In this document: positions 1 to 64,000 of the stretch, piece after piece
Layout of the letters: each line of letters opens with the position of its first letter
How positions within the stretch are numbered: the first letter of the stretch is position 1
Source of the DNA: Nitrosopumilus sp.
Lineage (GTDB): Archaea; Thermoproteota; Nitrososphaeria; Nitrososphaerales; Nitrosopumilaceae
Length of the DNA stretch: 64,000 bases
Direction of reading: 5' to 3'
NCBI GenBank assembly: GCA_965223425.1
Contig: OZ245003.1
Location: 2,272,001-2,336,000, forward strand
The notes under the pieces: model-generated
The model's database searches: none
The model's input: the letters and a program-made list of their open reading frames with translations, nothing else
Told to the model about the DNA's origin: nothing
Made by a program: the position numbers and the translations under genes

Positions 1-1
1 A

Positions 2-877
2 TACGACAATGAATTAAACATCGAGGCCCACAGAACCATTACCGCAGTAGAAATTGATCAGCAGTTGCATGAAAACGGGGACTCGCTAGAAGATTACAGA
101 ATACTTTGTTCTTTTGGAACAGGCGGCACATCTGGCGGATTAAGCAAATACATGAATGAAAAATACGGAAAGAAATCTGTGCACGTGGTATTTCCGCCCG
201 CAGGTCAAGATGTTGCAGGAATTAGAACCAAGGCCAAGGCAGATGGGCTAAAGTTATACAATCCAGACGCATATGCAGCTCAGCACGAGGTTGATTTTGG
301 GCAGGCAAAACATTTACTAAAATTCTTTGTAGACAGGGGCCACAACATTGGTGAAAGCACGGCACTTGCGTTGTATTCCATACTAGAAATGGCAAGTGAC
401 GGAGAGAAGGGAAAATTCATAGTTATAGTTGCCGATGGCATAGAAAAATACAGAAAAAATCTAGAGTCAATGTCATCCAATCAACGCATTCAGGTCTCTT
501 TAGAAGAGGCAGCATCAGGTGTCGAGGATTATGACAAAATAATATGGGTTCATACACAGTATGCCCCAAAAGAGGAAGGAATTGAGATTATTGCCAAATC
601 GTTGGGGGTGAACAAGGAAAAAATTGCAATTCCAAAAGCAAGTACCATAAATCAGTTACTGTCAACACAGCAGGTTCCAGAGGAGCTTACCAAAGAACTA
701 GACGGCTCCAAGGGTAAGGCACTGCTAATTTGCATGGCTGGAAACACATCACTTATGGCAACCAAGGTGCTTGCAAGCAAAGGAATAGTCACTGAGAGCC
801 TTAATGGCGGAATAACCAATCTGCCTGAAGGGCAAGGCAAAAATCCTGGCCAATATGTTCAGACAGCCAGGGAATAG
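2..877 (+). CDS. PLP-dependent cysteine synthase-family protein with C-terminal rhodanese-like domain (5' partial)
   Basis: Frame is open from base 2 (YDNELNIEAHRTIT...). PLP-binding loop SFGTGGTSGG, GESTALA and IVADG are present, plus rhodanese-like CMAGNTS...LNGGI. Confidence 0.8.
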   Translation, partial: YDNELNIEAHRTITAVEIDQQLHENGDSLEDYRILCSFGTGGTSGGLSKYMNEKYGKKSVHVVFPPAGQDVAGIRTKAKADGLKLYNPDAYAAQHEVDFGQAKHLLKFFVDRGHNIGESTALALYSILEMASDGEKGKFIVIVADGIEKYRKNLESMSSNQRIQVSLEEAASGVEDYDKIIWVHTQYAPKEEGIEIIAKSLGVNKEKIAIPKASTINQLLSTQQVPEELTKELDGSKGKALLICMAGNTSLMATKVLASKGIVTESLNGGITNLPEGQGKNPGQYVQTARE

Positions 878-885
878 CCATCACC

Positions 886-1341
886 TTGAAATGCCTCTCA
901 GTTTCTCAACCGTTTGCGGATTTAATCATTTCAGGCAAAAAGACTATCGAGCTGAGAAAATGGAACACAAGTTTTCGCGGAGAGTTTCTGGTTCATGCCC
1001 CATTAAAGATCAGAACAGAGGATTGCAAAAGGCTAAAGATTAACAAAAAACTTGTTACAGGCAGAATAATTGGAAAGGCCGAACTTTATGATGTAAAAAA
1101 GTACGGTTCAGCCAAAGAAGTCAAAGCAGATCAAAAATTCCATTTGGCCTCAAAAAATTTTCATGGCAACGCCTATGGGTTTGTGCTAAAGAATCAAAAA
1201 TCATTTAGAATTCCAATCCCATGCAAAGGCAAGTTAGGGTTCTTTGAGATTGACGTACCTAAGACAAAGATCAAAAACAGGGATATAGTTGCAGACATTA
1301 TTGATGAGGAGTATCGCTATCAATGGATTGGCCATCATTGA
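886..1341 (+). CDS. ASCH domain protein
   Basis: N-terminal LSVSQPFADLIISGKKTIELRKW and KGKLGFFE are ASCH signatures. Confidence 0.88.
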   Translation: MKCLSVSQPFADLIISGKKTIELRKWNTSFRGEFLVHAPLKIRTEDCKRLKINKKLVTGRIIGKAELYDVKKYGSAKEVKADQKFHLASKNFHGNAYGFVLKNQKSFRIPIPCKGKLGFFEIDVPKTKIKNRDIVADIIDEEYRYQWIGHH

Positions 1342-1373
1342 GCCAACTCTGATTTTTAGAAAAAATCTGGCCT

Positions 1374-1397
1374 AGTATATATAAAGGGCTATTTAAA
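1374..1397 (+). promoter_or_regulatory. Putative archaeal TATA box upstream of tbp
   Basis: TATATATAAA lies about 25-30 nt before the ATG at 1408, as expected for a leaderless archaeal transcript. Confidence 0.4.
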
Positions 1398-1407
1398 GTC
1401 CCATGTC

Positions 1408-1971
1408 ATGCCCCAAACAAAGCCCATTGTTAGCGTTGAAAACGTAGTTGCATCTGCATCAGTTGATCAAAAAATTGTTCTGAATGAAATTACAGAAAAG
1501 TTTCCAGACACGGAATATCATCCTGAACAGTTTCCCGGACTTGTTTTTAGGCTAAAGGCTCCCAGAACCGCAACTCTGATTTTTAGGACAGGAAAGATGG
1601 TTTGTACCGGAGCCAAATCCGAGGAGATGGCAATCAAGGCCGTAAACACAGTAGTTCAGAAACTAAGAAAGGGAAAAATCAAAATAAAAAAGGATGCAGT
1701 AATTACAGTTCAAAATATAGTTGCCGCAATCAATCTTGGCGGAAAAATTCATTTAGAAAAGGCGGCAAGAACACTACCGCGAAGCATGTACGAACCAGAA
1801 CAATTTCCAGGACTCATTCACAGAATGCTTGATCCAAAAACTGTGATATTGCTATTTGCATCAGGAAAGCTGGTGTGTACCGGGGCAAAAAAAGAGTCAG
1901 ATGTCTATCGTTCCGTTCACAACCTGCATTCGTTATTAGAAGAGAAAAATCTGATGATTTATGACCAGTAA
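1408..1971 (+). CDS. tbp: TATA-box binding protein
   Basis: Two direct repeats: ENVVAS...YHPEQFPGLVFRL...LIFRTGKMVCTGAKS and QNIVAA...YEPEQFPGLIHRM...LLFASGKLVCTGAKK. Confidence 0.98.
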   Translation: MPQTKPIVSVENVVASASVDQKIVLNEITEKFPDTEYHPEQFPGLVFRLKAPRTATLIFRTGKMVCTGAKSEEMAIKAVNTVVQKLRKGKIKIKKDAVITVQNIVAAINLGGKIHLEKAARTLPRSMYEPEQFPGLIHRMLDPKTVILLFASGKLVCTGAKKESDVYRSVHNLHSLLEEKNLMIYDQ

Positions 1972-2003
1972 TTTGAATTCAATATTTTAAAAAAAATCAG
2001 AAA

Positions 2004-2225
2004 TTGGCTGAAGATATTTTTGAAAGAGAAAAGAACAATCTGACACCTGAGACGGGATTTGATTTGGTTGGAATAGATTACTTTGCAGAGCCGGGAAACC
2101 AATTGTATGTCGTTGAACATTTTGAGATGTATCAGGATGCCTTGAATGCTAAAAAAGACAGGAAGAATCCAGAAGAGTATTTTGTTTTGTACAAGGGGAC
2201 AGGAGGGGAATTTTTCTGCAGATAA
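2004..2225 (+). CDS. Small hypothetical protein
   Basis: 73-aa ORF with host-like composition directly downstream of tbp. Confidence 0.65.
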   Translation: MAEDIFEREKNNLTPETGFDLVGIDYFAEPGNQLYVVEHFEMYQDALNAKKDRKNPEEYFVLYKGTGGEFFCR

Positions 2226-2245
2226 AGCAGAAAAATAGTTTAACT

Positions 2246-3925
2246 GTAACTATTCGGATTTGTGGAGTTGTGGGGGATTTATTTTGACAGACAAATCACG
2301 CCCCGTTATATCGTGACAGTTCAAAATCGGCAAAAACGCCGCTCAGCCCCATACATGTGTGCGCGATGTTGCGGCGTTTTAGGCACAGACACACTTTACT
2401 GCCGCAGCTTTGTCCGGACAAGCCATGGGAATCCCGTCGGTTCTGCGGCCGTCAAGGCATTCCAGGATAAAACTGTACGGGTTTGCACCGCGCATCCTGC
2501 ATGTGGCGTATATGCTTGCCAGCGTCTCTGTGATGTACATGCCCTTCTCGGATCTGCTGCCGTAGCTGACCTTGCGCATGGTGGCAAACATCCTCAGGGC
2601 CCTCTCGCTTTTGTTGTTGTGGTATTCCACGCCGTGCTCTAGAAACGTCAGCAGCTGATCCCCCTCCCTTTTGAGCCTTTTTGCGTACCTCCGGCAGTCC
2701 GCATCGTCGTATGACTGCCGTGCCAGCGCGTCTATCCTGTCCTGCAGCCTTTGTGTGACGTCTGCTGGAACCGCATTACTGTCGTACTTTTCCCGTGCGT
2801 CTATGGCATCCCTGAGTATGCCGTGCAGTCTCTTGAAGAATGTGGCAAACTCGTTACTGCAGCTCTCCTCCAGGGTCTTGTACATGTCCCTGAAATAGTG
2901 CAGCAGGCACTTTTGGTGTAGCAGGCCTACGGCACTCCATGCCAGATACGAGTCCGATATTACAATTCCGTCAAACTCACCTGCCAGTGCCTCTGCCACC
3001 TGCTTGCTGCGCGTCGATGATATGTGGTATATCACGCCGTGCGTGGAGACTAGAACCCATACCCAGTAATGCAGTCCGTTGAGAAACCATCCGGTCTCGT
3101 CCCCGTATATGGCGCGAGCCCTGTGAATCATCCCTGCAAGCAGTCCGTCGTAGACGGGCCTCATCTGGCATGCCGCCTTTTCGCACATGGAGACCAGCGT
3201 TGAACCCGGGATTTGTATCCCGTATATCATGTCAAATAGGTCAGTTATCCTTTCAAACGGTATGCCCATGCAACGCATCAGCACTACCTGGGAGATTATC
3301 GTGATTCCATACTGAGAGCCGGACAGGGTGCCGGGTATGCGTGCGGAGTGTGACGTTTTACAGTTCCTGCAGTAGCGGCGCGCCACGCTCCATCTGATGC
3401 GGCGCGCCCTGCCGTCCTGTATGTCTGTTATGTCACGGTCGTAATCGGTACTGCTGTCTGCAAGTCTGAGACCGCATCCGGGACAATATGAAATGTCTGC
3501 GTCCCTGTGATCTGTGACTGGGATGTCAGTCTTCTGTTCCCTGCCGCGCATCCCGGTATTTTTGTCGCTTTTTGGCCGCGGATATTCCTTGAATTTTCTC
3601 ACATTGTAGCTTCTTGCCTTCCTGGCCGGCTTTTGGGTTGCGGATCCTGTCCTTAGCTGCCTGTTCTCTTCTTCCAGCTGCCTGATTGTGTCATTTTGCT
3701 GCTTGATTGTATCATTTTGCTGCTTGACTTTTTCTTCCAACGACTTTCTCTCTCTTCTCTCCTGATCAAACACTGATTTGAAATGCTTAAAGAGATAGTT
3801 TGTGTCTTGGTTGTCCCAGTCTACGCGGGTAGGATCAAACTCCGCCGGCATCACATGTGTGTTCTAGCCGTGATCTTTATCTCTTTCGGCACCCCAAAAT
3901 TCACTCCAGAAATCCGAATTGTTAC
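2246..3925 (-). mobile_element. IS66-family insertion sequence (single-ORF, ISBst12-like)
   Basis: TIRs are GTAACTATTCGGATTTGTGGAG (from 2246) and its near-perfect complement ending at 3925. The 8-bp target duplication GTTTAACT lies at 2238-2245 and 3926-3933. GC content is elevated. Confidence 0.95.
2379..3854 (-). CDS. IS66 transposase (TnpC-like)
   Basis: Coiled coil, zinc finger CPGCG...CRNC, DDE motifs YGDETGW and ISDSY, QKCLLHYFR, NNKSERALR. Confidence 0.93.
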   Translation of the reverse strand: MMPAEFDPTRVDWDNQDTNYLFKHFKSVFDQERRERKSLEEKVKQQNDTIKQQNDTIRQLEEENRQLRTGSATQKPARKARSYNVRKFKEYPRPKSDKNTGMRGREQKTDIPVTDHRDADISYCPGCGLRLADSSTDYDRDITDIQDGRARRIRWSVARRYCRNCKTSHSARIPGTLSGSQYGITIISQVVLMRCMGIPFERITDLFDMIYGIQIPGSTLVSMCEKAACQMRPVYDGLLAGMIHRARAIYGDETGWFLNGLHYWVWVLVSTHGVIYHISSTRSKQVAEALAGEFDGIVISDSYLAWSAVGLLHQKCLLHYFRDMYKTLEESCSNEFATFFKRLHGILRDAIDAREKYDSNAVPADVTQRLQDRIDALARQSYDDADCRRYAKRLKREGDQLLTFLEHGVEYHNNKSERALRMFATMRKVSYGSRSEKGMYITETLASIYATCRMRGANPYSFILECLDGRRTDGIPMACPDKAAAVKCVCA

Positions 3926-3983
3926 GTTTAACTTTACTAAATTTTGCAGGCTATCTTATCATCAAGTTAAAAATTCCAAAATT

Positions 3984-4571
3984 ATGGGGACTAGAACAAA
4001 TGAACTGGTCGATACTTTATACGCAAAAGAAGACATGATAAAATCAGACCAGAATTCAAAGCAAGTTATCCGCAAGAGCCCAAAGGCAAAATATCAGATT
4101 TTTGACAAATCAGAATTTACTCGTGGAAGGGAGGTTTTAGGAGATCTGATTGTACACGGAATGGTAGCCTCAGGCGGAACCGACATAGATTGGCTTGTTG
4201 AGCACAATGGAGGCTTTGTCATCTTGGAATTCAAGGGGTTTCACAACGATAGGATCAATATTCCAAAAGGCCAAATGATTGCATATGAAAAACTGCATGA
4301 AAAACTGAATCAGTCAACAAAATGTTTTCTTTATGTCGTGGGCTGTGATGACATTGATTTTTCAAATCCGGATCCAACGATATGGGTTTTTGAGATGAGC
4401 CAATGGAGATCAGGCGCAATCCCAAAAAACACTAACGACATTTATGGTGAGTATTCAGGCAGAGAAAATAAATTCATAGTGTATCGCGAGTATATGGAAG
4501 AGATTAGTGTGGAGAAACTCAGAGAAGTAATCGATTCCCACTGGAAGGGATTTGAAGAGGTTACGCAGTGA
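3984..4571 (+). CDS. Hypothetical PD-(D/E)XK nuclease-fold protein
   Basis: TDIDWLVEHNGGFVILEFKG...GQMIAYEKL resembles the D...ExK...Q restriction-endonuclease motif. Start moved to ATG 3984 because the listed start lies inside IS66. Confidence 0.6.
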   Translation: MGTRTNELVDTLYAKEDMIKSDQNSKQVIRKSPKAKYQIFDKSEFTRGREVLGDLIVHGMVASGGTDIDWLVEHNGGFVILEFKGFHNDRINIPKGQMIAYEKLHEKLNQSTKCFLYVVGCDDIDFSNPDPTIWVFEMSQWRSGAIPKNTNDIYGEYSGRENKFIVYREYMEEISVEKLREVIDSHWKGFEEVTQ

Positions 4572-5265
4572 ATGAAAACGTATCGGATGCTGCCTCTACG
4601 CCATTATCTACCTTGATTGTATAAGTGCCAGAAGTTTCCCATCCTGCTCCACCAGCTATGGCTAATGTAGAATATCTCCCATCATTTTTTAGGGAAACCT
4701 GTTCTTTCCATACAAGCTCGTTGTTTTTATTTTCAATTGACAGAGACACGGTTCCGTCAGTATCAGATACGCCGCTAATTGAGATGATATCTTTTGCAGC
4801 ATAAGATGATAAATCAGTCTGGATTGACAGTCCGTCTGAAATCGGATTAGTTGGTGCTGTAACATTGGGGGGGTTTGTATTAGAGGCACCGCTAAAAGAG
4901 ACGGCTATTGCAATAATTACTATCAAAGCAACACTGCCAATACCTGCCATCTTTTTCAAATTTTTGGGTTTAGAATAGGTAACTCGTGGCAGTTTGGGCT
5001 GAACTGTCTGGGTGTTCTGAATGGTTGGGATTTCAGGCAGTATTACATCTGGGACTATTGGCTTTTCCTCAAGGGGGGGCGGGGTTTGAATAATTTCCGG
5101 TCTTTTTCCCAGGTGTTCTTCTGCTAGTTTTTTGACATAATTTCTTTCATAGTTACTGATGACCTCATCATTCTCACATGCCCTGCAAATTTGCTTTAAA
5201 ATGCGATCGTCTCCAAAATCCTTCTCTAAAAGGGCCTTTACGTCATCTAGTAATGGGTCAGCCAT
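4561..5265 (-). CDS. Single-pass membrane hypothetical protein
   Basis: Central hydrophobic helix IGSVALIVIIAIAVSFSG followed by a beta-rich, Ig-like C-terminus. Confidence 0.75.
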   Translation of the reverse strand: MADPLLDDVKALLEKDFGDDRILKQICRACENDEVISNYERNYVKKLAEEHLGKRPEIIQTPPPLEEKPIVPDVILPEIPTIQNTQTVQPKLPRVTYSKPKNLKKMAGIGSVALIVIIAIAVSFSGASNTNPPNVTAPTNPISDGLSIQTDLSSYAAKDIISISGVSDTDGTVSLSIENKNNELVWKEQVSLKNDGRYSTLAIAGGAGWETSGTYTIKVDNGVEAASDTFSFTA

Positions 5266-5373
5266 GTGTATTTTATCCCCTATGATTATTTATGAATAGC
5301 CTTGTTTAAGATTTCTAGTGATTTCTTTTAAAAAAAGAGTTTAAAGCCAATTTTTTAAACAAATCAAAAAAAT

Positions 5374-5550
5374 CTATTTTGAGCAGATTTTTTGGGCTTG
5401 TATAATGACTGTTCGGATATAGTCCCTTGCAGTAGAATCAGAGACCCCCATTTGTTTGGCTCTTTGATAGAGATCATTTTCTTTAGGATTTATCAGGTAA
5501 CACTTCAAAAGATAGTTTAGTCGATGGGATCTTTTTTCATCACTCTTCAT
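5374..5550 (-). CDS. Small HTH-like hypothetical protein
   Basis: MKSDEKRSHRLNYLL...AKQMGVSDSTARDYIRTV is HTH-like. The upstream extension in the ORF track overlaps the P-II region and is AT-rich noise. Confidence 0.6.
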   Translation of the reverse strand: MKSDEKRSHRLNYLLKCYLINPKENDLYQRAKQMGVSDSTARDYIRTVIIQAQKICSK

Positions 5551-5666
5551 AGTTTTACTTTTTTTTAATACTAAAAAGGTCACAGGATTATGAAATAACC
5601 TATGCATAGTATCATAGAAATTGAATAAAAACATATAATCTCTTTTAAACAATATCAAAAAAATTA

Positions 5667-6012
5667 ATGAAAATGAAACGAATTGAAGCGACCATTCAGG
5701 GAAACAAGGCAGGAGTCGTTTCTGCAGCAATCAATGATTAGTTGGAGGGCTTGCCATTCTAGAGGGAAACGGAAGAGGTTCTGGGGAAAGACAAACCATC
5801 AGAGCGGGAAGGGGGACAGATACCTTTGTAGCAGAATACAACAAAGTTGCAACGATCATTACAGTTGTAGATGACTCAAAAGTGGAAAAGGTTTCTGCAG
5901 CAATTGTAGATGCAGCTTGTACGGGAAAAGAGGAGACGGAATCATAGTTGTGTCCAATGTTGATAGCGTTCTAAATATTGCATCAAAAAAGACTGACTCT
6001 GAGGCACTCTAG
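5667..6012 (+). pseudogene. glnB: P-II nitrogen regulatory protein, two 1-bp frameshifts
   Basis: Manual translation gives MKMKRIEATIQGNKAGVVSAAIND / LVGGLAILEGNGRGSGERQTIRAGRGTDTFVAEYNKVATIITVVDDSKVEKVSAAIVDAACTGKE / GDGIIVVSNVDSVLNIASKKTDSEAL*. T-loop GRG and B-loop TG..GDG are present. Frameshifts at about 5738 and 5932. Confidence 0.88.
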
Positions 6013-6068
6013 CCATATCTTGCTCTCATCAAAGAACCAACGGCAAAATAATTTAATTGGTAATTACT

Positions 6069-6132
6069 ACTGAGAGGGCGTCACTACTCCCCTCAGTGCG
6101 GTATCCCTTTGGGGGACATATTTTTTTTTTTT
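6069..6132 (+). terminator. Hairpin(s) plus T12 run between convergent genes
   Basis: Stem ACTGAGAGGG...CCCCTCAGT at 6069-6097, a second GC-rich stem, then a poly-T run at about 6121-6132. Confidence 0.35.
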
Positions 6133-6185
6133 GAAGGGTTGATATGTATTGCAATTTGAGTATAAAAGCGAAGGATTTTGTAGAA

Positions 6186-6425
6186 TTATTGTTGTCCTTC
6201 TATGCCCATCAAGGTCAAGGTGGATCTGATTTTTGGAATTTTTCTTATCTTCCAAGTGATAGTTTCACGTAGCGCCTCAACCTGACTAGATTCTACTTTG
6301 GCTAAAACATCATATGCGCCAAACGTGCCATGTACTTCAACTACACCTTCAATTGATTTGAGTTCTGATATTACGGCTTCTTCAGAGCCCAGCTCACAGT
6401 TGATGAGAACATAAGCTGTTGCCAC
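6186..6425 (-). CDS. Lrp/AsnC ligand-binding (RAM) domain protein
   Basis: AYVLINCELG...EVHGTFGAYDVLAKV...IRKIPKIRSTLTL. Confidence 0.92.
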   Translation of the reverse strand: MATAYVLINCELGSEEAVISELKSIEGVVEVHGTFGAYDVLAKVESSQVEALRETITWKIRKIPKIRSTLTLMGIEGQQ

Positions 6426-6564
6426 TATGGTTTAACTCCTTTTTTCATATAGAAAATGTCATCTTGAATTATATAAGAATGGTCTAACTGACCTAAAAAT
6501 ATAACATGGATTTTGATTAAATACTGAACAAATGTAAAGGAATGTCTGGCAGTCTAGCAAATTT

Positions 6565-7527
6565 TTAAGAGGAATCATATGCGCTATTCATAATTTTTTC
6601 TAGTTCTTCAATATTTTTAGAAAAAGTGATTCTCAAACGCAGTTTAGAGCCTCCCTTCATGCCTTTTGTGAATCGAATTGCCTGGCTTTTGATATTGGCA
6701 AATTTGATTTTGTATTGGTTTGTCAGATGCAGATAATCAAAAAAAGAGTTCAATCTGTCTTTGAAAGAGTATTCATGATAAGAGTTGGTTTTTAGATAAT
6801 CATTTATTTGTTCAAACAAGAATGGGTTTCCCATTGCGCCACGGCCTATCATTACATAATCACAACCGGTTTTATCAATCATAGTTTTAGCATCCTCGGG
6901 AGCCGTAATATCACCATTTCCAACAACTGGAATGCGGGATATTTCTTTTAGTTCTTTTATCATGCTCCAATCTGCATTTCCAGAATATCCTTGACTGACA
7001 GTTCTAGGATGAAAAGTAATCATTTGGATTCCCTCATCTTCTGCAATTTCTGCAATCTCTCTAAAAAGGAATTTACTGGCATCAGTTACTCCGGAACGAA
7101 TTTTTAAGGTTACAGGTTTTTTTACGGCATTGACAAGAGTGTTAAAGATTTGTTGGGTGAGGTTGACTTCTTGCAAAAGAGCACCGCCGGCCATTTGTTG
7201 GGTGATGTGGGGTGCAGGGCACCCCATGTTATAATCAATAATATCAAAATACGGCTCTACAATCTTTGCAGCTTTTTCTAACGCAAGAAGATCAGAGCCA
7301 AATAATTGAACTGAAAGAGGACGTTCTTCTTCAGAGTATTCAATGAATTCTTGAATTGTTTTAGCATTTTCTCCAAGTTGCTTTTCTTTGGCAATTATAC
7401 TGTGAATGTTGGTAAATTCAGTAACAACAAGACCTGCCCCTTTTTGTTTACATTGTAGACGAAGGGCAGGATCACTTACGCCAGCCATGGGTGCTAAAAA
7501 TGCCCTACTAGAAAATTTTGGAAGCAT
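6565..7527 (-). CDS. dusB: tRNA-dihydrouridine synthase
   Basis: LAPMAGVSD, QLFGSD, DYNMGCP, TLKIRSG, HPRT, GNGDI and VMIGRGAMGNP motifs. Confidence 0.95.
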   Translation of the reverse strand: MLPKFSSRAFLAPMAGVSDPALRLQCKQKGAGLVVTEFTNIHSIIAKEKQLGENAKTIQEFIEYSEEERPLSVQLFGSDLLALEKAAKIVEPYFDIIDYNMGCPAPHITQQMAGGALLQEVNLTQQIFNTLVNAVKKPVTLKIRSGVTDASKFLFREIAEIAEDEGIQMITFHPRTVSQGYSGNADWSMIKELKEISRIPVVGNGDITAPEDAKTMIDKTGCDYVMIGRGAMGNPFLFEQINDYLKTNSYHEYSFKDRLNSFFDYLHLTNQYKIKFANIKSQAIRFTKGMKGGSKLRLRITFSKNIEELEKIMNSAYDSS

Positions 7528-7575
7528 ATGAAAAGTCCATAATTTGAATATATTTACTATGCCAAAAATTTAGGC

Positions 7576-9747
7576 TTAATTATCTGGGCAGCCGTCTGCA
7601 TCTCTGTCTCCATCATAATCTTCAGGATCAAGAGGGCACAAATCCATATCATTGATGATGCCATCTAGGTCATCATCGTGGACAAATCTCTGTTGTTCTG
7701 GAACAGAATCAGGACAGCCGTCATGATCATTGTATTTATTCCAAGTTTCAGGACTTGTTGGGCAGGAATCTACGTTATCTGTATATCCATCAGCATCAGA
7801 GTCAAGATTAGTTGGTGCAGTAGATTCTGCTCCAGGTACGTCTGGACAGCCGTCCCAGTCTAGATATCCATTGTAGTTTTCTCGCTCATCAACACACGAG
7901 TCCCATCTGTCTTCAATTCCATCACCGTCAGTGTCTGGGAATTGATATTGTGACGTAATTGCATCAACGGTGTCAGGACAGCCGTCGTCGTCTTGGAACA
8001 TGTTGTAAGTTTCAGGGTCTGACGGACATGCATCCAAAGTATCAGAGAGTCCATCTTGATCGCTGTCGACTAAAGCAGAGACGTCATCTGGACAGCCGTC
8101 TTTATCATCAACGCCGTTGAATGTTTCTGGCTGGTTTGGACACAAGTCGATATAATCGTGGATGGCATCACCATCAGAATCAGCAGCTAACTTGTTATCT
8201 GCTATAAAGTCAGGGCAGCCGTCTAGATCAAGATATCTATTGTAAGTTTCTCTAGCATCAGGACATTTGTCAACATTATTGGCAATTCCATCAAGGTCAG
8301 TATCTCCAAGTGAATCAGAAGGTATAGAGTCAGGGCAACCGTCTTCATCTTGGAATTCGTTGTATCTTTCAGCTAATGTTGGGCATTGATCCAAGTGATC
8401 TGGTATTCTGTCATAATCAGTATCAGGTAATGCAGGTTTTGAGAATCCTGGAACATCGGGACAGCCGTCTTGGTCAAGATAATCATTGTAGTTCTCTTGC
8501 TCATCAATACATGCATCCCATCTGTCATCAATTCCATCACCGTCAGTGTCTGGGAAGACATAAGATGAAACAACAGAGCCGGTTGCATCAGGACAGCCGT
8601 CACCATCTTTGAAAAAGTTGTAAGTTTCAGGTTCTAATGGACAAACATCAGAGATATTGATAATGCCATCTGCATCAGAATCGGTTGTAGAATCATAGTT
8701 ATCAGGACAGCCATCTCTGTCTTGGAAACCATTGAATGTCTCTGGCTGGTTTGGACACAAGTCTAGATTATCAACAATTCCATCAGAATCAGAGTCATAA
8801 GTAACAGGATTATCTGCAACAAAGTCAGGACAGCCGTCGTCGTCTTGGAATTTGTTATAGGTTTCTTTTGAATAAGGACAGGCGTCTAAACGATCTGAAA
8901 TTCCATCACCGTCAGAATCTCCTGTAATTGAAAGTTCAAGATTGTCTGGACAGCCGTCGTCGTCTTGGAATTTGTTAAAATTCTCACGGTCTGACGGACA
9001 GGCATCAATAGAATCTGGAATACTGTCATAATCAGAATCAATTAAACCAGAAGACATTACACCAGATACGTCTGAACAGCCGTCCCAGTCTAGATATCCA
9101 TTGTAGTTTTCCTGCTCGTCAACACATGCATCCCATCTGTCATCAATTCCATCACCGTCAGTGTCTGGGAATTGGTATTGTGGCGTAGTTGCATCAACGG
9201 TGTCTGGACAGCCGTCGTCGTCTTGGAACATGTTGTAAGTTTCAGGGTCTGACGGACATGCATCCAAAGTATCAGAGAGCCCATCTTGATCGCTGTCGAC
9301 TAAAGCAGAGACGTCATCTGGACAGCCGTCTTTATCATCAACGCCGTTGAATGTTTCTGGCTGGTTTGGACACAAGTCCAGATAATCTGGAAAGCCATCA
9401 CCGTCAGAATCGGCAATATTTTTCGTGTCATAAGATGACAAATCAGGACAGCCGTCTTCATCCTGAACTCGGTTATATGTCTCCTTTACAGTTGGACAGT
9501 TATCAACATGGTCTTGTATTCCATCGTAATCAGCATCATACCATGGAACAAAATCTGCAGGACAGCCGTCAATATCATTACCATATTGCGGATCATAATC
9601 CTCTAGAAGATGAGGGCAAAAATCAACACTATTTGGAACGCCATCACCGTCAGAATCGATTGAGTCGTTTGCATAAACACTGCTTGGTAGCATACCAATA
9701 GTAGAGGTAAGTAAAAGCAAAAATCCTAAAATGTAATGTTTTTTCAT
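7576..9747 (-). CDS. Secreted thrombospondin type-3-like (Ca-binding) repeat protein 1
   Basis: Signal peptide MKKHYILGFLLLLTSTIGMLPSSVYA, then about 17 DxDxDGxxDxxDxCP..ETYN..QDxDGCPD repeats. Confidence 0.9.
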   Translation of the reverse strand: MKKHYILGFLLLLTSTIGMLPSSVYANDSIDSDGDGVPNSVDFCPHLLEDYDPQYGNDIDGCPADFVPWYDADYDGIQDHVDNCPTVKETYNRVQDEDGCPDLSSYDTKNIADSDGDGFPDYLDLCPNQPETFNGVDDKDGCPDDVSALVDSDQDGLSDTLDACPSDPETYNMFQDDDGCPDTVDATTPQYQFPDTDGDGIDDRWDACVDEQENYNGYLDWDGCSDVSGVMSSGLIDSDYDSIPDSIDACPSDRENFNKFQDDDGCPDNLELSITGDSDGDGISDRLDACPYSKETYNKFQDDDGCPDFVADNPVTYDSDSDGIVDNLDLCPNQPETFNGFQDRDGCPDNYDSTTDSDADGIINISDVCPLEPETYNFFKDGDGCPDATGSVVSSYVFPDTDGDGIDDRWDACIDEQENYNDYLDQDGCPDVPGFSKPALPDTDYDRIPDHLDQCPTLAERYNEFQDEDGCPDSIPSDSLGDTDLDGIANNVDKCPDARETYNRYLDLDGCPDFIADNKLAADSDGDAIHDYIDLCPNQPETFNGVDDKDGCPDDVSALVDSDQDGLSDTLDACPSDPETYNMFQDDDGCPDTVDAITSQYQFPDTDGDGIEDRWDSCVDERENYNGYLDWDGCPDVPGAESTAPTNLDSDADGYTDNVDSCPTSPETWNKYNDHDGCPDSVPEQQRFVHDDDLDGIINDMDLCPLDPEDYDGDRDADGCPDN

Positions 9748-9834
9748 TCTTCCTGACTTCGCTATTATCAAGTATTTATTAAGTCTCACGTTAAATAGAT
9801 TCTTCCAGACAAATTAAAATCATAAGAAGCTAGT

Positions 9835-12800
9835 TTATGGATCAGGACAGCCGTCATCGTCTCTATCCCCATCATAGTCTTCAGGATCTAGAGGACATTG
9901 GTCTTCGCTATTAATGATATTATCTAGGTCATTATCGTGGACAAATCTCTTTTGTTCTGGAATAGTATCAGGACAGCCGTCATGATCAAGATACTTGTTC
10001 CAAGTTTCGGGACTTGTTGGACAAGAATCAGTGGCATCTGGATATCCATCAGAATCAGAATCAGCATATACAGGAATAGTAGATTCTGCTCCAGGTACGT
10101 CTGGACAGCCGTCCCAGTCTAGATAATCATTATAGTTTTCCTGCTCGTCAATACATGCATCCCATCTGTCTTCAATTCCATCACCGTCAGTGTCTGGGAA
10201 TTGATATTGTGACGTAATTGCATCAGTAGTGTCTGGACATCCATCATCGTCTTGGAACATGTTGTAAGTTTCAGGGTCTGACGGACATGCATCCAAAGTA
10301 TCAGAGAGCCCATCTTGATCACTATCGATTAAGGCAGAAACATCATCTGGACAGCCGTCTTTATCATCAACACCGTTGAATGTTTCTGGCTGGTTTGGAC
10401 ACAAGTCCAGGTTATCTGGAATGCCGTCGCCGTCAGTATCAGCAGTCAGTTTGTTGTCTGCCACATAATCAGGACAGCCGTCTAGATCAAGATATCTATT
10501 GTAAGTTTCTTTAGCAGTTGGGCATTCATCTATATCATCATAAATTCCGTCACCGTCAGTATCGCCAACTGTTTGGAAATCAATGCTGTCAGGACAGCCG
10601 TCGTCGTCTTGGAATCCATTGTATCTTTCAGCTAATGTTGGACATTGATCTAAATGATTTGCAAGGCCGTCATAGTCAGTATCAAGCATGTCACCTGCAG
10701 TGGTGCCCTCAACGTCTGGGCAGCCGTCCCAGTCTAGATATCCATTGTAGTTTTCCTGCTCGTCAACACATGCATCCCATCTGTCTTCAATTCCATCACC
10801 GTCAGTGTCTGGGAATTGGTATTGTGACGTAGTTGCATCAACGGTGTCTGGACAGCCGTCGTCGTCTTGGAATCCATTGTAATTCTCACGGTCTGATGGA
10901 CATGCATCAGAGGCATCTAGGATGCCGTCCATATCTGAATCAAGTTTGAATGAGTATTTGTCAGGACAGCCGTCTTTATCTAAAAATCCGTTGAGTGTTT
11001 CTGGCTGGTTTGGACACAAGTCTGAATTATCTGGAATGCCGTCGCCGTCAGTATCAGCAGTCAGTTTGTTGTCTGCCACATAATCAGGACAGCCGTCTTC
11101 GTCTTCAAACATATTATAAGTTTCAGGACTGAAAGGGCAAGAATCGTTTGGATCTAAAATGCCGTCGCCGTCAGAATCGCCTATTATTTGGTAATCAACA
11201 GTGTCAGGACAGCCGTCATCGTCTTGTAATTTATTGTAATTCTCACGTTCTAATGGACAAGCATCAGAGGCATCTGGAATGCCGTCATAATCAGCATCAG
11301 GTGCATCACCTGCAGTGGTGCCCTCAACGTCTGGGCAGCCGTCCCAGTCTAGATATCCATTGTAGTTTTCCTGCTCGTCAACACATGCATCCCATCTGTC
11401 TTCAATTCCATCACCGTCAGTGTCTGGGAACTGGTATTGTGACGTAGTTGCATCAACGGTGTCTGGACAGCCGTCGTCGTCTTGGAATCCATTGTAATTC
11501 TCACGGTCTGATGGACATGCATCAGAGGCATCTAGGATGCCGTCCATATCTGAATCAAGTTTGAATGATTGCTTGTCAGGACAGCCGTCTTTATCTAAAA
11601 ATCCGTTGAGTGTTTCTGGCTGGTTTGGACACAAGTCTGAATTATCTGGAATGCCGTCGCCGTCAGTATCAGCAGTCAGTTTGTTGTCTGCCACATAATC
11701 AGGACAGCCGTCTTCGTCTAAGTAAAAGTTGTGAGTTTCTTTAGCAGTTGGACAATAATCCAGGTTATCAAAAATACCATCAGAATCAGTATCTACAACG
11801 GCTCGGAAATCAACGGTGTCAGGACAGCCGTCATCGTCTTGTAATCCATTGTATCTTTCAGCTAATGTTGGACATTGATCTAATAGATCTGGTATGCCGT
11901 CATAATCAGTATCAAGCATGTCACCTGCAGTGGTGCCCTCAACGTCTGGGCAGCCGTCCCAGTCTAGATATCCATTGTAGTTTTCCTGCTCGTCAACACA
12001 TGCATCCCATCTGTCTTCAATTCCATCACCGTCAGTGTCTGGGAACTGGTATTGTGACGTAGTTGCATCAACGGTGTCTGGACAGCCGTCGTCGTCTTGG
12101 AATCCATTGTAATTCTCACGGTCTGATGGACATGCATCAGAGGCATCTAGGACGCCGTCCATATCTGAATCAAGTTTGAATGATTGCTTGTCAGGACAGC
12201 CGTCTTTATCTAAAAATCCGTTGAGTGTTTCTGGCTGGTTTGGACACAAGTCTGAATTATCTGGAATGCCGTCGCCGTCAGTATCAGCAGTCAGTTTGTT
12301 GTCTGCCACATAATCAGGACAGCCGTCTTCGTCTTCAAACATATTATAAGTTTCAGGACTGAAAGGGCAAGAATCGTTTGGATCTAAAATAGCATCATAA
12401 TCAGCATCGCCAACTATTTGGTAATCAATGGTGTCAGGACAACCGTCGTCGTCTTGGAATTTATTGTAATTCTCACGGTCTGATGGACAAGCATCAGAGG
12501 CATCTGGAATGCCGTCATAATCAGCATCAGGTATCTCTAGAGAATCAGTTCCAGACACATCTGGACAGCCGTCCCAGTCTAAACTACCATTGTAGTTTTC
12601 CTGCTCGTCAACACATGCATCCCATCTGTCTTCAATTCCATCACCGTCAGTGTCTGGGAATTGGTATTGTGACGTAGTTGCATCAACGGCGTCTGGACAT
12701 CCGTCACTGTCTTGGAACATGTTGTAAGTTTCAGGGTCTGACGGACATGCATCCAAAGTATCAGAGAGTCCATCTTGATCGCTGTCGACTAAAGCAGAGA

Positions 12801-13236
12801 CATCGTCTGGGCAGCCGTCTTTATCATCAACGCCGTTGAATGTTTCTGGCTGGTTTGGACACAAGTCCAGATAATCTGGAAAGCCATCACCGTCAGAATC
12901 GGCAGTATTTTTCGTGTCATAAGATGACAAATCAGGACAGCCGTCTTCATCCTGAACTCGGTTATATGTCTCCTTTACAGTTGGACAGTTATCAACATGG
13001 TCTTGTATTCCATCGTAATCAGCATCATACCATGGAACAAAATCTGCAGGACAGCCGTCAATGTTGTTACCATATTGTGGATCATAATCCTCTAGAAGGT
13101 TTGGACATTGATCAACATTATTTGGAACACCATCGCCATCAGTATCGATTGAGTCGTTTGCATAAACACTGCTTGGTAGCATACCAATAGTAGAGGTAAG
13201 TAAAAGCAAAAATCCTACAAGATGGTATTTTTTCAT
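9835..13236 (-). CDS. Secreted thrombospondin type-3-like repeat protein 2
   Basis: Signal peptide MKKYHLVGFLLLLTSTIG (ATG 13236). Same repeat, arranged in 205-aa higher-order units. Confidence 0.9.
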   Translation of the reverse strand: MKKYHLVGFLLLLTSTIGMLPSSVYANDSIDTDGDGVPNNVDQCPNLLEDYDPQYGNNIDGCPADFVPWYDADYDGIQDHVDNCPTVKETYNRVQDEDGCPDLSSYDTKNTADSDGDGFPDYLDLCPNQPETFNGVDDKDGCPDDVSALVDSDQDGLSDTLDACPSDPETYNMFQDSDGCPDAVDATTSQYQFPDTDGDGIEDRWDACVDEQENYNGSLDWDGCPDVSGTDSLEIPDADYDGIPDASDACPSDRENYNKFQDDDGCPDTIDYQIVGDADYDAILDPNDSCPFSPETYNMFEDEDGCPDYVADNKLTADTDGDGIPDNSDLCPNQPETLNGFLDKDGCPDKQSFKLDSDMDGVLDASDACPSDRENYNGFQDDDGCPDTVDATTSQYQFPDTDGDGIEDRWDACVDEQENYNGYLDWDGCPDVEGTTAGDMLDTDYDGIPDLLDQCPTLAERYNGLQDDDGCPDTVDFRAVVDTDSDGIFDNLDYCPTAKETHNFYLDEDGCPDYVADNKLTADTDGDGIPDNSDLCPNQPETLNGFLDKDGCPDKQSFKLDSDMDGILDASDACPSDRENYNGFQDDDGCPDTVDATTSQYQFPDTDGDGIEDRWDACVDEQENYNGYLDWDGCPDVEGTTAGDAPDADYDGIPDASDACPLERENYNKLQDDDGCPDTVDYQIIGDSDGDGILDPNDSCPFSPETYNMFEDEDGCPDYVADNKLTADTDGDGIPDNSDLCPNQPETLNGFLDKDGCPDKYSFKLDSDMDGILDASDACPSDRENYNGFQDDDGCPDTVDATTSQYQFPDTDGDGIEDRWDACVDEQENYNGYLDWDGCPDVEGTTAGDMLDTDYDGLANHLDQCPTLAERYNGFQDDDGCPDSIDFQTVGDTDGDGIYDDIDECPTAKETYNRYLDLDGCPDYVADNKLTADTDGDGIPDNLDLCPNQPETFNGVDDKDGCPDDVSALIDSDQDGLSDTLDACPSDPETYNMFQDDDGCPDTTDAITSQYQFPDTDGDGIEDRWDACIDEQENYNDYLDWDGCPDVPGAESTIPVYADSDSDGYPDATDSCPTSPETWNKYLDHDGCPDTIPEQKRFVHDNDLDNIINSEDQCPLDPEDYDGDRDDDGCPDP
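10500..12780. repeat. 615-bp higher-order tandem repeat inside TSP3 gene 2
   Basis: Near-identical blocks recur every 615 nt; identical shadow ORFs sit at 10734, 11349, 11964 and 12579. Confidence 0.88.
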
Positions 13237-13249
13237 TTTAAGGTAACTA

Positions 13250-15688
13250 TTATTGGTCAGGGCATCCATCAGCATCTCTGTCACCGTCATAATCTTCTGG
13301 TTCTAGAGGACACAGATCGTAGTCATTGATAATATTATCTAAATCAGCATCATGTTTGTATCTTGATTGTTCTGGAATAGTATCAGGACAGCCGTCATGA
13401 TCATTATATTTATTCCAAGATTCTTTTTCATTTGGACATAAATCAACATCATCATTTATTCTATCGTCATCACTGTCAATTGTAATATTTCCAGTTGGCA
13501 AGTAATCCGGACAGCCGTCATAATCAACATATCTGTTCCAAACTTCGCTTTGTTCTGGACACATGTCCATCACGTCTGGAACGCCATCACCATCAGAGTC
13601 AGGCTGAGTATCATCAACATCAGGACAGCCGTCGTCGTCTTGGAATCCATTATAGTTTTCAGAAACTAGCGGACAATCATCATAAACATCATCAATACCA
13701 TCATTGTCAGTGTCAACAACAGATGATTCTGCTATAAAGTCAGGACAGCCATCGTCGTCTTGGAATTTATTGTAGGTTTCTTTGGCAGTTGGACATGCAT
13801 CAATTGCATCTGGAATTCCATCTAAATCACGATCATTTTTTGAGAGATAGTTATCTGGACAGCCGTCTCTATCAAGAATTCCATTATAGGTTTCTGGTTG
13901 GTTTGGACAATTATCATTGTAATCATTAATTCCATCATTGTCATTATCTGGAGTTCCTTTGTTGTCTGCTACAGAGTCAGGACAGCCGTCGTCGTCTTGG
14001 AATTTATTGTAGGTTTCTGGAACTAGTGGGCATTGATCTAATTCATCAACAAGTCCGTCAAAGTCAGAATCTGAGCTGGTAACAAAGTCAGGATAATCTG
14101 GACAGCCGTCGTCGTCTTGGAAGTTGTTGTAACGTTCTCGATCAGCAGGGCATTGATCTACAGAATCTACAATACCATCAAAGTCAGAGTCAGCTTCTAA
14201 TGGGCTATCAGGGCAGCCGTCTGTATCAATATATCTATTCCAGGTTTCTGCAGTCTCAGGACATTGATCTAATGTATCTCTAATTCCATCACCATCAGAG
14301 TCTACAACTAGATCATCTGGACAGCCGTCTGCATCTAGATAACCGTTATACACTTCAGGTTCAAGTGGGCAATTGTCGTTTAAATCAGGAATTCTATCAC
14401 CATCAAAGTCTGATGCAGAATATCCAGATATATTATCAGGACAGCCGTCGTCGTCTTGGAATCCGTTGTAAGTTTCTTTAGCAGTTTGACATTGATCTAG
14501 ATCATCAGGAATTCCATCTAAATCTCTGTCTGTTGCGTTTGCAGTATCAGGACAGCCGTCTCTATCAAAAACACCATTGAATGTTTCTGGTTGTGTTGGA
14601 CACAAGTCTACATAATCATTGATGCCATCATTGTCAGTATCTGGAATTCCTTTGTTGTCTGCTACAGAGTCAGGACAGCCGTCGTCGTCTTGGAATTTAT
14701 TGTAGGTTTCTTTTACTTCGGGACACTGATCAACACTATTTAATATTCCATCAAGGTCCGAATCATCATCACTGGAATAAGGAGGAATGTCAGGACAGCC
14801 GTCGTCGTCCTGGAACCCGTTGTGTCTTTCAGGATCTAGTGGACATGCATCATCAGCATCCATAATTCTATCACCATCTGCATCATCTAGCGTACCGGTA
14901 AATGATGGAAGTGTGTCTGGACAGCCGTCATAGTCAGCAAATCTATTGTAAGTTTCTGCATCATTAGGACAAATGTCAAATTGATCTGCTATTCCGTCAC
15001 CATCAGAATCTGTAAATGAAGAATCTAGTGAGGCGTCTGGACAGCCGTCTGCATCTAGATAACCGTTATACACCTCAGGTTCAGTCAAACACAAATCAAT
15101 TGTATCTGGAATACCGTCATTGTCACTGTCAGAATAAGTAGAGTCACTTGTAGAATCTGGACAGCCGTCGTCGTCTTGGAATTTATTGTAGGTTTCTGCA
15201 CTTAGTGGACATGTGTCAATTGCATCTGGAACGCCGTCTCTATCTCTATCACCGGAGTCAAAATCATCTGGACAGCCGTCTCTATCAGAAACACCATTGA
15301 ATGTTTCTGGTTGGTTTGGACACAAGTCTACATAATCATTAAAACCATCACCATCACCATCAGGAACTCCACCTGCACCATCTCCAGGAAGGGTATCAGG
15401 ACAGCCGTCGTCGTCTTGGAATTGATTGTAATTTTCTCTAAGACTTGGACATTGATCAATATGATCTTCTATTCCGTCAAAGTCTTCATCGTACCATGGA
15501 ACAAAATCTGAGGGACATCCATCAATTGCGCCTTTATTGTCTTCTTGTAAGTTTGGACATGCGTCCATCGAGTCTTCAACACCGTCATTATCCAAGTCGT
15601 TATCAGCAGCAAAACTGTAGTTTACAGGCATGCTTGTTAATGTGGTTAAAAGCAAAACTAGGAATGGTAAAATATGTATTTTTTTCAA
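13250..15688 (-). CDS. Secreted thrombospondin type-3-like repeat protein 3
   Basis: TTG start, signal peptide MKKIHILPFLVLLLTTLTSMPVNYSFA, about 20 DGCPD-terminated repeats. Confidence 0.9.
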   Translation of the reverse strand: MKKIHILPFLVLLLTTLTSMPVNYSFAADNDLDNDGVEDSMDACPNLQEDNKGAIDGCPSDFVPWYDEDFDGIEDHIDQCPSLRENYNQFQDDDGCPDTLPGDGAGGVPDGDGDGFNDYVDLCPNQPETFNGVSDRDGCPDDFDSGDRDRDGVPDAIDTCPLSAETYNKFQDDDGCPDSTSDSTYSDSDNDGIPDTIDLCLTEPEVYNGYLDADGCPDASLDSSFTDSDGDGIADQFDICPNDAETYNRFADYDGCPDTLPSFTGTLDDADGDRIMDADDACPLDPERHNGFQDDDGCPDIPPYSSDDDSDLDGILNSVDQCPEVKETYNKFQDDDGCPDSVADNKGIPDTDNDGINDYVDLCPTQPETFNGVFDRDGCPDTANATDRDLDGIPDDLDQCQTAKETYNGFQDDDGCPDNISGYSASDFDGDRIPDLNDNCPLEPEVYNGYLDADGCPDDLVVDSDGDGIRDTLDQCPETAETWNRYIDTDGCPDSPLEADSDFDGIVDSVDQCPADRERYNNFQDDDGCPDYPDFVTSSDSDFDGLVDELDQCPLVPETYNKFQDDDGCPDSVADNKGTPDNDNDGINDYNDNCPNQPETYNGILDRDGCPDNYLSKNDRDLDGIPDAIDACPTAKETYNKFQDDDGCPDFIAESSVVDTDNDGIDDVYDDCPLVSENYNGFQDDDGCPDVDDTQPDSDGDGVPDVMDMCPEQSEVWNRYVDYDGCPDYLPTGNITIDSDDDRINDDVDLCPNEKESWNKYNDHDGCPDTIPEQSRYKHDADLDNIINDYDLCPLEPEDYDGDRDADGCPDQ

Positions 15689-15826
15689 TGCCTAAAATTA
15701 CCTTGAGGATCCAGTTATTAAACCTCACTCTAAAATCGACTCAGAATCATAATAGATTTGAGAAAAATTTCCATGTTAGACAAAAAACTCGATCAATTTA
15801 AGTAAACCAAAACAAGATTTGAACTA

Positions 15827-16867
15827 ATGAGTTGTTCGGGGGAAACAGTCGAGGAGGAGGAGGAAGAAAATCGTTTAATCCAGATAAAGCCAGCAATATC
15901 TGAGCAATTGAAAAAGGCAAAGTATGGCGTTGCTGATCACTCCACGGTAGAACTGTGCCATTGGACAAAAAAATCATTCAAGCATGAGGGAAATTGTTAC
16001 AAGCACAAGTTTTACGGAATTTCAACTCATAGGTGTATGGAGTTTTCTCCAGCTGGTATGCACTGTGAAAATCGATGTGTATATTGTTGGAGACCAATGG
16101 AATTTTACGAGTCGCTAAAAATGGAGCCAGAACGAGTTGCAGAACCTGAAGAAATACTAACAAAGCTGATGGCTGAGAGAAAGAAACTGATCAACGGGTA
16201 TTACGGGGATTCAAGAAATGACAAACAGAGGTTAGATGAATCATTGTTGCCAAGTCATTATGCAATTTCACTTTCTGGCGAACCAACAATGTATCCAAAG
16301 CTGCCAAAACTAATCAAATATCTAAATTCACTTGAAGCAACAAAGTCAATCTTTCTTGTAACTAATGGTCAAGAACCAGACATGATTCAAAGATTACAAG
16401 ACGAGGATGCATTGCCAACACAGCTGTATCTGTCGACGAATGCAGCAGACTATGAATCATTTATCAGGATAAACAAACCAAAATATGATGATTCTTGGGA
16501 AAGATGGAACAGAACTCTGGACATGTTAAAGCATTTGAAAACAAGAACAGTGCTAAGAATTACTCTGATTAGAAACTATAATGACAGAAAGGAAATGATT
16601 CCAGCGTTTGCAGAAATGTTTAGAAAAGCAAGTCCGCACTTTATTGAGATAAAATCATACATGCATATTGGCCGTTCAACTAACAGGTTAGAACATTCAG
16701 ACATGCTGGAAATGGACGAAGTGAGAAGTTTCAGCCAACAAGTATCAAAACACAGTAAGATATTTTCAGTGATGGACGAAAGTTTTGTTTCAAGAATTTC
16801 AATTTTGCAGAATAATGAACGGTTTATTGATCGCTGGATTACTGCTACTTGTGCAAATACCAACTAG
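15827..16867 (+). CDS. taw1: 4-demethylwyosine synthase (radical SAM, TYW1/Taw1)
   Basis: CHWTKK, CYKHKFYGISTHRCME, CENRCVYCWR, AISLSGEPTMYP, FLVTNG. Confidence 0.96.
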   Translation: MSCSGETVEEEEEENRLIQIKPAISEQLKKAKYGVADHSTVELCHWTKKSFKHEGNCYKHKFYGISTHRCMEFSPAGMHCENRCVYCWRPMEFYESLKMEPERVAEPEEILTKLMAERKKLINGYYGDSRNDKQRLDESLLPSHYAISLSGEPTMYPKLPKLIKYLNSLEATKSIFLVTNGQEPDMIQRLQDEDALPTQLYLSTNAADYESFIRINKPKYDDSWERWNRTLDMLKHLKTRTVLRITLIRNYNDRKEMIPAFAEMFRKASPHFIEIKSYMHIGRSTNRLEHSDMLEMDEVRSFSQQVSKHSKIFSVMDESFVSRISILQNNERFIDRWITATCANTN

Positions 16868-17393
16868 AGAATTTTTTTAGTGCATTGTATCTATGCGACA
16901 AATCGTTTTTGTTATTTAGCTGGGCAAATGTTTTCTTTGTATTTTTTGGAATAAAGATTGGATCATAGCCCCAGCCCTTTCCTTTTTGCAAATATGATAT
17001 AGTACCGTCAATCTTTGCATCAAAGGATTGTAAGACTTTTTTGTCACAATAGCTAATAACAGAAACAAATTTTGCTGATCTATTATTTTTGAGAAGATTG
17101 AGAATTCCCTTGTTTCCAATTGTTTTGAAAACGTACGATGAGTACGGACCTGGAAATCCATCAAGTGGATCAATGAACAAGCCATCGTCTTCAATCAGAC
17201 AAGGTTTTTTGCATTTGGAAAACGCTTCTCTTGCTTTCTTTGATGCTATGTCTTTTAATGAATCTGATTGAATTTCTTCTAATTCAGACTTGAAAAAACC
17301 AAGATTTATTCCAAATGAATCTAAAATTTTTTTTGCCTCTTGATATTTGTGACGATTTGAAGACACAAAGAATAGATCAAATGACCGTTGCAT
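16845..17393 (-). CDS. rdgB: Non-canonical purine NTP pyrophosphatase (RdgB/HAM1)
   Basis: SSNRHKYQE, EDDGLFIDPLDGFPGPYS, GWGYDPIF, LSHR. Confidence 0.95.
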   Translation of the reverse strand: MQRSFDLFFVSSNRHKYQEAKKILDSFGINLGFFKSELEEIQSDSLKDIASKKAREAFSKCKKPCLIEDDGLFIDPLDGFPGPYSSYVFKTIGNKGILNLLKNNRSAKFVSVISYCDKKVLQSFDAKIDGTISYLQKGKGWGYDPIFIPKNTKKTFAQLNNKNDLSHRYNALKKFSSWYLHK

Positions 17394-17997
17394 ATCTACC
17401 ACGACTCTCTATATCTAGAACCAGTTTTGTAGTTTTAACATAATTTGAGTTTCCAACAATGGATTTGTAGCCAACAAGAAAGTTTCTCCAAGCAGGAACC
17501 ATAATTTCTGCATGAGCACTGTTGAGAATTTCTTTGATTAGTCTCAGATCAACTGCATGATCTTCAGGTTTTATTGTATTTTGAGACAGTCCAAAATCAA
17601 TGACAAAAACGGTATTTTTGAATGATATGAAGTTAGATGTTGTCAAGTCTCCATGCATCACGCCGTTTTTATGTAGTGTTCCGACTAATTTTCCAATTTG
17701 TTTGGACAGTGCAATAATTTTTGACTCAGGTAAATCATGAACGGGGGTTCCAGGAATTTCTTGCATGATAATTGATGATTTTTTCAAATTTACAAAATAA
17801 ACAAGCGGTGCTGGAATTCCAAATGATTTTACATGAGACAACATTTGGGATTCTTTAATTGTTCTTTGTTTGCGTATTTTTGAATCAAGGGAGGGATTGC
17901 GATAATTTTTTGTTTTTCTAATTTTGAGAATTGCGATAGAATTTTGCCAGTCAGTTTGATATATGTCAGCTTCTGCCCCTTTTTTTCGTAACTTCAT
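17377..17997 (-). CDS. bud32: KEOPS complex kinase Bud32
   Basis: KGAEADIY, KNYRNPSLD, HGDLTTSN, IDFGLS, AVDL; adjacent to kae1. Confidence 0.95.
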   Translation of the reverse strand: MKLRKKGAEADIYQTDWQNSIAILKIRKTKNYRNPSLDSKIRKQRTIKESQMLSHVKSFGIPAPLVYFVNLKKSSIIMQEIPGTPVHDLPESKIIALSKQIGKLVGTLHKNGVMHGDLTTSNFISFKNTVFVIDFGLSQNTIKPEDHAVDLRLIKEILNSAHAEIMVPAWRNFLVGYKSIVGNSNYVKTTKLVLDIESRGRYATVI

Positions 17998-18034
17998 TAA
18001 CATTATATCCAAAGGAATTCAATAAAAATTAATC

Positions 18035-18361
18035 ATGGAAGAAGGTGAAAGGAAAATAAAACAAGAAGATTGTAGCGAAGACAGTCTAGGTTCGGGAATT
18101 CTAACATTAACAAGCAAGAGGTTGGCATTTGACAAAACAAAGTCACGAATGATGGATTTTTCCAAGCATATGGGGGACACAATACTGGATGTTTCATTAG
18201 ATGACGTGATTAAAACTTGGAAAGAGGGACTACTAATGAAGAAAGTATGTTTTTCTGCCAAGACTGGGCAAGGAGAACAGACCTACAAGTTCGGGGTTTT
18301 CAATACAGGGAGTTGGGTTGACAGTATTGAAGACGCCATAAATGATGGTAAGGATCAATAA
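18035..18361 (+). CDS. Hypothetical protein (PH-like fold)
   Basis: GILTLTSKRLAFDK...WVDSIEDA pattern typical of GRAM/PH-like domains. Confidence 0.7.
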   Translation: MEEGERKIKQEDCSEDSLGSGILTLTSKRLAFDKTKSRMMDFSKHMGDTILDVSLDDVIKTWKEGLLMKKVCFSAKTGQGEQTYKFGVFNTGSWVDSIEDAINDGKDQ

Positions 18362-19338
18362 TCAACCTTTACTGAATCTAGTCTCCAAGATTGTGTAATC
18401 AAAGTGTCTTTTAGCGGAGTGCCTTGTTTTACTTGGGATTCTAAAAGTCCAGTCCAGCATATTTGACTTCCGCAATCTCCTGCGTATCGTAACGGAACTA
18501 CAAAGAATTTACATCCGTGTCGCCTACATGCATCTTGGAGCATTTCGGATAATCGTTTGTTAGCTGCAACACCGCCAACTATCATCAATTCTTTTTTACC
18601 TGTGAATGACAAGGCACGTTCTACAACTTCACTAATCATAGCAAAAGCAGTTTCTTGAAGTGAGTAACAGGCATCAATTTTATTTTTCTTTGCGGCAGAT
18701 TTTGTTGCAGATAACAAGCCGGAAAAAGAAACATCGTTTCCTTTTACTGAATATGGCAATGCAACATAGTTAGAAGATCTGGATGCCAGTTCCTCGATGT
18801 TTTTTCCACAGGGGGAGGCAAATCCAATGGATCTTCCAAACTGATCAAGTAATTGGCCCAATGTGATATCCAGGGTTTCACCAAAAACTCTCCACTGTTT
18901 ATTGAGAAATGCAAGAATCATTGTGTGTCCTCCAGACACCAAAAGTACCAAGGGGTTAGTTGCACCAGTGAGAAGTTTCCCCAATTCAATATGGCCAATG
19001 GCGTGATTGACAGGAAAGATTGGAATTTTGTAAAAAGAAGACAAAGATCTGGCAACAACTGCGCCTACTCGCAAACACGGGCCCAATCCCGGACCTGCGG
19101 CATAAGAGATCAGATCTAAATCCTGTATTGCGGTATTTGCCTCTCTTAGACAGTCGGCCAACACCAAAGAACTGTTCTCAACGTGATGACGTGATGCCTC
19201 CCGCGGATGAATCCCTTCTCCGTCCTCAGGACGGTAAATTTTTCTTACATCAGAGAGAATCTTGCCTTTTTTTCCTTTTTTTTCAATTACGGCGCAAGAA
19301 AATGTGTGTGCGGTGCTTTCAATTCCCAGACCTAGCAT
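18355..19338 (-). CDS. kae1: KEOPS t6A synthase Kae1
   Basis: LGIESTAHT, GIHPREASRHH, GPGLGPCL, VNHAIGHIE, VSGGHT, GGVAAN. Confidence 0.97.
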   Translation of the reverse strand: MLGLGIESTAHTFSCAVIEKKGKKGKILSDVRKIYRPEDGEGIHPREASRHHVENSSLVLADCLREANTAIQDLDLISYAAGPGLGPCLRVGAVVARSLSSFYKIPIFPVNHAIGHIELGKLLTGATNPLVLLVSGGHTMILAFLNKQWRVFGETLDITLGQLLDQFGRSIGFASPCGKNIEELASRSSNYVALPYSVKGNDVSFSGLLSATKSAAKKNKIDACYSLQETAFAMISEVVERALSFTGKKELMIVGGVAANKRLSEMLQDACRRHGCKFFVVPLRYAGDCGSQICWTGLLESQVKQGTPLKDTLITQSWRLDSVKVDY

Positions 19339-19339
19339 G

Positions 19340-20536
19340 TTATCCCCTACTCAGCGTGGATACAATTTTGATCACATCGCCATCTTTTAATTTCTGCTCA
19401 CCGCTGATTCTTTGTTTGGTTTTACAGTCAATTGCGTGTAGGAACCCCCTGGCAATGTCTGCATGAATCAAACCCGCTAAATCTTTTGCAGTAGAGTTTT
19501 GGGGGAGTAGTTTGGAATCAGGTAGAATGACACCGTCCTTGTTGGTTAGTTTCGCTTCATCTTCTACAGGATATACAACAATAAATTTCAAAGAATCAAA
19601 AACAGCACTGTTTAAGATTTTTTGAATTCCAGTAGACGTGATTTTAGAAAATACTGATTTCACCAAATCCAGTGCTTTTTGTTGGGGGGGCAGAACTTCT
19701 TGTCCTTCAATTATTTTAAAACCCTCATCGCCTGGAGAATAGGCTACAATCCCAGCTTTTGATGCCTTGCGCAAAAGCAATTCTGTTTCTGCACTGCAAG
19801 GAATCACAGGATCAGAGATTTTTTTAAGAATGTCAAGATCTTGGCAGAGATCGGCTTTGTTTGCGGCAACAATCATTGGTTTGGTATTTTTTCTTAATTC
19901 TTTAACAAAGGTTCGGATATCAGAGTCTTCCCATTCTTTTGGATTTTTAGAAATAAGACCCAGCTTTTGCAACACCTCACGTACTTTGTAATCTTTGATC
20001 CCCAATCCTGTGAATCGTTTTGCAATGCCATCAGTAAGCTTGGCTCTTTTCTGATCGATTTCTCGGGTAATTTTATCCCATTCCCTTTTGAGAATGTCTG
20101 CAAACCATTGATCAAACTCGTCTTGAACAAACATTACATCTTCTAGAGGATCATGGGTTCCGGTTGGAACAGGCTGTCCTTGGATGTCAGTAGTTCCAGC
20201 AATATCTACCACATGAATCAGGACTTCAGCTTGTCGTGCATCATCAAGAAACTGGTTTCCCAATCCCTTTCCTTCGTGTGCGCCCGGAACCAGTCCTGCA
20301 ACATCAATTAGTTTAACTGGAATGAGACGGGTTCCATTAACGCATAGCGTGTTTTCATGTTGAATATCAAAATGTTTGCAGGCACAATCTGCCTTGACAT
20401 AGGCTACGCCAACATTGGGCTCAATCGTGGTGAAAGGAAAATTGCCTGATGCCACAGGGGTTTCTGTTGCAGCTGAAAAAAACGTAGACTTGCCAACATT
20501 TGCTTTTCCCAATAAACCAATTTGCACTATTGTCAA
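19340..20536 (-). CDS. ychF: YchF/Ola1-family GTPase with TGS domain
   Basis: GKANVGKST, FPFTTIEPN, DVAGLVPGAHEGKGLGNQFL, ANKAD, C-terminal LKDGDVIKI. Confidence 0.93.
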   Translation of the reverse strand: MTIVQIGLLGKANVGKSTFFSAATETPVASGNFPFTTIEPNVGVAYVKADCACKHFDIQHENTLCVNGTRLIPVKLIDVAGLVPGAHEGKGLGNQFLDDARQAEVLIHVVDIAGTTDIQGQPVPTGTHDPLEDVMFVQDEFDQWFADILKREWDKITREIDQKRAKLTDGIAKRFTGLGIKDYKVREVLQKLGLISKNPKEWEDSDIRTFVKELRKNTKPMIVAANKADLCQDLDILKKISDPVIPCSAETELLLRKASKAGIVAYSPGDEGFKIIEGQEVLPPQQKALDLVKSVFSKITSTGIQKILNSAVFDSLKFIVVYPVEDEAKLTNKDGVILPDSKLLPQNSTAKDLAGLIHADIARGFLHAIDCKTKQRISGEQKLKDGDVIKIVSTLSRG

Positions 20537-20744
20537 AAACCCAATTCTACTTATTAGTATTGCAGAAATCGGTTCTGTGAAGTTATCGGGGGTTATATGT
20601 CAATTCCCAAAATGTACAAGCCTCCAAACCGCAAGATATTCGCTGAAAGCGATAAAGTCAATATCACAGAAATATGCGCCGAACTCTGATCTAATGGATA
20701 TGGCGGCTACATTCACAAAGATGGTCAATCATTGCATCAAGATA

Positions 20745-21850
20745 TAGTCTAGAGCAAAAGTTCTTGAGATCAAATATGTTAGACAGAAATACATTTTGAT
20801 CACGCCGCACCACGCATTGCAATGCCCACAGTAAAATCCGAAGACCTGAAGAAAGCGTACAGGAGGGAGAAGAACCCTCGTGTCAAGATCAGAATGGCGG
20901 CCGTAAACATGGTGTGCATGAACAATGAAAGCATTCAACATGTGGCAGACTCGCTCATGCAGTGCCCCAACTGGGTGTCCTTCTGGGTGGAACGCTTCAA
21001 GGAGGAGAAGGGCGGCATAGACGCCCTCCGGGATCTTCCAAAGACAGGCAGGCCGCCAAAGGTTCGGTTGGACAAGATTGCAAGGGTTGTATCAGATGCA
21101 AACAGCAGCGGCATTATTACGCCAAAAAGACTCAAAAGCGACATACAAAAAAGATTCAAAGTAAAATACCACATAACCAGCATCAGAAAGATAATGCACA
21201 AGCTTGGAATGTCTGCCAAGACGGCTCAGCGCATCCACATCAGCAGGGCAGAAATTGACAAAATCAAAAGGTGGCAACACAATGCAAAAAGGCGGATTTC
21301 ACGCCTGGAATTGAAGGGTTTTACAACTGTCGTTTTTGACGAATCGATATTCATCGACGATCCTGCAAGTGGCGCAAAGTACTGGTCACCAAAAGGGGAG
21401 CCAATCACAACGACATACAAGGGACGGCACGGCAGGGTGGTGGCATACGGCTCCATTGCGACAGACGGCAGGCAGTTCTTTAGGACATATGACAGGTTTG
21501 ACAAGGAGACGGTTCTGCAATACATCAGGGAGATGACAAGTCATTTTGGCAAAGTGACAATCATCATGGACAACGCGCCGCAGCACAAGGCAAGGATTGT
21601 AAAAGAGTTTCTTGCAGGCAACCCCGATGTCAGGACAATATGGCTTCCGACTGCAACGCCTGAGCTCAGTGTAGTTGAGGAGTACTGGCATCAGGCAAAA
21701 CGGGACGTGTCGGTATCTGAATATTACGCTACGGTTGTGCACATGCGCCATGCAATGTCAGAATATTTCAGGACAGCCCGTCCCAAGCTTGATGCGATGA
21801 AGTTTATCTGTAGAAGGTCGCTCACTCTCAAAAACTTTTGATTGACACTA
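20745..21850 (+). mobile_element. IS630-family element, copy A1 (1106 bp)
   Basis: Imperfect TIRs TAGTCTAGAGCAAAAGTTCTTGAGA / TAGTGTCAATCAAAAGTTTTTGAGA. TA duplicated at 20743-20744 and 21851-21852. Near-identical to 52574-53679. Confidence 0.95.
20822..21841 (+). CDS. IS630 transposase
   Basis: HTH + GRPPK; DDE motifs FDESIF, MDNAPQH, PELSVVEEYW. Confidence 0.95.
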   Translation: MPTVKSEDLKKAYRREKNPRVKIRMAAVNMVCMNNESIQHVADSLMQCPNWVSFWVERFKEEKGGIDALRDLPKTGRPPKVRLDKIARVVSDANSSGIITPKRLKSDIQKRFKVKYHITSIRKIMHKLGMSAKTAQRIHISRAEIDKIKRWQHNAKRRISRLELKGFTTVVFDESIFIDDPASGAKYWSPKGEPITTTYKGRHGRVVAYGSIATDGRQFFRTYDRFDKETVLQYIREMTSHFGKVTIIMDNAPQHKARIVKEFLAGNPDVRTIWLPTATPELSVVEEYWHQAKRDVSVSEYYATVVHMRHAMSEYFRTARPKLDAMKFICRRSLTLKNF

Positions 21851-22789
21851 TAGGGTTGAAAGAAGACACTCACAATATGAAGAGGCTGTCCATGTTATGT
21901 TATCATGAATTACGTAACTATGACATTTTATCAACATACAAACTAAATGCAATATCAAGAGCTGCAGGCACATTATCAAACAGAAAACAATCAGTCAAAC
22001 GAGGTGTCAGAATAAGAGACCCAATAGTCAAAAATCCCTTTATGACAAACTGTTACGGCATAAAACACAACGGTGCACTACTAACAATCCCATACAAGAA
22101 ACATAACCCAATCAACATTTTACTCAACGATCACACCCAAAAAATCCTGTCTGATCCCGCCTTGACGGTGCGCTCGTTTTCACTGACTGCCCTCAACATC
22201 AGTCTTTGTGTTTCAAAAAAAGTACAAGAGATAGAGTGCACCAAGAAAGTTGGAATAGACAGAAACCTAAGAAATGTGACGTGTGGGAACGAGGAAGAGG
22301 TGACAGTCTACAAGACAAACAAGCTGCTATCCATAAAGGAGAACACAATACACGCCAGGGCAGGCTTCCACAGAAATGACCGCAGGAAGAAAAATCAGTT
22401 CTACAAGGAAAAACAGAGAAGACTGACTGACAGAGCAAAGCAGTACATCCACAGAATCTCAAAGGATATAGTAGACAACGCAGTCAAAAACAAGACTGCA
22501 ATCGTCATGGAAAACCTGAAAGGAATAAGAAAATTGTACCGAAAAGGAAATGGTCAGGGCAACAAGTACAGGCGCAGATTGAACGGGTGGCAATTCTACG
22601 AGCTGCAACGCCAAATAGAATACAAAGCCCGATGGGTCGGGCTCCCTCCAGTCGAGACAGTAGACCCAAGAAACACGAGCACGCAGTGTCCGCAATGCGG
22701 AAAGAGACTCCAAGAGGACATGCAACAGCATCGTAAACTGTCGTGTAATAATTGCGGTTTGTTTATGGACAGGGATATTGTCGCTGCCA

Positions 22790-22969
22790 TGAACAACATA
22801 TCACGCAAGCTGCCCCCTAGGTTTAGGGGCAGTAGAGATGACATATGTGAAGCGCAGTCCGGCACTTTTGAGCCGGCGATGACGGAATCCGGCACACCAT
22901 TGGTAATCCGAATAGTCGATATGTCAAAGTCGAGTTATAGGGGTTAACTCCCGATAACTTCACAGAACC
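22790..22969 (+). ncRNA. Predicted omegaRNA (reRNA) scaffold overlapping tnpB 3' end
   Basis: About 55 codons extend beyond the RuvC-III motif up to the element end, with GC hairpin CTGCCCCCT-AGGTTT-AGGGGCAG at 22810-22832. The position matches known TnpB omegaRNAs; this is inference. Confidence 0.5.
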
Positions 22970-23006
22970 CAGAAATCGTTTAATGCAGTATTCACGATTT
23001 TATAGC

Positions 23007-23555
23007 ATGTCAATAGTGATTACCGGAAGTCCGGGAGTTGGAAAGCATACCATAACACAGGAAATTGCTGAAAAACTCAGATTGCCCGTAATTGACATTA
23101 ATAGTGTGGCAAAAGATGCCGGATTATTTGAGAAAAATGGCGATACAAACGAGGTTGATACTTCAAAATTAGGAAAAATTCTTGAACAGGAAACTTTGGA
23201 GAAATGTGTGATTGTCGGGCATTTGGCACCTTATGTTTTAGACAAAAACAAAATAAAAATAATGATTGTTTTGAGACGAAGTCCTTATGACTTGATTCCC
23301 ATATATGAGAAGAGAGGATACACGGACAAAAAAATCACAGAGAATACCGGCAGCGAGATACTAGGCATAATTGCACATGATTCATCAAGTAAATTTCAAG
23401 AAAAAGTGTTTCAGGTAAACACCAGTGAAAAAAGTATTCCAGAAGCAGTGGAAAAGGTAATGACTGTAATCTCCACCCACAAGGGCGGCGAAGAGGTAGA
23501 CTGGCTTGACTTGGTTACAAAAAACAGTGACTTGAAAAAATTTTTTGCTGATTGA
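23007..23555 (+). CDS. Adenylate kinase 6/Fap7-like P-loop kinase
   Basis: ITGSPGVGKHT P-loop, IVGHLA, RGYTDKKITEN..EILG. Confidence 0.85.
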   Translation: MSIVITGSPGVGKHTITQEIAEKLRLPVIDINSVAKDAGLFEKNGDTNEVDTSKLGKILEQETLEKCVIVGHLAPYVLDKNKIKIMIVLRRSPYDLIPIYEKRGYTDKKITENTGSEILGIIAHDSSSKFQEKVFQVNTSEKSIPEAVEKVMTVISTHKGGEEVDWLDLVTKNSDLKKFFAD

Positions 23556-23568
23556 TTAAATAACGCCC

Positions 23569-25098
23569 TTGATTTTTGGTAGTTACTTGTTTGAAATTTC
23601 CAAAACAGACCTGGCAGGAAGAATCGGTACTCTCCACACCAACCATGGAAAGATTGAAACGCCGGCATATGTTCCTGTTATTCATCCAGTAAAACAAACA
23701 ATCCCATCAAAAAAAATTCAATCCATAGGTTTTGATCTAGTAATTACAAATGCATACATTACAAGAAATAATTTTGGCGATGAGGCTGTAAAAAAAGGAA
23801 TTCATAAAATCATAGATTTTGACGGTGCAGTCATGACAGATTCTGGGGGTTATCAAGTTCTAGAATACGGAGATCTCAAGGTGCTGCCGCCAGAGATGGC
23901 AGATTTTGAAAAAGGAATCCTGACTGATTTTGCAATTCCGCTTGACAAACCAACGGGATTCGGGCTGCCATTAGAAAAAGCAGAGGCATACGTCAATCAC
24001 ACTCTCAAAGTTTCAAAACAAACACTTGACAACAGCAAAGACAATGGTCAGATCTGGATTGGCCCGATTCAGGGCGGAGAACATTTTGAGCTTGTCGCAA
24101 AATCAACGAAGAAGCTGGTAGATGCCGGTTTTCAGATGCTAGCTTTGGGAAGTCCAGTCGAATTCATGGAGTCATACGAGTACAGGCTGCTGGCACAGAT
24201 GATTGTGGCTGCAAAAAAACAGATGCCTCATTCTATTCCCTTACATCTCTTTGGGGCAGGACATCCTCTGACAATACCACTTGCAGTAGCTTTGGGATGC
24301 GACACATTTGACTCTGCATCATACATGCTTTATGCCAAACATTTGAGATACATCACAGGTGATGGCACGCGCCACCTAGCAGACATTACCGTATTTCCAT
24401 GTAATTGTGAAGTATGCTCAAAATATGCGCCAGACGAGCTGCGTCAGCTAGAGACTGCTGAAAAAATCAATCAGCTGGCAATCCATAATCTCTATGCAAT
24501 CAAACTGGAAGTGGACAAAGTAAAGCAGGCAATCTATGAAGGAAGATTGTGGGAATACGTAATGAAAAAGGCACGAGCCCACCCTAGGCTGTTTGAAATG
24601 ATTGAAGTGATGACAAGCAACCACGAATTTCTTGGTGCCACTACGCCAAAATTCAAAGAAAGGGCCATTTTTCTCTATGACAAAGAGGATCAGTTTCGTC
24701 CAGAGGTTCAAACGTATCACAACATGGTTAGAAAATTCAAATCAACAAAAAAGAAACTTCTCATTACCAAAGAGTCAGGTACAAAGCCAGGATACTTGTC
24801 CCATGAATATGCCGTACTGGAAAAAAAATTCAAGGATTTTGACTCGATACAAACGTGCCAATACAATCCACAAATGGGATTAATTCCAATTGAAATTTCA
24901 GACATCTTTCCAGCTGCGCACCATGAGACTGCTAGGATGGGTTTTGAGCCAAAAGAATTTCCTGCATTTGAGGAGACATGGAGGCGCTTCTTTGACAACA
25001 ACAAGTTTTCAGAGATTCATTATGATAAAAAAGACAAATTCTTGAAGCATTTTATAAAAACACTGCCAAAGGGCATCAAGAGAAAATCTTTTTCGTAA
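23569..25098 (+). CDS. tgtA: Archaeosine tRNA-guanine(15) transglycosylase
   Basis: ETPAYVPV, MTDSGGYQ, GPIQGG, HLFGAGHP, GCDTFDSASY, zinc site CNCEVC...HNL. Confidence 0.96.
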   Translation: MIFGSYLFEISKTDLAGRIGTLHTNHGKIETPAYVPVIHPVKQTIPSKKIQSIGFDLVITNAYITRNNFGDEAVKKGIHKIIDFDGAVMTDSGGYQVLEYGDLKVLPPEMADFEKGILTDFAIPLDKPTGFGLPLEKAEAYVNHTLKVSKQTLDNSKDNGQIWIGPIQGGEHFELVAKSTKKLVDAGFQMLALGSPVEFMESYEYRLLAQMIVAAKKQMPHSIPLHLFGAGHPLTIPLAVALGCDTFDSASYMLYAKHLRYITGDGTRHLADITVFPCNCEVCSKYAPDELRQLETAEKINQLAIHNLYAIKLEVDKVKQAIYEGRLWEYVMKKARAHPRLFEMIEVMTSNHEFLGATTPKFKERAIFLYDKEDQFRPEVQTYHNMVRKFKSTKKKLLITKESGTKPGYLSHEYAVLEKKFKDFDSIQTCQYNPQMGLIPIEISDIFPAAHHETARMGFEPKEFPAFEETWRRFFDNNKFSEIHYDKKDKFLKHFIKTLPKGIKRKSFS

Positions 25099-25136
25099 TC
25101 AAAAATAAGAAAAAAGAATGTGCTAAAAGACTCAGC

Positions 25137-25439
25137 TTATAGTGCTGCGTCTTCTGCCCAACCTTTGATGAAGACGCCGTTTTTGTGAAGAGGTACTGGT
25201 TGTCCAGCAGTGTAATTCATTGGTCTCATCCAGAAGATTGATTTTGTTGGACATACGCCGATGCATGCACCATCAGAAATACATCTTTCTGGATAAAATA
25301 CAAATGCTTTACCTCTCTTCCAGCCTTCAACTGGTTTTACTCTAAGGACATCCGGACCAAGAGTTGTACAGATTTCTACACATAGTGCACATCCGATACA
25401 TCTTTGTTCGTCAATGTCTGGAAGTATTGCTATTGGCAT
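25137..25439 (-). CDS. 4Fe-4S dicluster ferredoxin
   Basis: CIGCALCVEIC and CISDGACIGVCP. Confidence 0.93.
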   Translation of the reverse strand: MPIAILPDIDEQRCIGCALCVEICTTLGPDVLRVKPVEGWKRGKAFVFYPERCISDGACIGVCPTKSIFWMRPMNYTAGQPVPLHKNGVFIKGWAEDAAL

Positions 25440-25577
25440 TACAGAATCAATACTGCCTGATGACTATTTAAACCATGATTGAAATTCATAACCCTGTTAT
25501 GAAACTGATCGAGCTAAAGCGTGCGCAAAAGGGCGGTTAAAAAAATAAAAAACAAAAAGATAACGTGTTTTGCACGT

Positions 25578-25790
25578 TTATTTTCTCATTGCGTCTATTT
25601 GACCGGAGGTAACCCAGTCAAGTAATTCTGCAGAAGAAGGATTTAGATCTGCTTTCTGATTCATCAGATTGTTAACCCAAATCCAGTTAATTTGGTTAAG
25701 GAGTGGTTTGTTTGCTTCGTCACCAGCACGTGTTTTAGCGACGACGGCTTGATCTTGTTGTCCTAACCATTCTTGGAAGCTTCTTCCCAT
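25578..25790 (-). CDS. Small hypothetical protein
   Basis: 70-aa ORF with a TATA-like TTTAATTA upstream. Confidence 0.75.
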   Translation of the reverse strand: MGRSFQEWLGQQDQAVVAKTRAGDEANKPLLNQINWIWVNNLMNQKADLNPSSAELLDWVTSGQIDAMRK

Positions 25791-25902
25791 GAGGATCGGA
25801 TCTTAGCTTACACTAATTAAAGCTTTTGTAGATTCTATAATAGGCACAATGATTAGCCGACTTTAAGAAGGTTTTAACGTCGCTGAAAATTCATCTTAAT
25901 TC

Positions 25903-27168
25903 TTGGATGTCAAGGTTTTAGGAGCTGCAAACGAGGTTGGCAGATCTGGTTTTTTGGTCAATTGTAATGGAACAAAGCTCCTGCTTGATTATGGGGTATT
26001 GTTTGGTAAAAGGGGAACGCCCCCGCAATATCCACTTCATGTTAAACCAAAAGATTTGGATGCAGTCATAATAACTCATGCTCATCTGGATCATTCAGGT
26101 AACGTTCCATCTCTTTTTGTTAGCGGAAATACTGATGTTTATGCCACACCGCCAACCTTTGATCTCTCAAAGTTATTGATAGAAGACATGCTAAAAATTG
26201 AAAAGAACTCACATCCGTTTGATCTGCCCGAAGTAAACAACATGATGAAAAATGCCAAGGAGATTGGGTTTAAACAGAGGATTGCCAAGGGAAGCGCGAC
26301 TTTGGAATTAAGGGAGTCAGGCCACGTAATTGGAGGGAGTACCGTTTTGGTAGAGTCAGAAAAGAAGCGTCTTTTCTATACCGGCGATGTTAAAACAAAC
26401 GGCTCGAGGATGCTGCGCGAGATGGATTTGGATGTGGGGGAGATTGACTTGCTAATTACGGAGAGCACGTATGCTAAAACAGAACAGAAGCCAAGAAAAG
26501 AGTCTGAGAGGGAATTAATAGAGTTTGCAAATGAGGTAATGGATAGAAAAGGAATATTGTTTATTCCGTCATTTTCAGTGGAACGCTCTCAGGAGATGGC
26601 CTGCATACTAAAGAGTGCAAATTTCAAACACAAAATCATCATGGACGGAATGGCACTCAAGGTAAATGAGATAATGTTTAGGCATCCAGAATACCTAAGG
26701 GATCCAAAAACATTTTCAGATGCAATCAACGGGGCAACTGCAATTAGGGGGCACTCTGAGCGAAAACGTGCGATGGGCAAACCGTGCGTTGTAATATCGC
26801 CGGCTGGAATGCTGGTTGGAGGCAACGCAGTATACTATTTGCAACAGCTGGCATTTGACGCCAAGAATGGCATTGCACTGGTATCATACCAAGGAGAGGG
26901 AACTCCGGGCAAAAAACTACTAGAAACGGGAACAGTTTCAACCAGAGGAAAGGATCTCAACGTTACAGCAGAGGTAAAACAGTTTGAGTTTTCAGGACAT
27001 GCAGATAGAAACGAGCTGTTTGATATGATCAAAAAAATCAGAGGAGATCCCAAAGTGCTGACAGTTCACGGGGACTCTGAATCATGCAGCATGTTTGCCC
27101 AGGAAATTCACGAAAAATTCGGTTTGGAGGCATGTGCCCCGGCAGTTAATGAGACAACAACTGTGTAA
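25903..27168 (+). CDS. Metallo-beta-lactamase beta-CASP ribonuclease
   Basis: GAANEVGRS, THAHLDHSG, GHVIG, YTGD, TESTY, FSGHAD, VHGD. Confidence 0.93.
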   Translation: MDVKVLGAANEVGRSGFLVNCNGTKLLLDYGVLFGKRGTPPQYPLHVKPKDLDAVIITHAHLDHSGNVPSLFVSGNTDVYATPPTFDLSKLLIEDMLKIEKNSHPFDLPEVNNMMKNAKEIGFKQRIAKGSATLELRESGHVIGGSTVLVESEKKRLFYTGDVKTNGSRMLREMDLDVGEIDLLITESTYAKTEQKPRKESERELIEFANEVMDRKGILFIPSFSVERSQEMACILKSANFKHKIIMDGMALKVNEIMFRHPEYLRDPKTFSDAINGATAIRGHSERKRAMGKPCVVISPAGMLVGGNAVYYLQQLAFDAKNGIALVSYQGEGTPGKKLLETGTVSTRGKDLNVTAEVKQFEFSGHADRNELFDMIKKIRGDPKVLTVHGDSESCSMFAQEIHEKFGLEACAPAVNETTTV

Positions 27169-27169
27169 A

Positions 27170-28027
27170 ATGCAAGATAATTACGTTGCCGCTGCCGCTG
27201 CCATAAACGTAGGGGATTCAATTAACAGCGGCCAGGTATTCTTATGGAAAAAAGATGATAATTTTTGGTATGGGATAGACGGTCAAAATGTGCTCAGAAT
27301 CAGCAGCTCGGGGGAGATCAGGTCGCACCGAAATACCAAGACAGATTTTTTGAGAAAAGATGACGACATGGAAAAAATAATCAGATCAATCTCAAGGGAC
27401 AAGACTACGAGCAGGGCTGTAAAAAAATATCCGGGACTTCGGCTGCTCAGACAAGATCCTTTCCAATGCCTGATCTCTTTTATTGTTTCCTCAAACTCCA
27501 ATATTCAAAAAATCAAGATAAATTTGGAAAAGCTGTCAAAAAAATTTGGGGAGAGAGTCGAGTTTGACAACCAAGAGTTTTTTTTGTTTCCAAAACCAGG
27601 AAGACTTGCACGGGCCCCCGCACGTGAAATTCTAAAATGTGGGATTGGGTATCGCTCAAAGTTTGTCAGACAGGCGGCAAAAATGATTGCCTCAAAGAAA
27701 ATAGATTTAGAGAGTTTAAAAAAGATAGGCTATTTTGATGCGAAAAAAAACATTTGCTTGATTCCCGGCGTAGGAAACAAAGTTGCAGACTGCATAATGT
27801 TATTTTCACTAAATAAATTAGAAGCAGTGCCGCTAGACAGATGGATGATTAAAATTTTAGAAAAGTATTATCTTGAAAAATTTGCGTTAGAGACAAAAAC
27901 GATTACAGAAAAACAATATGACATTCTTCATGAAAAAATTGTAAATCATTTTGGGCCATATGCAGGATATGCACAGCAGTTTCTCTTTAAAATGGAAAGA
28001 GACAACTATCAAAAAAAGTGGCTGTAA
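27170..28027 (+). CDS. ogg1: 8-oxoguanine DNA glycosylase (OGG1-type HhH-GPD)
   Basis: NSGQVFLW, LRQDPFQCLISFIVSSNSNI, GIGYR, IPGVGNKVADC, PLDRW, AGYAQQFLF. Confidence 0.9.
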   Translation: MQDNYVAAAAAINVGDSINSGQVFLWKKDDNFWYGIDGQNVLRISSSGEIRSHRNTKTDFLRKDDDMEKIIRSISRDKTTSRAVKKYPGLRLLRQDPFQCLISFIVSSNSNIQKIKINLEKLSKKFGERVEFDNQEFFLFPKPGRLARAPAREILKCGIGYRSKFVRQAAKMIASKKIDLESLKKIGYFDAKKNICLIPGVGNKVADCIMLFSLNKLEAVPLDRWMIKILEKYYLEKFALETKTITEKQYDILHEKIVNHFGPYAGYAQQFLFKMERDNYQKKWL

Positions 28028-28060
28028 ACCCTTAAAATAGTAACTAACTGCTAGGTTTTT

Positions 28061-28135
28061 GGGCCCATAGCTCAGCATGGATAGAGTGTTGGACTTCTAA
28101 TCCAATGGTCAAGGGATCGAAGCCCTTTGGGCCCG
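28061..28135 (+). tRNA. tRNA-Arg(TCT)
   Basis: Acceptor stem GGGCCCA/TGGGCCC, anticodon arm TTGGA-CT TCT AA-TCCAA, T-arm AAGGG-ATCGAAG-CCCTT. No intron; CCA not encoded. Confidence 0.96.
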
Positions 28136-28139
28136 TTTA

Positions 28140-28301
28140 CCTACCTCAAGGTACTACTAGATGTTTTCAGCAGACAGTACCAATACCAGCTTAGATGAGA
28201 TTACAAAAAAAGACATTGTAGAGTTTCTAGACAAGAGAAAAAAGCCAATTGAGGTTGATCCTGAGAAAAAATTGGAGAGGACATAGAATGACTACCTTGC
28301 T
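28140..28301 (+). pseudogene. Tyrosine integrase N-terminal remnant
   Basis: Translates to SLDEITKKDIVEFLDKRKKPIEVDPEKKLERT*NDYL, resembling the N-terminal SAM-like segment of thaumarchaeal integrases. Lies immediately 3' of a tRNA. Confidence 0.55.
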
Positions 28302-28435
28302 TATGGGAGGCGTATCTGGGAAATCGTGATTGGAATGCGCTGCCTACTCATCCTCACATGCGTGGTTCCTGTTATTTTGAACCGTGCCCAGTCTTCGTAC
28401 ATGTCTAACAATAATACCAAGATCTCTTGCTATGT

Positions 28436-29800
28436 CAGTAGTTCCCAGATGTAGATTTGTGCCCAGATGTAGGTTTATGCCCAGATGCCGGTGCGTTACC
28501 GCATATTGCAATGCAAAGATCCAGATTAGGTTACGGTGTGCAAGATGTCATGAGCACTCAAACACACGACGATCTGATCGCACACCAGTACGACATAGCA
28601 TCAAACCGGTTTAAAATCTTGCGCTCGTCGTTTCAAAAGCTTGGCATGCCAATGTCTGAGAGGCACAACGCCGTATACGGATGCAATGACATACTGGACG
28701 TGCTAATCAAGGCGTCTGAGAGAAACACGTTTGTAGAATCCCTCGTACGGCACAACAGGCTTCAAGACACGGGTGCACGTACGCCTGATGCAGACCTGGT
28801 CATGTCTGCAGTCCGTGGCGTCAAACCGGCAGACGTGCAGGCCTGGTGTGCAAGGACGCTGGCACGCACGGTGCGGCACGCCCGCCATACAGGAATGCTG
28901 CAGGACATCGACGCCATTGCAATAGACGTTACGGACATACCATACCATGGAGAGCAGCTGCAGGAGCATACAAGAAAGTCGCGTCCAAGGGCAGGAACAT
29001 CCACGTTTCTCTCGTATGTCGCAGTGCACGGAGTCGGCAGGGACTCCTCGCAGATTGTCCTGGAATCGAAGCTACTACCGGCAAAGGAAAAACTGGCCGA
29101 TTTTATAGCCAAAACACGCACGAAAATCCTCAGAGGGGGCGCACACTCAAAGACTGTGTTCCTGTACGACCGCGCCTTTTACAACGTTGACTGCATGACA
29201 GAGGCAGGAAAGGGCGGGTGCCGCTACATTATGCCTGTCATCATGAACTCCAAGATCAAGAGGATAGTCAAGATGTACAAGGACGGAAAGGCAAGCCAGG
29301 TATCGCAGCAGTCAATGACCAACAAAGACGGCGTAACTGTGACCTACAACCTTGTAATTGTCAAAAGAGACAGGAAGAAGAAGAAAAAGGGGGAGGGGGA
29401 GGGGGAAGAGGAGCAATACATTGCGTTTGCAACAAACATTCCCATCAGGAGCGCCAGAGCCATGACAGGCATCATACCGGAGCAGTACCGCAAGAGATGG
29501 GGCATCGAGACGGGGTTTCGCGTCATAAAGGAGATCATGGGCAGGACATGCAGCAACTCCCTGTCTGTGAGGCTGCTGATGTTTTACCTGCCGCTGCTGC
29601 TGTACAACCTGTGGAGGATTGCCAGGTTCTGCCTTGATGCGGGAAAGAGGCATGGAAGAGTGTCTTCTGCGGGAAAAAAACTCACCATGGCGTTGTTTAT
29701 CGTGTACATTACAAGCAGAAACGAGTTGTTTGTCAATGATCGAGGCAAGTAGAACCGATGCCAGTTGCGGTTGCGGTAAATCTACATCTGGGAACTACTG
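28436..29800 (+). mobile_element. ISH3-family (IS4-like) element A, copy 1
   Basis: 23-bp TIR CAGTAGTTCCCAGATGTAGATTT, 4-bp TSD ATGT, three subterminal CCCAGATG repeats. Confidence 0.92.
28511..29752 (+). CDS. ISH3-family transposase
   Basis: AIDVTDIPYHG, YDRAFY and YRKRWGIETGFR (IS4 YREK motif). Confidence 0.9.
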   Translation: MQRSRLGYGVQDVMSTQTHDDLIAHQYDIASNRFKILRSSFQKLGMPMSERHNAVYGCNDILDVLIKASERNTFVESLVRHNRLQDTGARTPDADLVMSAVRGVKPADVQAWCARTLARTVRHARHTGMLQDIDAIAIDVTDIPYHGEQLQEHTRKSRPRAGTSTFLSYVAVHGVGRDSSQIVLESKLLPAKEKLADFIAKTRTKILRGGAHSKTVFLYDRAFYNVDCMTEAGKGGCRYIMPVIMNSKIKRIVKMYKDGKASQVSQQSMTNKDGVTVTYNLVIVKRDRKKKKKGEGEGEEEQYIAFATNIPIRSARAMTGIIPEQYRKRWGIETGFRVIKEIMGRTCSNSLSVRLLMFYLPLLLYNLWRIARFCLDAGKRHGRVSSAGKKLTMALFIVYITSRNELFVNDRGK

Positions 29801-30520
29801 ATGTGAGGACATTGCTCCATTCTTGCGCTGTCTGATCAGGTATTGTTGGACTTTTCTGCAGTCTTTTTTGCATGATTTTTCGTGATCGGTATAGTCTAAA
29901 ATAGTCCGTTACTGTTCTTCAGATCCTAGGCGGAACTACTTTTCGTACAAGAGAGATATTTCAAGATGTTGAATATGATTTGTTCTAGGTATGTATTGAC
30001 ACAGCAACAAAGAATGAATCAAACACGTATCTATTCTAAGCTTTCCACCAGTATCATCTTCATCCATTCGTTAGGTGAAACTGTAGTTATAGTAATAGAA
30101 GTATATCTCATTTAGTTTGATTCATTGATAGTTTTATTCCAGTCTGAAAATCGTTCATAGAGATTAGCATATGCACCAGTTTTATCTTTCTGCACGGCAT
30201 TCTTATTTGCATTCATTAATTTCTCCAGAAATGTTGTAATTCCATGAGTATTAATTTCTTCCAACTCTTCAATTCGTTTCAACAGGAAGTGTTTTCCAGT
30301 TAACTCTAATTCTCGACCTTCAGTGTGTGTATTCGTTAAAATATCACAATATGTACAATTACATTTTTTTAATTTCAATGCATTTTCAACCTCTTCTACC
30401 CTTGTCAGTGGAATTTTTGAATATAGATATGGTTGATAAAATCTAGTGGTGGAACCCCCACCTCCGGTAGAAAATGGACTTTTGTGTTCTCCATAACAAA
30501 TTGAATGTGAAACTCTAGTA

Positions 30521-31825
30521 CAGTAGTTGGGATTGTACATTTTGGATAGCCCAAACTGATCATTTTGAGAACAAAACACGATCAACCAGATCCAAATACA
30601 AGGCATGCTCACCCACCTTAACATGTACGAAAAAGATGGGCAAACACACCAACAGAATCAAGACATCAGGGGATTTAAAATCTTCCAGTCCGCACTGCAA
30701 CACCTGAACCTTGCCTTTGGCACAAGACACAACACGCTGTACTGCCTCAGGGATGCAGCGCACATGCTTCTGGTCATGGCCAGCTCCAACGGATACGCCA
30801 ACGGCGCGCGAGATCTCGGCTCTCCCGGCATCCGCATGCCGTCGGGCAGCTGGCTGCTCAAAAAGCTGCGCATCATAAAGCAGGACAAGATGAACCGCTT
30901 CTGCGACCAGATGATGCATGATACGGTCAACACGGCATGCCGCAGCATGAGGCGACGCATCAGCAACGAAACAACGGTAGCTGCAATAGACAAGCACAAG
31001 ATTCCGCACCATGACAAAAACCCCGACCTCAAACACCTCATACAGTCAAAATACGAGTCAGGAACGTACAGGTTTGAGTCATACATGACATCCAAGATAG
31101 TGCAGGGCGGCAAGGAGGCCAACCTGTGCTTCAGTCCGGTCACCCGGGGTACATCCAACGGCGAATTCGTGCGTAAAACCATCAAAAAGTGCTCCAAGCT
31201 GCACCTTGGAATCAATCTTTACCTTCTTGACAGGGAGTTTTACGCAACAGACGTGATGCGGACTGTCAGATCGCTTCACAGGCATTTTATCATGCCGGCA
31301 AAAAAGAATGCCGGCATCAAGCGCGCCATTGTACAGCACGCCCAAGGAAAGCGCGGTGATGTCTCTAGGTACACCATAAAATCAGGCTCCGAAAAGTTCA
31401 CGTTCAACCTGGTTCTGATCAGGGATGACGCCGGGAAAAAAGACGGCACCATGTTTGACAGGTATCGCGCATTTGCAACGTCGCTGCCATGCGAGAATGA
31501 AAGGGACGTTGTCAAGTACATCCCAGAGCAGTACAAAAAACGTTGGGGAATTGAAACGGGGTACAGGTCTGCAAAGAGCGTACGCGCGCGCACTGCCAGC
31601 AGGAACCCCTCCGTACGGATGCTTTTGTTTGTCTTGTCACTGGTGATAAACAACATCTGGATAGGCCTGCGTCGCACGGTGTGCAGACAAAGATATCATG
31701 TGACGCTTGCCGGTGTTTTAAACAGGATGATCCGCGTGTTTGCAGAATATGTGTATGCCAGGTGGCCACCACCGCCTACCGGGTGATTTGTGGGCTGTTT
31801 TGGAACGGTACAATCCCAACTACTG
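30521..31825 (+). mobile_element. ISH3-family element B, copy 1
   Basis: TIR CAGTAGTTGGGATTGTAC at both ends, no flanking duplication. Near-identical to 49064-50368. Confidence 0.92.
30605..31786 (+). CDS. ISH3-family transposase
   Basis: AIDKHKIPHHD, LDREFY, YKKRWGIETGYR. Confidence 0.9.
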   Translation: MLTHLNMYEKDGQTHQQNQDIRGFKIFQSALQHLNLAFGTRHNTLYCLRDAAHMLLVMASSNGYANGARDLGSPGIRMPSGSWLLKKLRIIKQDKMNRFCDQMMHDTVNTACRSMRRRISNETTVAAIDKHKIPHHDKNPDLKHLIQSKYESGTYRFESYMTSKIVQGGKEANLCFSPVTRGTSNGEFVRKTIKKCSKLHLGINLYLLDREFYATDVMRTVRSLHRHFIMPAKKNAGIKRAIVQHAQGKRGDVSRYTIKSGSEKFTFNLVLIRDDAGKKDGTMFDRYRAFATSLPCENERDVVKYIPEQYKKRWGIETGYRSAKSVRARTASRNPSVRMLLFVLSLVINNIWIGLRRTVCRQRYHVTLAGVLNRMIRVFAEYVYARWPPPPTG

Positions 31826-32016
31826 ATGCTACATCCGCACCAAATACATATGTGTGAGGATCAATTACGTATGGTCGCTTTAATTTTACTAGCATAGAAG
31901 TGATTCTTTTTGTTATACCTTCTATGATATGACTTGATACAATAACGTCACAGTTTTTTAAATCACTGTTCTCTAACCATGCCATCTCTCTACTGATGTT
32001 GACACGTATCATTAAA

Positions 32017-32440
32017 TTAATCAACAGTCTCGCCTTCTTTTGATTTGCATTTATTTTTTGCATAAACCTTGCATTTAGGAATGACTAGTTTGGAACGCTT
32101 TGCTTTTATTATTTCCTCACAAGAACCATTCACTTCCAATATACCAATACCTAAATTTTTAAAGATGGCTCTGTCTATATTTGGAATTGTTTTATGCCAT
32201 AAAGCGACATAAGAATAATCAGATACATACAGATTAGTGTAAGCTTGTTGGAGAGCCTTTTTCCAATTACTGATTTTCACTTCAATTGAAATCATTTTTT
32301 GATTTTTTAAAGTAACCATTGTCTATTCTTTTTCTACTTGTATTCCATTTTCCTATTGGAACTTCATAATAGAACATCTTTTTTGCAAAAGGGCCGGTAT
32401 TCTCAATTTGATGATACAAATCTTTTTCTTTTAGATTCAC
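32017..32440 (-). pseudogene. MmcB/Sce7726-like PD-(D/E)XK nuclease, +1 frameshift
   Basis: GGAGG RBS and GTG at 32440: MNLKEKDLY...YEVPIG...RID / MV...ISIEVKISNWKKALQQAYTNLYVSDYSYVAL...GIGIL. One extra base near 32320. Confidence 0.65.
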
Positions 32441-32661
32441 GGTAATCCTCCTTTAAGTTCAGCAATCTGTGCCTTAAATGAAGCGTTAATGGAAATAAAT
32501 TTTCTTACAAAAATACCTAGGAATATTACCAATATTGTTAAAATAATTGAATCTAAAATTATTGCCTGAAATATACTAGACCTTATGCGTAATCGATCAA
32601 ACTAATATTGCTAGATGATTTTTACCTTAGTAAACCAATTTGATTTTGAATTCTTAGTCGA

Positions 32662-33093
32662 TTACGCATAAGGTCTACTTATTCCAAATGTATTGTAAAT
32701 AGAATTTATAAAAATTTCATTTATTGTAATGAATGTTATAATCACGAGTACTATACTCACAGTTATTTTGAGTGACAAGTCCAACATTAGCAAAATACTT
32801 CCCTTCATCTCATTGACTTTGTTGAATTGGAATAATTTTGTTCGATATTCAGATAATTTCATTACGACTTCAGGAGTATTGAAAAATTCATTGGGCTTAT
32901 ATTTTCCTCTTTTACCGCCAAGAATTTCTCCTAAAATAGGATCTAGAGTATATTTTCTGACATGTTCATATGTACTTGCAACATCTGTATCAAGTTTGTC
33001 TTGTTTACTATCTACCATTTTAAACAATACAATTGCAGCCCCTGCAAATATTGGAAGTAACGCTAGAAAAAAACCTGTTTCACTTGAAATCAT
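32662..33093 (-). CDS. Membrane hypothetical protein
   Basis: Two hydrophobic segments; coupled to the upstream gene; a further hydrophobic tail may continue past a frameshift near 32670. Confidence 0.55.
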   Translation of the reverse strand: MISSETGFFLALLPIFAGAAIVLFKMVDSKQDKLDTDVASTYEHVRKYTLDPILGEILGGKRGKYKPNEFFNTPEVVMKLSEYRTKLFQFNKVNEMKGSILLMLDLSLKITVSIVLVIITFITINEIFINSIYNTFGISRPYA

Positions 33094-33542
33094 TATGATT
33101 CTAATACTCTACCCAATATTTCTGATTTTACAGTAAAATCTGGATATGTTGTGTACACATACTTAAGAAGATCATTCAATTTTTCTTTACCGTATGTTTC
33201 TTTGATGCTTGATATGCGTTTTCTCATATCCTCACTAACTCTCTCAAATGTTTTCTTTTCAAGGAATCGTATTCCTTTGTGGGTAATTTCATATTTTTTC
33301 CCAGCTTTTTCTTCTATCATGCCAACAGATTTCAAAAAATCTAATTCATCATAAATTTCCATTGATAAAGGACCGAATCGGTCTGGCCCAAAATCAAACT
33401 TTACTGTTGTGGTATTTGATTTATCTAAAACCTCTTTTTGCGTTAGAAACACTAATTTTTCAAATCTAGTTATACCAGTAATTGGATATTTATTATCGCC
33501 ATTAAGTAATAGAAGAATTAAATCTGATTTTTTCAAAGCCAT
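33093..33542 (-). CDS. DUF4065/Panacea (SocA/YwgA-like) winged-helix protein
   Basis: GITRFEKLVFL...FDFGPDRFGPLSMEIYDELDFLKSVGMI...YEITHKG...LLKYVYTTYP. Confidence 0.72.
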   Translation of the reverse strand: MALKKSDLILLLLNGDNKYPITGITRFEKLVFLTQKEVLDKSNTTTVKFDFGPDRFGPLSMEIYDELDFLKSVGMIEEKAGKKYEITHKGIRFLEKKTFERVSEDMRKRISSIKETYGKEKLNDLLKYVYTTYPDFTVKSEILGRVLES

Positions 33543-33575
33543 TATTGATCGATCTGTTATATGTTATCTTTTATA

Positions 33576-33671
33576 GATTATGAAGTTATCGTGTGTTGGG
33601 TATGAGCTATGAGTTTCTCTGAATTGAAAATTTTCTCTTAACACATGTTAACACATGATAACTTCAGAGCC
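33576..33671. mobile_element. About 97-bp MITE, copy 1 (ends related to the tnpB element)
   Basis: Internal IR TGAAGTTATC(G/A)TGTGTT at both ends. Inverted near-copy at 62593-62691. Confidence 0.72.
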
Positions 33672-33779
33672 TGTGGGATCCCAAAAGTAGTATACCCCCC
33701 CCCCTACGATCTGACATCATATTCCTCACCTGTCTGCTCGTCAATAACAATGTCGGCGTGTCTGGATGCTCCAGGCTTT

Positions 33780-34992
33780 AGTGTGTTGCATAACTCGGCC
33801 TGACCACATCCCGTTCGTCCCAGGATCCATGCACCTGCTCCCCTACATTGCTGCTGCCACCCACCGGTTGTACATGGCAACCCTCATCCTTACCTCTCTT
33901 ACCATGCTCTCCCATTTGCGTGAGAGCAGATGCTCTCCGAACATACGCTTGAATGCGGAGATGATTATCTCTATTCTCCACCTTTTGCCGTACCCTACAG
34001 TCGACTTCCAGTATCTTCTGTTCTCCTTTTTCTGTTCCGCTGTCCGTCCCTTGACGTGCATGTCTGCGCTGCCTCCCAGCTGCTCTTTCACGGCCCGGTT
34101 CCACGCCTTGCCGTCATCGCCCCTGCCGCTCTCAGTAAAGCACGGTTTGAGGGGCACAAGCGGCTCGATGCCCTTCCTCCTGCACGCATTCATGTTTTTC
34201 TTGGAGGCGTACGCGCCGTCGGCAAGCAGGCTGGCACTTGGCACTTCTTCTTCTTCTTCTTCCCTGCCGCCTGCCGAACCGGCAAGCGGAGAGACTCCGT
34301 CTGCAAGCATGTTTGGCCTCTTTCTCGCATCGTCCTTCCCGGCCTTGGCAAACGGTTCGGCTGCTGCCTGATCCAGCAGATCCCGCAGTACCGGCGAGTC
34401 GCCGGTTCTGTCGTATGTGACTACGGCAGCCAGTATCATGCCGGTGTCCGCATCTGCCGGCAGGTGCATCTTGACATACCCCCTGCGCACCACCACCTTC
34501 CACTTGTCGCGTATCCATTCTCCGCGGTTCCACTGTCTGAGTCCGGTGGCATCGGCCACCAGGGTTACGTGCCGGGATGTATCATGAACGTATATGGCGT
34601 TGCCGTGAATGCTAATGTCAAATTTCTCCATTCTTCTGCACATGTGGTATAGTGCGGCGAGTCGTGCCCCTCAAGCATCTTGTCTGCCATCCCGGACAGC
34701 TGCCTGAATGGAACGCCGAGGGCGGTTCTCAGTGCGGCTGTCATATGATCATGGTGTCTGCATACTGGAACTGGGCCCCCTCCTTCTTGCCGCAGTTGGC
34801 CTGCCCTACCTCGCAGCTCCAGTCAGGGTTGTACTGCACCACCAGCTCTGCACCACGCCGTACGTACTTTGCATTATCGGTCAACACTTGGAGCATGCTG
34901 TCATGATCTAAAGCTTTTTCGGTCAGAAACATGTGTGTTTGTTGGTCAGCTTAAACTGCGTTGTAGATTTTAGGCGTGTTATGCAACAAGCT
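33780..34992 (-). mobile_element. IS5-family (IS903-like) element copy 1, frameshifted transposase
   Basis: TIRs AG(T/C)(G/T)TGTTGCATAAC; motifs DATGL, YVKMHL, GDSPVL, ADGAY, GYGKRWRIE. ORF broken into three pieces. Confidence 0.85.
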
Positions 34993-35240
34993 ACCCAGCT
35001 GGACTGCGCGCACCAGCCAGTTGTGCACGGTCGTGTACGGCCTGTTGACTGCCCTGGCTATCCCGTGCACGGACACTCCATCCTTTCTCAGCACGTATGC
35101 CATGAGCCTGCCCCGTACCTTGGGGTTCTTCTCGCTTTTGTGGCACTTGAGCAGGTATGCCCTGCTGGTGCACGGCAAGAAGCGGCTCCCTGCCGATATC
35201 ATTGGATCTTTTGTATTCATGCCATGCGTGGGCCGTACTA
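34993..35240 (-). pseudogene. IS630 left end and HTH fragment truncated by the IS903-like element
   Basis: RLMAYVLRKDGVSVHGIARAVNRPYTTVHNWLVRAVQLG is homologous to 63506-63976. Confidence 0.75.
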
Positions 35241-35307
35241 CGATCTAGATCCTTTGGTCGGTAATTGTTGGCATTTTAGTTGATTATGAGTCACGCATAC
35301 TACGTCC

Positions 35308-35667
35308 GTGTCAAGCAGCGCACCAGAATCATTTGGCCTTGGCAATACCACCGTGATGTGGACTGCCACTGACTCTGCTGGCAACTCTGCATCGTATCCG
35401 CAGATAGTGACAGTGTGCGACACAACCCCGCCGGTCATGCCGGCCATTGACAGCATCAGGATGGAGTTCAGCATATATGTAGAGCGCATCGTCACGTACG
35501 TAGTGCCGACAGCCTTGGATACGGTGGATGCAGACGTTGAGGTTTTATGCGTGCCAGCATCAGGATCCGTCTTTCCCTATGGAGCCAGTCCGGTGGAATG
35601 CACGGCCACAGACGACAGTGGCAACTCTGACACCACGAGGTTTTACGTGTTCGTGAGTGGCAATTAG
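35308..35667 (+). pseudogene. HYR-domain surface protein C-terminal remnant
   Basis: FGLGNTTVMWTATDSAGN...DTTPP...SGSVFPYG..VECTATDDSGN (HYR repeats); no N-terminus or signal peptide. Confidence 0.75.
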
Positions 35668-35779
35668 GCATCTGCACACTGCTAATATCCTCTAACGTGT
35701 CGGGTGTTCTGTATTTGCCCAACAATAGACTTTATGCACAATTGAATCGTCAAAAATTTTTCCGAAAGACTTGGATCCA

Positions 35780-36058
35780 CTTTGATCGCCACAACAGGTA
35801 ATGGAATCTCCAGAACAGACGATACACAGGCTGCAAAGGGAGCTCAAGCAAAAGGACTCGAAGAAAAGGATCAGCGCCAAGAGGATAAAGGTGGAGCACG
35901 CCACCGCCATCAGAAGAATAAAGCAGTGGGGAATAATGACAGACATGTACGACGGCACGGTAAAGGAGTTTCACGAGGAGCTGGTTGTGTGTACCGGCCT
36001 TGCGAACTTTCACCTGCTGTGGGATGCAAAGAAAAAGCGGCCGTCACTTGATTATTGA
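35780..36058 (+). pseudogene. IS5/ISL2-like (DDE_Tnp_4) transposase C-terminal remnant
   Basis: KRIKVEHATAIRRIKQWGIM...CTGLANF. Confidence 0.65.
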
Positions 36059-36287
36059 CGGTATGATACTGAGTGCATGATGCACCGCAAGAGTGCGCAC
36101 TGATTTCTAATTTCTGCGAATTTACAATGATCTTTTGCATCAAAATTAAATAATTTCCTGGACTGGCTTTGTGTGTCTTGGTAGTGTGTGCTGCAGAAAA
36201 AATTTGACGGGTCAATTATGCATAAAGTCTATTACACAGAACTTATGATCGATAGCATTTTATCTTAGGCCATTTTCATAATTGATA

Positions 36288-37292
36288 ATGACTTTAACAA
36301 AGACAATAATTCCATTGTTAATAGCAATACTATTGGTTCCTGCAGGAATTGGTAGTGTATCTGCACAGACTGTACCTGGCCAAGAAGACGAAACTGGCAA
36401 TGTTGGCCCTGTAGGAAATACAGAGGCTGATGCATATCTAGATCTCCTAAAACAACAGGATTTCTACCTAAACATGACATCAGACCAACAAGCAGCATAT
36501 GAGCAGGCTATTGATGATTATAGGGCAAATCAAGATGCATATGAAAGAAAAATACAGCAAATACTAGATGAGGCAAGTAATCTAACACTGGAGCTACAAC
36601 AAGCAGAAGAGCAAGGAGATCTTGAGCGTATTGCTCAGATTAATATGGCCAAAACTGCAATACTTGAGACATTAGAATTTTACGGCGTAGTTACAAATGA
36701 AAAACTAGACGAGAATCCAAGCTTTTGGGCTCAACGTGCAAAGGCAGCTTCTGAGCTTGCAAACAACTCACATACCACTAATGTAGCCTGTGGAGAGTTA
36801 ACCGGAGATCTAACTTGTGGTGGAGAGGATGCCATGTATAAAATGCTTGCAGATGAAAATATTATTTCAATACATACAGATGATGTAAGCCTAGAAAAGC
36901 AGGCAAGAATATGGTATCCTGTAGCCAATATTTTTGGTTTTGTTGTCAATCTCAGTGTCGCTAGTTATTCTTATGGTCCTGGTACGGTATCGACAGAAAT
37001 TGAAGACATACCTTATGCGGACAAGGTAAAGTTTTGGTCCGAAATATGTCTGACAGATGATGTCGAACATAATAAGGTAAAATACACACATGAATCTACT
37101 GAGAGACTATACACGGTATTTGGTAACATGTATCGCGATAATGACTATGGTGGCAATGGTGAAGTATTTGGCACATCTTGGCTACCTCAGTGTACAAATA
37201 TAACTCACAGTACAAGCAATAATGCACTAGATCGGGCAACGCTTTCAACTGAACTTGGCTCTACAATAACTGTTACAGGCACACATGCCTAA
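36288..37292 (+). CDS. Secreted hypothetical protein with coiled coil and Cys-containing beta domain
   Basis: Signal peptide TIIPLLIAILLVPAGIGSVSA, heptad-rich middle region, T-rich terminator after the stop. Confidence 0.75.
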   Translation: MTLTKTIIPLLIAILLVPAGIGSVSAQTVPGQEDETGNVGPVGNTEADAYLDLLKQQDFYLNMTSDQQAAYEQAIDDYRANQDAYERKIQQILDEASNLTLELQQAEEQGDLERIAQINMAKTAILETLEFYGVVTNEKLDENPSFWAQRAKAASELANNSHTTNVACGELTGDLTCGGEDAMYKMLADENIISIHTDDVSLEKQARIWYPVANIFGFVVNLSVASYSYGPGTVSTEIEDIPYADKVKFWSEICLTDDVEHNKVKYTHESTERLYTVFGNMYRDNDYGGNGEVFGTSWLPQCTNITHSTSNNALDRATLSTELGSTITVTGTHA

Positions 37293-37773
37293 CACTCCTT
37301 TTTCTTTTATCAAATATGTGCAAATAAAAAATAAAACCAAACATCAATAATTTCTAACTAATAGTTCTACACTGTTACGTTTTGTTCTGCCATCTTGTTA
37401 TTGCGTATCTTTTCTGCCTCGTCATCAAGGCTTTGCTGCTTTACCCTCTAGATGGATATGTTTCAAAGAATGGCAACATAAGTCATCCTAGCTTTAATGC
37501 TTGAGCAATACCAAATGTTGAATGGAGAACCCATGCAACAAATTAGCCCTTTTTATTACTGATATCTACAATCAATAGTAATGTACATGAATAAAAATTT
37601 CATCATAATGCCTGTGATTTTTGCATTAGGTCTATCGATATCCCTCATCATCGAGTATACTTACGACGCAAACCTTCAAACACCATTTGATATCAAAACT
37701 CAAGACGACTTGACTGAAATCGTGGATGAACTTACATCTGAAATGATTGAATCCTAAATATTTCTAAGTTTGA

Positions 37774-39008
37774 GGTGCTGTCCAAATTTTTCCCGGAAAT
37801 TTCCAGAAAAGCTTATAGATCATGACGAAATCCTGCTGCAAGGCTTTTGGATCACGGGCTTGGCACCACGTCAATGTCAAAACGACGAAAGAAGGGCAGG
37901 AAAAACGGACAGCATGACGCCCACGTCCGAAGGTACAGGATCCAGATGTGCCGGAACTATTCAGCATACGAGAAGAAGCGGAGGAGGGGCGAGGGCAACA
38001 AGATAGTGACGAGGATCAAAAAACTCAAAGAAATGATCCCCGCCGTCTTGGAGGGCGCCTCCAAGGACGAGACATCGGCACTATTGTGCGTGCTGGACAT
38101 GGTGTTCCGTAACCACTCGTACAGGGTTCACGTCACGTACATGGAACTGCACCCGGGTACGGTAAACGCCTACGGCCTAAAAAGGATTCCATCAAAATCG
38201 TCACTGCACAACATGGCAAAAGCGCTGTCAGGGAGGATCGAGCAGCTCGCAGGACTGCTTCTGGCACAGGCAGGAGACGACGCGCGCGGCACCGTCATAG
38301 GCGACTCGTCTGGGTTCTCCATCATGAATTACGTGGACTGGGAGGACGCCAAGAAAGGACTCGTCTCAAGGCGCGAGTTTGACAAGCTGCACGTGCTGGT
38401 GGCCCCGCACGGCATGATATCTGCGTGCGAGGTGACGTACGGCAGAAAGCACGACTCGCCGGTGTTCTGCGACATGTACGGGAGGATCCCCCGCACGGCG
38501 ACACCGGCGGCCACGTCCTGCTGGATGCGGCATACCTCTCAAGGAAGAACTGCCGTATCATTGCAGACAGCGGAAGGGAGCCGGTCATATGTCCCAAGAA
38601 GAACTCTGTTCCCAGGGGGTTTAACCCCATGGGAAAAATGCTTCGCTGGCACAGGGACGACCCGTGCGGGTTTGCAAAGGCCTACGGCCAGCGCAGCCTG
38701 GTGGAGAACACGTTTTCTGTCATGAAGGAGAGGTTCGGCGCAGTCGCCCGTGCAAGGACGGCATCCATGAGAAGGCTGCAGCTTGTCCTAAAGTGCATCT
38801 GCTACAACCTGGTCGCATAAGACTGCCGTAATGCGGAGAGGGCTTTCCCAGCGTAAGCTGTACTCCTGCTTGCCATTCTTTGGGACAAGGCAGTACCTGA
38901 TGACGGTGTCACCGGTATTCTTCTGGCATGGGCAGCACCGCCGTCTTGCCTGTTTTTGCGCAAAAATCACGAAACATGTGATCGAAATCAGTCAATTTGG
39001 ACAGCACC
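37774..39008 (+). mobile_element. IS5-family element with frameshifted DDE transposase (37874-38820)
   Basis: 15-bp TIR GGTGCTGTCCAAATT flanked by GA on both sides. Motifs GDSSGF, KLHVLV, HDSP, LDAAY, YGQRSLVENTFS. Frameshift near 38490. Confidence 0.88.
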
Positions 39009-39062
39009 GACGGAATCCAAAAATGTAAATAATTTAAAGAGTAGATCAGATGACTAAGCAAT

Positions 39063-39797
39063 ATGGGGGTTTTTGGTTTTTTAAAAATTGAAGATAAATG
39101 GCTCCTTTCAATGATAGATTCAGTACCATATATTGAGGGAATAGCCAGATTACAAAAATTTGCAATTTTGTCTTTTCATGATGTTCTCAAAAATGAAGAA
39201 TTTTTTGATGATTGGAGAGCAGATGATTTTGGCGGGTCTAGTCCGCAGTTGGCACAAAGCTTTACAAAATTAGAAAGGCGTGGTTTTATTCAAGCCATCA
39301 AAGTAATTACAGATAATGGGTATCCTGTAAATCGATACAAATTAACTGAAAAAGGAAAAGAGATGATAAGAGATTTTGTAGAAAAGCACTCATCAGAACT
39401 TGAGAAAATTAAATCCATCACTTCTAATTATTTTCAAAAACCATTAGAGATTCTTTTAAATGATGTACATCAAAAACATCCAGATCTGGCCATTAATAGC
39501 AAGATAAGAGCTGATGTGAATAAAATTACTACAGAAAATGACTCGTATCTAAATTCTCAATATGAAATTCCATTTTCTGAAGAGCTTGGAGAGATTCCAA
39601 GATCTATCGCATCTTCACAACAACATGTATTTGGAGATGAAGATTTTAGAGAGAGGTTAGCTAAATCTATCGGATTAGATAAAATGCCTGATTTGGATCC
39701 TCAATCTTTTGATCGCATTAAAGGAATACTATCTGAAAAAATTAACACAGAAGATTTTGACTCCGAAGAATTAGTCAAGGAAGTTAGGGGCTGTTGA
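39063..39797 (+). CDS. DUF4065/Panacea-like winged-helix protein with acidic C-terminal extension
   Basis: GIARLQKFAIL...WRADDFGGSSPQL...YKLTEKG...LLNDVHQKHPD; paralogous pattern to 33093-33542. Confidence 0.68.
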   Translation: MGVFGFLKIEDKWLLSMIDSVPYIEGIARLQKFAILSFHDVLKNEEFFDDWRADDFGGSSPQLAQSFTKLERRGFIQAIKVITDNGYPVNRYKLTEKGKEMIRDFVEKHSSELEKIKSITSNYFQKPLEILLNDVHQKHPDLAINSKIRADVNKITTENDSYLNSQYEIPFSEELGEIPRSIASSQQHVFGDEDFRERLAKSIGLDKMPDLDPQSFDRIKGILSEKINTEDFDSEELVKEVRGC

Positions 39798-39884
39798 AAA
39801 AAGCTAACGTAGATTATGCATAAGATCTACTTATCATTCCAGTGATTTTGTCATATTAAAACACAGAATTGAATTAGTATTTTT

Positions 39885-40641
39885 TTACTTGAACAAATCA
39901 AGCAATTCTTCCAAGGGCTCCATTCTTGAATTGCCTTCCTCTAATGCGCTCTTTTGTCCATCACAAATTTCTAAAAATTCTTGAGTCAGTGCTTTGTTTA
40001 GGGCCAGTTCGTGTGAAATGGTATAGTAGTTTATCGCCACTGGGAGTCAAATGATTGGTTAAATTAGCAATATCATAGCAGTCTTTCCACATTTTAGAGA
40101 GAAAGTATGAACTATCATGGGCTACCTGTAACTGCCTACTTCTAGATATGCAACCTATGATTTTTAGTGCAATTAAGAATTCTAATGACGGTACGTTGAT
40201 TGAAGCATCATTCCCAATTGGCTGTGCTTGCTGATCTTCATAAACCCAATTCCAATCTACAGTTACACTCATGTTGACTGAGTCTTCTCGTGGAGTTTCA
40301 GCAGAAATTAAATCAAAGTATATTATGTCGCCATTATTGTCTATTGGTTTGCCATAATGCAGTTCACCAAAAATTGGATCACCTATTTTATATTCTCTAA
40401 AACCATTTCCAGGAAAATATGTCTTTATCATCATGTCTTCAATCCAATTATCTGTTGGAAAAACTAAATCAACATCGCGTGATCCGAATCCATCATTATG
40501 ATAAGACCAAACTGCCCATCCGCCTATCACTGCAGGCCAATTGCCACCCTGATTAATGTTATACCATTTTGCAAATTTTTGTAATTCTATTTGACTTTTA
40601 CTTGTTAGTTCAGGTATGTATCGATCTTTTTCTAATGCCAT
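39885..40641 (-). CDS. AbiEii-like nucleotidyltransferase (C-terminal +1 frameshift near 40003)
   Basis: VIGGWAV...SRDVDLVF...LIALK...KDCYDI. An alternative frame continues LNKALTQEFLEICDG...DLFK* to 39885. Confidence 0.72.
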
Positions 40642-41267
40642 AACTGCTTCACCAGCGGTTCGGCAGCATAAGCTTTATCACTGCAATACAGATCTATCAG
40701 CGTTCTAAGTTTTGTGGTTATTTTTAGACCGTCTTTTTCAATAACATTGTCTTCTCTAAGTGGTAGAAACGGATACATATTAACACGTACAGTTCCTGTT
40801 GTTTCTTTTTTTTGCATCTTGTTCCAAAAGTTTTCATCTACGTAAACATTAATTGCAGGATCACGTACATATTCCGTGTAATGTTCCAGTGCCGTCGTTA
40901 GACAAAAAACGCCGCCTTCCTTTTTAAAGTATTCAATGACTTGGCTTCTGTCTGTTCCCCAGTTTCTAGATACTCGATGCGTTTCCATATTTCTAAAAGT
41001 GCTATAAAATTTGATTAATGCCACCGGAGAGATTACCCTATAGACGTTTAGTCTCTGTTTTCTGTTTTTTATTTTCTCAACAAATTTTAGTGCAACTAGC
41101 CAGTTTACAAATCCGCTAACCCTTGCCCCATGCGGTATATCCAGTTCTCGTGCCATGGGGCGTTGTTTGAAGTCTCCGTGCTCTAGCATATAGTACAGTT
41201 GAGGATATGCAACAGTTGAATGGAATGTTACCATGGTTTTAGTCAGTAGTGATCCTATTTTAATCAT
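40632..41267 (-). CDS. AbiEi-like HTH antitoxin/regulator
   Basis: N-terminal HTH (RPMARELDIPHGARVSGFVNWLV) and C-terminal TTKLRTLIDLY...AAEPL; overlaps the NTase start. Start codon uncertain. Confidence 0.65.
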   Translation of the reverse strand: MIKIGSLLTKTMVTFHSTVAYPQLYYMLEHGDFKQRPMARELDIPHGARVSGFVNWLVALKFVEKIKNRKQRLNVYRVISPVALIKFYSTFRNMETHRVSRNWGTDRSQVIEYFKKEGGVFCLTTALEHYTEYVRDPAINVYVDENFWNKMQKKETTGTVRVNMYPFLPLREDNVIEKDGLKITTKLRTLIDLYCSDKAYAAEPLVKQLWH

Positions 41268-41447
41268 TTGATCACAAATTAGAGATCTCATAAGATCTTG
41301 ATTGATTGATTGTTGTAGATATACAGGATCACAAAAAAATAAGTGTAGAAGGTAGGAAAAAGATAAGAAATTAAACCCGATTAGGTTGAAAATGATCAAT
41401 ATGACGTGCATAAAATTAAAAAATATGTTTTACGCAAATAATGGATC

Positions 41448-42239
41448 ATGGAACGAGATCGTTGTAAGGAAAAAGTAAGAACACTTTTTTTTAATTACTA
41501 CAATCGGGCAAATCTAACCCCGTTACATACGTCCATGATACAAAGAAAATTAGAGGACAGATATCCCCCGTGGAAGATAAGCGATACCCTCCAAAAAATG
41601 GAAAAAGAGCAAATTCTGAGGAGTATGGAAATTAAAACAAAGTACACAGGAAAAATTCGATTCTATTTTCCCGCAAAAATTGTGAGAAATTACGACGATG
41701 AAGAAAAAATAATGCTAAAAATAAAAAGAACTGCCAGTCATATTAGCAGATATTCCAGTCCAAAGATTACTGACATATTGGGAAGACATCTGCATGCTCT
41801 AGTAAAAAACGAACTCAGGGTTCAGGGGTTCAGAATCATTGATGAGGGAAGAGTAAATTCCCATAACGGCAGGCATTGGACTGAAACCAAACATAGTTTG
41901 GATCTGTTAGCCGTACATGAAAAAAAGCAACTGGCGGTGGGCGTAGAAGCTAAAAACGAACTGGACATAATGGACAGATCGGAGTTGAGAATAAAATTAA
42001 AACTATGTAAAGCATTACAGATAACTCCCATATTTGCATGTAGGTGGTTAGAGCCATACAGACAGGAAATAATGAATGGTGAGGGATTCCTTTGGCAATT
42101 TAAAACTCAGATGTTTCCCATAGGTTTTGAATCATTTGTTAAAGAAATAAAACAAAAGTTTGGATTTCCAGTCAAGGTTGCAACTGAGATTCCATGCAAG
42201 GCAGTTAAAGAATTTGAAAGTTGGGTTGAAACAAAATAA
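41448..42239 (+). CDS. wHTH + PD-(D/E)XK nuclease-fold protein
   Basis: HSLDLLAVHEKKQLAVGVEAKN motif; divergent from the AbiE-like pair. Confidence 0.65.
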   Translation: MERDRCKEKVRTLFFNYYNRANLTPLHTSMIQRKLEDRYPPWKISDTLQKMEKEQILRSMEIKTKYTGKIRFYFPAKIVRNYDDEEKIMLKIKRTASHISRYSSPKITDILGRHLHALVKNELRVQGFRIIDEGRVNSHNGRHWTETKHSLDLLAVHEKKQLAVGVEAKNELDIMDRSELRIKLKLCKALQITPIFACRWLEPYRQEIMNGEGFLWQFKTQMFPIGFESFVKEIKQKFGFPVKVATEIPCKAVKEFESWVETK

Positions 42240-42284
42240 CGTATTCAAAACGCAAGGCTGCAGATCGAAAAATATGGGCAGAGT

Positions 42285-42479
42285 TTAGGAAAAATTAGTT
42301 TTTTCAATGCCTAGTTTTTCTTGCAGGCGGTTTATTTTCTTGGCATGCTGCTCCATCCTTGCGTTATCCTGGTTATCTTTAGCCTGGTTATACTTGTCCC
42401 AGGTTTTTTTTAGTTCGGACCAATCCCCACCTACGATGTAGCTAGTTTTTTCATTTTTTTTCTGAATGAATTTGAACAT
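42285..42479 (-). CDS. Small coiled-coil hypothetical protein
   Basis: WSELKKTWDKY...HAKKINRLQEKLGIEKT. Confidence 0.5.
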   Translation of the reverse strand: MFKFIQKKNEKTSYIVGGDWSELKKTWDKYNQAKDNQDNARMEQHAKKINRLQEKLGIEKTNFS

Positions 42480-42561
42480 AATCTTTATCGCAAATTGATT
42501 TTTTCTGTCAAATGTCAAAGATTGTAAAGAGAATTGTCAATAATCAGTATTTACACAAGGC

Positions 42562-42890
42562 ATGTCTGCCAAGATATTACAGCGCATCCACATAAACAAG
42601 ACAAACATTGAGAAGATCCACAAATGGCAAAGACAGGCAAAAAGGAAGATTTTACTCCTGGAAATGCAGGGTTTTGTCACAGTAATACCGGACGAATCGA
42701 TTTTCACATATGATCCGGTAACTGGCAAAAAATACTTGACGCCGCACACGATGACCTTCTTGTGCTTCCTGTTGTACTGCGTGACGACAAGTTCTCCCCT
42801 AAGCGACTAGGATGCAGACGGCCGCAAGTTCTTTCGTACATGCGTGGGCAGGTTTGACAGGTATGCGGAAATGGTGCCCATTGACAATAC
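42562..42890 (+). pseudogene. Degenerate IS630 transposase fragment
   Basis: MSAKILQRIHINKTNIEKIHKWQ...DESIFTYDP aligns to IS630-A residues. Confidence 0.75.
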
Positions 42891-43271
42891 GCTATCACTT
42901 GACGCCATAATTTGACATCATGCTAGGCTGTAGAAAAATGCATTTGTTGACATGCACAAAAATCGGACAGGTTCTTTGCATGTCCTTTGTCTTCTGCGTG
43001 TCATGATTCAAAAATTAAAATCAATCAGCTAAATCAAATCTCATTTAATTAAACTGGAATTAAATCACTTGCATGAGACATGTATCCCAATAAAATTCAA
43101 CTTGGATCAAATTTTATTAATTTTAAGGAAGATTCAGAAAGGTAACCCATGGCAATACATTCTAAAAAGAATACTTTGGGAGAAGAGCAACTTTGAGGGA
43201 ATGACAGCTCATAAATGATTCACATAACAGTCAGAGAAACAATCCTAGAATGAAAACCTTAGAATAGCTGA

Positions 43272-43856
43272 TTAGATTTTCTCTAAAAGCTCTTTCTTTT
43301 TTTCTTCAAATTCTTCATTTGTAATCATTCCATCATCTCTTAATTTAGATAGTTTTTTTATCGTGTTTATTGGATCCTCTAGTAACGTAAAATCCATATG
43401 TCCATTTCCCTTACACTTGATGAAGAATGTTTTTGGTTTAATGTTTCCAACTTTTTTTGTTTTGTTGTATTCTTTTGCAAATACGTTTGTATCATAAGTT
43501 AATGTCTTGTCTTCACGTGTTGCACCAATATTGAATTTAGCAGATATTGGAGAATCCATCTACAGTATTTCCTTTAGTACAAGTTCATCAGAAGTATTCT
43601 TCCAAATCAAATATTTTGAATCCTCAAATGAAAACACATATTGCTTGTTTGTAACCATTTTATTCATATTTACATCAAATCCTGAATTTGTAAATTCTAT
43701 AATCCCTACAACATTATCACACATCACATCACCAGCATTTTTAAAATATTCAAAATGTTTACTTCCAACATCAAATCCTTTTTTAAAACTCGATAGAAAA
43801 GTAGTTTGTGCTATGGCTTGAATTAGTTCATGCGACCGAGCAACATTTAGACTCAA
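43272..43856 (-). pseudogene. SHOCT-domain protein interrupted by one in-frame TAG
   Basis: ORFs 43560-43856 and 43272-43559 are in the same frame, separated only by TAG. C-terminal SHOCT IKKLSKLRDDGMITNEEFEEKKKELL. Confidence 0.6.
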
Positions 43857-44215
43857 TTTTTACCATCCATTATTTTATGAAGATTAGTAGACATGTCTTT
43901 AATTAGTTTACGTAGATCATCTGCTTCTTTTTGTTTGTCCTCTAATGTTGGCTTGTATTTTGATTCAAACTCTACTAGAGTAGCAAATATTTTCATTAAT
44001 GTTGGAATTTCTTTATCTGAAAATTCTTTTATGAATGCATCAAATCCGCCTATATCTCCAAGATTTACATCTGCAAGCGATTCAAATTCTTTTTCGTATT
44101 TTTTTGACAAATTCAACATGTTTTCTATATATTCATCCATGTCATCAAAAACTCGCATCAAAAGTTTTAAAAAATCAATTATGCCGATATTTTTATCCAT
44201 AGCTTTTATGTCCAC
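43853..44215 (-). CDS. Alpha-helical hypothetical protein
   Basis: 120-aa acidic helical ORF overlapping the next gene by 4 nt. Confidence 0.6.
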   Translation of the reverse strand: MDIKAMDKNIGIIDFLKLLMRVFDDMDEYIENMLNLSKKYEKEFESLADVNLGDIGGFDAFIKEFSDKEIPTLMKIFATLVEFESKYKPTLEDKQKEADDLRKLIKDMSTNLHKIMDGKN

Positions 44216-44447
44216 ATTTAATTATCAACCAAATAGGTTATTATGTGTTCAAACAAATTATACAGTGATGCCTTGATGTACGGCCCCTTTACCACGTGGC
44301 TTGTTGGTGCAAAAAATTGGATCAGATGGCTAGTTATACAACACAGTAATCATCAGAACTGTAAAGTTATTGGGGCATAATTCTTCCTGTCAAGTGTCGG
44401 GGTGAGATTAACAAAATTATTTATTCTAATTGAAAGATAACGTTTTC

Positions 44448-44798
44448 GTGAAAGACATTGAATTCAAACTAAACGCAACTGACATTCATCCAAACTCAGA
44501 GATAAGGGGAACAATTACTGTCTCCTATCCAGGAAGATATGACGGGGTTGTGATAAACACCCAGATTTTGGACTCCAACGAGCATGTAGTCTACAAATCA
44601 TACAATGGAAAGAGCATATCACAGAATGTTTCAAGGCTGTTTATCAGCAAGGACGTAATGCCTGAAAACAAGGCAGAATTTACGGCATTGATCGAATTTG
44701 AGCCAGAGCAAGAACATGAGATTAAATTTAGGGCATCAATTATTGAGCAGCACAAAGAAATTGAAAGTCAGATAATTTTTGCAAAATATTCCATCTAG
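44448..44798 (+). CDS. Hypothetical beta-sandwich protein
   Basis: GTG start, host-like codon usage, convergent with the cupredoxin gene. Confidence 0.7.
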   Translation: MKDIEFKLNATDIHPNSEIRGTITVSYPGRYDGVVINTQILDSNEHVVYKSYNGKSISQNVSRLFISKDVMPENKAEFTALIEFEPEQEHEIKFRASIIEQHKEIESQIIFAKYSI

Positions 44799-45256
44799 AA
44801 TCTGCTCTTCTCAACTGTGATCGAGCCGGTCATCCATGGATGTGGTAGGCAGTGATAATGAACTTCCTGGGGTTCGGTAAACAGAAATTCATAGGCATCG
44901 CCTGGTTTAAGAACGCCTTCAGAGCCAAAGTCACCGCTGTAACTGTCAGAATGCCTATGATCAGGGGTTACAGTATGGGCAGTATCATCATTGTTTTGCC
45001 AGATTACTTTGTTGTCGATGTTCAGTAGTATAGTCGGAGAATTTGGAACATAGTTGTCATTTCCTTCAATCAGCGCACCTGGAACAATTTCGATGATTAG
45101 TTCTTTTTCAGGATGCAAGATGTGTTCGGACACAGACGGTTTTGCCAATGATTCAGGAAGGTAAAACGAAGTGTAAAATACCACTACAGCAGACATGCCA
45201 ATTATCAATGCAATAAGCCCTATACCGTATGCATGGCTTGATGTGGGTGCGCTCAT
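44795..45256 (-). CDS. Membrane-anchored blue copper (plastocyanin-like) subunit of complex III
   Basis: N-terminal TM helix; NDDTAHTVT and YHCLPHPWM type-1 Cu ligands. Confidence 0.92.
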   Translation of the reverse strand: MSAPTSSHAYGIGLIALIIGMSAVVVFYTSFYLPESLAKPSVSEHILHPEKELIIEIVPGALIEGNDNYVPNSPTILLNIDNKVIWQNNDDTAHTVTPDHRHSDSYSGDFGSEGVLKPGDAYEFLFTEPQEVHYHCLPHPWMTGSITVEKSRF

Positions 45257-46866
45257 TTGCTTGCCCTCTTGATATCATCTGCACCAATGTTTGGATTGTT
45301 GTTGTTATTGTCGTTGCCGTTGTTGTTTGCGCCAACTCCCAAATCTGCCTTAGTTTTTGGAGCGGGAATTTCCTGAGCCAGTTCTTTTGGCTTTTCTTTT
45401 GGTGCGGCATCCCCTTCCGGAAGCTTACTTGGTTCAGCAGATGCGGCTACAGGTTGGGCCAGCTTTGGTTTTTCTTCGTGTACGGGAACAGGTGGTGGTG
45501 GCGGGGCATTCTTTTGCTCACTCATGGCATATCTGTAGATATGGAAGAATGCTGCAAATACCAGCAAGATCAGCCCAACAAAGAACAGTGAGATGTTCTT
45601 CATTCCAGTCAGGGCTGCGTTATATGCTGCAATGTTTAGGAATACCTGGAATGCCAGCAGGGCAATCAGCAGCCAGTTAATCCATTTTTCAGAAAGCTTG
45701 ATTGTTGCAACTTGATTTGGGCCCGTACTTTTTGCAAGTTTTGACTTTCTTTCAGCCTCATTTGCAAGTTTTATCATCATGTAGGTAAATCCAAACCCTA
45801 GCGGAACCATCAAGATCATTGTAGAATAGAAGAATATTGGATCAATTACCAGGCGCTCTACTAGTGAAATGGAGGTGTCAGGCGAGATGTAGAATCCCCA
45901 ATATGTAGTGACCATAATTTGTGCAAGGCTTGTAATGCCAAACGCTGTGATTATTGGTCTGTCTCTCCATGAGAACTTTTTGTACCTGTCAATGAACGGA
46001 ACCAGCACAATTGAGATGATGAATATCAAGGGCCACATCAGCCCAGTTACAAACTTGTCATACTGTGTCCTCATGAATGCGTAAATTCCTGTAAGATACC
46101 ATTCAGGAACCGTTACGCCCGGCGGCACTGTCGGTTCAAACTTGAATCCCATATCAACTGGGAACACGCCGCCGGTGATGAGAATGGCACCTGAGATGGC
46201 CATAACCATAGGGACGTCAAATACCAGGAATCTTGGAAAGTGAACTGCCATCAGTCCTAGCATTACTACTGGCAACAAGAACACGTGTTGCGCATAGAAT
46301 CTTAATACAAAGTCTGAAAATCCGCTACCCAGCGCCGCATCGCGGATTGTCGGTCCGACCACCGGAATTGACGTGGTCAGAGACGCGGCGATGCTAATTG
46401 CAAGCTCTGCCCTTTCGCTGAATATGACATCATATCCTGTAAATGCCTCAAGGATTGTGACGACGCCCAAAATTACTCCCGTCATCCACAAGACTTCGTT
46501 TCTAATTTTGTATCTTCCGCTAAAGTACTGGTAGTACATGTGAAGAACAGCCAGAAGCACCATTGCGTTGGAACCATGGTAGTGAATGTTTCTTATGTGA
46601 AAGCCAAATGGGACTTCATCATTGATGAATTGAACACTGTCCCATGCCCTGTCCAATATTGGCTGATAGTAAAACATGAGAAGAGCTCCTGAAACTCCGA
46701 GAATGATAAATACAACAAATGTAAGCATTCCTAAGAATCCAAACGGACTTACAAATCTGGCAGGGAATGAAAACTTGATGGCAGTAAATATTGTCCTGTC
46801 TATTCCATCCCAAAGCCAGTAAAAGAATGCAACCAGTCCGGTTCTTCGTTCAAGCGAAACGGCCAT
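45253..46866 (-). CDS. petB: Cytochrome b/b6 of the bc-type complex
   Basis: RNIHYHGSNAM...LHM, RFYAQHVF...VH, PEWY motif. Confidence 0.95.
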   Translation of the reverse strand: MAVSLERRTGLVAFFYWLWDGIDRTIFTAIKFSFPARFVSPFGFLGMLTFVVFIILGVSGALLMFYYQPILDRAWDSVQFINDEVPFGFHIRNIHYHGSNAMVLLAVLHMYYQYFSGRYKIRNEVLWMTGVILGVVTILEAFTGYDVIFSERAELAISIAASLTTSIPVVGPTIRDAALGSGFSDFVLRFYAQHVFLLPVVMLGLMAVHFPRFLVFDVPMVMAISGAILITGGVFPVDMGFKFEPTVPPGVTVPEWYLTGIYAFMRTQYDKFVTGLMWPLIFIISIVLVPFIDRYKKFSWRDRPIITAFGITSLAQIMVTTYWGFYISPDTSISLVERLVIDPIFFYSTMILMVPLGFGFTYMMIKLANEAERKSKLAKSTGPNQVATIKLSEKWINWLLIALLAFQVFLNIAAYNAALTGMKNISLFFVGLILLVFAAFFHIYRYAMSEQKNAPPPPPVPVHEEKPKLAQPVAASAEPSKLPEGDAAPKEKPKELAQEIPAPKTKADLGVGANNNGNDNNNNNPNIGADDIKRASK

Positions 46867-47455
46867 ATCCAATTACTCCATTTTCATTTACGTCAAATTT
46901 TGGCGGCATGATAAATACAAATCCTTCTGAATCAATGTCCAAAGTTAGTTTAGGCAGTGTGTTTGATGGTGCAGCCTGTACTGATGCGGGTCCAATAAAG
47001 GCCGTTCCGGTTAATGGATCATACATGGTGCCATGACACGGGCATTCGCCCCTCTTTCTTCCATCATCTGGCCAATACTTCCACAAGCACCAAAGGTGGA
47101 GGCAGATCATGCTGTAAGCGCGAATTGATGACGCGTCACTTTTTGCACCGCCTAACTCTTCAGGCAACCTAATGAACTGCCATTTACGAAATGCCTCTGC
47201 GTCAAGTGCAGCATCGCCAGTAGCAGGATATGTGATTACTTCGGCGTGGTTAACTGGAAACGTGTTCATATTGGCCTGAGTGCCCTTAGGCAAAATTACC
47301 GGAACTCTTTCAAGGGATGCCTGATTTGGGTTTGGCATAAAATTACCAAATGGGACAAATGGAGCAAATGCTAATCCTGTGCCTGCGGCTCCTATCAACT
47401 TTAGAAAGTCCCTTCTGGATAACCCGCCAGACTTTTTTGTCCCAAGCTCTGACAT
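46850..47455 (-). CDS. petC: Rieske 2Fe-2S protein (Tat signal)
   Basis: SRRDFLK, CLHLWC, CPCHGTMY. Confidence 0.95.
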   Translation of the reverse strand: MSELGTKKSGGLSRRDFLKLIGAAGTGLAFAPFVPFGNFMPNPNQASLERVPVILPKGTQANMNTFPVNHAEVITYPATGDAALDAEAFRKWQFIRLPEELGGAKSDASSIRAYSMICLHLWCLWKYWPDDGRKRGECPCHGTMYDPLTGTAFIGPASVQAAPSNTLPKLTLDIDSEGFVFIMPPKFDVNENGVIGYGRFA

Positions 47456-47515
47456 TCAAGCTGACGTACTCGCCAAATTGCTTATAAACCTTGTTCAATT
47501 ATCAGCTAAGTCAAT

Positions 47516-48707
47516 TGTACGAAAAGTCAGTCCGCCTAGGATCAGAAGCAATGGATGATGATGATTATTTCAGACCGTACCGATCCAGAAAAGCTATGGC
47601 AAAAAGACTGACAGAAAAATCCCGACAGCAATAATCAGACAGCGCAAAAAGGGAATCGTCTCCTCCGCCCAGACAGCCGAGGATCTTGGCATCACGGCAA
47701 GGCACGTAAGAAGACTGGGCCCGGTTCCAGGAAATCGGAACAACACGCGTGAAGATGGGCAGGCTGCACAATCCAGTCGCAGCCGCCCAGATACGCCTTG
47801 TAACTGATGCACACCGGGACGACCCCGTGGGAGTCCTGCGCACTGCAAGGAGACTGAGGAACAATCATGGTACAAGCTACCGCGCAGTATACCGCATAAT
47901 GAAAAAGAACGGCATGGTAGCATCATCATCATCGGCTACAAAGTCAAAGAAGAGAAAGTACGTCAGCTTTGAGCGAAAATACTCTAACGCAATGTAGCAT
48001 GTGGACTGACACGAAATGAAAGATCTCTCTCTCCCTTGTTTATCACTTATGGGTTGATGCGGGCAAAGACTGGCACGAAATGAAAGATCTCCCTCCTTCC
48101 CTGCTTCCAAGGACTGCATCTGGTCACGTATCTTGATGATGCCTCAAGATGCATTACGGGTGCAGCGTTGCTGTTTGAGCATGCCGCTTCTGAGAATGCC
48201 GTAATGACACTCAGGCTTGCAATCAAGAGGTTTGGTGCGCCTGCATCCGTACTGTCTGATAACGGCTCGTGCTTTGTAGGACAAAACGGCAGAAAAAAGG
48301 CAGAAAAAAGGAACGTGGAGGCCCAACCCTCTTTGAGGAGGAACTGCTTGCAGGCGACATCATCCTGATAAACTCCAGGCCGTATCATCCCCAGACCAAC
48401 GGCAAGCTGGAGCGCCTTCACCGCAGCATAGAGGAGGAGATATGGCACTATGAGAGCCTGAGAAAATATGTCGACTATTACAACGAGAGAAGGCTGCACT
48501 TTTCGTTGGACATTGAAAACTGTGAGACGCCGCTCATGGCATTTAGAAACAAAAAGGCAATTGGGGCAGTCAGGAAAGATGACACAAAATGGATGGAGAG
48601 AGATGCTTGAGTATTACAACAAATCTCTTCAAATAGATTCAACAGGAAAGGTGGCCCAAAATGGATGTAGAGAGATGCCGATGACTAGCGAACCGACTTT
48701 CAGTATA
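47516..48707 (+). mobile_element. IS481-family element, degenerate transposase
   Basis: Ends TGTACGAAAAGTCAGTCCGCCTAG / CTAGCGAACCGACTTTCAGTATA. Motifs FERKYSNAM*HVD, LDDASR, LSDNGSCF, PYHPQTNGKLERLH, YYNERRLH. Many stops and frameshifts. Confidence 0.85.
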
Positions 48708-48805
48708 TTACAAAATCAATCTCTAAAGAAAACACCATGAATGTCTCTACTATTGATTATCTGTTCATTTTTATCAACAATAACTTTACCACAAACCCAA
48801 CATAC

Positions 48806-49063
48806 CTATTGGTTGATCTTACCACTACGAAAATCATCAGTCTGTTTGAGGAATTGATCTTTGTACTGTTCATCCATTTCAATCAGAGTGAACTTACTAT
48901 CTGATTGTAAGATCTCTTTTTTTTGCCAATAATCTTCAATTTTACCTTTAACATCATCAACTGAAAAGATATTACTGTACAAAATGCATCTTTGCAATCC
49001 ACCATTATAACCATAAATATTATCTGAAGATGTTTTGCATTTTGGGCAATAGCTACCATAGAT
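48806..49063 (-). pseudogene. Hypothetical gene remnant truncated by ISH3-B
   Basis: YCPKCK-containing frame whose 5' end runs into the IS terminus. Confidence 0.45.
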
Positions 49064-50368
49064 CAGTAGTTGGGATTGTACCGTTCCAAAACAGCCCACA
49101 AATCACCCGGTAGGCGGTGGTGGCCACCTGACATACACACATGCTGCAAACACGCGGATCATCCTGTTTAAAACACCGGCAAGTGTCACATGATATCTTT
49201 GTCTGCACACCGTGCGACGCAGGCCTATCCAGATGTTGTTTATCACCAGTGACAAGACAAACAAAAGCATCCGTACGGAGGGGTTCCTGCTGGCAGTGCG
49301 CGCGCGTACGCTCTTTGCAGACCTGTACCCCGTTTCAATTCCCCAACGTTTTTTGTACTGCTCTGGGATGTACTTGACAACGTCCCTTTCATTCTCGCAT
49401 GGCAGCGACGTTGCAAATGCGCGATACCTGTCAAACATGGTGCCGTCTTTTTTCCTGGCGTCATCCCTGATCAGAACCAGGTTGAACGTGAACTTTTCGG
49501 AGCCTGATTTTATGGTGTACCTGGAGACATCACCGCGCTTTCCTTGGGCGTGCTGTACAATGGCGCGCTTGATGCCGGCATTCTTTTTTGCCGGCATGAT
49601 AAAATGCCTGTGAAGCGATCTGACAGTCCGCATCACGTCTGTTGCGTAAAACTCCCTGTCAAGAAGGTAAAGATTGATTCCAAGGTGCAGCTTGGAGCAC
49701 TTTTTGATGGTTTTACGCACGAATTCGCCGTTGGATGTACCCCGGGTGACCGGACTGAAGCACAGGTTGGCCTCCTTGCCGCCCTGCACTATCTTGGATG
49801 TCATGTATGACTCAAACCTGTACGTTCCTGACTCGTATTTTGACTGTATGAGGTGCCTGAGGTCGGGGTTTTTGTCATGGTGCGGAATCTTGTGCTTGTC
49901 TATTGCAGCCACTGCCGTTTCGTTGCTGATGCGTCGCCTCATGCTGCGGCATGCCGTGTTGACCGTATCATGCATCATCTGGTCGCAGAAGCGGTTCATC
50001 TTGTCCTGCTTTATGATGCGCAGCTTTTTGAGCAGCCAGCTGCCCGACGGCATGCGGATGCCGGGAGAGCCGAGATCTCGCGCGCCGTTGGCGTATCCGT
50101 TGGAGCTGGCCATGACCAGTAGCATGTGCGCTGCATCCCTGAGGCAGTACAGCGTGTTGTGTCTTGTGCCAAAGGCAAGGTTCAGGTGTTGCAGTGCGGA
50201 CTGGAAGATTTTAAATCCCCTGATGTCTTGGTTCTGTTGGTGTGTTTGCCCATCTTTTTCGTACATGTTAAGGTGGGTGAGCATGCCTTGTATTTGGATC
50301 TGGTTGATCGTGTTTTGTTCTTAAAATGATCAGTTTGGGCTATCCAAAATGTACAATCCCAACTACTG
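49064..50368 (-). mobile_element. ISH3-family element B, copy 2 (transposase 49103-50284)
   Basis: Same TIR CAGTAGTTGGGATTGTAC; protein nearly identical to 30605-31786; no TSD. Confidence 0.92.
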
Positions 50369-50390
50369 ACGGTATATGTACTAAGACATT

Positions 50391-51491
50391 AGATGAGTTG
50401 CGCAATTACAATCAAAACCCCATCTTTCACTCGATAGTTTTTGATTTTATGGAATCACAACAAGCTTTTGCTTCCACCGTATCTTGAAATTAACAATTCT
50501 GCAAACTCTCACTAATAGTGTCATAACGACACAATCTGTTCCTAAATGTATCTGCACTAATTCTGAATTTTTTGATTTGTGCAATGACATGCTCCCTATC
50601 CTGATTCTAATTTTAGCTTGAGATTTGTTCCACTCTTTCTGAGAATCAGTTAATTTTTTTCTTGTATGGCAAAATGCTGGTCTGTTTTGGAAGGTCCTTT
50701 TCAATCCCCAAATATCCAAGGTCATAAAAGTTTAGCAGCTCTTCAGAATGTCGGATGTTTTGATTTGTAAATTTTGTAATCGTGACGACGTCCAGGTGAG
50801 TGTGCAGGTTTGTGAATTATGACTCTCAAGATTTATCGTAATCTGGTTTTGTACTGTGTGGTCTTTCTTTCTGCCTGAATAGTGTGTTTTACGTTTGCGT
50901 TTGTTTTTTGGTCTCAGTATTGGTTGCTCTGTACCATCTGTGATTGCAATTAATTCTGGGAAGAACTCTTGGAGTTACTGTATGCTGCTGATCTGTTTTG
51001 AATCTGCATACTTTTTGGCGGGAATTGGGATTGACTGTTTTGCTGCCGGCTCCAAATATCTGATATCTCGCATCACATTTGATTTGTTCAAATCAAATAT
51101 CATTCCCAACATATCGTGTGTTGTGTACATTCTGTAGTACATTAACAGCATCAGAACTCTGTCTTTGATTGATAGATCAAACTTGTGTCCTGCACCAATG
51201 TCTCTTTTTCTTTTCTTTTCTTTTCTTTTCTTTTCTTTTCTTTTCTTTTCTTTTCTGATAGACGTTTTGCTTCTGTAGTTTTGTAATTTTTTTGTATTTC
51301 TTTTGTATTTCTTTTGATAAGGAATCAAATTGTGGAACAGTCAGTCCCGTTATTGACAGGAATTGTTTTGGTCTTTTTGCTAGTTTCGTGTGATTGAACA
51401 TGAATTGAAAATGGTTATTTCTTAGCTTTGGATCTTGTTGTTAGGAAATATTGAGATTATACTCAAACTGAATCAATTGCGCAACTCATCT
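50391..51491 (-). mobile_element. IS5-family ISL2-like element, degenerate transposase
   Basis: 17-bp perfect TIR AGATGAGTTGCGCAATT, ATT duplicated. Motifs FLSITGLTVPQFDSL, LMLLMYYR, ITDGTEQPILRPK, YSGRKK. Confidence 0.88.
51206..51255. repeat. (TTTTC)10 microsatellite inside the ISL2-like transposase
   Basis: Ten perfect pentamer units, read directly. Confidence 0.95.
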
Positions 51492-51525
51492 ATTATATTG
51501 AACATTGAATAGCCGAATATTTAGT

Positions 51526-51924
51526 ATGAAATGGACTCATCGTAGGACTGTTGTTGTAGCCTACATCGCAATAGCAGTATTAGTAGTGACCAGACCAGAC
51601 TTTGAATATTGGCCTTGGTTACCACTTCTGGGCGTGGGTGGCGGTTCCATAATCTCCCTTAACATCATCGTGGTACGACGGCAACACAATCAGTCAGAAA
51701 GTGCAAAGATCGCTGCAAAGAAGGAAGAGCTCAAACTCCGAAAAATGGAAGACGACTACATGAACAAACCAATGCGCGATAACGGAAAACTCCTACTCAA
51801 GCTTTTGGTTGGTGTTGTTGCTCTTTTTGTGGTTTTTGCATTGGTTCGAGCTATATGGGAAGGGCCTGAATCAGCACAAGGCATAGTTGACTGGATTGAG
51901 CTACTACGATGTCAGTGTAGTTAG
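51526..51924 (+). CDS. Membrane hypothetical protein
   Basis: Three hydrophobic segments. Confidence 0.6.
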   Translation: MKWTHRRTVVVAYIAIAVLVVTRPDFEYWPWLPLLGVGGGSIISLNIIVVRRQHNQSESAKIAAKKEELKLRKMEDDYMNKPMRDNGKLLLKLLVGVVALFVVFALVRAIWEGPESAQGIVDWIELLRCQCS

Positions 51925-52350
51925 TACGTGGTTAGTACCAAATTGCCATGTTTACACAACTAACAGAGGCAACCAAAAAAGAGCATGAAATGTAAATTGA
52001 TCCGCTCCTATCACCGTACCCTGACTCCATGTAGCATATGGACAAGAAGAAGCTCTATGACAGGATATGTTTCCTGTACTATGAGGACTACACATCAAGG
52101 TTTGTCATGACGCAAGTAAAGTTTCTATTCTCCTAAGATCCACATTTTCGATCAGTAGTGGATTGTTAATCGAGGTCACTTTGGAACAGCAGTGTCCGTA
52201 ATTGTAGTTATAACAAAGTCGCGCAGGATACCTTTGAGCTAACCGCCAGGTATCAGAATTCAGGAGGCTGGGTCATCATAGATGAACAGAACCCGCAATA
52301 GAGAACCGATCAAGGATTAGTTTAAATCATAGAAGAGAAAGCAGGCTTTT

Positions 52351-53854
52351 GTGGCGGTTCATATTTTCCTGAGTTTTGTAGAGGAGAATCTTAATCTTGT
52401 AAACATGTTCCGAGCTCAGGCAAAAAACAGTAAGATAGATTTAGAATTTGCAGACTATTCCATCAAAGAACCAATCGATAGTGAAAATGCCCCATACATA
52501 AAACGGCAGATAAAAGAGAAGATCAGACAGAGTTCCATCATAATATGTTTAATTGGAGATTCAACCCATGATATAGTCTCGAGCAAAAGTTCTTGAGATC
52601 AAATATGTTAGACAGAAATACATTTTGATCACGCCGCACCACGCATTGCAATGCCCACAGTAAAATCCGAAGACCTGAAGAAAGCGTACAAGAGGGAGAA
52701 GAACCCTCGTGTCAAGATCAGAATGGCGGCCGTAAACATGGTGTGCATGAACAATGAAAGCATTCAACATGTGGCAGACTCGCTCATGCAGTGCCCCAAC
52801 TGGGTGTCCTTCTGGGTGGAACGTTTCAAGGAGGAGAAGGGCGGCATAGACGCCCTCCGGGATCTTCCAAAGACAGGCAGGCCGCCAAAGGTTCGGTTGG
52901 ACAAGATTGCAAGGGTTGTATCAGATGCAAACAGCAGCGGCATTATTACGCCAAAAAGACTCAAAAGCGACATACAAAAAAGATTCAAAGTAAAATACCA
53001 CATAACCAGCATCAGAAAGATAATGCACAAGCTTGGAATGTCTGCCAAGACGGCTCAGCGCATCCACATCAGCAGGGCAGAAATTGACAAAATCAAAAGG
53101 TGGCAACACAATGCAAAAAGGCGGATTTCACGCCTGGAATTGAAGGGTTTTACAACTGTCGTTTTTGACGAATCGATATTCATCGACGATCCTGCAAGTG
53201 GCGCAAAGTACTGGTCACCAAAAGGGGAGCCAATCACAACGACATACAAGGGACGGCACGGCAGGGTGGTGGCATACGGCTCCATTGCGACAGACGGCAG
53301 GCAGTTCTTTAGGACATATGACAGGTTTGACAAGGAGACGGTTCTGCAATACATCAAGGAGATGACAAGTCATTTTGGCAAGGTGACAATCATCATGGAC
53401 AACGCGCCGCAGCACAAGGCAAGGATTGTAAAAGAGTTTCTTGCAGGCAACCCCGATGTCAGGACAATATGGCTTCCGACTGCAACGCCTGAGCTCAGTG
53501 TAGTTGAGGAGTACTGGCATCAGGCAAAACGGGACGTGTCGGTATCTGAATATTACGCTACGGTTGTGCACATGCGCCATGCAATGTCAGAATATTTCAG
53601 GACAGCCCGTCCCAAGCTTGATGCGATGAAGTTTATCTGTAGAAGGTCGCTCACTCTCAAAAACTTTTGATTGACACTATAGCTCTTGGGTGGAATGGGA
53701 ATTAGAAACCGGTCACGATCTGGACAAATGCCTCATAGGAGTAAGACTGCATTCTGACAATGATGATATCGAACCACAACCATTAATTGATCATTCTGCT
53801 GATATAGTTGACTGGAATATTGACGACATTATCACTGCAATCGAAAATTGCTAA
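52351..53854 (+). pseudogene. ThsB-like TIR domain protein (DUF1863-type) split by IS630
   Basis: Removing the IS and one TA gives 131 aa: MAVHIFLSF...FADYSIKEPIDSENAPYIKRQIKEKIRQSSIIICLIGDSTHD-SSWVEWELETGHDLDKCLIGVRL...IVDWNIDDIITAIENC*. The catalytic WE glutamate is present. Confidence 0.88.
52574..53679 (+). mobile_element. IS630-family element, copy A2 (transposase 52651-53670)
   Basis: Same 1106-bp element as 20745-21850; TA duplicated at 52572-52573 and 53680-53681. Confidence 0.95.
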
Positions 53855-53863
53855 TGTTTACTC

Positions 53864-54286
53864 ATGAACGAACAAGATTTTTCTGATTTCGTAAAAAATA
53901 GATATGAGGATCAATTGCAGTGGTATGACCAAAAGTCTATCACCTGCAAACGCAACCATGATGTTTTACAAACAATCATAATTTTTTGTTCTTCACTCAC
54001 ACCAGTTTTGATACTGATATTAGAACCAGACTGGAAGATATTGGCAGTGTTCACATCAATGATTGTTGCAATATCCACAGGTTTAATTGCAACATTTAAG
54101 ATTCGTGAAAAGTGGATAAACTATAGAATAACAGCAGAATCTATGCGCAAAGAATATTCACATTACAAGACTGATACTGAGAAATATTCTGTTGCACAAG
54201 ACAAACAAAAACTATTTGTTGAGAGTATAGAATTTTTGCTTGCTGGTGAAGTTACAAACTGGCAGAATATACAGAAAAAGAAATAA
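53864..54286 (+). CDS. SLATT (DUF4231-like) two-TM effector
   Basis: RYEDQLQWYDQKS, two TM helices, REKWINYRITAESMRKE...LFVESIEFLLAGE..W. Confidence 0.85.
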   Translation: MNEQDFSDFVKNRYEDQLQWYDQKSITCKRNHDVLQTIIIFCSSLTPVLILILEPDWKILAVFTSMIVAISTGLIATFKIREKWINYRITAESMRKEYSHYKTDTEKYSVAQDKQKLFVESIEFLLAGEVTNWQNIQKKK

Positions 54287-54309
54287 CATAGATCGTACCA
54301 AATACAAGT

Positions 54310-54519
54310 ATGTCTTCAAAAATACAAAAATATGTAAAGAAACCCATCCCAATCGAGGCAGTGCAGCTAGAAAAAGTCAAGACAATAAAAACATTGGAAG
54401 GGACAATGAAAGGTAAAAAGGGAGATTATCTGGTAACTGGTATTCGTGGTGAAAAGTACATCGTCAAACGAGATATTTTTGAGGAAATGTATGTTTTATT
54501 TCAGACGAAGGAAACCTAA
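54310..54519 (+). CDS. PGDYG-like small beta protein
   Basis: KYVKKPIPIEAVQ...IKTLEGTMKGKKGDYLVTGIRGEKYIVKRDIFEEMY. Confidence 0.78.
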   Translation: MSSKIQKYVKKPIPIEAVQLEKVKTIKTLEGTMKGKKGDYLVTGIRGEKYIVKRDIFEEMYVLFQTKET

Positions 54520-54817
54520 CAGCTGTTATTATTGGTATCATTGGTATTGTCATAGGATCCTTATTTCTCAAATCGTAAAAGAGTGTAAAGTTTAATACGT
54601 CCGTTCTGACGTACATTAGTCAAACAGTTTACATTGTTCCAAACTCGGGATATTTAACCGGACTGTTCAATTCGGGACATGGAAATTTAGAACTCATATG
54701 GCTGTTCAATTTGGAACTTAACTGGTTAAAACACTGTATAATAAAAGAATTCAAAAGATAATTACATGGTTCAAAATTCGGGTTTTCAACATATGTTAAA
54801 TTCTAGTAATGGAGCGG

Positions 54818-55117
54818 TCAATCAATGTAATAAGATATTTCAAATTTTCTGTCTCCGAGCGGCTCAAGATTTAGTTTGTGTGGGTGTTCTTTTTCCCAAC
54901 GATTCAGTCCTAGTTCTATAATCCACCTAGTGATTTGCTTTCCTCTCAACTCAGGACATGTTTTCCAAAAAGAATCGGTCAAAGTAATTGGAACGAAAGA
55001 TGTTTTTTCTCCAAGTTTTACAGACACTACTTTCCATGAGGGATGAAATTTTCTCATGTCTGTTTTATCTACATACAATCTGTAGCTTGAGCCCACTCTT
55101 TGAGTCGTTAGAACCAA
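54818..55117 (-). CDS. Small hypothetical protein
   Basis: SFWKTCPELRGKQITRWI...W..EHP.KL.LEPLG; start uncertain. Confidence 0.6.
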   Translation of the reverse strand: MVLTTQRVGSSYRLYVDKTDMRKFHPSWKVVSVKLGEKTSFVPITLTDSFWKTCPELRGKQITRWIIELGLNRWEKEHPHKLNLEPLGDRKFEISYYID

Positions 55118-55162
55118 TAAGAAAGTTAATTTGGAATTCTATTTAGACCTTGACGTAACTAT

Positions 55163-56383
55163 AGATTGTTGCATAACACGCCTAAAATCTACCACGCAGT
55201 TTAAACTGACCAACAAATACACATGTTTCTGACCGAAAAAGCTTTAGATCATGACGGCATGCTCAAAGTGTTGACCGATAATGCAAAGTACGTCCGGCGT
55301 GGTGCAGAGCTGGTAGTGCAGTACAATCCCGACTGGAGCTGCGAGGTAGGGCAGGCCAACTGCGGCAAGGAGGAGGGGGGCACCGTTCCAGTATGCAGAC
55401 ACCATGATCATATGACAGCCGCACTGAGAACCGCCCTCGGCGTTCCATTCAGGCAGCTGTCCGGGATGGCAGATAAGATGCTTGAGGGACACGACTCGCC
55501 GCACTATACCACGCTGTGCAGAAGAATGGAGAAATTTGACATTAGCATTCACGGCAACGCCATATACGTTCATGATACATCCCGGCACGTAACCCCGGTG
55601 GCCGATGCCACCGGACTCTGACAGTGGAACCGCGGAGAACGGATACGCGACAAGTGGAAGGCGGTGGTGGTGACGCGCAAGGGATATGTCAAGATGCACC
55701 TGCCGGCAGATGCGGACACCGGCATGATACTTGCTGCAGTAGTCACAGACGACAGAACCGGCGACTCGCCGGTACTGCAGGATCTGCTGGATCAGGCAGT
55801 GGCAGAGCCGCTTGCCAAGGCCTGGAAGGACGATGCGAGAAAGAGGCCAAACATGCTTGCAGACGGAGTCTCTCCGCTTGCCGGTTCGGCAGGCGGCAAG
55901 GAGGAGGAAGAAAAGGATGCACCGGGCGCCAGCCTGCTTGCAGACGGCGCATATGCATCCAAGAAAAACATGAATGCGTGCAGGAAGAAGGGCATCAAGC
56001 CGCTTGTGCCCCTCAAACCGTGCCTTGCTGAGAGCGGCAGGGGCGATGACGGCAAGGAGTGGAACCTGGCCGTGAAAGAGCAGCTGGGAGGCAGCGCAGG
56101 CATGCACGTCAAGGGACTGACAGTGGAACAGAAAAAGGAGAACAGAAGATGCTGGAAGTCTACTGTAGGGTACGGCAAAAGGTGGAGAATAGGGGCAATC
56201 ATCTCCGCATTCAAGCGGATGTTCGGAGAGCATCTGCTCTCACGCAAGTGGGAGAGCATGGTAAGAGAGGCAAGGGTGAGGATTGCCATGTACAACCGGT
56301 GGGTGGCAGCAGCAATGTAGGGGAGCAGGTGCATGGATCCTGGGATGAACGGGATGTGGTCAGGCCGAGTTATGCAACACACT
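55163..56383 (+). mobile_element. IS5-family (IS903-like) element copy 2, degenerate
   Basis: Inverted homolog of 33780-34992 with the same TIRs; nonsense TGA at 55619-55621 plus a frameshift. Confidence 0.87.
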
Positions 56384-57284
56384 ATAGGATGGAACTTGGA
56401 AGTGTTAAACCGTTTGGAGTGCGCCGCAAGGCGAAATATTCAGGTGGTGGCAGCTTGATGTGAATTTGGCGACAACCCCTACTCATGGTGTGCCTTGACT
56501 TTACATTCAGGGACATGGAGAATCTTGCAGCTCTGCTGAGGATGCCGTGGAACGAACCCCTGCCGGATCACAGCACCATTGCCAAGTTCATGCAAAAGAT
56601 TCCTGCTGCGTGGCTTGAGGACACGGTTGCCGTCACGGCAGCATCGTGCCTTGCAGGATTTGACGTCTCTGATCTTGCGCCGGCATCAGACAGCAGCGGC
56701 GTTGCCACTGACAGGTATGAAAGAGTGCAAAAAAAGGCCAAAAACAGGCACAAACCGGAGGCAAAGCGTCAAAAGAAGTATCTGAAATGGCACGTGGCCT
56801 CGGTACTGGGCCTGCAGGTCATACTCTCCTGCCGCATCACATCCAACAGGATGGCAGACACTGCAGTTTTGCCTCGCTGCTAAGGAAGATCAAAAAGACA
56901 GGCATTGCCTTTGCAGGCAGGTTCAACGCAGACAGGGGGTATGATTCTGATAGGAACTGCAGGCTTGTCTTTGGTGCCGGCATGACCCCGAACATAAAGC
57001 AGAGGGGCAATGCCGTGAACAGGACAAAAAAGTTCAGGAAAAAGGCCGCAGGGCTGTTTGACGGGGAGATCTACAAAAAACGAGGCATGATAGAGGGAAT
57101 ATTTGGAGCAGAGGAGACAGAGGGCCACAGGTTGCTGTGCAGGTTCAGAAAGACATCCACAAGAAGGCGGTTTGGACTGTGCAAGGCCATAGGATGGAAC
57201 TTGGAAGTGTTAAACCGTTTGGAGTGCGCCGCAAGGCGAAATATTCAGGTGGTGGCAGCTTGATGTGAATTTGGCGACAACCCC
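56384..57284 (+). mobile_element. Truncated IS5-family elements: orphan right end (56384-56479) inside a 5'-truncated sibling (56480-57284)
   Basis: 96-bp direct repeat 56384-56479 = 57189-57284 ending GGCGACAACCCC. Motifs PDHSTI, DSSG, KWH, NADRGYD, YKKRGMIEGIFG; frameshift near 56875. Confidence 0.78.
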
Positions 57285-57939
57285 GGGACTTCCTACAGAT
57301 AAACTTCATTGCATCAAGCTTGGGACGAGCTGTCCTGAAATATTCTGACATTGCATGGCGCATGTGCACAACCGTAGCGTAATATTCAGATACCAGCACG
57401 CCCCGTTTTGCCTGATGCCAGTACTCCTCTGTAACGCTGAGCTCGGGAGTTGCAGTCGGAAGCCATATGACCTTGACGTTCTTGTTTCCCTTTAGGAATT
57501 TGCTTACAATTATTCCCTTGTGCTGCGGCGCGTTGTCCATTATTATGGCCACCTTTCCAAAATGCCTTGCCAATTCCTTCAAGTATTGCAGTACGGTCTC
57601 CTTGTCGAATTTGTCGTACGTCCGGAAGAACTGCCTGCCGTCAATCCCGATGGAGCCATACGCCACAACCCTGCCGTGCCGTCCCTTGTACGTCGTTATG
57701 ATCGGCTGGCCCTCAGGCGACCAGTACTTTGCGCCGGATGTCGGGTCGTCGATGAAGATGGCCTCGTCAAATACCACGACGGCAAAACCCAGTTTTTTCA
57801 GGCGTGAAATCTGCCTTTTTGCGCTGCGCTGCCATTTTTTGATCTCGTCGATCTCTGCCCTGTTGATGTGGATTCGCCGTACCGTCTTGGCAGTCAGGCC
57901 GAGTTTGCGCATTATCTTTCTGACGTTTGTGATGTGATA
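57285..57939 (-). pseudogene. IS630 transposase B fragment (both ends lost to other IS)
   Basis: FDEAIF, MDNAPQH, PELSVTEEYW; close relative of IS630-A. Confidence 0.85.
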
Positions 57940-58546
57940 TAGTGTCAAGCAAAAGTTCTTGAATGATCAAATTTGCCAAGCAGGAACATATTTTGATCCC
58001 CGCAACCTAGTTGAGGCATGCCTCCAACATTAACATCGGAAGATCTCAGGAAGACGTACAAAAACGAGAAGGATCTCAGAATAAGAAGCAGGATACTGGC
58101 AGTAAACATGGTGTGCGTGCAGGGTGCAAGCGTCCACAGATTACCGCCGACTTTCTGCTGCAGAGCGCAGGATGGGTATCTTATTGGGTAGATCGCTTTG
58201 AGAAGGGCGGAATAGATGCCCTTCGGGATCTTCCCAGAACAGGCAGACCGCCCAAGATTGAACAAAAAAAGATCAACAAGATAATATCGTCCCGTCCGGG
58301 CAACAGAACCACACCCAAGATGCTCCGCAACGACATACGAAAGAAGCATCATATCACATACCACATTACGTCTGTCCGAAGAATATTGAAAAGGATGAAC
58401 ATGTCTGTCAAGAGGACACAGACGGTTCATGCAAACAGGGCAAGCACAAAAAAGATCCGCAGCTGGCAAAAACGCATAAAAAACAAGATTCCACGCCTGA
58501 ATCGGGAGGGGTTTGTAACTGTGATACAGGACGAGGCCATCTACGT

Positions 58547-59915
58547 CAGTAGTTCCCAGATGTAGATTTACCGCAACCGCAACTGGCATCGGTTCTACTT
58601 GCCTCGATCATTGACAAACAACTCGTTTCTGCTTGTAATGTACACGATAAACAACGCCATGGTGAGTTTTTTTCCCGCAGAAGACGCTCTTCCGTGCCTC
58701 TTTCCCGCATCAAGGCAGAACCTGGCAATCCTCCACAGGTTGTACAGCAGCAGCGGCAGGTAAAACATCAGCAGCCTCACAGACAGGGAGTTGCTGCATG
58801 TCCTGCCCATGATCTCCTTTATGACGCGAAACCCCGTCTCGATGCCCCATCTCTTGCGGTACTGCTCCGGTATGATGCCTGTCATGGCTCTGGCGCTCCT
58901 GATGGGAATGTTTGTTGCAAACGCAATGTATTGCTCCTCCCCCTCCTCTTCCCCCTCCCCCTTTTTCTTCTTCTTCCTGTCTCTTTTGACAATTACAAGG
59001 TTGTAGGTCACAGTTACGCCGTCTTTGTTGGTCATTGACTGCTGCGATACCTGGCTTGCCTTTCCGTCCTTGTACATCTTGACTATCCTCTTGATCTTGG
59101 AGTTCATGATGACAGGCATAATGTAGCGGCACCCGCCCTTTCCTGCCTCTGTCATGCAGTCAACGTTGTAAAAGGCGCGGTCGTACAGGAACACAGTCTT
59201 TGAGTGTGCGCCCCCTCTGAGGATTTTCGTGCGTGTTTTGGCTATAAAATCGGCCAGTTTTTCCTTTGCCGGTAGTAGCTTCGATTCCAGGACAATCTGC
59301 GAGGAGTCCCTGCCGACTCCGTGCACTGCGACATACGAGAGAAACGTGGATGTTCCTGCCCTTGGACGCGACTTTCTTGTATGCTCCTGCAGCTGCTCCC
59401 CATGGTATGGTATGTCCGTAACGTCTATTGCAATGGCGTCGATGTCCTGCAGCATTCCTGCACGGCAGGCGTGCCGCACCGTGCGTGCCAGCGTCCTTGC
59501 ACACCAGGCCTGCACGTCTGCCGGTTCGACGCCACGGACTGCAGACATGACCAGGTCTGCATCAGGCGTACGTGCACCCGTGTCTTGAAGCCTGTTGTGC
59601 CGCACGAGGGATTCTACAAACGTGTTTCTCTCAGACGCCTTGATTAGCACGTCCAGTATGTCATTGCATCCGTATACGGCGTTGTGCCTCTCAGACATTG
59701 GCATGCCAAGCTTTTGAAACGACGAGCGCAAGATTTTAAACCGGTTTGATGTTATATTGTACTGGCGTGCGATCAGTTCGTCATGTAATTCGACTTTCAT
59801 GACATATTGCACGCCGTAGCCTAATCTGGATCTTTGCATTGCAGTTATGCGGTAACGCACCGGCATCTGGGCATAAACCTACATCTGGGCACAAATCTAC
59901 ATCTGGGAACTACTG
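58547..59915 (-). mobile_element. ISH3-family element A, copy 2 (transposase 58595-59839)
   Basis: Same 23-bp TIR; 4-bp TSD ACGT at 58543-58546 and 59916-59919. Confidence 0.93.
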
Positions 59916-59949
59916 ACGTGCACGAGAATGCGGCAGGCCGAAAGTACTG

Positions 59950-61091
59950 TAGTTAGCACATTAAATAATTGAACATTTTCACAGGCAGGATCTCCTTTCT
60001 GGCAAACAGCTTGCGTACTGACTGCTCCATCTCATCTAGCGTGCCAAACACTTTTGCAGACAGTACCCGTTTTATCACCCTCCACTGCATCTCAATGGGA
60101 TTAAGCTCCGGCGTGTACGGCAGCAGGTACTCCAGAACTATCTCGCCGTTGTATCTTTCCAGAAACTCCTTTACCTTTTTGGATTTGTGATATGACGCAT
60201 TGTCTACAAACAGCAGCACCTTGCCGAATCTTTTGTGAACCCGTTCCAAAAAGTTGCAAAAGCTGTCGCTGTTTGACTTTTCATAAAACATAAAGTAAAA
60301 TGCGTTTGCCGCCAAAGCTCCAAAGATGTATCTTCTTTCGCGTGACAAAACAGAGGGGGATGTGGCGCGCTTGCCGCGCCTTCTCCACCCGTAGCCGGGC
60401 CTGTTTGATGCCTTTTGAATCGAGGATGCATCGCCGGCCAGTACGGTGTATCCCTGCGCCGACTTTTCTGCAACGAGTTTTTTTGCCCGCTCCTGAAACT
60501 CTTTTTGCTTTCTTTTTGAGGCTGATCTTGGGTTTTTTGGACGCGCCTTGCTCCACGAAAAGCCCATCTCCCTGACCAGCTGCAGCGCGCCTGTCTTGCT
60601 GTACTGCACGCCGAACTTTTTCTTGATGTGCAGCCTTACCAGGTTGGAATCCCACAGGCTGCTCTCAAAGCCGCATGATTCTGGCCCCGCATCCAGGTCT
60701 GCTGCAAGCTGTCTTGCCTGCGGCCCGCCTATCAGGTGCTTTCGTCCCCTGCCGCTGCGCTCGAACCTTGCGCGTATTCCCTCGTCCTGTGCGCGGTTGA
60801 GCCATGCAGATATGGTGGACTTGGGCCTTCCCAGCATCCTTCCAATCCTGTCTAGCGGCACGCCGTCCTTGCGCTGCATGTACGCAAGCAGCCTGTCGCG
60901 CCTTCTGGGATCGGTCTCTTTTTTGTATGCCCTTTTGAGGTCTGCAACGCTGGTGTTTGGCAGAAATTTTGCCCCCCTTGCAACCTGTCTCTTTTTTTGT
61001 TTGTACATGCAGTGTGTGCGATATGGCCGGTCTTGGATCTTTTGGCCAAAAATAATTGTCAAAATGGTTCAGGTTTTTTATGTACTTACTA
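59950..61091 (-). mobile_element. IS630 element D with intact transposase (59953-61008)
   Basis: Imperfect TIRs beginning TAGT; motifs LAGDASSI, VDNASYH, YTPELNPIE; TG duplicated at 59948-59949 and 61092-61093. Confidence 0.88.
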
Positions 61092-61778
61092 TGGTCTCCC
61101 AAGGGAGAGCCGGTGACGGTTCCGTATCGTACAAGACGCAAAAGAATAATCGCCTCAGGTGCAATATCGGCTGATGGCCGCAGGTTCTTTAGAACGTATG
61201 AGCAAAGGTTTGCCAAGGAACACTTTCTGTCGTATCTCAAGGAGCTGCAACATAACTTTGGCAGGGTGCACGTTATCATGGACTCTTCGTCTGTGCATAC
61301 TGCAAAAATAATACAAGAGCATGTCCGGAAAAGCAAGGACATCCGGGTCACGTATCTTCCCGCCGCGACGCCGGAGCTAAGCGCCATGGAGGAGTACTGG
61401 CACCAGTCAAAGCACGATGTACTGGTGTCTGAATATTATGCAACAGTTGGGGCGATGAGACAGACGCTTTCAGAGTATCTGAGGACGCATTGCACAAAGC
61501 TTGACGTGATCAAGTACGTCAAGAGAGATCCAAAAACCTTCAAGAACTTATAGTTCAAACTATAGACAACAGAAATCATGGGGTCGTACCCTCATTGATC
61601 TGTTTGCATTTTGTAGCCGGTTTGGCCTGAATTAGAGCAGACTTCGCTTAGCTGCATAGTTAGTTATATTGATATATCGTGATATTTGGTATTTGGTATT
61701 GAGTCGTTGTTGTGAAGAACCGGATGATAAAATCTGGACATTATATCTTGATTGTGCTGATCAGGTAGTGCGTGTATT

Positions 61779-62408
61779 GTGATGATGATTCCTGTATTGA
61801 TGATGACAGTAATAGCGTTGGTGTCATTACCTGCATTACAGACATCAGCAGTGCTTGATGGTGAAGATATCAAAATCAATTCATTCCATATACCGAAATG
61901 GGTCAAACATACAGCATTGATGTACGGTCAGGATTCCATAACCCAGAGTGATTTTCTTAATATGATTCAGTTCCTAGTAGCAGAACAGATAATCAAAATG
62001 CCAAACAACCACAATAACCCATCTCAAAACGATAACAGGATTGATGATTTGGTTGAAAGGCAGGATAAAATCATCACGGTATTAACAATCATGAATGACG
62101 TTAATCTAAACAATATCTCATTAAGCAATCAGCGAAATACGATTGATGATGAATGGACTGAATTCATTACCATGTACAACAAAAGAATCAGTGAGTTAAA
62201 CATTGAGATTGACTTGAACAATAAGAGAGGGGTAAATGAACAAGTGTTAGACCTGATAAATGCTGAAATAATAGAACTGGGTGCAGAATTGGACAAAAGA
62301 TATCAGAAATATGTTAAAGAGATTAATGAGTTAGAGTCACAGTATTACTACTGCATTACCTGTGGTGATATTCTTGCCAGTCTTGTTGAGGATAACAAAC
62401 AAGGGTGA
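61779..62408 (+). CDS. Secreted protein with thaumarchaeal IPxWxK-type domain and coiled coil
   Basis: Signal peptide; IPKWVKHTALMYGQDSITQSDFLNMIQFLVAEQII. Confidence 0.7.
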   Translation: MMMIPVLMMTVIALVSLPALQTSAVLDGEDIKINSFHIPKWVKHTALMYGQDSITQSDFLNMIQFLVAEQIIKMPNNHNNPSQNDNRIDDLVERQDKIITVLTIMNDVNLNNISLSNQRNTIDDEWTEFITMYNKRISELNIEIDLNNKRGVNEQVLDLINAEIIELGAELDKRYQKYVKEINELESQYYYCITCGDILASLVEDNKQG

Positions 62409-62592
62409 TAATGTAAATGGCCAAAGATGTTAGAACTGAAAAGCCTATAAGAGGATTGTGGATTTGCCTCAAAAAAGGCATGGAAAAAGTCACATGAATC
62501 TAAAGAAGAATACGACTAGATTATTCAGTGACAATTCAGAGAAGATCGGTATTTTGTGCCATGTCCCCACAAGTTAGCAGAACCTTCTAAAG

Positions 62593-62691
62593 GGCTCTGT
62601 GTGAAGTTGTCGTGGGTTAACATGTGTTAAGAGAAAATTTTCAATTCAGAGAAAACTCATATTTCATACCCAACACACGACAACTTCAACC
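62593..62691. mobile_element. MITE copy 2 (inverted relative to 33576-33671)
   Basis: GGCTCTGTGTGAAGTTGTCGTGGGTTAAC...ACACACGACAACTTCAACC; shares the core GAGTTTCTCTGAATTGAAAATTTTCTCTTAACACATGTTAAC (reverse complement) with copy 1. Confidence 0.75.
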
Positions 62692-62990
62692 TTCTTTCTT
62701 CAAGGACGCTGTATAATGAACGAAAACACAACCTGTACGCAAGAAAGCTTGGGAAGATAGGAAATCAATAACAAGACAAGCTGGAGGAGGAGAAGGAGGA
62801 GTAAGCAGAGCACGTAACGCCAGAAGTTTACATAGATGTTTGATAACCTTATCCTCTCTTGGTTTTGACATGAGGTTGCTGCAAGTCATGATCCCGGACC
62901 TGCTGATCAAAAAATGCAGTCAGGTGGTGTAAGCGATTTGATGGTGCACTAACACACCACAATGGATTTCTCAGGGAGAACCATCTAACG

Positions 62991-64000
62991 TAGTGACTAG
63001 GATAAATAACCGCTCATCCTTGTTATCCTGACCTCACGTCTATACAGCATTGTCCATATGGATTCCTTCATCACCTTTGTGCTTTCATACATCACGTTTG
63101 CAGTGGCCCTTCTTAACAGCCTCCACTGCCCCTCCGTGGTATTCAGCTCCGGGGTGTACACGGGCAAGCAAGCAGGGACTATGTCGCCGCCATACGAGTC
63201 GACAAAATCATTGACCGTCTCTGACTTGTGGTACGATGCGTTATCAAGAAAGGCGATGATCTTGCCGTGCTTGAGATGCAGGTGTCCGAGCATGTCCACA
63301 AAGCCGTAGCTGTCGGCCTTGGCATAGAACCTGCAGTCAAAGCCGCCGTCGTACAGCGCCCCAAACGAGTAGAACCTTTTGCGCGACAGGCTGACTGGAG
63401 TGGTGACGGGCCTGCCCCTGGGGTACCACCCGTTCTTGGTATTCCACCCAATGATAAAGGAGGCCTCGTCAACTGTAACCACCGTATGGTCTGGATGGCT
63501 CCGGATTATCTCCCCTGCTTTTTTTTTAAACTTTTTTTTCTCTGATTCTGAGGCTGACTTGGGTGCTTTGGACGCGGCTTTCTGCACGAAAAGCCCATCC
63601 TGTGCAGTATGTCATATATGCTGACAGTGGCATACTGCACGCCGAACTTTTTTCTGATGTGTACGGCCAGCAGCGGTGCCGTCCACACTCCGGACTCAAA
63701 GCCGCAACTGCGCGGGCCTGCCAGCAGGTCTGCGCGCAGCTGTTCTATCTGTTCCGGATCGAGCTTGTTTGGCGCGCCTTCATTTTTGATGTCGTATCTG
63801 CCGTCGGTGCCAAGCTGTGCGGCGCGCACAAGCCAGCCCCGTACTGTGGAATATGACCTGTTGAGGGCCATGCATATCCGGCGTATGGACATGCCCTCCT
63901 TGCGCATGGCATATGCCAGCAGTCTTGCTGCGGCCCTGGGATCTGTCTCCTTTTTTTGCATGCTGCGCAGGCGCACACTGGAGACTCCGGACAGGAATCT
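62991..64000 (-). mobile_element. IS630 element E (5' end outside window), transposase frameshifted near 63560
   Basis: HTH ORF 63506-63976 plus DDE ORF 62997-63587 (VDEASF, LDNASYH, PELNTTE); homologous to IS630-D. Confidence 0.88.

Follow-up and report, generated by a model that had tools for sequence, protein, structure and literature searches.

In the retrieved sections of PMC13565253, prokaryotic OMEGA modules are described as stably paired with the scarlessly excising IS605 and IS607 elements and as rarely associated with DDE transposons, and IS200/IS605 elements are said to possess neither terminal inverted repeats (TIRs) nor target-site duplications (TSDs). DDE-linked TnpBs are already published: the DDE partner named in the available portions of PMC10691335 is IS630, and those named in the sections of PMC13565253 are ISL2, IS630 and IS1031. 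The same portions of PMC10691335 also note solo TnpBs whose ends are nearly identical to those of transposase-bearing relatives, and contain IS6 only in a list of search profiles. For Fanzor, the 5′ TSD has been assigned to the TAM and the 3′ TSD to the scaffold (PMC13565253, same sections). A full-text literature search, with the supplementary locus tables of PMC10691335 outside its range, found no paper on TnpB in IS6-type elements.

Here we describe a tnpB locus in a window of 64,000 nt from the Nitrosopumilus sp. contig OZ245003.1, to which all coordinates below refer. An initial annotation, made from the letters of the window, had interpreted the locus as an RNA-guided nuclease captured by a TIR/DDE lineage and mobilized in trans, an interpretation that our analyses support. 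The element probably belongs, as a non-autonomous form, to a lineage of archaeal IS6-like (DDE_Tnp_IS240) transposons. It would carry nothing but an OMEGA module, made up of tnpB and of a predicted omegaRNA scaffold that overlaps tnpB at its 3′ end.

Results

The element spans positions 20571–22969 and measures 1291 bp once an IS630-family insertion has been removed. This 1106-bp insertion sequence (20745–21850, + strand; Pfam DDE_3, NCBIfam transpos_IS630) interrupts tnpB, has imperfect TIRs, is flanked by a TA target duplication (20743–20744 on the left, 21851–21852 on the right) and encodes a 339-aa transposase ORF (20822–21841, + strand; DDE_3 6.2e-22; 158.9 bits on NCBIfam transpos_IS630, cut-off 100). 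In silico removal of 20745–21852 leaves 1291 bp with a single open frame containing no stop in 422 codons, and tnpB is the sole gene of the element. As the IS630-family insertion splits the gene, the window copy is dead. An IS630-free joint (20741 to 21850, skipping 1108 bases) was present in DNA contigs and originates from other copies; contigs of four DNA runs over 20200–23400 contained no joint spanning the whole element, hence no polymorphic empty allele was seen. Re-derived from the window, the coordinates of the element, its TIRs, its TSD and the IS630 all hold as first annotated, including the length of 1291 bp that remains when IS630 and one TA are taken out.

The 24/25 TIRs and perfect 8-bp duplication reported by the initial annotation were recovered by an inverted-repeat search, in which the TIR pair was the longest inverted repeat found in 20400–23150. 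The left TIR (20571–20595, + strand) has the sequence GGTTCTGTGAAGTTATCGGGGGTTA and begins with the IS6-type GGTTCTGT; the right TIR (22945–22969, − strand) is, in reverse complement, one base off the left. With ≤3 mismatches allowed, a 20-nt pattern of the ends has 23+23 matches in the genome and its reversed control has 0+0, so the ends are not a product of chance. They are bounded by a perfect 8-bp TSD, CAGAAATC, at 20563–20570 (unstranded) and 22970–22977. Whether relatives carry one or two copies of this octamer at the empty site had been raised as a check, and in nine of nine congeneric genomes inspected there is one, in the context ...gtatt[a/g]CAGAAATC followed directly by GTTTAATGCAG.

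The interrupted gene consists of a 5′ fragment of 56 codons from a GTG (20577–20744, + strand) and a 3′ fragment of 364 codons plus stop (21853–22947, + strand; Pfam Cas12f1-like_TNB, PF07282, 3.3e-20). Within the latter lie the RuvC residues D (GIDRN), E (ENLKG) and D (DRD) and a CxxC...CxxC zinc finger, which had been annotated as intact and proved so both in the window fragment and in alignment with relatives: D192, E276, D364, C335, C338 and C354 are invariant in an alignment of seven sequences at 31–65% identity, and one further copy (E1984) carries a Cys-to-Arg change at the first zinc ligand. The stop codon, as annotated, lies inside the right TIR, its TAA (22945–22947) forming the innermost 3 nt. 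The annotated length of about 398 aa holds with the start used by relatives (TTG or ATG at the position equivalent to 20643) but not in this subfamily, which has CTG there and an open frame that extends upstream as far as the GTG at 20577, giving 420 aa. An intact sister copy (L055:1501-2760) scores 119.9 bits on NCBIfam NF040570 guided_TnpB (cut-off 100), and matches to PDB sequences were to Cas12f and TnpB, including ISDra2 TnpB at E = 3.6e-5. On the curated profile together with the triad and zinc finger, the product belongs to TnpB, a predicted RNA-guided endonuclease (OMEGA). The gene is under purifying selection, with open frames in nine of nine copies tested and a mean dN/dS of 0.36.

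Fourteen full-length relatives of the element were found in this genome, 11 at ≥94.6% identity and 3 at 83–86%. Perfect 8-bp TSDs, all different, flank seven of them, one has a duplication matching at 7/8 and four have no match, while the remaining two have reciprocally swapped flanks, indicating an inversion by homologous recombination between two copies. In genome contigs of relatives we located 77 tnpB loci, with TIR and TSD detection anchored on the GGTTCTGT core; 46 have a TIR pair of ≥15/25, 25 of these with perfect 8-bp TSDs, and in the other 31 the script found no TIR pair. The same kind of ends accompanies TnpBs down to approximately 30% identity in Nitrososphaerota, and no IS605-type anatomy was seen among the other tnpB copies inspected, in agreement with what the initial annotation implied for further copies, namely that they keep the TIRs and duplications of their own. 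The association it proposed is supported, and "captured" understates it: by this comparison, TnpB has had such ends for long and widely across Nitrososphaerota.

Elements with tnpB as their only gene are usually filed under IS200/IS605 (IS1341 type), and the NCBIfam profiles IS200_TnpB and IS607_TnpB are matched below threshold, so an ordinary member of that family with coincidental TIRs and TSD has to be considered. We give this reading next to no credence. TIRs together with differing 8-bp TSDs were found at 7 sites of this genome and at 25 in others, and the empty site proves a true duplication; membership of the IS1341 group is refuted on these grounds.

Regarding the mobilizing enzyme, the annotated resemblance of the ends to IS6-family DDE elements was supported by IS6-like transposases (Pfam DDE_Tnp_IS240) lying in elements with GGTTCTGT ends and 8-bp TSDs, some of them with TIRs near-identical to those of tnpB elements. 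The search for an autonomous transposase with the same ends yielded candidates in other genomes, where full-length transposase genes lie within TIRs 23/25 identical to those of the tnpB elements (L184), and where the TIRs of one transposase element (L137) are 24/25 identical to those of the tnpB elements L071 and L072. It failed in this genome, where the transposase genes beside similar ends, located 40–55 bp inside TIRs whose first 14–16 nt are common with the tnpB TIR, are decayed, and no intact transposase with the exact tnpB-element TIRs was found. These decayed genes are among eight PF13610 matches in the genome; another is in a 2983-bp element (G000:C1:915423-918405) that encodes an intact 358-aa transposase, is flanked by the TSD CAATAGAG and carries a methyltransferase-HNH passenger gene. 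Sibling transposases score above the Pfam DDE_Tnp_IS240 gathering score and reach 111.1 bits on NCBIfam transpos_IS6, under its equivalog cut-off of 125, and they possess extra N-terminal zinc-binding regions. No tnpB was found in 6 transposase loci inspected or in 25 TSD-flanked transposase elements. Since no intact transposase has the exact TIRs here and the copies differ by 2.5–5%, the tnpB element family looks inactive in this genome.

A conserved RNA structure (22809–22926, + strand) overlaps the 3′ end of tnpB and adjoins the right TIR. It contains three helices, 22809–15/22827–33, 22839–45/22920–26 and 22859–63/22872–76, in which 96.4% of helix cells are paired versus 34–43% in slid controls and 16 of 19 pairs show compensatory changes; G–U pairs fix the strand as the sense strand. 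The three covarying helices are consistent with an omegaRNA scaffold, and an Rfam scan of 20500–23100 yielded only a chance-level lncRNA match. By geometry, the predicted guide would consist of the right TSD and adjacent flank (22970–22989, + strand), its length being assumed from other TnpBs. Separately, a 9-mer, ATATGTCAA, is common to the left subterminal region and helix 2, which we judge to be at chance level for a 1.3-kb element.

The initial annotation had also placed a TAM just 5′ of the TSD (..TATTG), and a conserved motif with the orientation of tnpB was indeed found there. We took the 3 nt directly 5′ of the left TSD in 34 tnpB elements with matched TSDs, oriented by tnpB, approximately two thirds of which come from two genomes, so that the insertions are independent and the elements kin. 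WTR, mostly TTG, occupies this position in 31/34 elements and the mirrored position on the right in 1/34, relative to a flank background of 10.8% (binomial p = 5e-27), with T at −2 in 33/34 and G at −1 in 20/34. In the window the candidate TAM is TTG (20560–20562, + strand), and the empty sites of relatives read TTA or TTG at this position. In the anchored re-detection, WTR occupied the left position in 24/25 elements and the right one in 1/25. Of the 19 loci that have TIRs and lack a matching TSD, only 11 carried WTR. The motif fits a TAM, and its occurrence beside nearly every copy suggests that the nuclease helps the element to persist.

The same anatomy would be expected if WTR reflected an insertion preference of the IS6-like transposase or the make-up of the sites within its reach (AT-rich promoter regions), with TnpB a passive or differently acting cargo. 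The flanks are T-rich, and tnpB-less IS6-transposase elements have WTR in 10/25 on the left (background 12.7%, p = 6e-4) and in 4/25 on the right, and T stands at −3 in 16/25 on one side and 18/25 on the other. Part of the WTR signal is thus a preference of the transposase or for AT-rich targets. As a full account we nonetheless regard this as unlikely. Despite TIRs that are identical across 25 bp, the motif favours one side, the side set by the orientation of tnpB; WTR is far stronger on the left of the tnpB elements than of the transposase-bearing ones (Fisher p = 3.5e-5); only the tnpB elements are characterized by G at −1 (WTG in 3/25 controls); and a promoter would not be expected at a fixed 0 nt from the TSD. 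In a distant tnpB clade (approximately 32% identity), whose TIRs start almost alike, three of four elements have TAT at this position and one has ATA.

The near-universal T at −2 and the fixed distance between motif and TSD could alternatively mean that TnpB acts in integration, for instance that TAM-bound TnpB positions the transposase, the motif then recording target choice and not later survival; a pure survival filter would need to be very strong to yield it. Against this, before insertion there is no guide that could match a new site, and the element has neither a fusion nor a conserved partner gene. Outside Cas12k transposons we know of no precedent for a TnpB-family role in target choice, and we consider this reading highly improbable.

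Discussion

We favour the interpretation of the element as an IS6-like transposon shell with an OMEGA module as cargo. An IS6-like transposase supplied in trans would move the tnpB element, and transcription through the right TIR would generate a guide composed of the right TSD and flank. With WTR as the TAM, the unfilled allele (WTR–TSD–flank) would be cut, and the filled allele would be spared because ACC, not WTR, precedes its right TSD. Insertions next to a TAM would be the copies that home or are restored, and so persist. In the IS6/IS26 family, movement proceeds through cointegrates and involves no excision, so that restorative homing in the IS605 style has no obvious trigger here. The only event of this kind observed among the copies is the inversion by homologous recombination.

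A further, tentative proposal, to which we give somewhat less than even weight, is that the TnpB–omegaRNA module is an obligatory partner of the IS6-like DDE transposon, an insertion persisting, or even forming, only directly 3′ of a TAM plus 8 bp. If this were true, the survival of individual copies would hinge on RNA-guided homing or restoration in a TIR/TSD transposon as well, not in IS605 and IS607 elements alone, and one and the same transposon shell would bear a motif that varies with its TnpB clade. The case reveals a widespread, multi-copy TnpB lineage in IS6-type shells across ammonia-oxidizing archaea and offers a comparative readout of a probable TAM with a defined predicted guide geometry, the TSD supplying the first 8 guide nucleotides. 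It thereby makes testable what use an RNA-guided nuclease has to a target-duplicating transposon of a family described as moving without excision, and the compact archaeal TnpBs of approximately 400 aa, with their short predicted TAM, are candidates for characterization.

Among known systems, the IS6/IS26 family and its transposase-less derivatives (MITEs and cargo-bearing forms) resemble the element in TIRs of approximately 25 bp starting with GG, the 8-bp TSD, the Pfam DDE_Tnp_IS240 match of the transposases in sibling elements and the occurrence of passenger genes. The element differs in that it lacks a transposase, has as its only gene a tnpB with an omegaRNA-like scaffold, and shows a one-sided motif at its insertion sites. 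With the IS1341 group of IS200/IS605, for which ISDra2 TnpB is the model, it shares a single tnpB and a short motif 5′ of the left end, at the position of the TAM in that group; its putative RNA scaffold over the 3′ end of the gene, abutting the right end, would be a further likeness. It has TIRs and an 8-bp TSD in place of subterminal hairpins without duplication; its candidate TAM is set apart from the element by the TSD, with which the guide would begin.

The DDE-associated branches DDE-1 to DDE-6 (Altae-Tran et al. 2023, PMC10691335) likewise have a prokaryotic TnpB housed in a transposon that ends in inverted terminal repeats; the association rule given in the available portions of that paper is a DDE gene within 1000 bp, under which the solo elements described here would fail. 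Fanzor1, found in eukaryotic DDE transposons (Tc1/mariner, hAT and others), is a TnpB-family nuclease in a TIR/TSD transposon with a guide RNA at the element end. The TSD here differs in being 8 bp of arbitrary sequence, which forces the TAM outside the TSD and would make the TSD itself part of the guide.

Structure of the tnpB element and its insertion site

The tnpB-only element at 20571–22969 is bounded by 25-nt terminal inverted repeats (TIRs; left 20571–20595, right 22945–22969, matching at 24/25 positions), which are flanked by two copies of the 8-bp target-site duplication (TSD) CAGAAATC at 20563–20570 and 22970–22977. Inside it lies an IS630-family insertion sequence (20745–21850) with imperfect TIRs and a TA duplication, encoding a 339-aa transposase that scores 158.9 bits against NCBIfam transpos_IS630 (cut-off 100). 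Cutting out 20745–21852 yields 1291 bp with a single open frame that extends from the left TIR as far as a TAA stop within the right TIR, in agreement with the TIRs, 8-bp TSD, IS630 insertion and 1291-bp element of the initial annotation. Because the insertion splits the gene after codon 56, the window copy of tnpB is a pseudogene. The RuvC D, E, D and zinc-finger cysteines, described initially as intact, are indeed found in this copy and are invariant in an alignment of seven relatives (31–65% identity). Its 3′ fragment matches Pfam Cas12f1-like_TNB, and an intact sister copy scores 119.9 bits against NCBIfam guided_TnpB, above the cut-off of 100, and matches Cas12f and TnpB chains in the PDB at the sequence level.

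The same ychF–kinase intergenic sequence is unfilled in all nine congeneric genomes inspected and contains one CAGAAATC rather than two, with GTATTA or GTATTG before it and GTTTAATGCAG after it; the duplication at the window element is real. In the absence of the insertion, which lies 5 nt upstream of the kinase start codon ATG, a spacer of only ~39 bp (20537–20570 plus 22978–22982) separates the divergent GTPase and kinase genes. This spacer is nearly invariant over the nine congeneric genomes, so the element interrupts a strongly conserved region that is probably regulatory.

Copies in the genome and among relatives

A 20-nt end pattern occurred 23 + 23 times in the 2.64-Mb genome at ≤3 mismatches, versus 0 + 0 for a reversed control. 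Using BLAST, we recovered 11 full-length copies that are 94.6–100% identical to E1984, the reference copy; other insertion sequences interrupt two of the 11. Three copies at 83–86% and three right-end fragments were also recovered. The ends first described in the window recur among these: seven of the 14 full-length elements keep the TIRs and carry perfect 8-bp TSDs, each different, one has a 7/8 match, two have reciprocally swapped flanks and four are without a matching TSD. All nine copies tested (uninterrupted or rejoined) retain 422 open codons, with pairwise means of 0.059 for dS, 0.021 for dN and 0.36 for dN/dS. The minimum of dS (0.021) falls in the final third of tnpB, which fits an additional nucleotide-level constraint there.

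Several copies bear traces of rearrangement. The inverted copies E1325 (contig G000:C1 of the source genome, 1325308–1326598) and E1451 (1451399–1452689) show a reciprocal exchange of their 8-bp flanks (TAGAAACT and TTATGTTA), indicating a ~125-kb chromosomal inversion via homologous recombination between the two. Two other copies (G000:C1:654737–656024 and 783913–785206) share a left flank, differ in their right flanks and have a left terminus altered alike, with ACGTCTGT in place of GGTTCTGT, which suggests that a damaged left end was duplicated or recombined. IS630-family elements were repeatedly found within other mobile elements (20745–21850 in the window; G000:C1:594888–596147, 1201631–1202743 and 2471155–2472267); one host is a second copy of tnpB and another a 6.85-kb element of IS6 type. 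Those beyond the window are a 371-aa variant, compared with 339 aa in the window. The second contig, C2 (123,097 bp), has 46.9% G+C versus 41.2% on the main contig and could represent a plasmid or DNA of foreign origin.

Ends of this kind also bound tnpB relatives (30–63% identity) from other genera of the order, several of them with 8-bp TSDs. Scanning species-representative genomes, we recovered 77 tnpB loci from assemblies of Nitrosopumilus, Nitrosotenuis, Nitrosotalea and Nitrososphaera; a single Nitrosopumilus assembly has more than 35 copies. When the search for ends was anchored on the GGTTCTGT core, a TIR pair matching at ≥15/25 positions was present in 46 of the 77 (perfect TSD in 25, 7/8 TSD in 2), and no pair was detected in 31, mostly more distant relatives or contig-truncated loci. 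Judged from these sequences, the association of tnpB with IS6-type ends is old and broad.

Transposases with matching ends

Pfam DDE_Tnp_IS240 has eight matches in the genome. An intact 358-aa transposase of this family occupies a 2983-bp element (G000:C1:915423–918405) with GGTTCTGT TIRs and the TSD CAATAGAG, whose passenger gene encodes a 475-aa DNA methyltransferase with a fused HNH nuclease motif. Two transposase genes, both decayed, stop 40–55 bp inside TIRs whose first 16 nt (at 793017) and 14 nt (at 2470372) are identical to the tnpB TIR. Full-length transposase genes with nearly the ends sought by the initial annotation occur in other genomes: one (L184) is followed by a TIR 23/25 identical to that of the window, and another (L137) has a TIR 24/25 identical to that of the tnpB elements L071 and L072. 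Among 80 transposase loci from other genomes, 25 elements had a GGTTCTGT TIR pair and a perfect 8-bp TSD, and none of these 25 contained tnpB. We term the transposases IS6-like because their NCBIfam transpos_IS6 score, 111.1 bits, is under the equivalog cut-off of 125, and we infer that such an enzyme mobilises the tnpB element in trans. Since the matching transposases here are decayed and the tnpB copies diverge by 2.5–5%, the family looks quiescent in this genome. A 6853-bp element (G000:C1:1201385–1208237) with GGTTCTGT TIRs and the TSD CATTATTC is packed with nested insertion sequences; it contains two IS630-like elements, an IS6-like transposase fragment, a methyltransferase-like open reading frame (ORF) and an ORF that by eye resembles an IS110-type transposase.

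A predicted omegaRNA and a tnpB-oriented motif

When 17 diverse elements were aligned over their final 260 nt, three helices emerged on the sense strand (22809–22815/22827–22833, 22839–22845/22920–22926 and 22859–22863/22872–22876). Pairing is present in 96.4% of cells, versus 34–43% with the 3′ partners slid by 1–3 columns, both-sided changes affect 16 of the 19 pairs, and none of 500 shuffles reached the observed covariation score. Frequent G–U pairs fix the strand, and helix 1 keeps its pairing though the encoded protein sequence varies. No Rfam family matches the region; covariation supports a predicted, omegaRNA-like structure.

A TAM had been predicted just 5′ of the TSD, and a tnpB-oriented motif, WTR, is found there at −3 to −1. 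We pooled 34 tnpB elements with matched TSDs, each oriented by tnpB: this genome contributed 10 (among them the two recombinant pairs after reconstruction and a single 7/8 TSD case), relatives three and the collection scan 21. WTR precedes the left TSD in 31/34 and occupies the mirrored right position in 1/34 (left versus own right side, Fisher P = 1.6e-14), with T at −2 in 33 and R at −1 in 32 (G 20, A 12); F2433 (CTA), G040 (TTT) and G021c (TAT) depart from it. In the surrounding flanks this trinucleotide class has a frequency of 10.8% (binomial P = 5e-27, for elements that are kin and about two thirds of which come from two genomes). In the 25 anchored elements with perfect TSDs, the counts are 24 left and 1 right.

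The motif could alternatively be pure transposase preference. In 25 IS6-transposase elements, WTR occurred at 10 left and 4 mirrored right sites (background 12.7%; tnpB versus control left sides, Fisher P = 3.5e-5). These controls have T at −3 in 16/25 and 18/25 on the two sides, and WTG is limited to 3/25. The transposase itself thus appears to favour T/A-rich sequence symmetrically, and the one-sided T–R, G above all, goes with tnpB. A 344-bp derivative keeping just the right-hand 299 bp also carries TTG on the expected side, and a tnpB clade at ~32% identity with an almost identical TIR start has TAT in three elements and ATA in one at these positions, few as the elements are. The motif result is weakened by 19 loci with TIRs but without a TSD match, only 11 of which have WTR.

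The unfilled allele reads WTR–TSD–flank, and an RNA transcribed outward through the right TIR would have TSD–flank as its guide. Because ACC precedes the right TSD and the TIR follows the left TSD, neither copy in the filled allele would be a target. TnpB would cut alleles that are unfilled or have been precisely emptied, a filled copy would then restore the element by recombination, and copies next to a TAM would outlast others. TnpB might instead directly help to choose the target. IS6/IS26 elements typically move by cointegrates, without excision, a mode of transposition that offers the cut-and-restore model no obvious source of target alleles.

Comparison with known TnpB systems

Full-text literature searches turned up no account of TnpB within elements of IS6 type. 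Prokaryotic OMEGA–DDE pairings are called rare in the relevant passages of PMC13565253, which name ISL2, IS630 and IS1031. Altae-Tran et al. 2023 (PMC10691335) describe, in the sections on these systems, six branches of TnpB that are associated with DDE transposases and have inverted terminal repeats, as well as solo TnpBs whose ends match; the DDE family named there is IS630, and IS6 appears only among the search profiles. To this the present analysis adds an empty site, a covariation-supported RNA and a tnpB-oriented motif. IS200/IS605 and IS607 have neither TIRs nor TSDs according to the same passages of PMC13565253, whereas the window element has 25-nt TIRs and an 8-bp TSD; compared with IS605-type TnpB elements, the geometry is equal except for the inserted TSD.

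What the first reader, a model, noticed from the sequence alone, without database searches (positions are those of the whole stretch)
52351..54519. Hidden three-gene TIR - SLATT - PGDYG-like operon: candidate Thoeris-like signalling defence system in an archaeon
Seen: excising IS630-A2 restores a complete 131-aa ThsB-like TIR protein with the catalytic SxWVxWE motif. It is followed 9 nt later by a two-TM SLATT/DUF4231-like gene and 23 nt later by a 69-aa KKP..IEAVQ..TLEG...GDYLV.G..GE.Y..K.DIFE..Y protein. No SIR2/SLOG or Macro ThsA is adjacent. Established: ThsB TIRs convert NAD+ into diffusible signals; SLATT domains are membrane effectors linked to nucleotide signalling. Inference: the SLATT has no fused sensor, so the small PGDYG-like protein may be the stand-alone signal receptor or buffer. 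Similar small proteins are common in phages, where nucleotide-signal sponges occur; I cannot verify that homology here. The result would be a split sensor-effector Thoeris variant. This copy appears inactivated by the IS.
Basis: partly seen in the sequence, partly recalled or inferred. Interest (0 to 1): 0.86.

Follow-up and report, generated by a model that had tools for sequence, protein, structure and literature searches.

The report
Broken TIR-SLATT defence plus small partner
An archaeon carries a known two-gene antiviral alarm system (a TIR signal-making enzyme and a membrane-damaging SLATT protein) that a jumping gene has cut in two, and its third, tiny gene proves to accompany this system in many bacterial viruses, where it may serve as a built-in antidote.

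Summary
An IS630-family element (52574-53679, TA duplication) splits a 131-aa ThsB-type TIR gene. Removing it joins ..STHD|SSWVEWE.. exactly as in intact 131-aa relatives. A DUF4231/SLATT_1 gene follows after 9 nt and a 69-aa PGDYG-fold gene after 23 nt.

TIR+SLATT is already described as a two-gene system, "type VII Thoeris" (bioRxiv 10.64898/2025.12.03.692087; canonical cADPR signal, SLATT proposed as its own sensor). In a TIR-centred metagenome sample, 63 of 80 loci had SLATT and none of those 63 had the small gene.

The three-gene co-occurrence is real, and I found no description of it in print. The small gene lies directly beside TIR-SLATT in every phage-borne copy examined: 16 of 16 IMG/VR loci, 6 of 6 inspected Staphylococcus/Streptococcus phage, satellite or phage-like plasmid records, and 2 of 3 DUF4231 loci in a 401-genome sample. 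It persists through three gene orders and three TIR types, usually on the opposite strand. It is far better conserved (median 61.5% identity) than TIR (35%) or SLATT (32%). It belongs to a very large uncharacterised phage family with no solved relative.

Best reading: an inactivated type VII Thoeris of a mobile-element sub-lineage, with the small protein most likely a negative regulator or self-immunity factor. That role is inferred, not shown.

The parts
52351..52573 (+). 5' part of the ThsB-type TIR gene (codons 1-74 plus the first base of codon 75), GTG start
   Evidence: Pfam ThsB_TIR E 4.2e-11, profile 1-71/100. PADLOC ThsB1 4.4e-7. Colinear with residues 1-74 of intact 131-aa homologues.
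52574..53679 (+). IS630-family insertion sequence (1106 bp) with transposase ORF 52651-53670. TA target duplication at 52572-73 and 53680-81.
   Evidence: Transposase matches DDE_3 8.3e-22 plus HTH_33/32/29. Six further near-full-length copies at 99-100% identity lie in the same genome. The shared ends TATAGTCT...GACACTATA define the boundaries. Contigs of runs X1 and X2 run from each flank into the element.
53681..53854 (+). 3' part of the TIR gene (57 codons, SSWVEWE motif, stop at 53852-54)
   Evidence: Pfam ThsB_TIR profile 73-100 (E 0.0084). PADLOC ThsB1 PDLC00418 E 2.3e-9. 91% identical to the matching part of P0017.
53864..54286 (+). SLATT effector gene (140 aa) with two hydrophobic segments, of the type named ThsH in type VII Thoeris
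   Evidence: DUF4231 6.8e-18 and SLATT_1 4.9e-11. phrog_7395 1.4e-28. Groups with phage-borne SLATTs in a clade with SH-aLRT 99.
54310..54519 (+). 69-aa short-form PGDYG-fold gene, the conserved third partner
   Evidence: phrog_419 4.8e-17. AF2 model pLDDT 91.6, five strands plus a C-terminal helix. BFVD matches to 'PGDYG protein', TMq about 0.8. Adjacent to TIR-SLATT in many phage loci.

Best explanation
The locus is a horizontally acquired, now inactivated, type VII Thoeris-like system. A 131-aa ThsB TIR would make an NAD-derived signal on infection (canonical cADPR by analogy with the validated systems). A two-TM SLATT effector would respond to that signal by damaging the membrane. A recently active IS630-family element has split the TIR gene, so no signal can be made from this copy. 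The 69-aa gene is not a chance neighbour and is not a required receptor. It is a conserved accessory that marks the sub-lineage of TIR-SLATT carried by phages, satellites and other mobile elements. I infer that it acts negatively on the system, as a self-immunity or threshold factor. It would do this either by binding or removing the TIR product, or by blocking TIR or SLATT directly. A phage that carries the weapon would then not be killed by it during its own lytic growth. Free-standing family members in lytic phages would use the same activity as counter-defence. Shown: gene identities, the IS break, and the conserved linkage. Inferred: the signal's identity and the direction and mechanism of the small protein's action. 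My confidence by layer: TIR-SLATT identity and inactivation about 0.85; real functional linkage of the small gene about 0.8; negative or immunity role about 0.4. Within that last layer I put a sponge at about 0.2 and a direct inhibitor at about 0.15.
For: Identity and break. Known two-gene system: abstract, passages and section 8 of bioRxiv 10.64898/2025.12.03.692087.

Linkage, from the small-gene side. Of 84 loci found with the small protein, 11 hold ThsB_TIR plus DUF4231 directly beside it.

Linkage, from the SLATT side. A search with a phage SLATT gave 16 IMG/VR loci (9 already seen, 7 new in two further lineages). All 16 hold the small gene, and all 16 hold a TIR. All 6 inspected phage, satellite or phage-like plasmid records hold the trio: Staphylococcus phages X2, S-CoN_Ph24 and SN8, a S. 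chromogenes 'plasmid', Streptococcus phage Javan235 and satellite Javan277. For the first five the small gene was confirmed by hmmsearch (E 1e-21 to 7e-23). For SN8 it rests on the annotation and the tblastn match. In a 401-genome sample searched with PF14015, 3 genomes had DUF4231 and 2 of those 3 had the small gene abutting it. Among 61 relatives of the window's genome, the small gene occurs in 2 (G000 and G007), each time beside this SLATT or its remnant.

The linkage survives rearrangement. The orders seen are TIR>SLATT>small (window), TIR>SLATT><small, SLATT>TIR><small, and SLATT><small TIR>. It also survives exchange of TIR type (about 200 aa, 141-148 aa, 131-135 aa).

The small protein is much better conserved than its partners. 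Medians over 28 pairs of 8 trios are small 61.5%, TIR 35% and SLATT 32%. This fits a conserved target such as a small molecule.

It is an accessory, not a core part. None of the 63 SLATT-bearing loci in the TIR-centred metagenome sample has it.

Orientation. In Staphylococcus phage SN8 the order is holin+, endolysin+, integrase-, small+, TIR-, DUF4231-, ImmA-like-, regulator-. The small gene therefore reads with the lytic genes and against the lysogeny module that holds TIR-SLATT.

Family. It is large and phage-rich: phrog_419, 743 of 50,697 phage records and 26,601 clusters. Tad1 and MoTad2 are reported not to inhibit type VII, so a dedicated inhibitor is an open niche.

Foreign origin. The module has 35-36% G+C against 42.9% for the window and sits among transposase genes.
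Against: No experiment or structure bears on the small protein.

Foldseek against PDB (best E 1.2) and a profile search of PDB sequences (best E 0.57) show no likeness to any known sponge or inhibitor.

No fusion to Tad2, Acb4 or Sequestin domains was seen in 10 longer PGDYG proteins, nor in 10 more.

Net charge is not consistently basic. By my own count from the sequences printed, the window protein is about +6 and the L017 protein about -4.

In the window and its two closest relatives the small gene is co-directional, 23 nt after SLATT. That looks like co-expression and fits an always-on inhibitor poorly unless it is a buffer.

Only 11 of 84 PGDYG loci hold TIR-SLATT. In one phage group the short form sits between a minor capsid gene and a scaffold gene. 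The family's general role may therefore have nothing to do with Thoeris.

One TIR-SLATT pair within the small-linked SLATT clade, on a Natronomonas plasmid, lacks the small gene.

I could not compare this SLATT with the validated ThsH proteins, because their sequences are in supplements I could not see.
Confidence: 0.55

Rival explanations
1. The small protein is a required positive component, the stand-alone receptor that senses the TIR product and gates a sensor-less SLATT (a split sensor-effector Thoeris).
For: There is tight, conserved adjacency to TIR-SLATT. In the window the gene is co-directional, 23 nt downstream of SLATT. The small protein is strongly conserved, as expected of a ligand binder.
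Against: Two-gene TIR+SLATT systems are reported to defend and to respond to added cADPR, with pockets modelled between SLATT protomers. None of the 63 SLATT-bearing loci of the same 131-aa TIR family has the small gene. In most lineages the gene is on the opposite strand. Most family members occur in phages without TIR or SLATT: 73 of 84 loci.
Confidence: 0.12
2. There is no functional link. The small gene is an ordinary phage gene and TIR-SLATT cassettes merely tend to land next to it (an insertion hot spot), or the three genes travel together only through shared descent.
For: The gene is absent from the 63 SLATT-bearing metagenome loci and present where the carrier is a phage. All small-linked SLATTs fall in one clade, so a single ancestral juxtaposition is not excluded; starred branches force only 3 changes.
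Against: Adjacency persists through four gene arrangements, including the small gene lying between SLATT and TIR in three lineages (L023, L112-115, L126), and through exchange of TIR type. It also persists in an archaeon and in phages of Staphylococcus and Streptococcus, at different genome positions: lysogeny module, next to terminase, next to portal. The 31 phage records whose small protein is closest to that of X2 (>=69% identity) are the Staphylococcus and Streptococcus records of the TIR-bearing kind. A tandem-duplicated copy abuts SLATT in L127.
Confidence: 0.1
3. The small protein is a nucleic-acid-level regulator. It could be a repressor of the TIR-SLATT operon, a recombination directionality factor beside the integrase, or a gene whose convergent transcript silences TIR-SLATT by antisense.
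For: In Staphylococcus phages the gene lies divergent from the integrase and convergent with TIR, with 4-nt overlap of the gene ends. Convergent overlap is the rule in the phage loci.
Against: The family is common in strictly lytic phage groups (SPO1-like, Ackermannviridae, Klebsiella, Acinetobacter). It also occurs as tandem and multi-repeat proteins with up to 31 units, which is unlike excisionases or repressors. There is no HTH and no AbrB/MazE-like match. In several loci no integrase is nearby. High protein conservation shows that the protein, not only its transcript, is under selection.
Confidence: 0.1

Closest known systems
Type VII Thoeris (ThsB TIR + ThsH SLATT), Yirmiya et al., bioRxiv 10.64898/2025.12.03.692087. 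I read the abstract, passages and section 8. The supplementary tables were not seen.
   Same: A ThsB-type TIR gene lies directly next to a stand-alone SLATT/DUF4231 two-TM gene, with no SIR2, SLOG or Macro effector. The window's TIR family pairs with SLATT in 63 of 80 metagenome loci, matching the paper's 'TIR next to SLATT' clusters.
   Different: This copy is archaeal, split by an IS, and carries a third conserved gene. The paper's main text does not mention such a gene: no occurrence of 'PGDYG', 'third gene', 'accessory', 'three-gene' or 'prophage'. Signal chemistry is untested here. Direct homology to the validated ThsH proteins could not be checked.
PGDYG family (Pfam PF14083) / phrog_419
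   Same: The sequence motifs match (KKP..EA.Q, TLEG, GDY, GE.Y, DIF..Y). phrog_419 matches at 4.8e-17. Foldseek matches 'PGDYG protein' models at TMq about 0.8.
   Different: The protein is a short form of one unit (60-69 aa). It scores just under Pfam's cut-off (25.8 against 27), whereas a natural tandem of two units scores 51 bits. It lacks the roughly 25-aa insert of most phage members. The family has no known function, and no paper in the library holds its name.
Phage signal sponges and signal-degrading proteins (Tad1, Tad2, Acb2, Acb4, Sequestin, Lockin). I read passages of bioRxiv 10.1101/2025.07.12.664507. The other names are recalled.
   Same: It is a small phage-borne protein, and the natural tandem duplication hints that it pairs with itself. 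It is genetically tied to a nucleotide-signalling defence. One phage group has a sub-threshold Tad2-like gene directly upstream of its PGDYG gene (22.6 bits against a cut-off of 25).
   Different: No sequence or fold similarity to any of them was found. No domain fusions with them were seen. No binding has been shown. Here the gene sits inside the defence locus rather than in an anti-defence island.
AcrIII-1 / Crn2 ring nucleases and the prophage BstA-aba self-immunity element (both recalled from memory, not read here)
   Same: They are a conceptual precedent. One family is used by viruses against a signalling defence and is also embedded in host loci as an off-switch. A prophage-borne abortive system has its own self-immunity determinant.
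   Different: They are unrelated in sequence and mechanism. The analogy is a lead only.

Membership tests
Thoeris type VII (ThsB + SLATT effector ThsH) | ThsB-type TIR domain with the conserved catalytic glutamate | tested here: met
   Pfam ThsB_TIR matches both halves. E81 of SSWVEWE lies in a near-invariant column across 34 rows. That this Glu is the catalytic residue is recalled knowledge of TIR NADases.
Thoeris type VII (ThsB + SLATT effector ThsH) | Adjacent stand-alone SLATT-domain membrane protein as the only effector | tested here: met
   DUF4231 6.8e-18 and SLATT_1 4.9e-11, 9 nt downstream. Two hydrophobic segments are visible in the sequence; no TM predictor was run. No other effector domain lies nearby.
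Thoeris type VII (ThsB + SLATT effector ThsH) | TIR makes canonical cADPR on infection and SLATT is activated by it | not testable with these tools
   This is a biochemical property. It is known only for the systems tested in the preprint.
Thoeris type VII (ThsB + SLATT effector ThsH) | Confers anti-phage defence | not testable with these tools
   This copy cannot: the TIR gene is interrupted, and contigs of three runs show the insertion.
Thoeris type VII (ThsB + SLATT effector ThsH) | Sequence homology to a validated ThsH | not tested
PGDYG (PF14083) / phrog_419 | Score at or above Pfam's gathering cut-off | tested here: not met
   25.8 bits against 27, covering profile positions 5-34 only. 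The Pfam model spans about two units, and a natural tandem (L127) scores 51.1 bits.
PGDYG (PF14083) / phrog_419 | Shared fold and motifs with family members | tested here: met
   phrog_419 4.8e-17. There are 20 BFVD matches at E<=0.001, the best named 'PGDYG protein' with TMq 0.82. A profile search found 26,601 clusters.
Known nucleotide-signal sponges (Tad1, Tad2, Acb2, Acb4, Sequestin, Lockin) | Sequence or fold homology to a family member | tested here: not met
   No PF11195, PF13876 or PF21825 match at E<=1. Foldseek against PDB gave 0 matches at E<=0.001, best 1.2. A PDB sequence profile search gave a best E of 0.57.
Known nucleotide-signal sponges (Tad1, Tad2, Acb2, Acb4, Sequestin, Lockin) | Binds and sequesters a TIR- or CD-NTase-made nucleotide | not testable with these tools
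   This needs purified protein and ligand.
IS630 family insertion sequence | DDE_3 transposase with N-terminal HTH, terminal inverted repeats and TA target duplication | tested here: met
   DDE_3 8.3e-22 plus HTH_33/32/29. The ends TAGTCTCGA.../...TTGACACTA are flanked by TA in all compared copies. The exact-seed repeat finder missed the imperfect terminal repeats.

The most novel reading that the evidence does not exclude
The PGDYG fold is a new, very widespread class of phage counter-defence protein directed at TIR or cADPR-type signalling (types VII/VIII Thoeris, which Tad1 and Tad2 are reported not to block). Phages, satellites and other mobile elements that carry their own TIR-SLATT weapon keep a short-form copy in the locus as self-immunity or as an off-switch. 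This would be the Thoeris counterpart of the AcrIII-1/Crn2 duality in type III CRISPR. The archaeal locus here would be a decayed example that crossed domains.
Probability: 0.25. Interest if true: 0.85.

Novelty: new variant of a known kind. Interest (0 to 1): 0.62.

Why it matters
TIR-SLATT itself is now a described system, so the archaeal copy alone is a modest addition, and it is a dead one. The value lies in the third gene. A 60-70-aa protein of a very large uncharacterised phage family (26,601 clusters at 50% identity; 1.5% of deposited phage genomes by tblastn) is genetically locked to phage-borne type VII Thoeris across bacteria and an archaeon. This gives the PGDYG family its first functional lead. 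It points to how prophages might carry an abortive-infection weapon without killing themselves. It also nominates a candidate inhibitor for cADPR-based Thoeris types, for which no inhibitor is reported in the papers I read. All of this can be tested with standard plaque, toxicity and binding assays.

Tried and rejected
Inverted-repeat finder on the IS region: 0 pairs. The terminal repeats are imperfect, so I defined the boundaries from copy comparison instead.

Known-sponge homology was rejected on sequence and fold.

'Guilt by fusion': 10 longer PGDYG proteins from loci and 10 from the representative search showed CN_hydrolase, FHA/Zeta, GrpE and Annexin, but no sponge or NAD-related domain. 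A weak Cupin_3 match in one giant protein, together with insignificant Foldseek hits to small cupins (E 1.2-3.8), suggests a possible distant cupin-like half-barrel. I do not claim this.

Neighbours of 58 non-redundant PGDYG loci without TIR-SLATT (111 proteins): dUTPase_2 5, YopX 4, scaffold 4, minor capsid 3, Tad2-like 3. The last is sub-threshold and comes from one phage group. This gave no clear functional signal.

Co-folding: complex prediction with the intact relatives' TIR, SLATT and small protein, each as an alignment, gave 'no answer' (score 0.00). This is no evidence either way.

Sequencing runs: no RNA holder was listed, so nothing can be said on expression. No contig of the four runs laid joins across the IS, so an empty-site allele was not seen. 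Contigs drop rare variants, so this does not show absence.

Window SLATT against IMG/VR: no close relative. Whether the archaeal module sits in a provirus stays open.

The four cellular genomes that hold a small-protein relative (L013-L016) hold no DUF4231.

The sigma-70/terminator scan around the small gene of phage X2 found promoter-like sites at the level of shuffles (7 against 6.8) and none in the 108-nt stretch upstream of the small gene. It was uninformative.

The ESM Atlas does not hold the sequence.

Burroughs et al. 2015, which named SLATT, is recalled only. The id I tried is not held, and a term search up to 2020 did not list it.

In the SLATT tree one row (L116) was translated in a wrong frame by my script and must be ignored. 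Rows P0013-P0015 were labelled 'no small' although their context is unknown.

They could show whether any validated type VII operon includes the small gene.
Full report
1. THE OBSERVATION

The ORF list and sequence show four elements on the + strand:
- an 81-aa frame from 52351 that runs into a 339-aa transposase gene (52651-53670);
- a 54-aa frame ending at 53854;
- a 140-aa gene at 53864-54286;
- a 69-aa gene at 54310-54519.

The genome holds this element in six further near-full-length copies at 99-100% identity, plus fragments (22 matches in all). Lining up the flanks of those copies shows the shared sequence TATAGTCT...GACACTATA with unrelated DNA outside it. This is an IS630-type element (52574-53679) with a duplicated TA target. 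The transposase carries DDE_3 and the usual HTH domains.

Removing the element and one TA joins the two TIR frames in phase. The result is a 131-aa product reading ..GDSTHD|SSWVEWELE...

The strongest confirmation is comparative. A search with the N half among longer proteins found 123 relatives, many exactly 131 aa long. In their alignment the window's two halves abut with neither gap nor overlap (P0017..SSTHDSSWVEWELE..). W77, V78, W80 and E81 are near-invariant.

Pfam and PADLOC call both halves ThsB-type TIR. The profile breaks at positions 71/73, which is where the IS sits.

The organism is an archaeon. Contigs from three public runs cross from the flanks into the IS, so the insertion is not an assembly artefact.

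2. WHAT THE FIRST TWO GENES ARE

The second gene is a DUF4231/SLATT_1 protein.

A December 2025 preprint (bioRxiv 10.64898/2025.12.03.692087; abstract, passages and section 8 read) describes exactly this pairing as a two-gene system, 'type VII Thoeris'. In that work:
- the TIRs make canonical cADPR on infection;
- cells carrying the two genes stop growing when cADPR is added;
- the SLATT effector (ThsH) is modelled as an oligomer with charged pockets between protomers;
- Tad1 and MoTad2 do not inhibit the system.

I sampled the window's own TIR family in metagenome contigs (124 confirmed places, 80 kept). SLATT was present in 63 of the 80 loci, almost always directly downstream on the same strand. 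Of the 17 loci without it, 8 end less than 500 nt after the TIR.

So the pair in the window is an ordinary member of a described and common system. The unusual points are that the host is an archaeon and that the copy is broken.

Within 61 related genomes, a SLATT match was found in three: the window's genome, G007 and G021. The module's G+C is 35-36% against 42.9% for the window. It lies in a stretch of 49-61 kb that is mostly transposase genes. Together these point to horizontal acquisition followed by decay.

3. THE THIRD GENE IS A REAL PARTNER BUT NOT A CORE PART

The family. The 69-aa protein has few close relatives: 10 in the word-indexed search, all metagenomic. It nevertheless belongs to a very large family:
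- phrog_419 at 4.8e-17;
- 26,601 representative clusters at E<=0.001 in a profile search;
- 743 of 50,697 deposited phage genomes by tblastn.

Its AF2 model is confident (pLDDT 91.6): five strands and a short C-terminal helix. It superposes on phage 'PGDYG protein' models at TMq about 0.8.

Co-occurrence found from the small-gene side. I fetched 84 loci that encode relatives (4 cellular, 80 viral). In 11 of them a SLATT gene lay immediately beside the small gene, with a ThsB_TIR gene next to it. Pfam confirmed representatives.

Co-occurrence found from the SLATT side:
- A scan of IMG/VR with one of those phage SLATTs returned 16 loci. Nine were already seen and seven were new, from two further lineages at 45-53% identity. 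All 16 carry both the small gene and a TIR.
- In deposited phage genomes the same SLATT query found 18 records.
- The six phage, satellite or phage-like plasmid records I opened all show the trio: Staphylococcus phages X2, S-CoN_Ph24 and SN8, a phage-like S. chromogenes 'plasmid', Streptococcus phage Javan235 and satellite Javan277.
- Searching phages with the X2 small protein, the 31 best records (>=69% identity; 22 Staphylococcus, 9 Streptococcus) are of this TIR-bearing kind. Where RefSeq annotation exists, a TIR gene is annotated touching the match.
- In a 401-genome sample drawn around a Bacillota-type genome, only 3 genomes had DUF4231, and 2 of those 3 had the small gene abutting it.
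- Among 61 relatives of the window's genome, the small gene exists in two genomes only. One is the window's own. The other is G007, where it sits convergent to a C-terminal remnant of this SLATT with no TIR left.

The closest relatives. The two nearest relatives of the window's module seem to keep all three genes. TIR P0017, SLATT P0012 and small P0002 each report a longest contig of 12,215 nt. TIR P0016 and small P0003 each report 15,639 nt. P0003's called N-terminus reads through DNA homologous to the 3' end of the SLATT gene.

The linkage survives rearrangement. The arrangements seen are:
- TIR>SLATT>small on one strand (the window);
- TIR>SLATT followed by a convergent small gene (L017, the L041 group, L109-111);
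- SLATT>TIR followed by a convergent small gene (the Staphylococcus and Streptococcus elements);
- the small gene between SLATT and TIR on the opposite strand (L023, L112-115, L126).

The TIR partner changes type (about 200 aa, 141-148 aa, 131-135 aa) while the small protein hardly changes. Over 28 pairs of 8 trios the median identity is 61.5% for the small protein, 35% for TIR and 32% for SLATT. For example, the TIRs of L017 and L023 are barely alignable while their small proteins are 81% identical.

The small gene is an accessory. None of the 63 SLATT-bearing loci of the TIR-centred metagenome sample has it at E<=0.01. Of the 44 strictly adjacent TIR-SLATT pairs, 32 have at least 300 nt beyond SLATT and 35 have at least 300 nt before TIR, so absence is assessable there. 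The single hit in the 80 loci is a 229-aa protein 2.3 kb from a TIR, in a locus without SLATT. A Natronomonas plasmid has DUF4231>TIR without it.

The SLATT tree. In a tree of 67 valid rows, all 13 small-linked SLATTs fall in one clade of 25 rows (SH-aLRT 99). That clade also holds the haloarchaeal plasmid copies, five metagenome copies with two TIR genes, and two TIR-less Bacteroidota copies. The other 42 metagenome SLATTs lie outside it. One ancient juxtaposition followed by losses is therefore not excluded. The persistence through rearrangement and partner exchange argues that selection keeps the genes together.

4. HOW IT MOST LIKELY WORKS

Shown: the gene identities, the break and the linkage. 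Everything that follows is inference.

It also does not fit the 63 loci that lack it.

The pattern to explain has five parts:
(i) the gene is present where the carrier is a phage, satellite or other mobile element, and was not found in the metagenome TIR-SLATT sample;
(ii) it is usually on the opposite strand;
(iii) it is much more conserved than its partners;
(iv) it belongs to a family that lytic phages carry on their own;
(v) it exists as natural tandem and multi-repeat forms. The tandem in L127 passes Pfam's cut-off with two stretches, and proteins with up to 31 units exist. This suggests a binding module that pairs with itself.

Staphylococcus phage SN8 shows the orientation plainly. The order is holin+, endolysin+, integrase-, small+, TIR-, DUF4231-, ImmA-like-, regulator-. 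TIR-SLATT reads with the lysogeny genes, and the small gene reads with the lytic genes.

The simplest account is self-immunity. A prophage expresses the abortive TIR-SLATT weapon against superinfecting phages. When it goes lytic itself, it expresses an antidote. Free-standing family members in lytic phages would then be counter-defence.

Conservation that does not depend on the TIR type favours a conserved target, either the signal molecule or a conserved SLATT surface. This is why I rank a sponge or signal-removing role slightly above direct inhibition.

Points against this account:
- No fold or sequence likeness to any known sponge was found.
- No fusions with sponge domains were found.
- Net charge is inconsistent between members (my own count from the sequences).
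- Many family members sit in contexts with no hint of Thoeris, for example between capsid genes.
- In the archaeal lineage the gene is co-directional and close to SLATT. This would suit a buffer or threshold-setter better than an on-demand antidote.

I therefore hold the negative or immunity role at about 0.4. I keep as rivals the receptor model (0.12), pure hitch-hiking (0.1) and a nucleic-acid-level regulator (0.1).

5. COMPARISON WITH WHAT IS KNOWN, AND NOVELTY

- TIR-SLATT: already described as type VII Thoeris. An earlier prediction of SLATT as an effector, by Burroughs and colleagues in 2015, is recalled and was not read.
- IS630 element: ordinary.
- The small protein: a one-unit short form of PGDYG/phrog_419, a family with no assigned function.

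Full-text searches bear on whether the trio is in print:
- 'PGDYG' or 'PF14083': no paper.
- 'DUF4231': 11 papers listed. I opened the DUF4231 passages of two, and neither concerns this trio.
- 'ThsH', 'type VII Thoeris', 'anti-Thoeris' or 'cADPR sponge': 20 of 90 papers listed. None was on this from titles and abstracts, and I read passages of one of them.
- The preprint's main text does not contain 'third gene', 'accessory', 'three-gene', 'additional gene' or 'prophage'.

I therefore rate the finding a new variant of a known kind. The system is known, but the conserved third partner and its restriction to mobile-element-borne copies appear undescribed.

6. VERDICT

- Observation: confirmed.
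- Interpretation: partly supported. The co-occurrence and the phage abundance hold; the receptor logic and the sponge homology do not.
- Interest: 0.62. The archaeal copy is dead and the core system is known. The linkage does give a very large orphan phage family its first functional handle and a clean set of experiments.
- Most novel reading not excluded: PGDYG is a new anti-TIR-signal class used both as counter-defence and as in-locus self-immunity. Probability about 0.25.

Noticed in passing
window 49000-61100: This stretch is a transposon graveyard. It holds three DDE_Tnp_1 transposase genes (49103-50284, 55664-56320, 58595-59866) and further IS630-type copies or fragments (57145-57948 truncated, 59953-61062), some apparently nested. 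The IS630-type element has 7 near-identical full copies genome-wide, so it has been active recently.
   Followed up: partly
L099 = G007:C1:15957-19142 (small gene 1712-1894 on the - strand, SLATT remnant about 1522-1674 on the + strand): A genome of the same genus keeps a 61-aa small-gene homologue (48% identity), convergent with only the C-terminal third of the SLATT gene and with no TIR. This is a second, independently decayed copy of the module in this archaeal genus.
   Followed up: partly
G000:C1:301237-301482 (outside the window): The genome has a second, weak ThsB_TIR match (25.5 bits) inside a 329-aa open frame that contains one in-frame TAG.
   Followed up: no
L127:1878-2324 (- strand): A natural tandem duplication of the small protein (149 aa, two units; Pfam PGDYG 51 bits) overlaps the 3' end of a SLATT gene. 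No TIR is visible in the 3.3 kb held.
   Followed up: partly
L186:3001-6373: A metagenome contig holds three consecutive TIR-domain genes, followed 18 nt later on the same strand by a 229-aa protein with a C-terminal PGDYG-like unit (E 1.8e-5). There is no SLATT. This may be a second kind of TIR-PGDYG link.
   Followed up: no
L198, L199, L202 (metagenome contigs): A four-gene variant holds two different TIR genes, a SLATT gene, and a further gene of 209-215 aa (L198, L199) or 335 aa (L202). The 209-215-aa products look hydrophobic by eye. The variant lies inside the small-linked SLATT clade but lacks the small gene.
   Followed up: no
L119 (Halocatena marina plasmid NZ_CP109982.1, 288594-290455): A DUF4231/SLATT gene lies convergent with a SAVED-domain gene and close to type III-A CRISPR genes (csm5), without a TIR. 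This may be a SLATT wired to cyclic-oligoadenylate signalling.
   Followed up: no
L063, L064, L080, L085 (about 5700-5990, directly upstream of the long-form PGDYG gene at 5998-6288 or 5830-6120): A 76-79-aa gene has a sub-threshold Tad2-like match (22.6 bits against a cut-off of 25, N-terminal 30 residues only). It sits right before the PGDYG gene in one group of related phage contigs.
   Followed up: partly
P0136, P0141, P0146 (representative library): Giant proteins of 1,612-3,743 aa carry 7 to 31 PGDYG-like units (P0146: 7; P0141: 15; P0136: 31). Another, P0149, carries Annexin repeats. The unit is therefore also used as a repeat module outside phages.
   Followed up: no
L013:7342-10569 (Thermosipho MAG): A PGDYG gene lies in what looks like a prophage, about 1.2 kb upstream of genes resembling queD, queE and queC (7-deazaguanine pathway). 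I judged this by eye from the N-terminal sequences. BFVD also lists a PGDYG-like model annotated as QueE.
   Followed up: no
L109:2778-3341 and L110:2735-3295: A further 187-188-aa gene lies directly upstream of the TIR-SLATT pair. By eye it carries a TIR-like motif (..DIFLSHRY..). This was not checked against Pfam.
   Followed up: no
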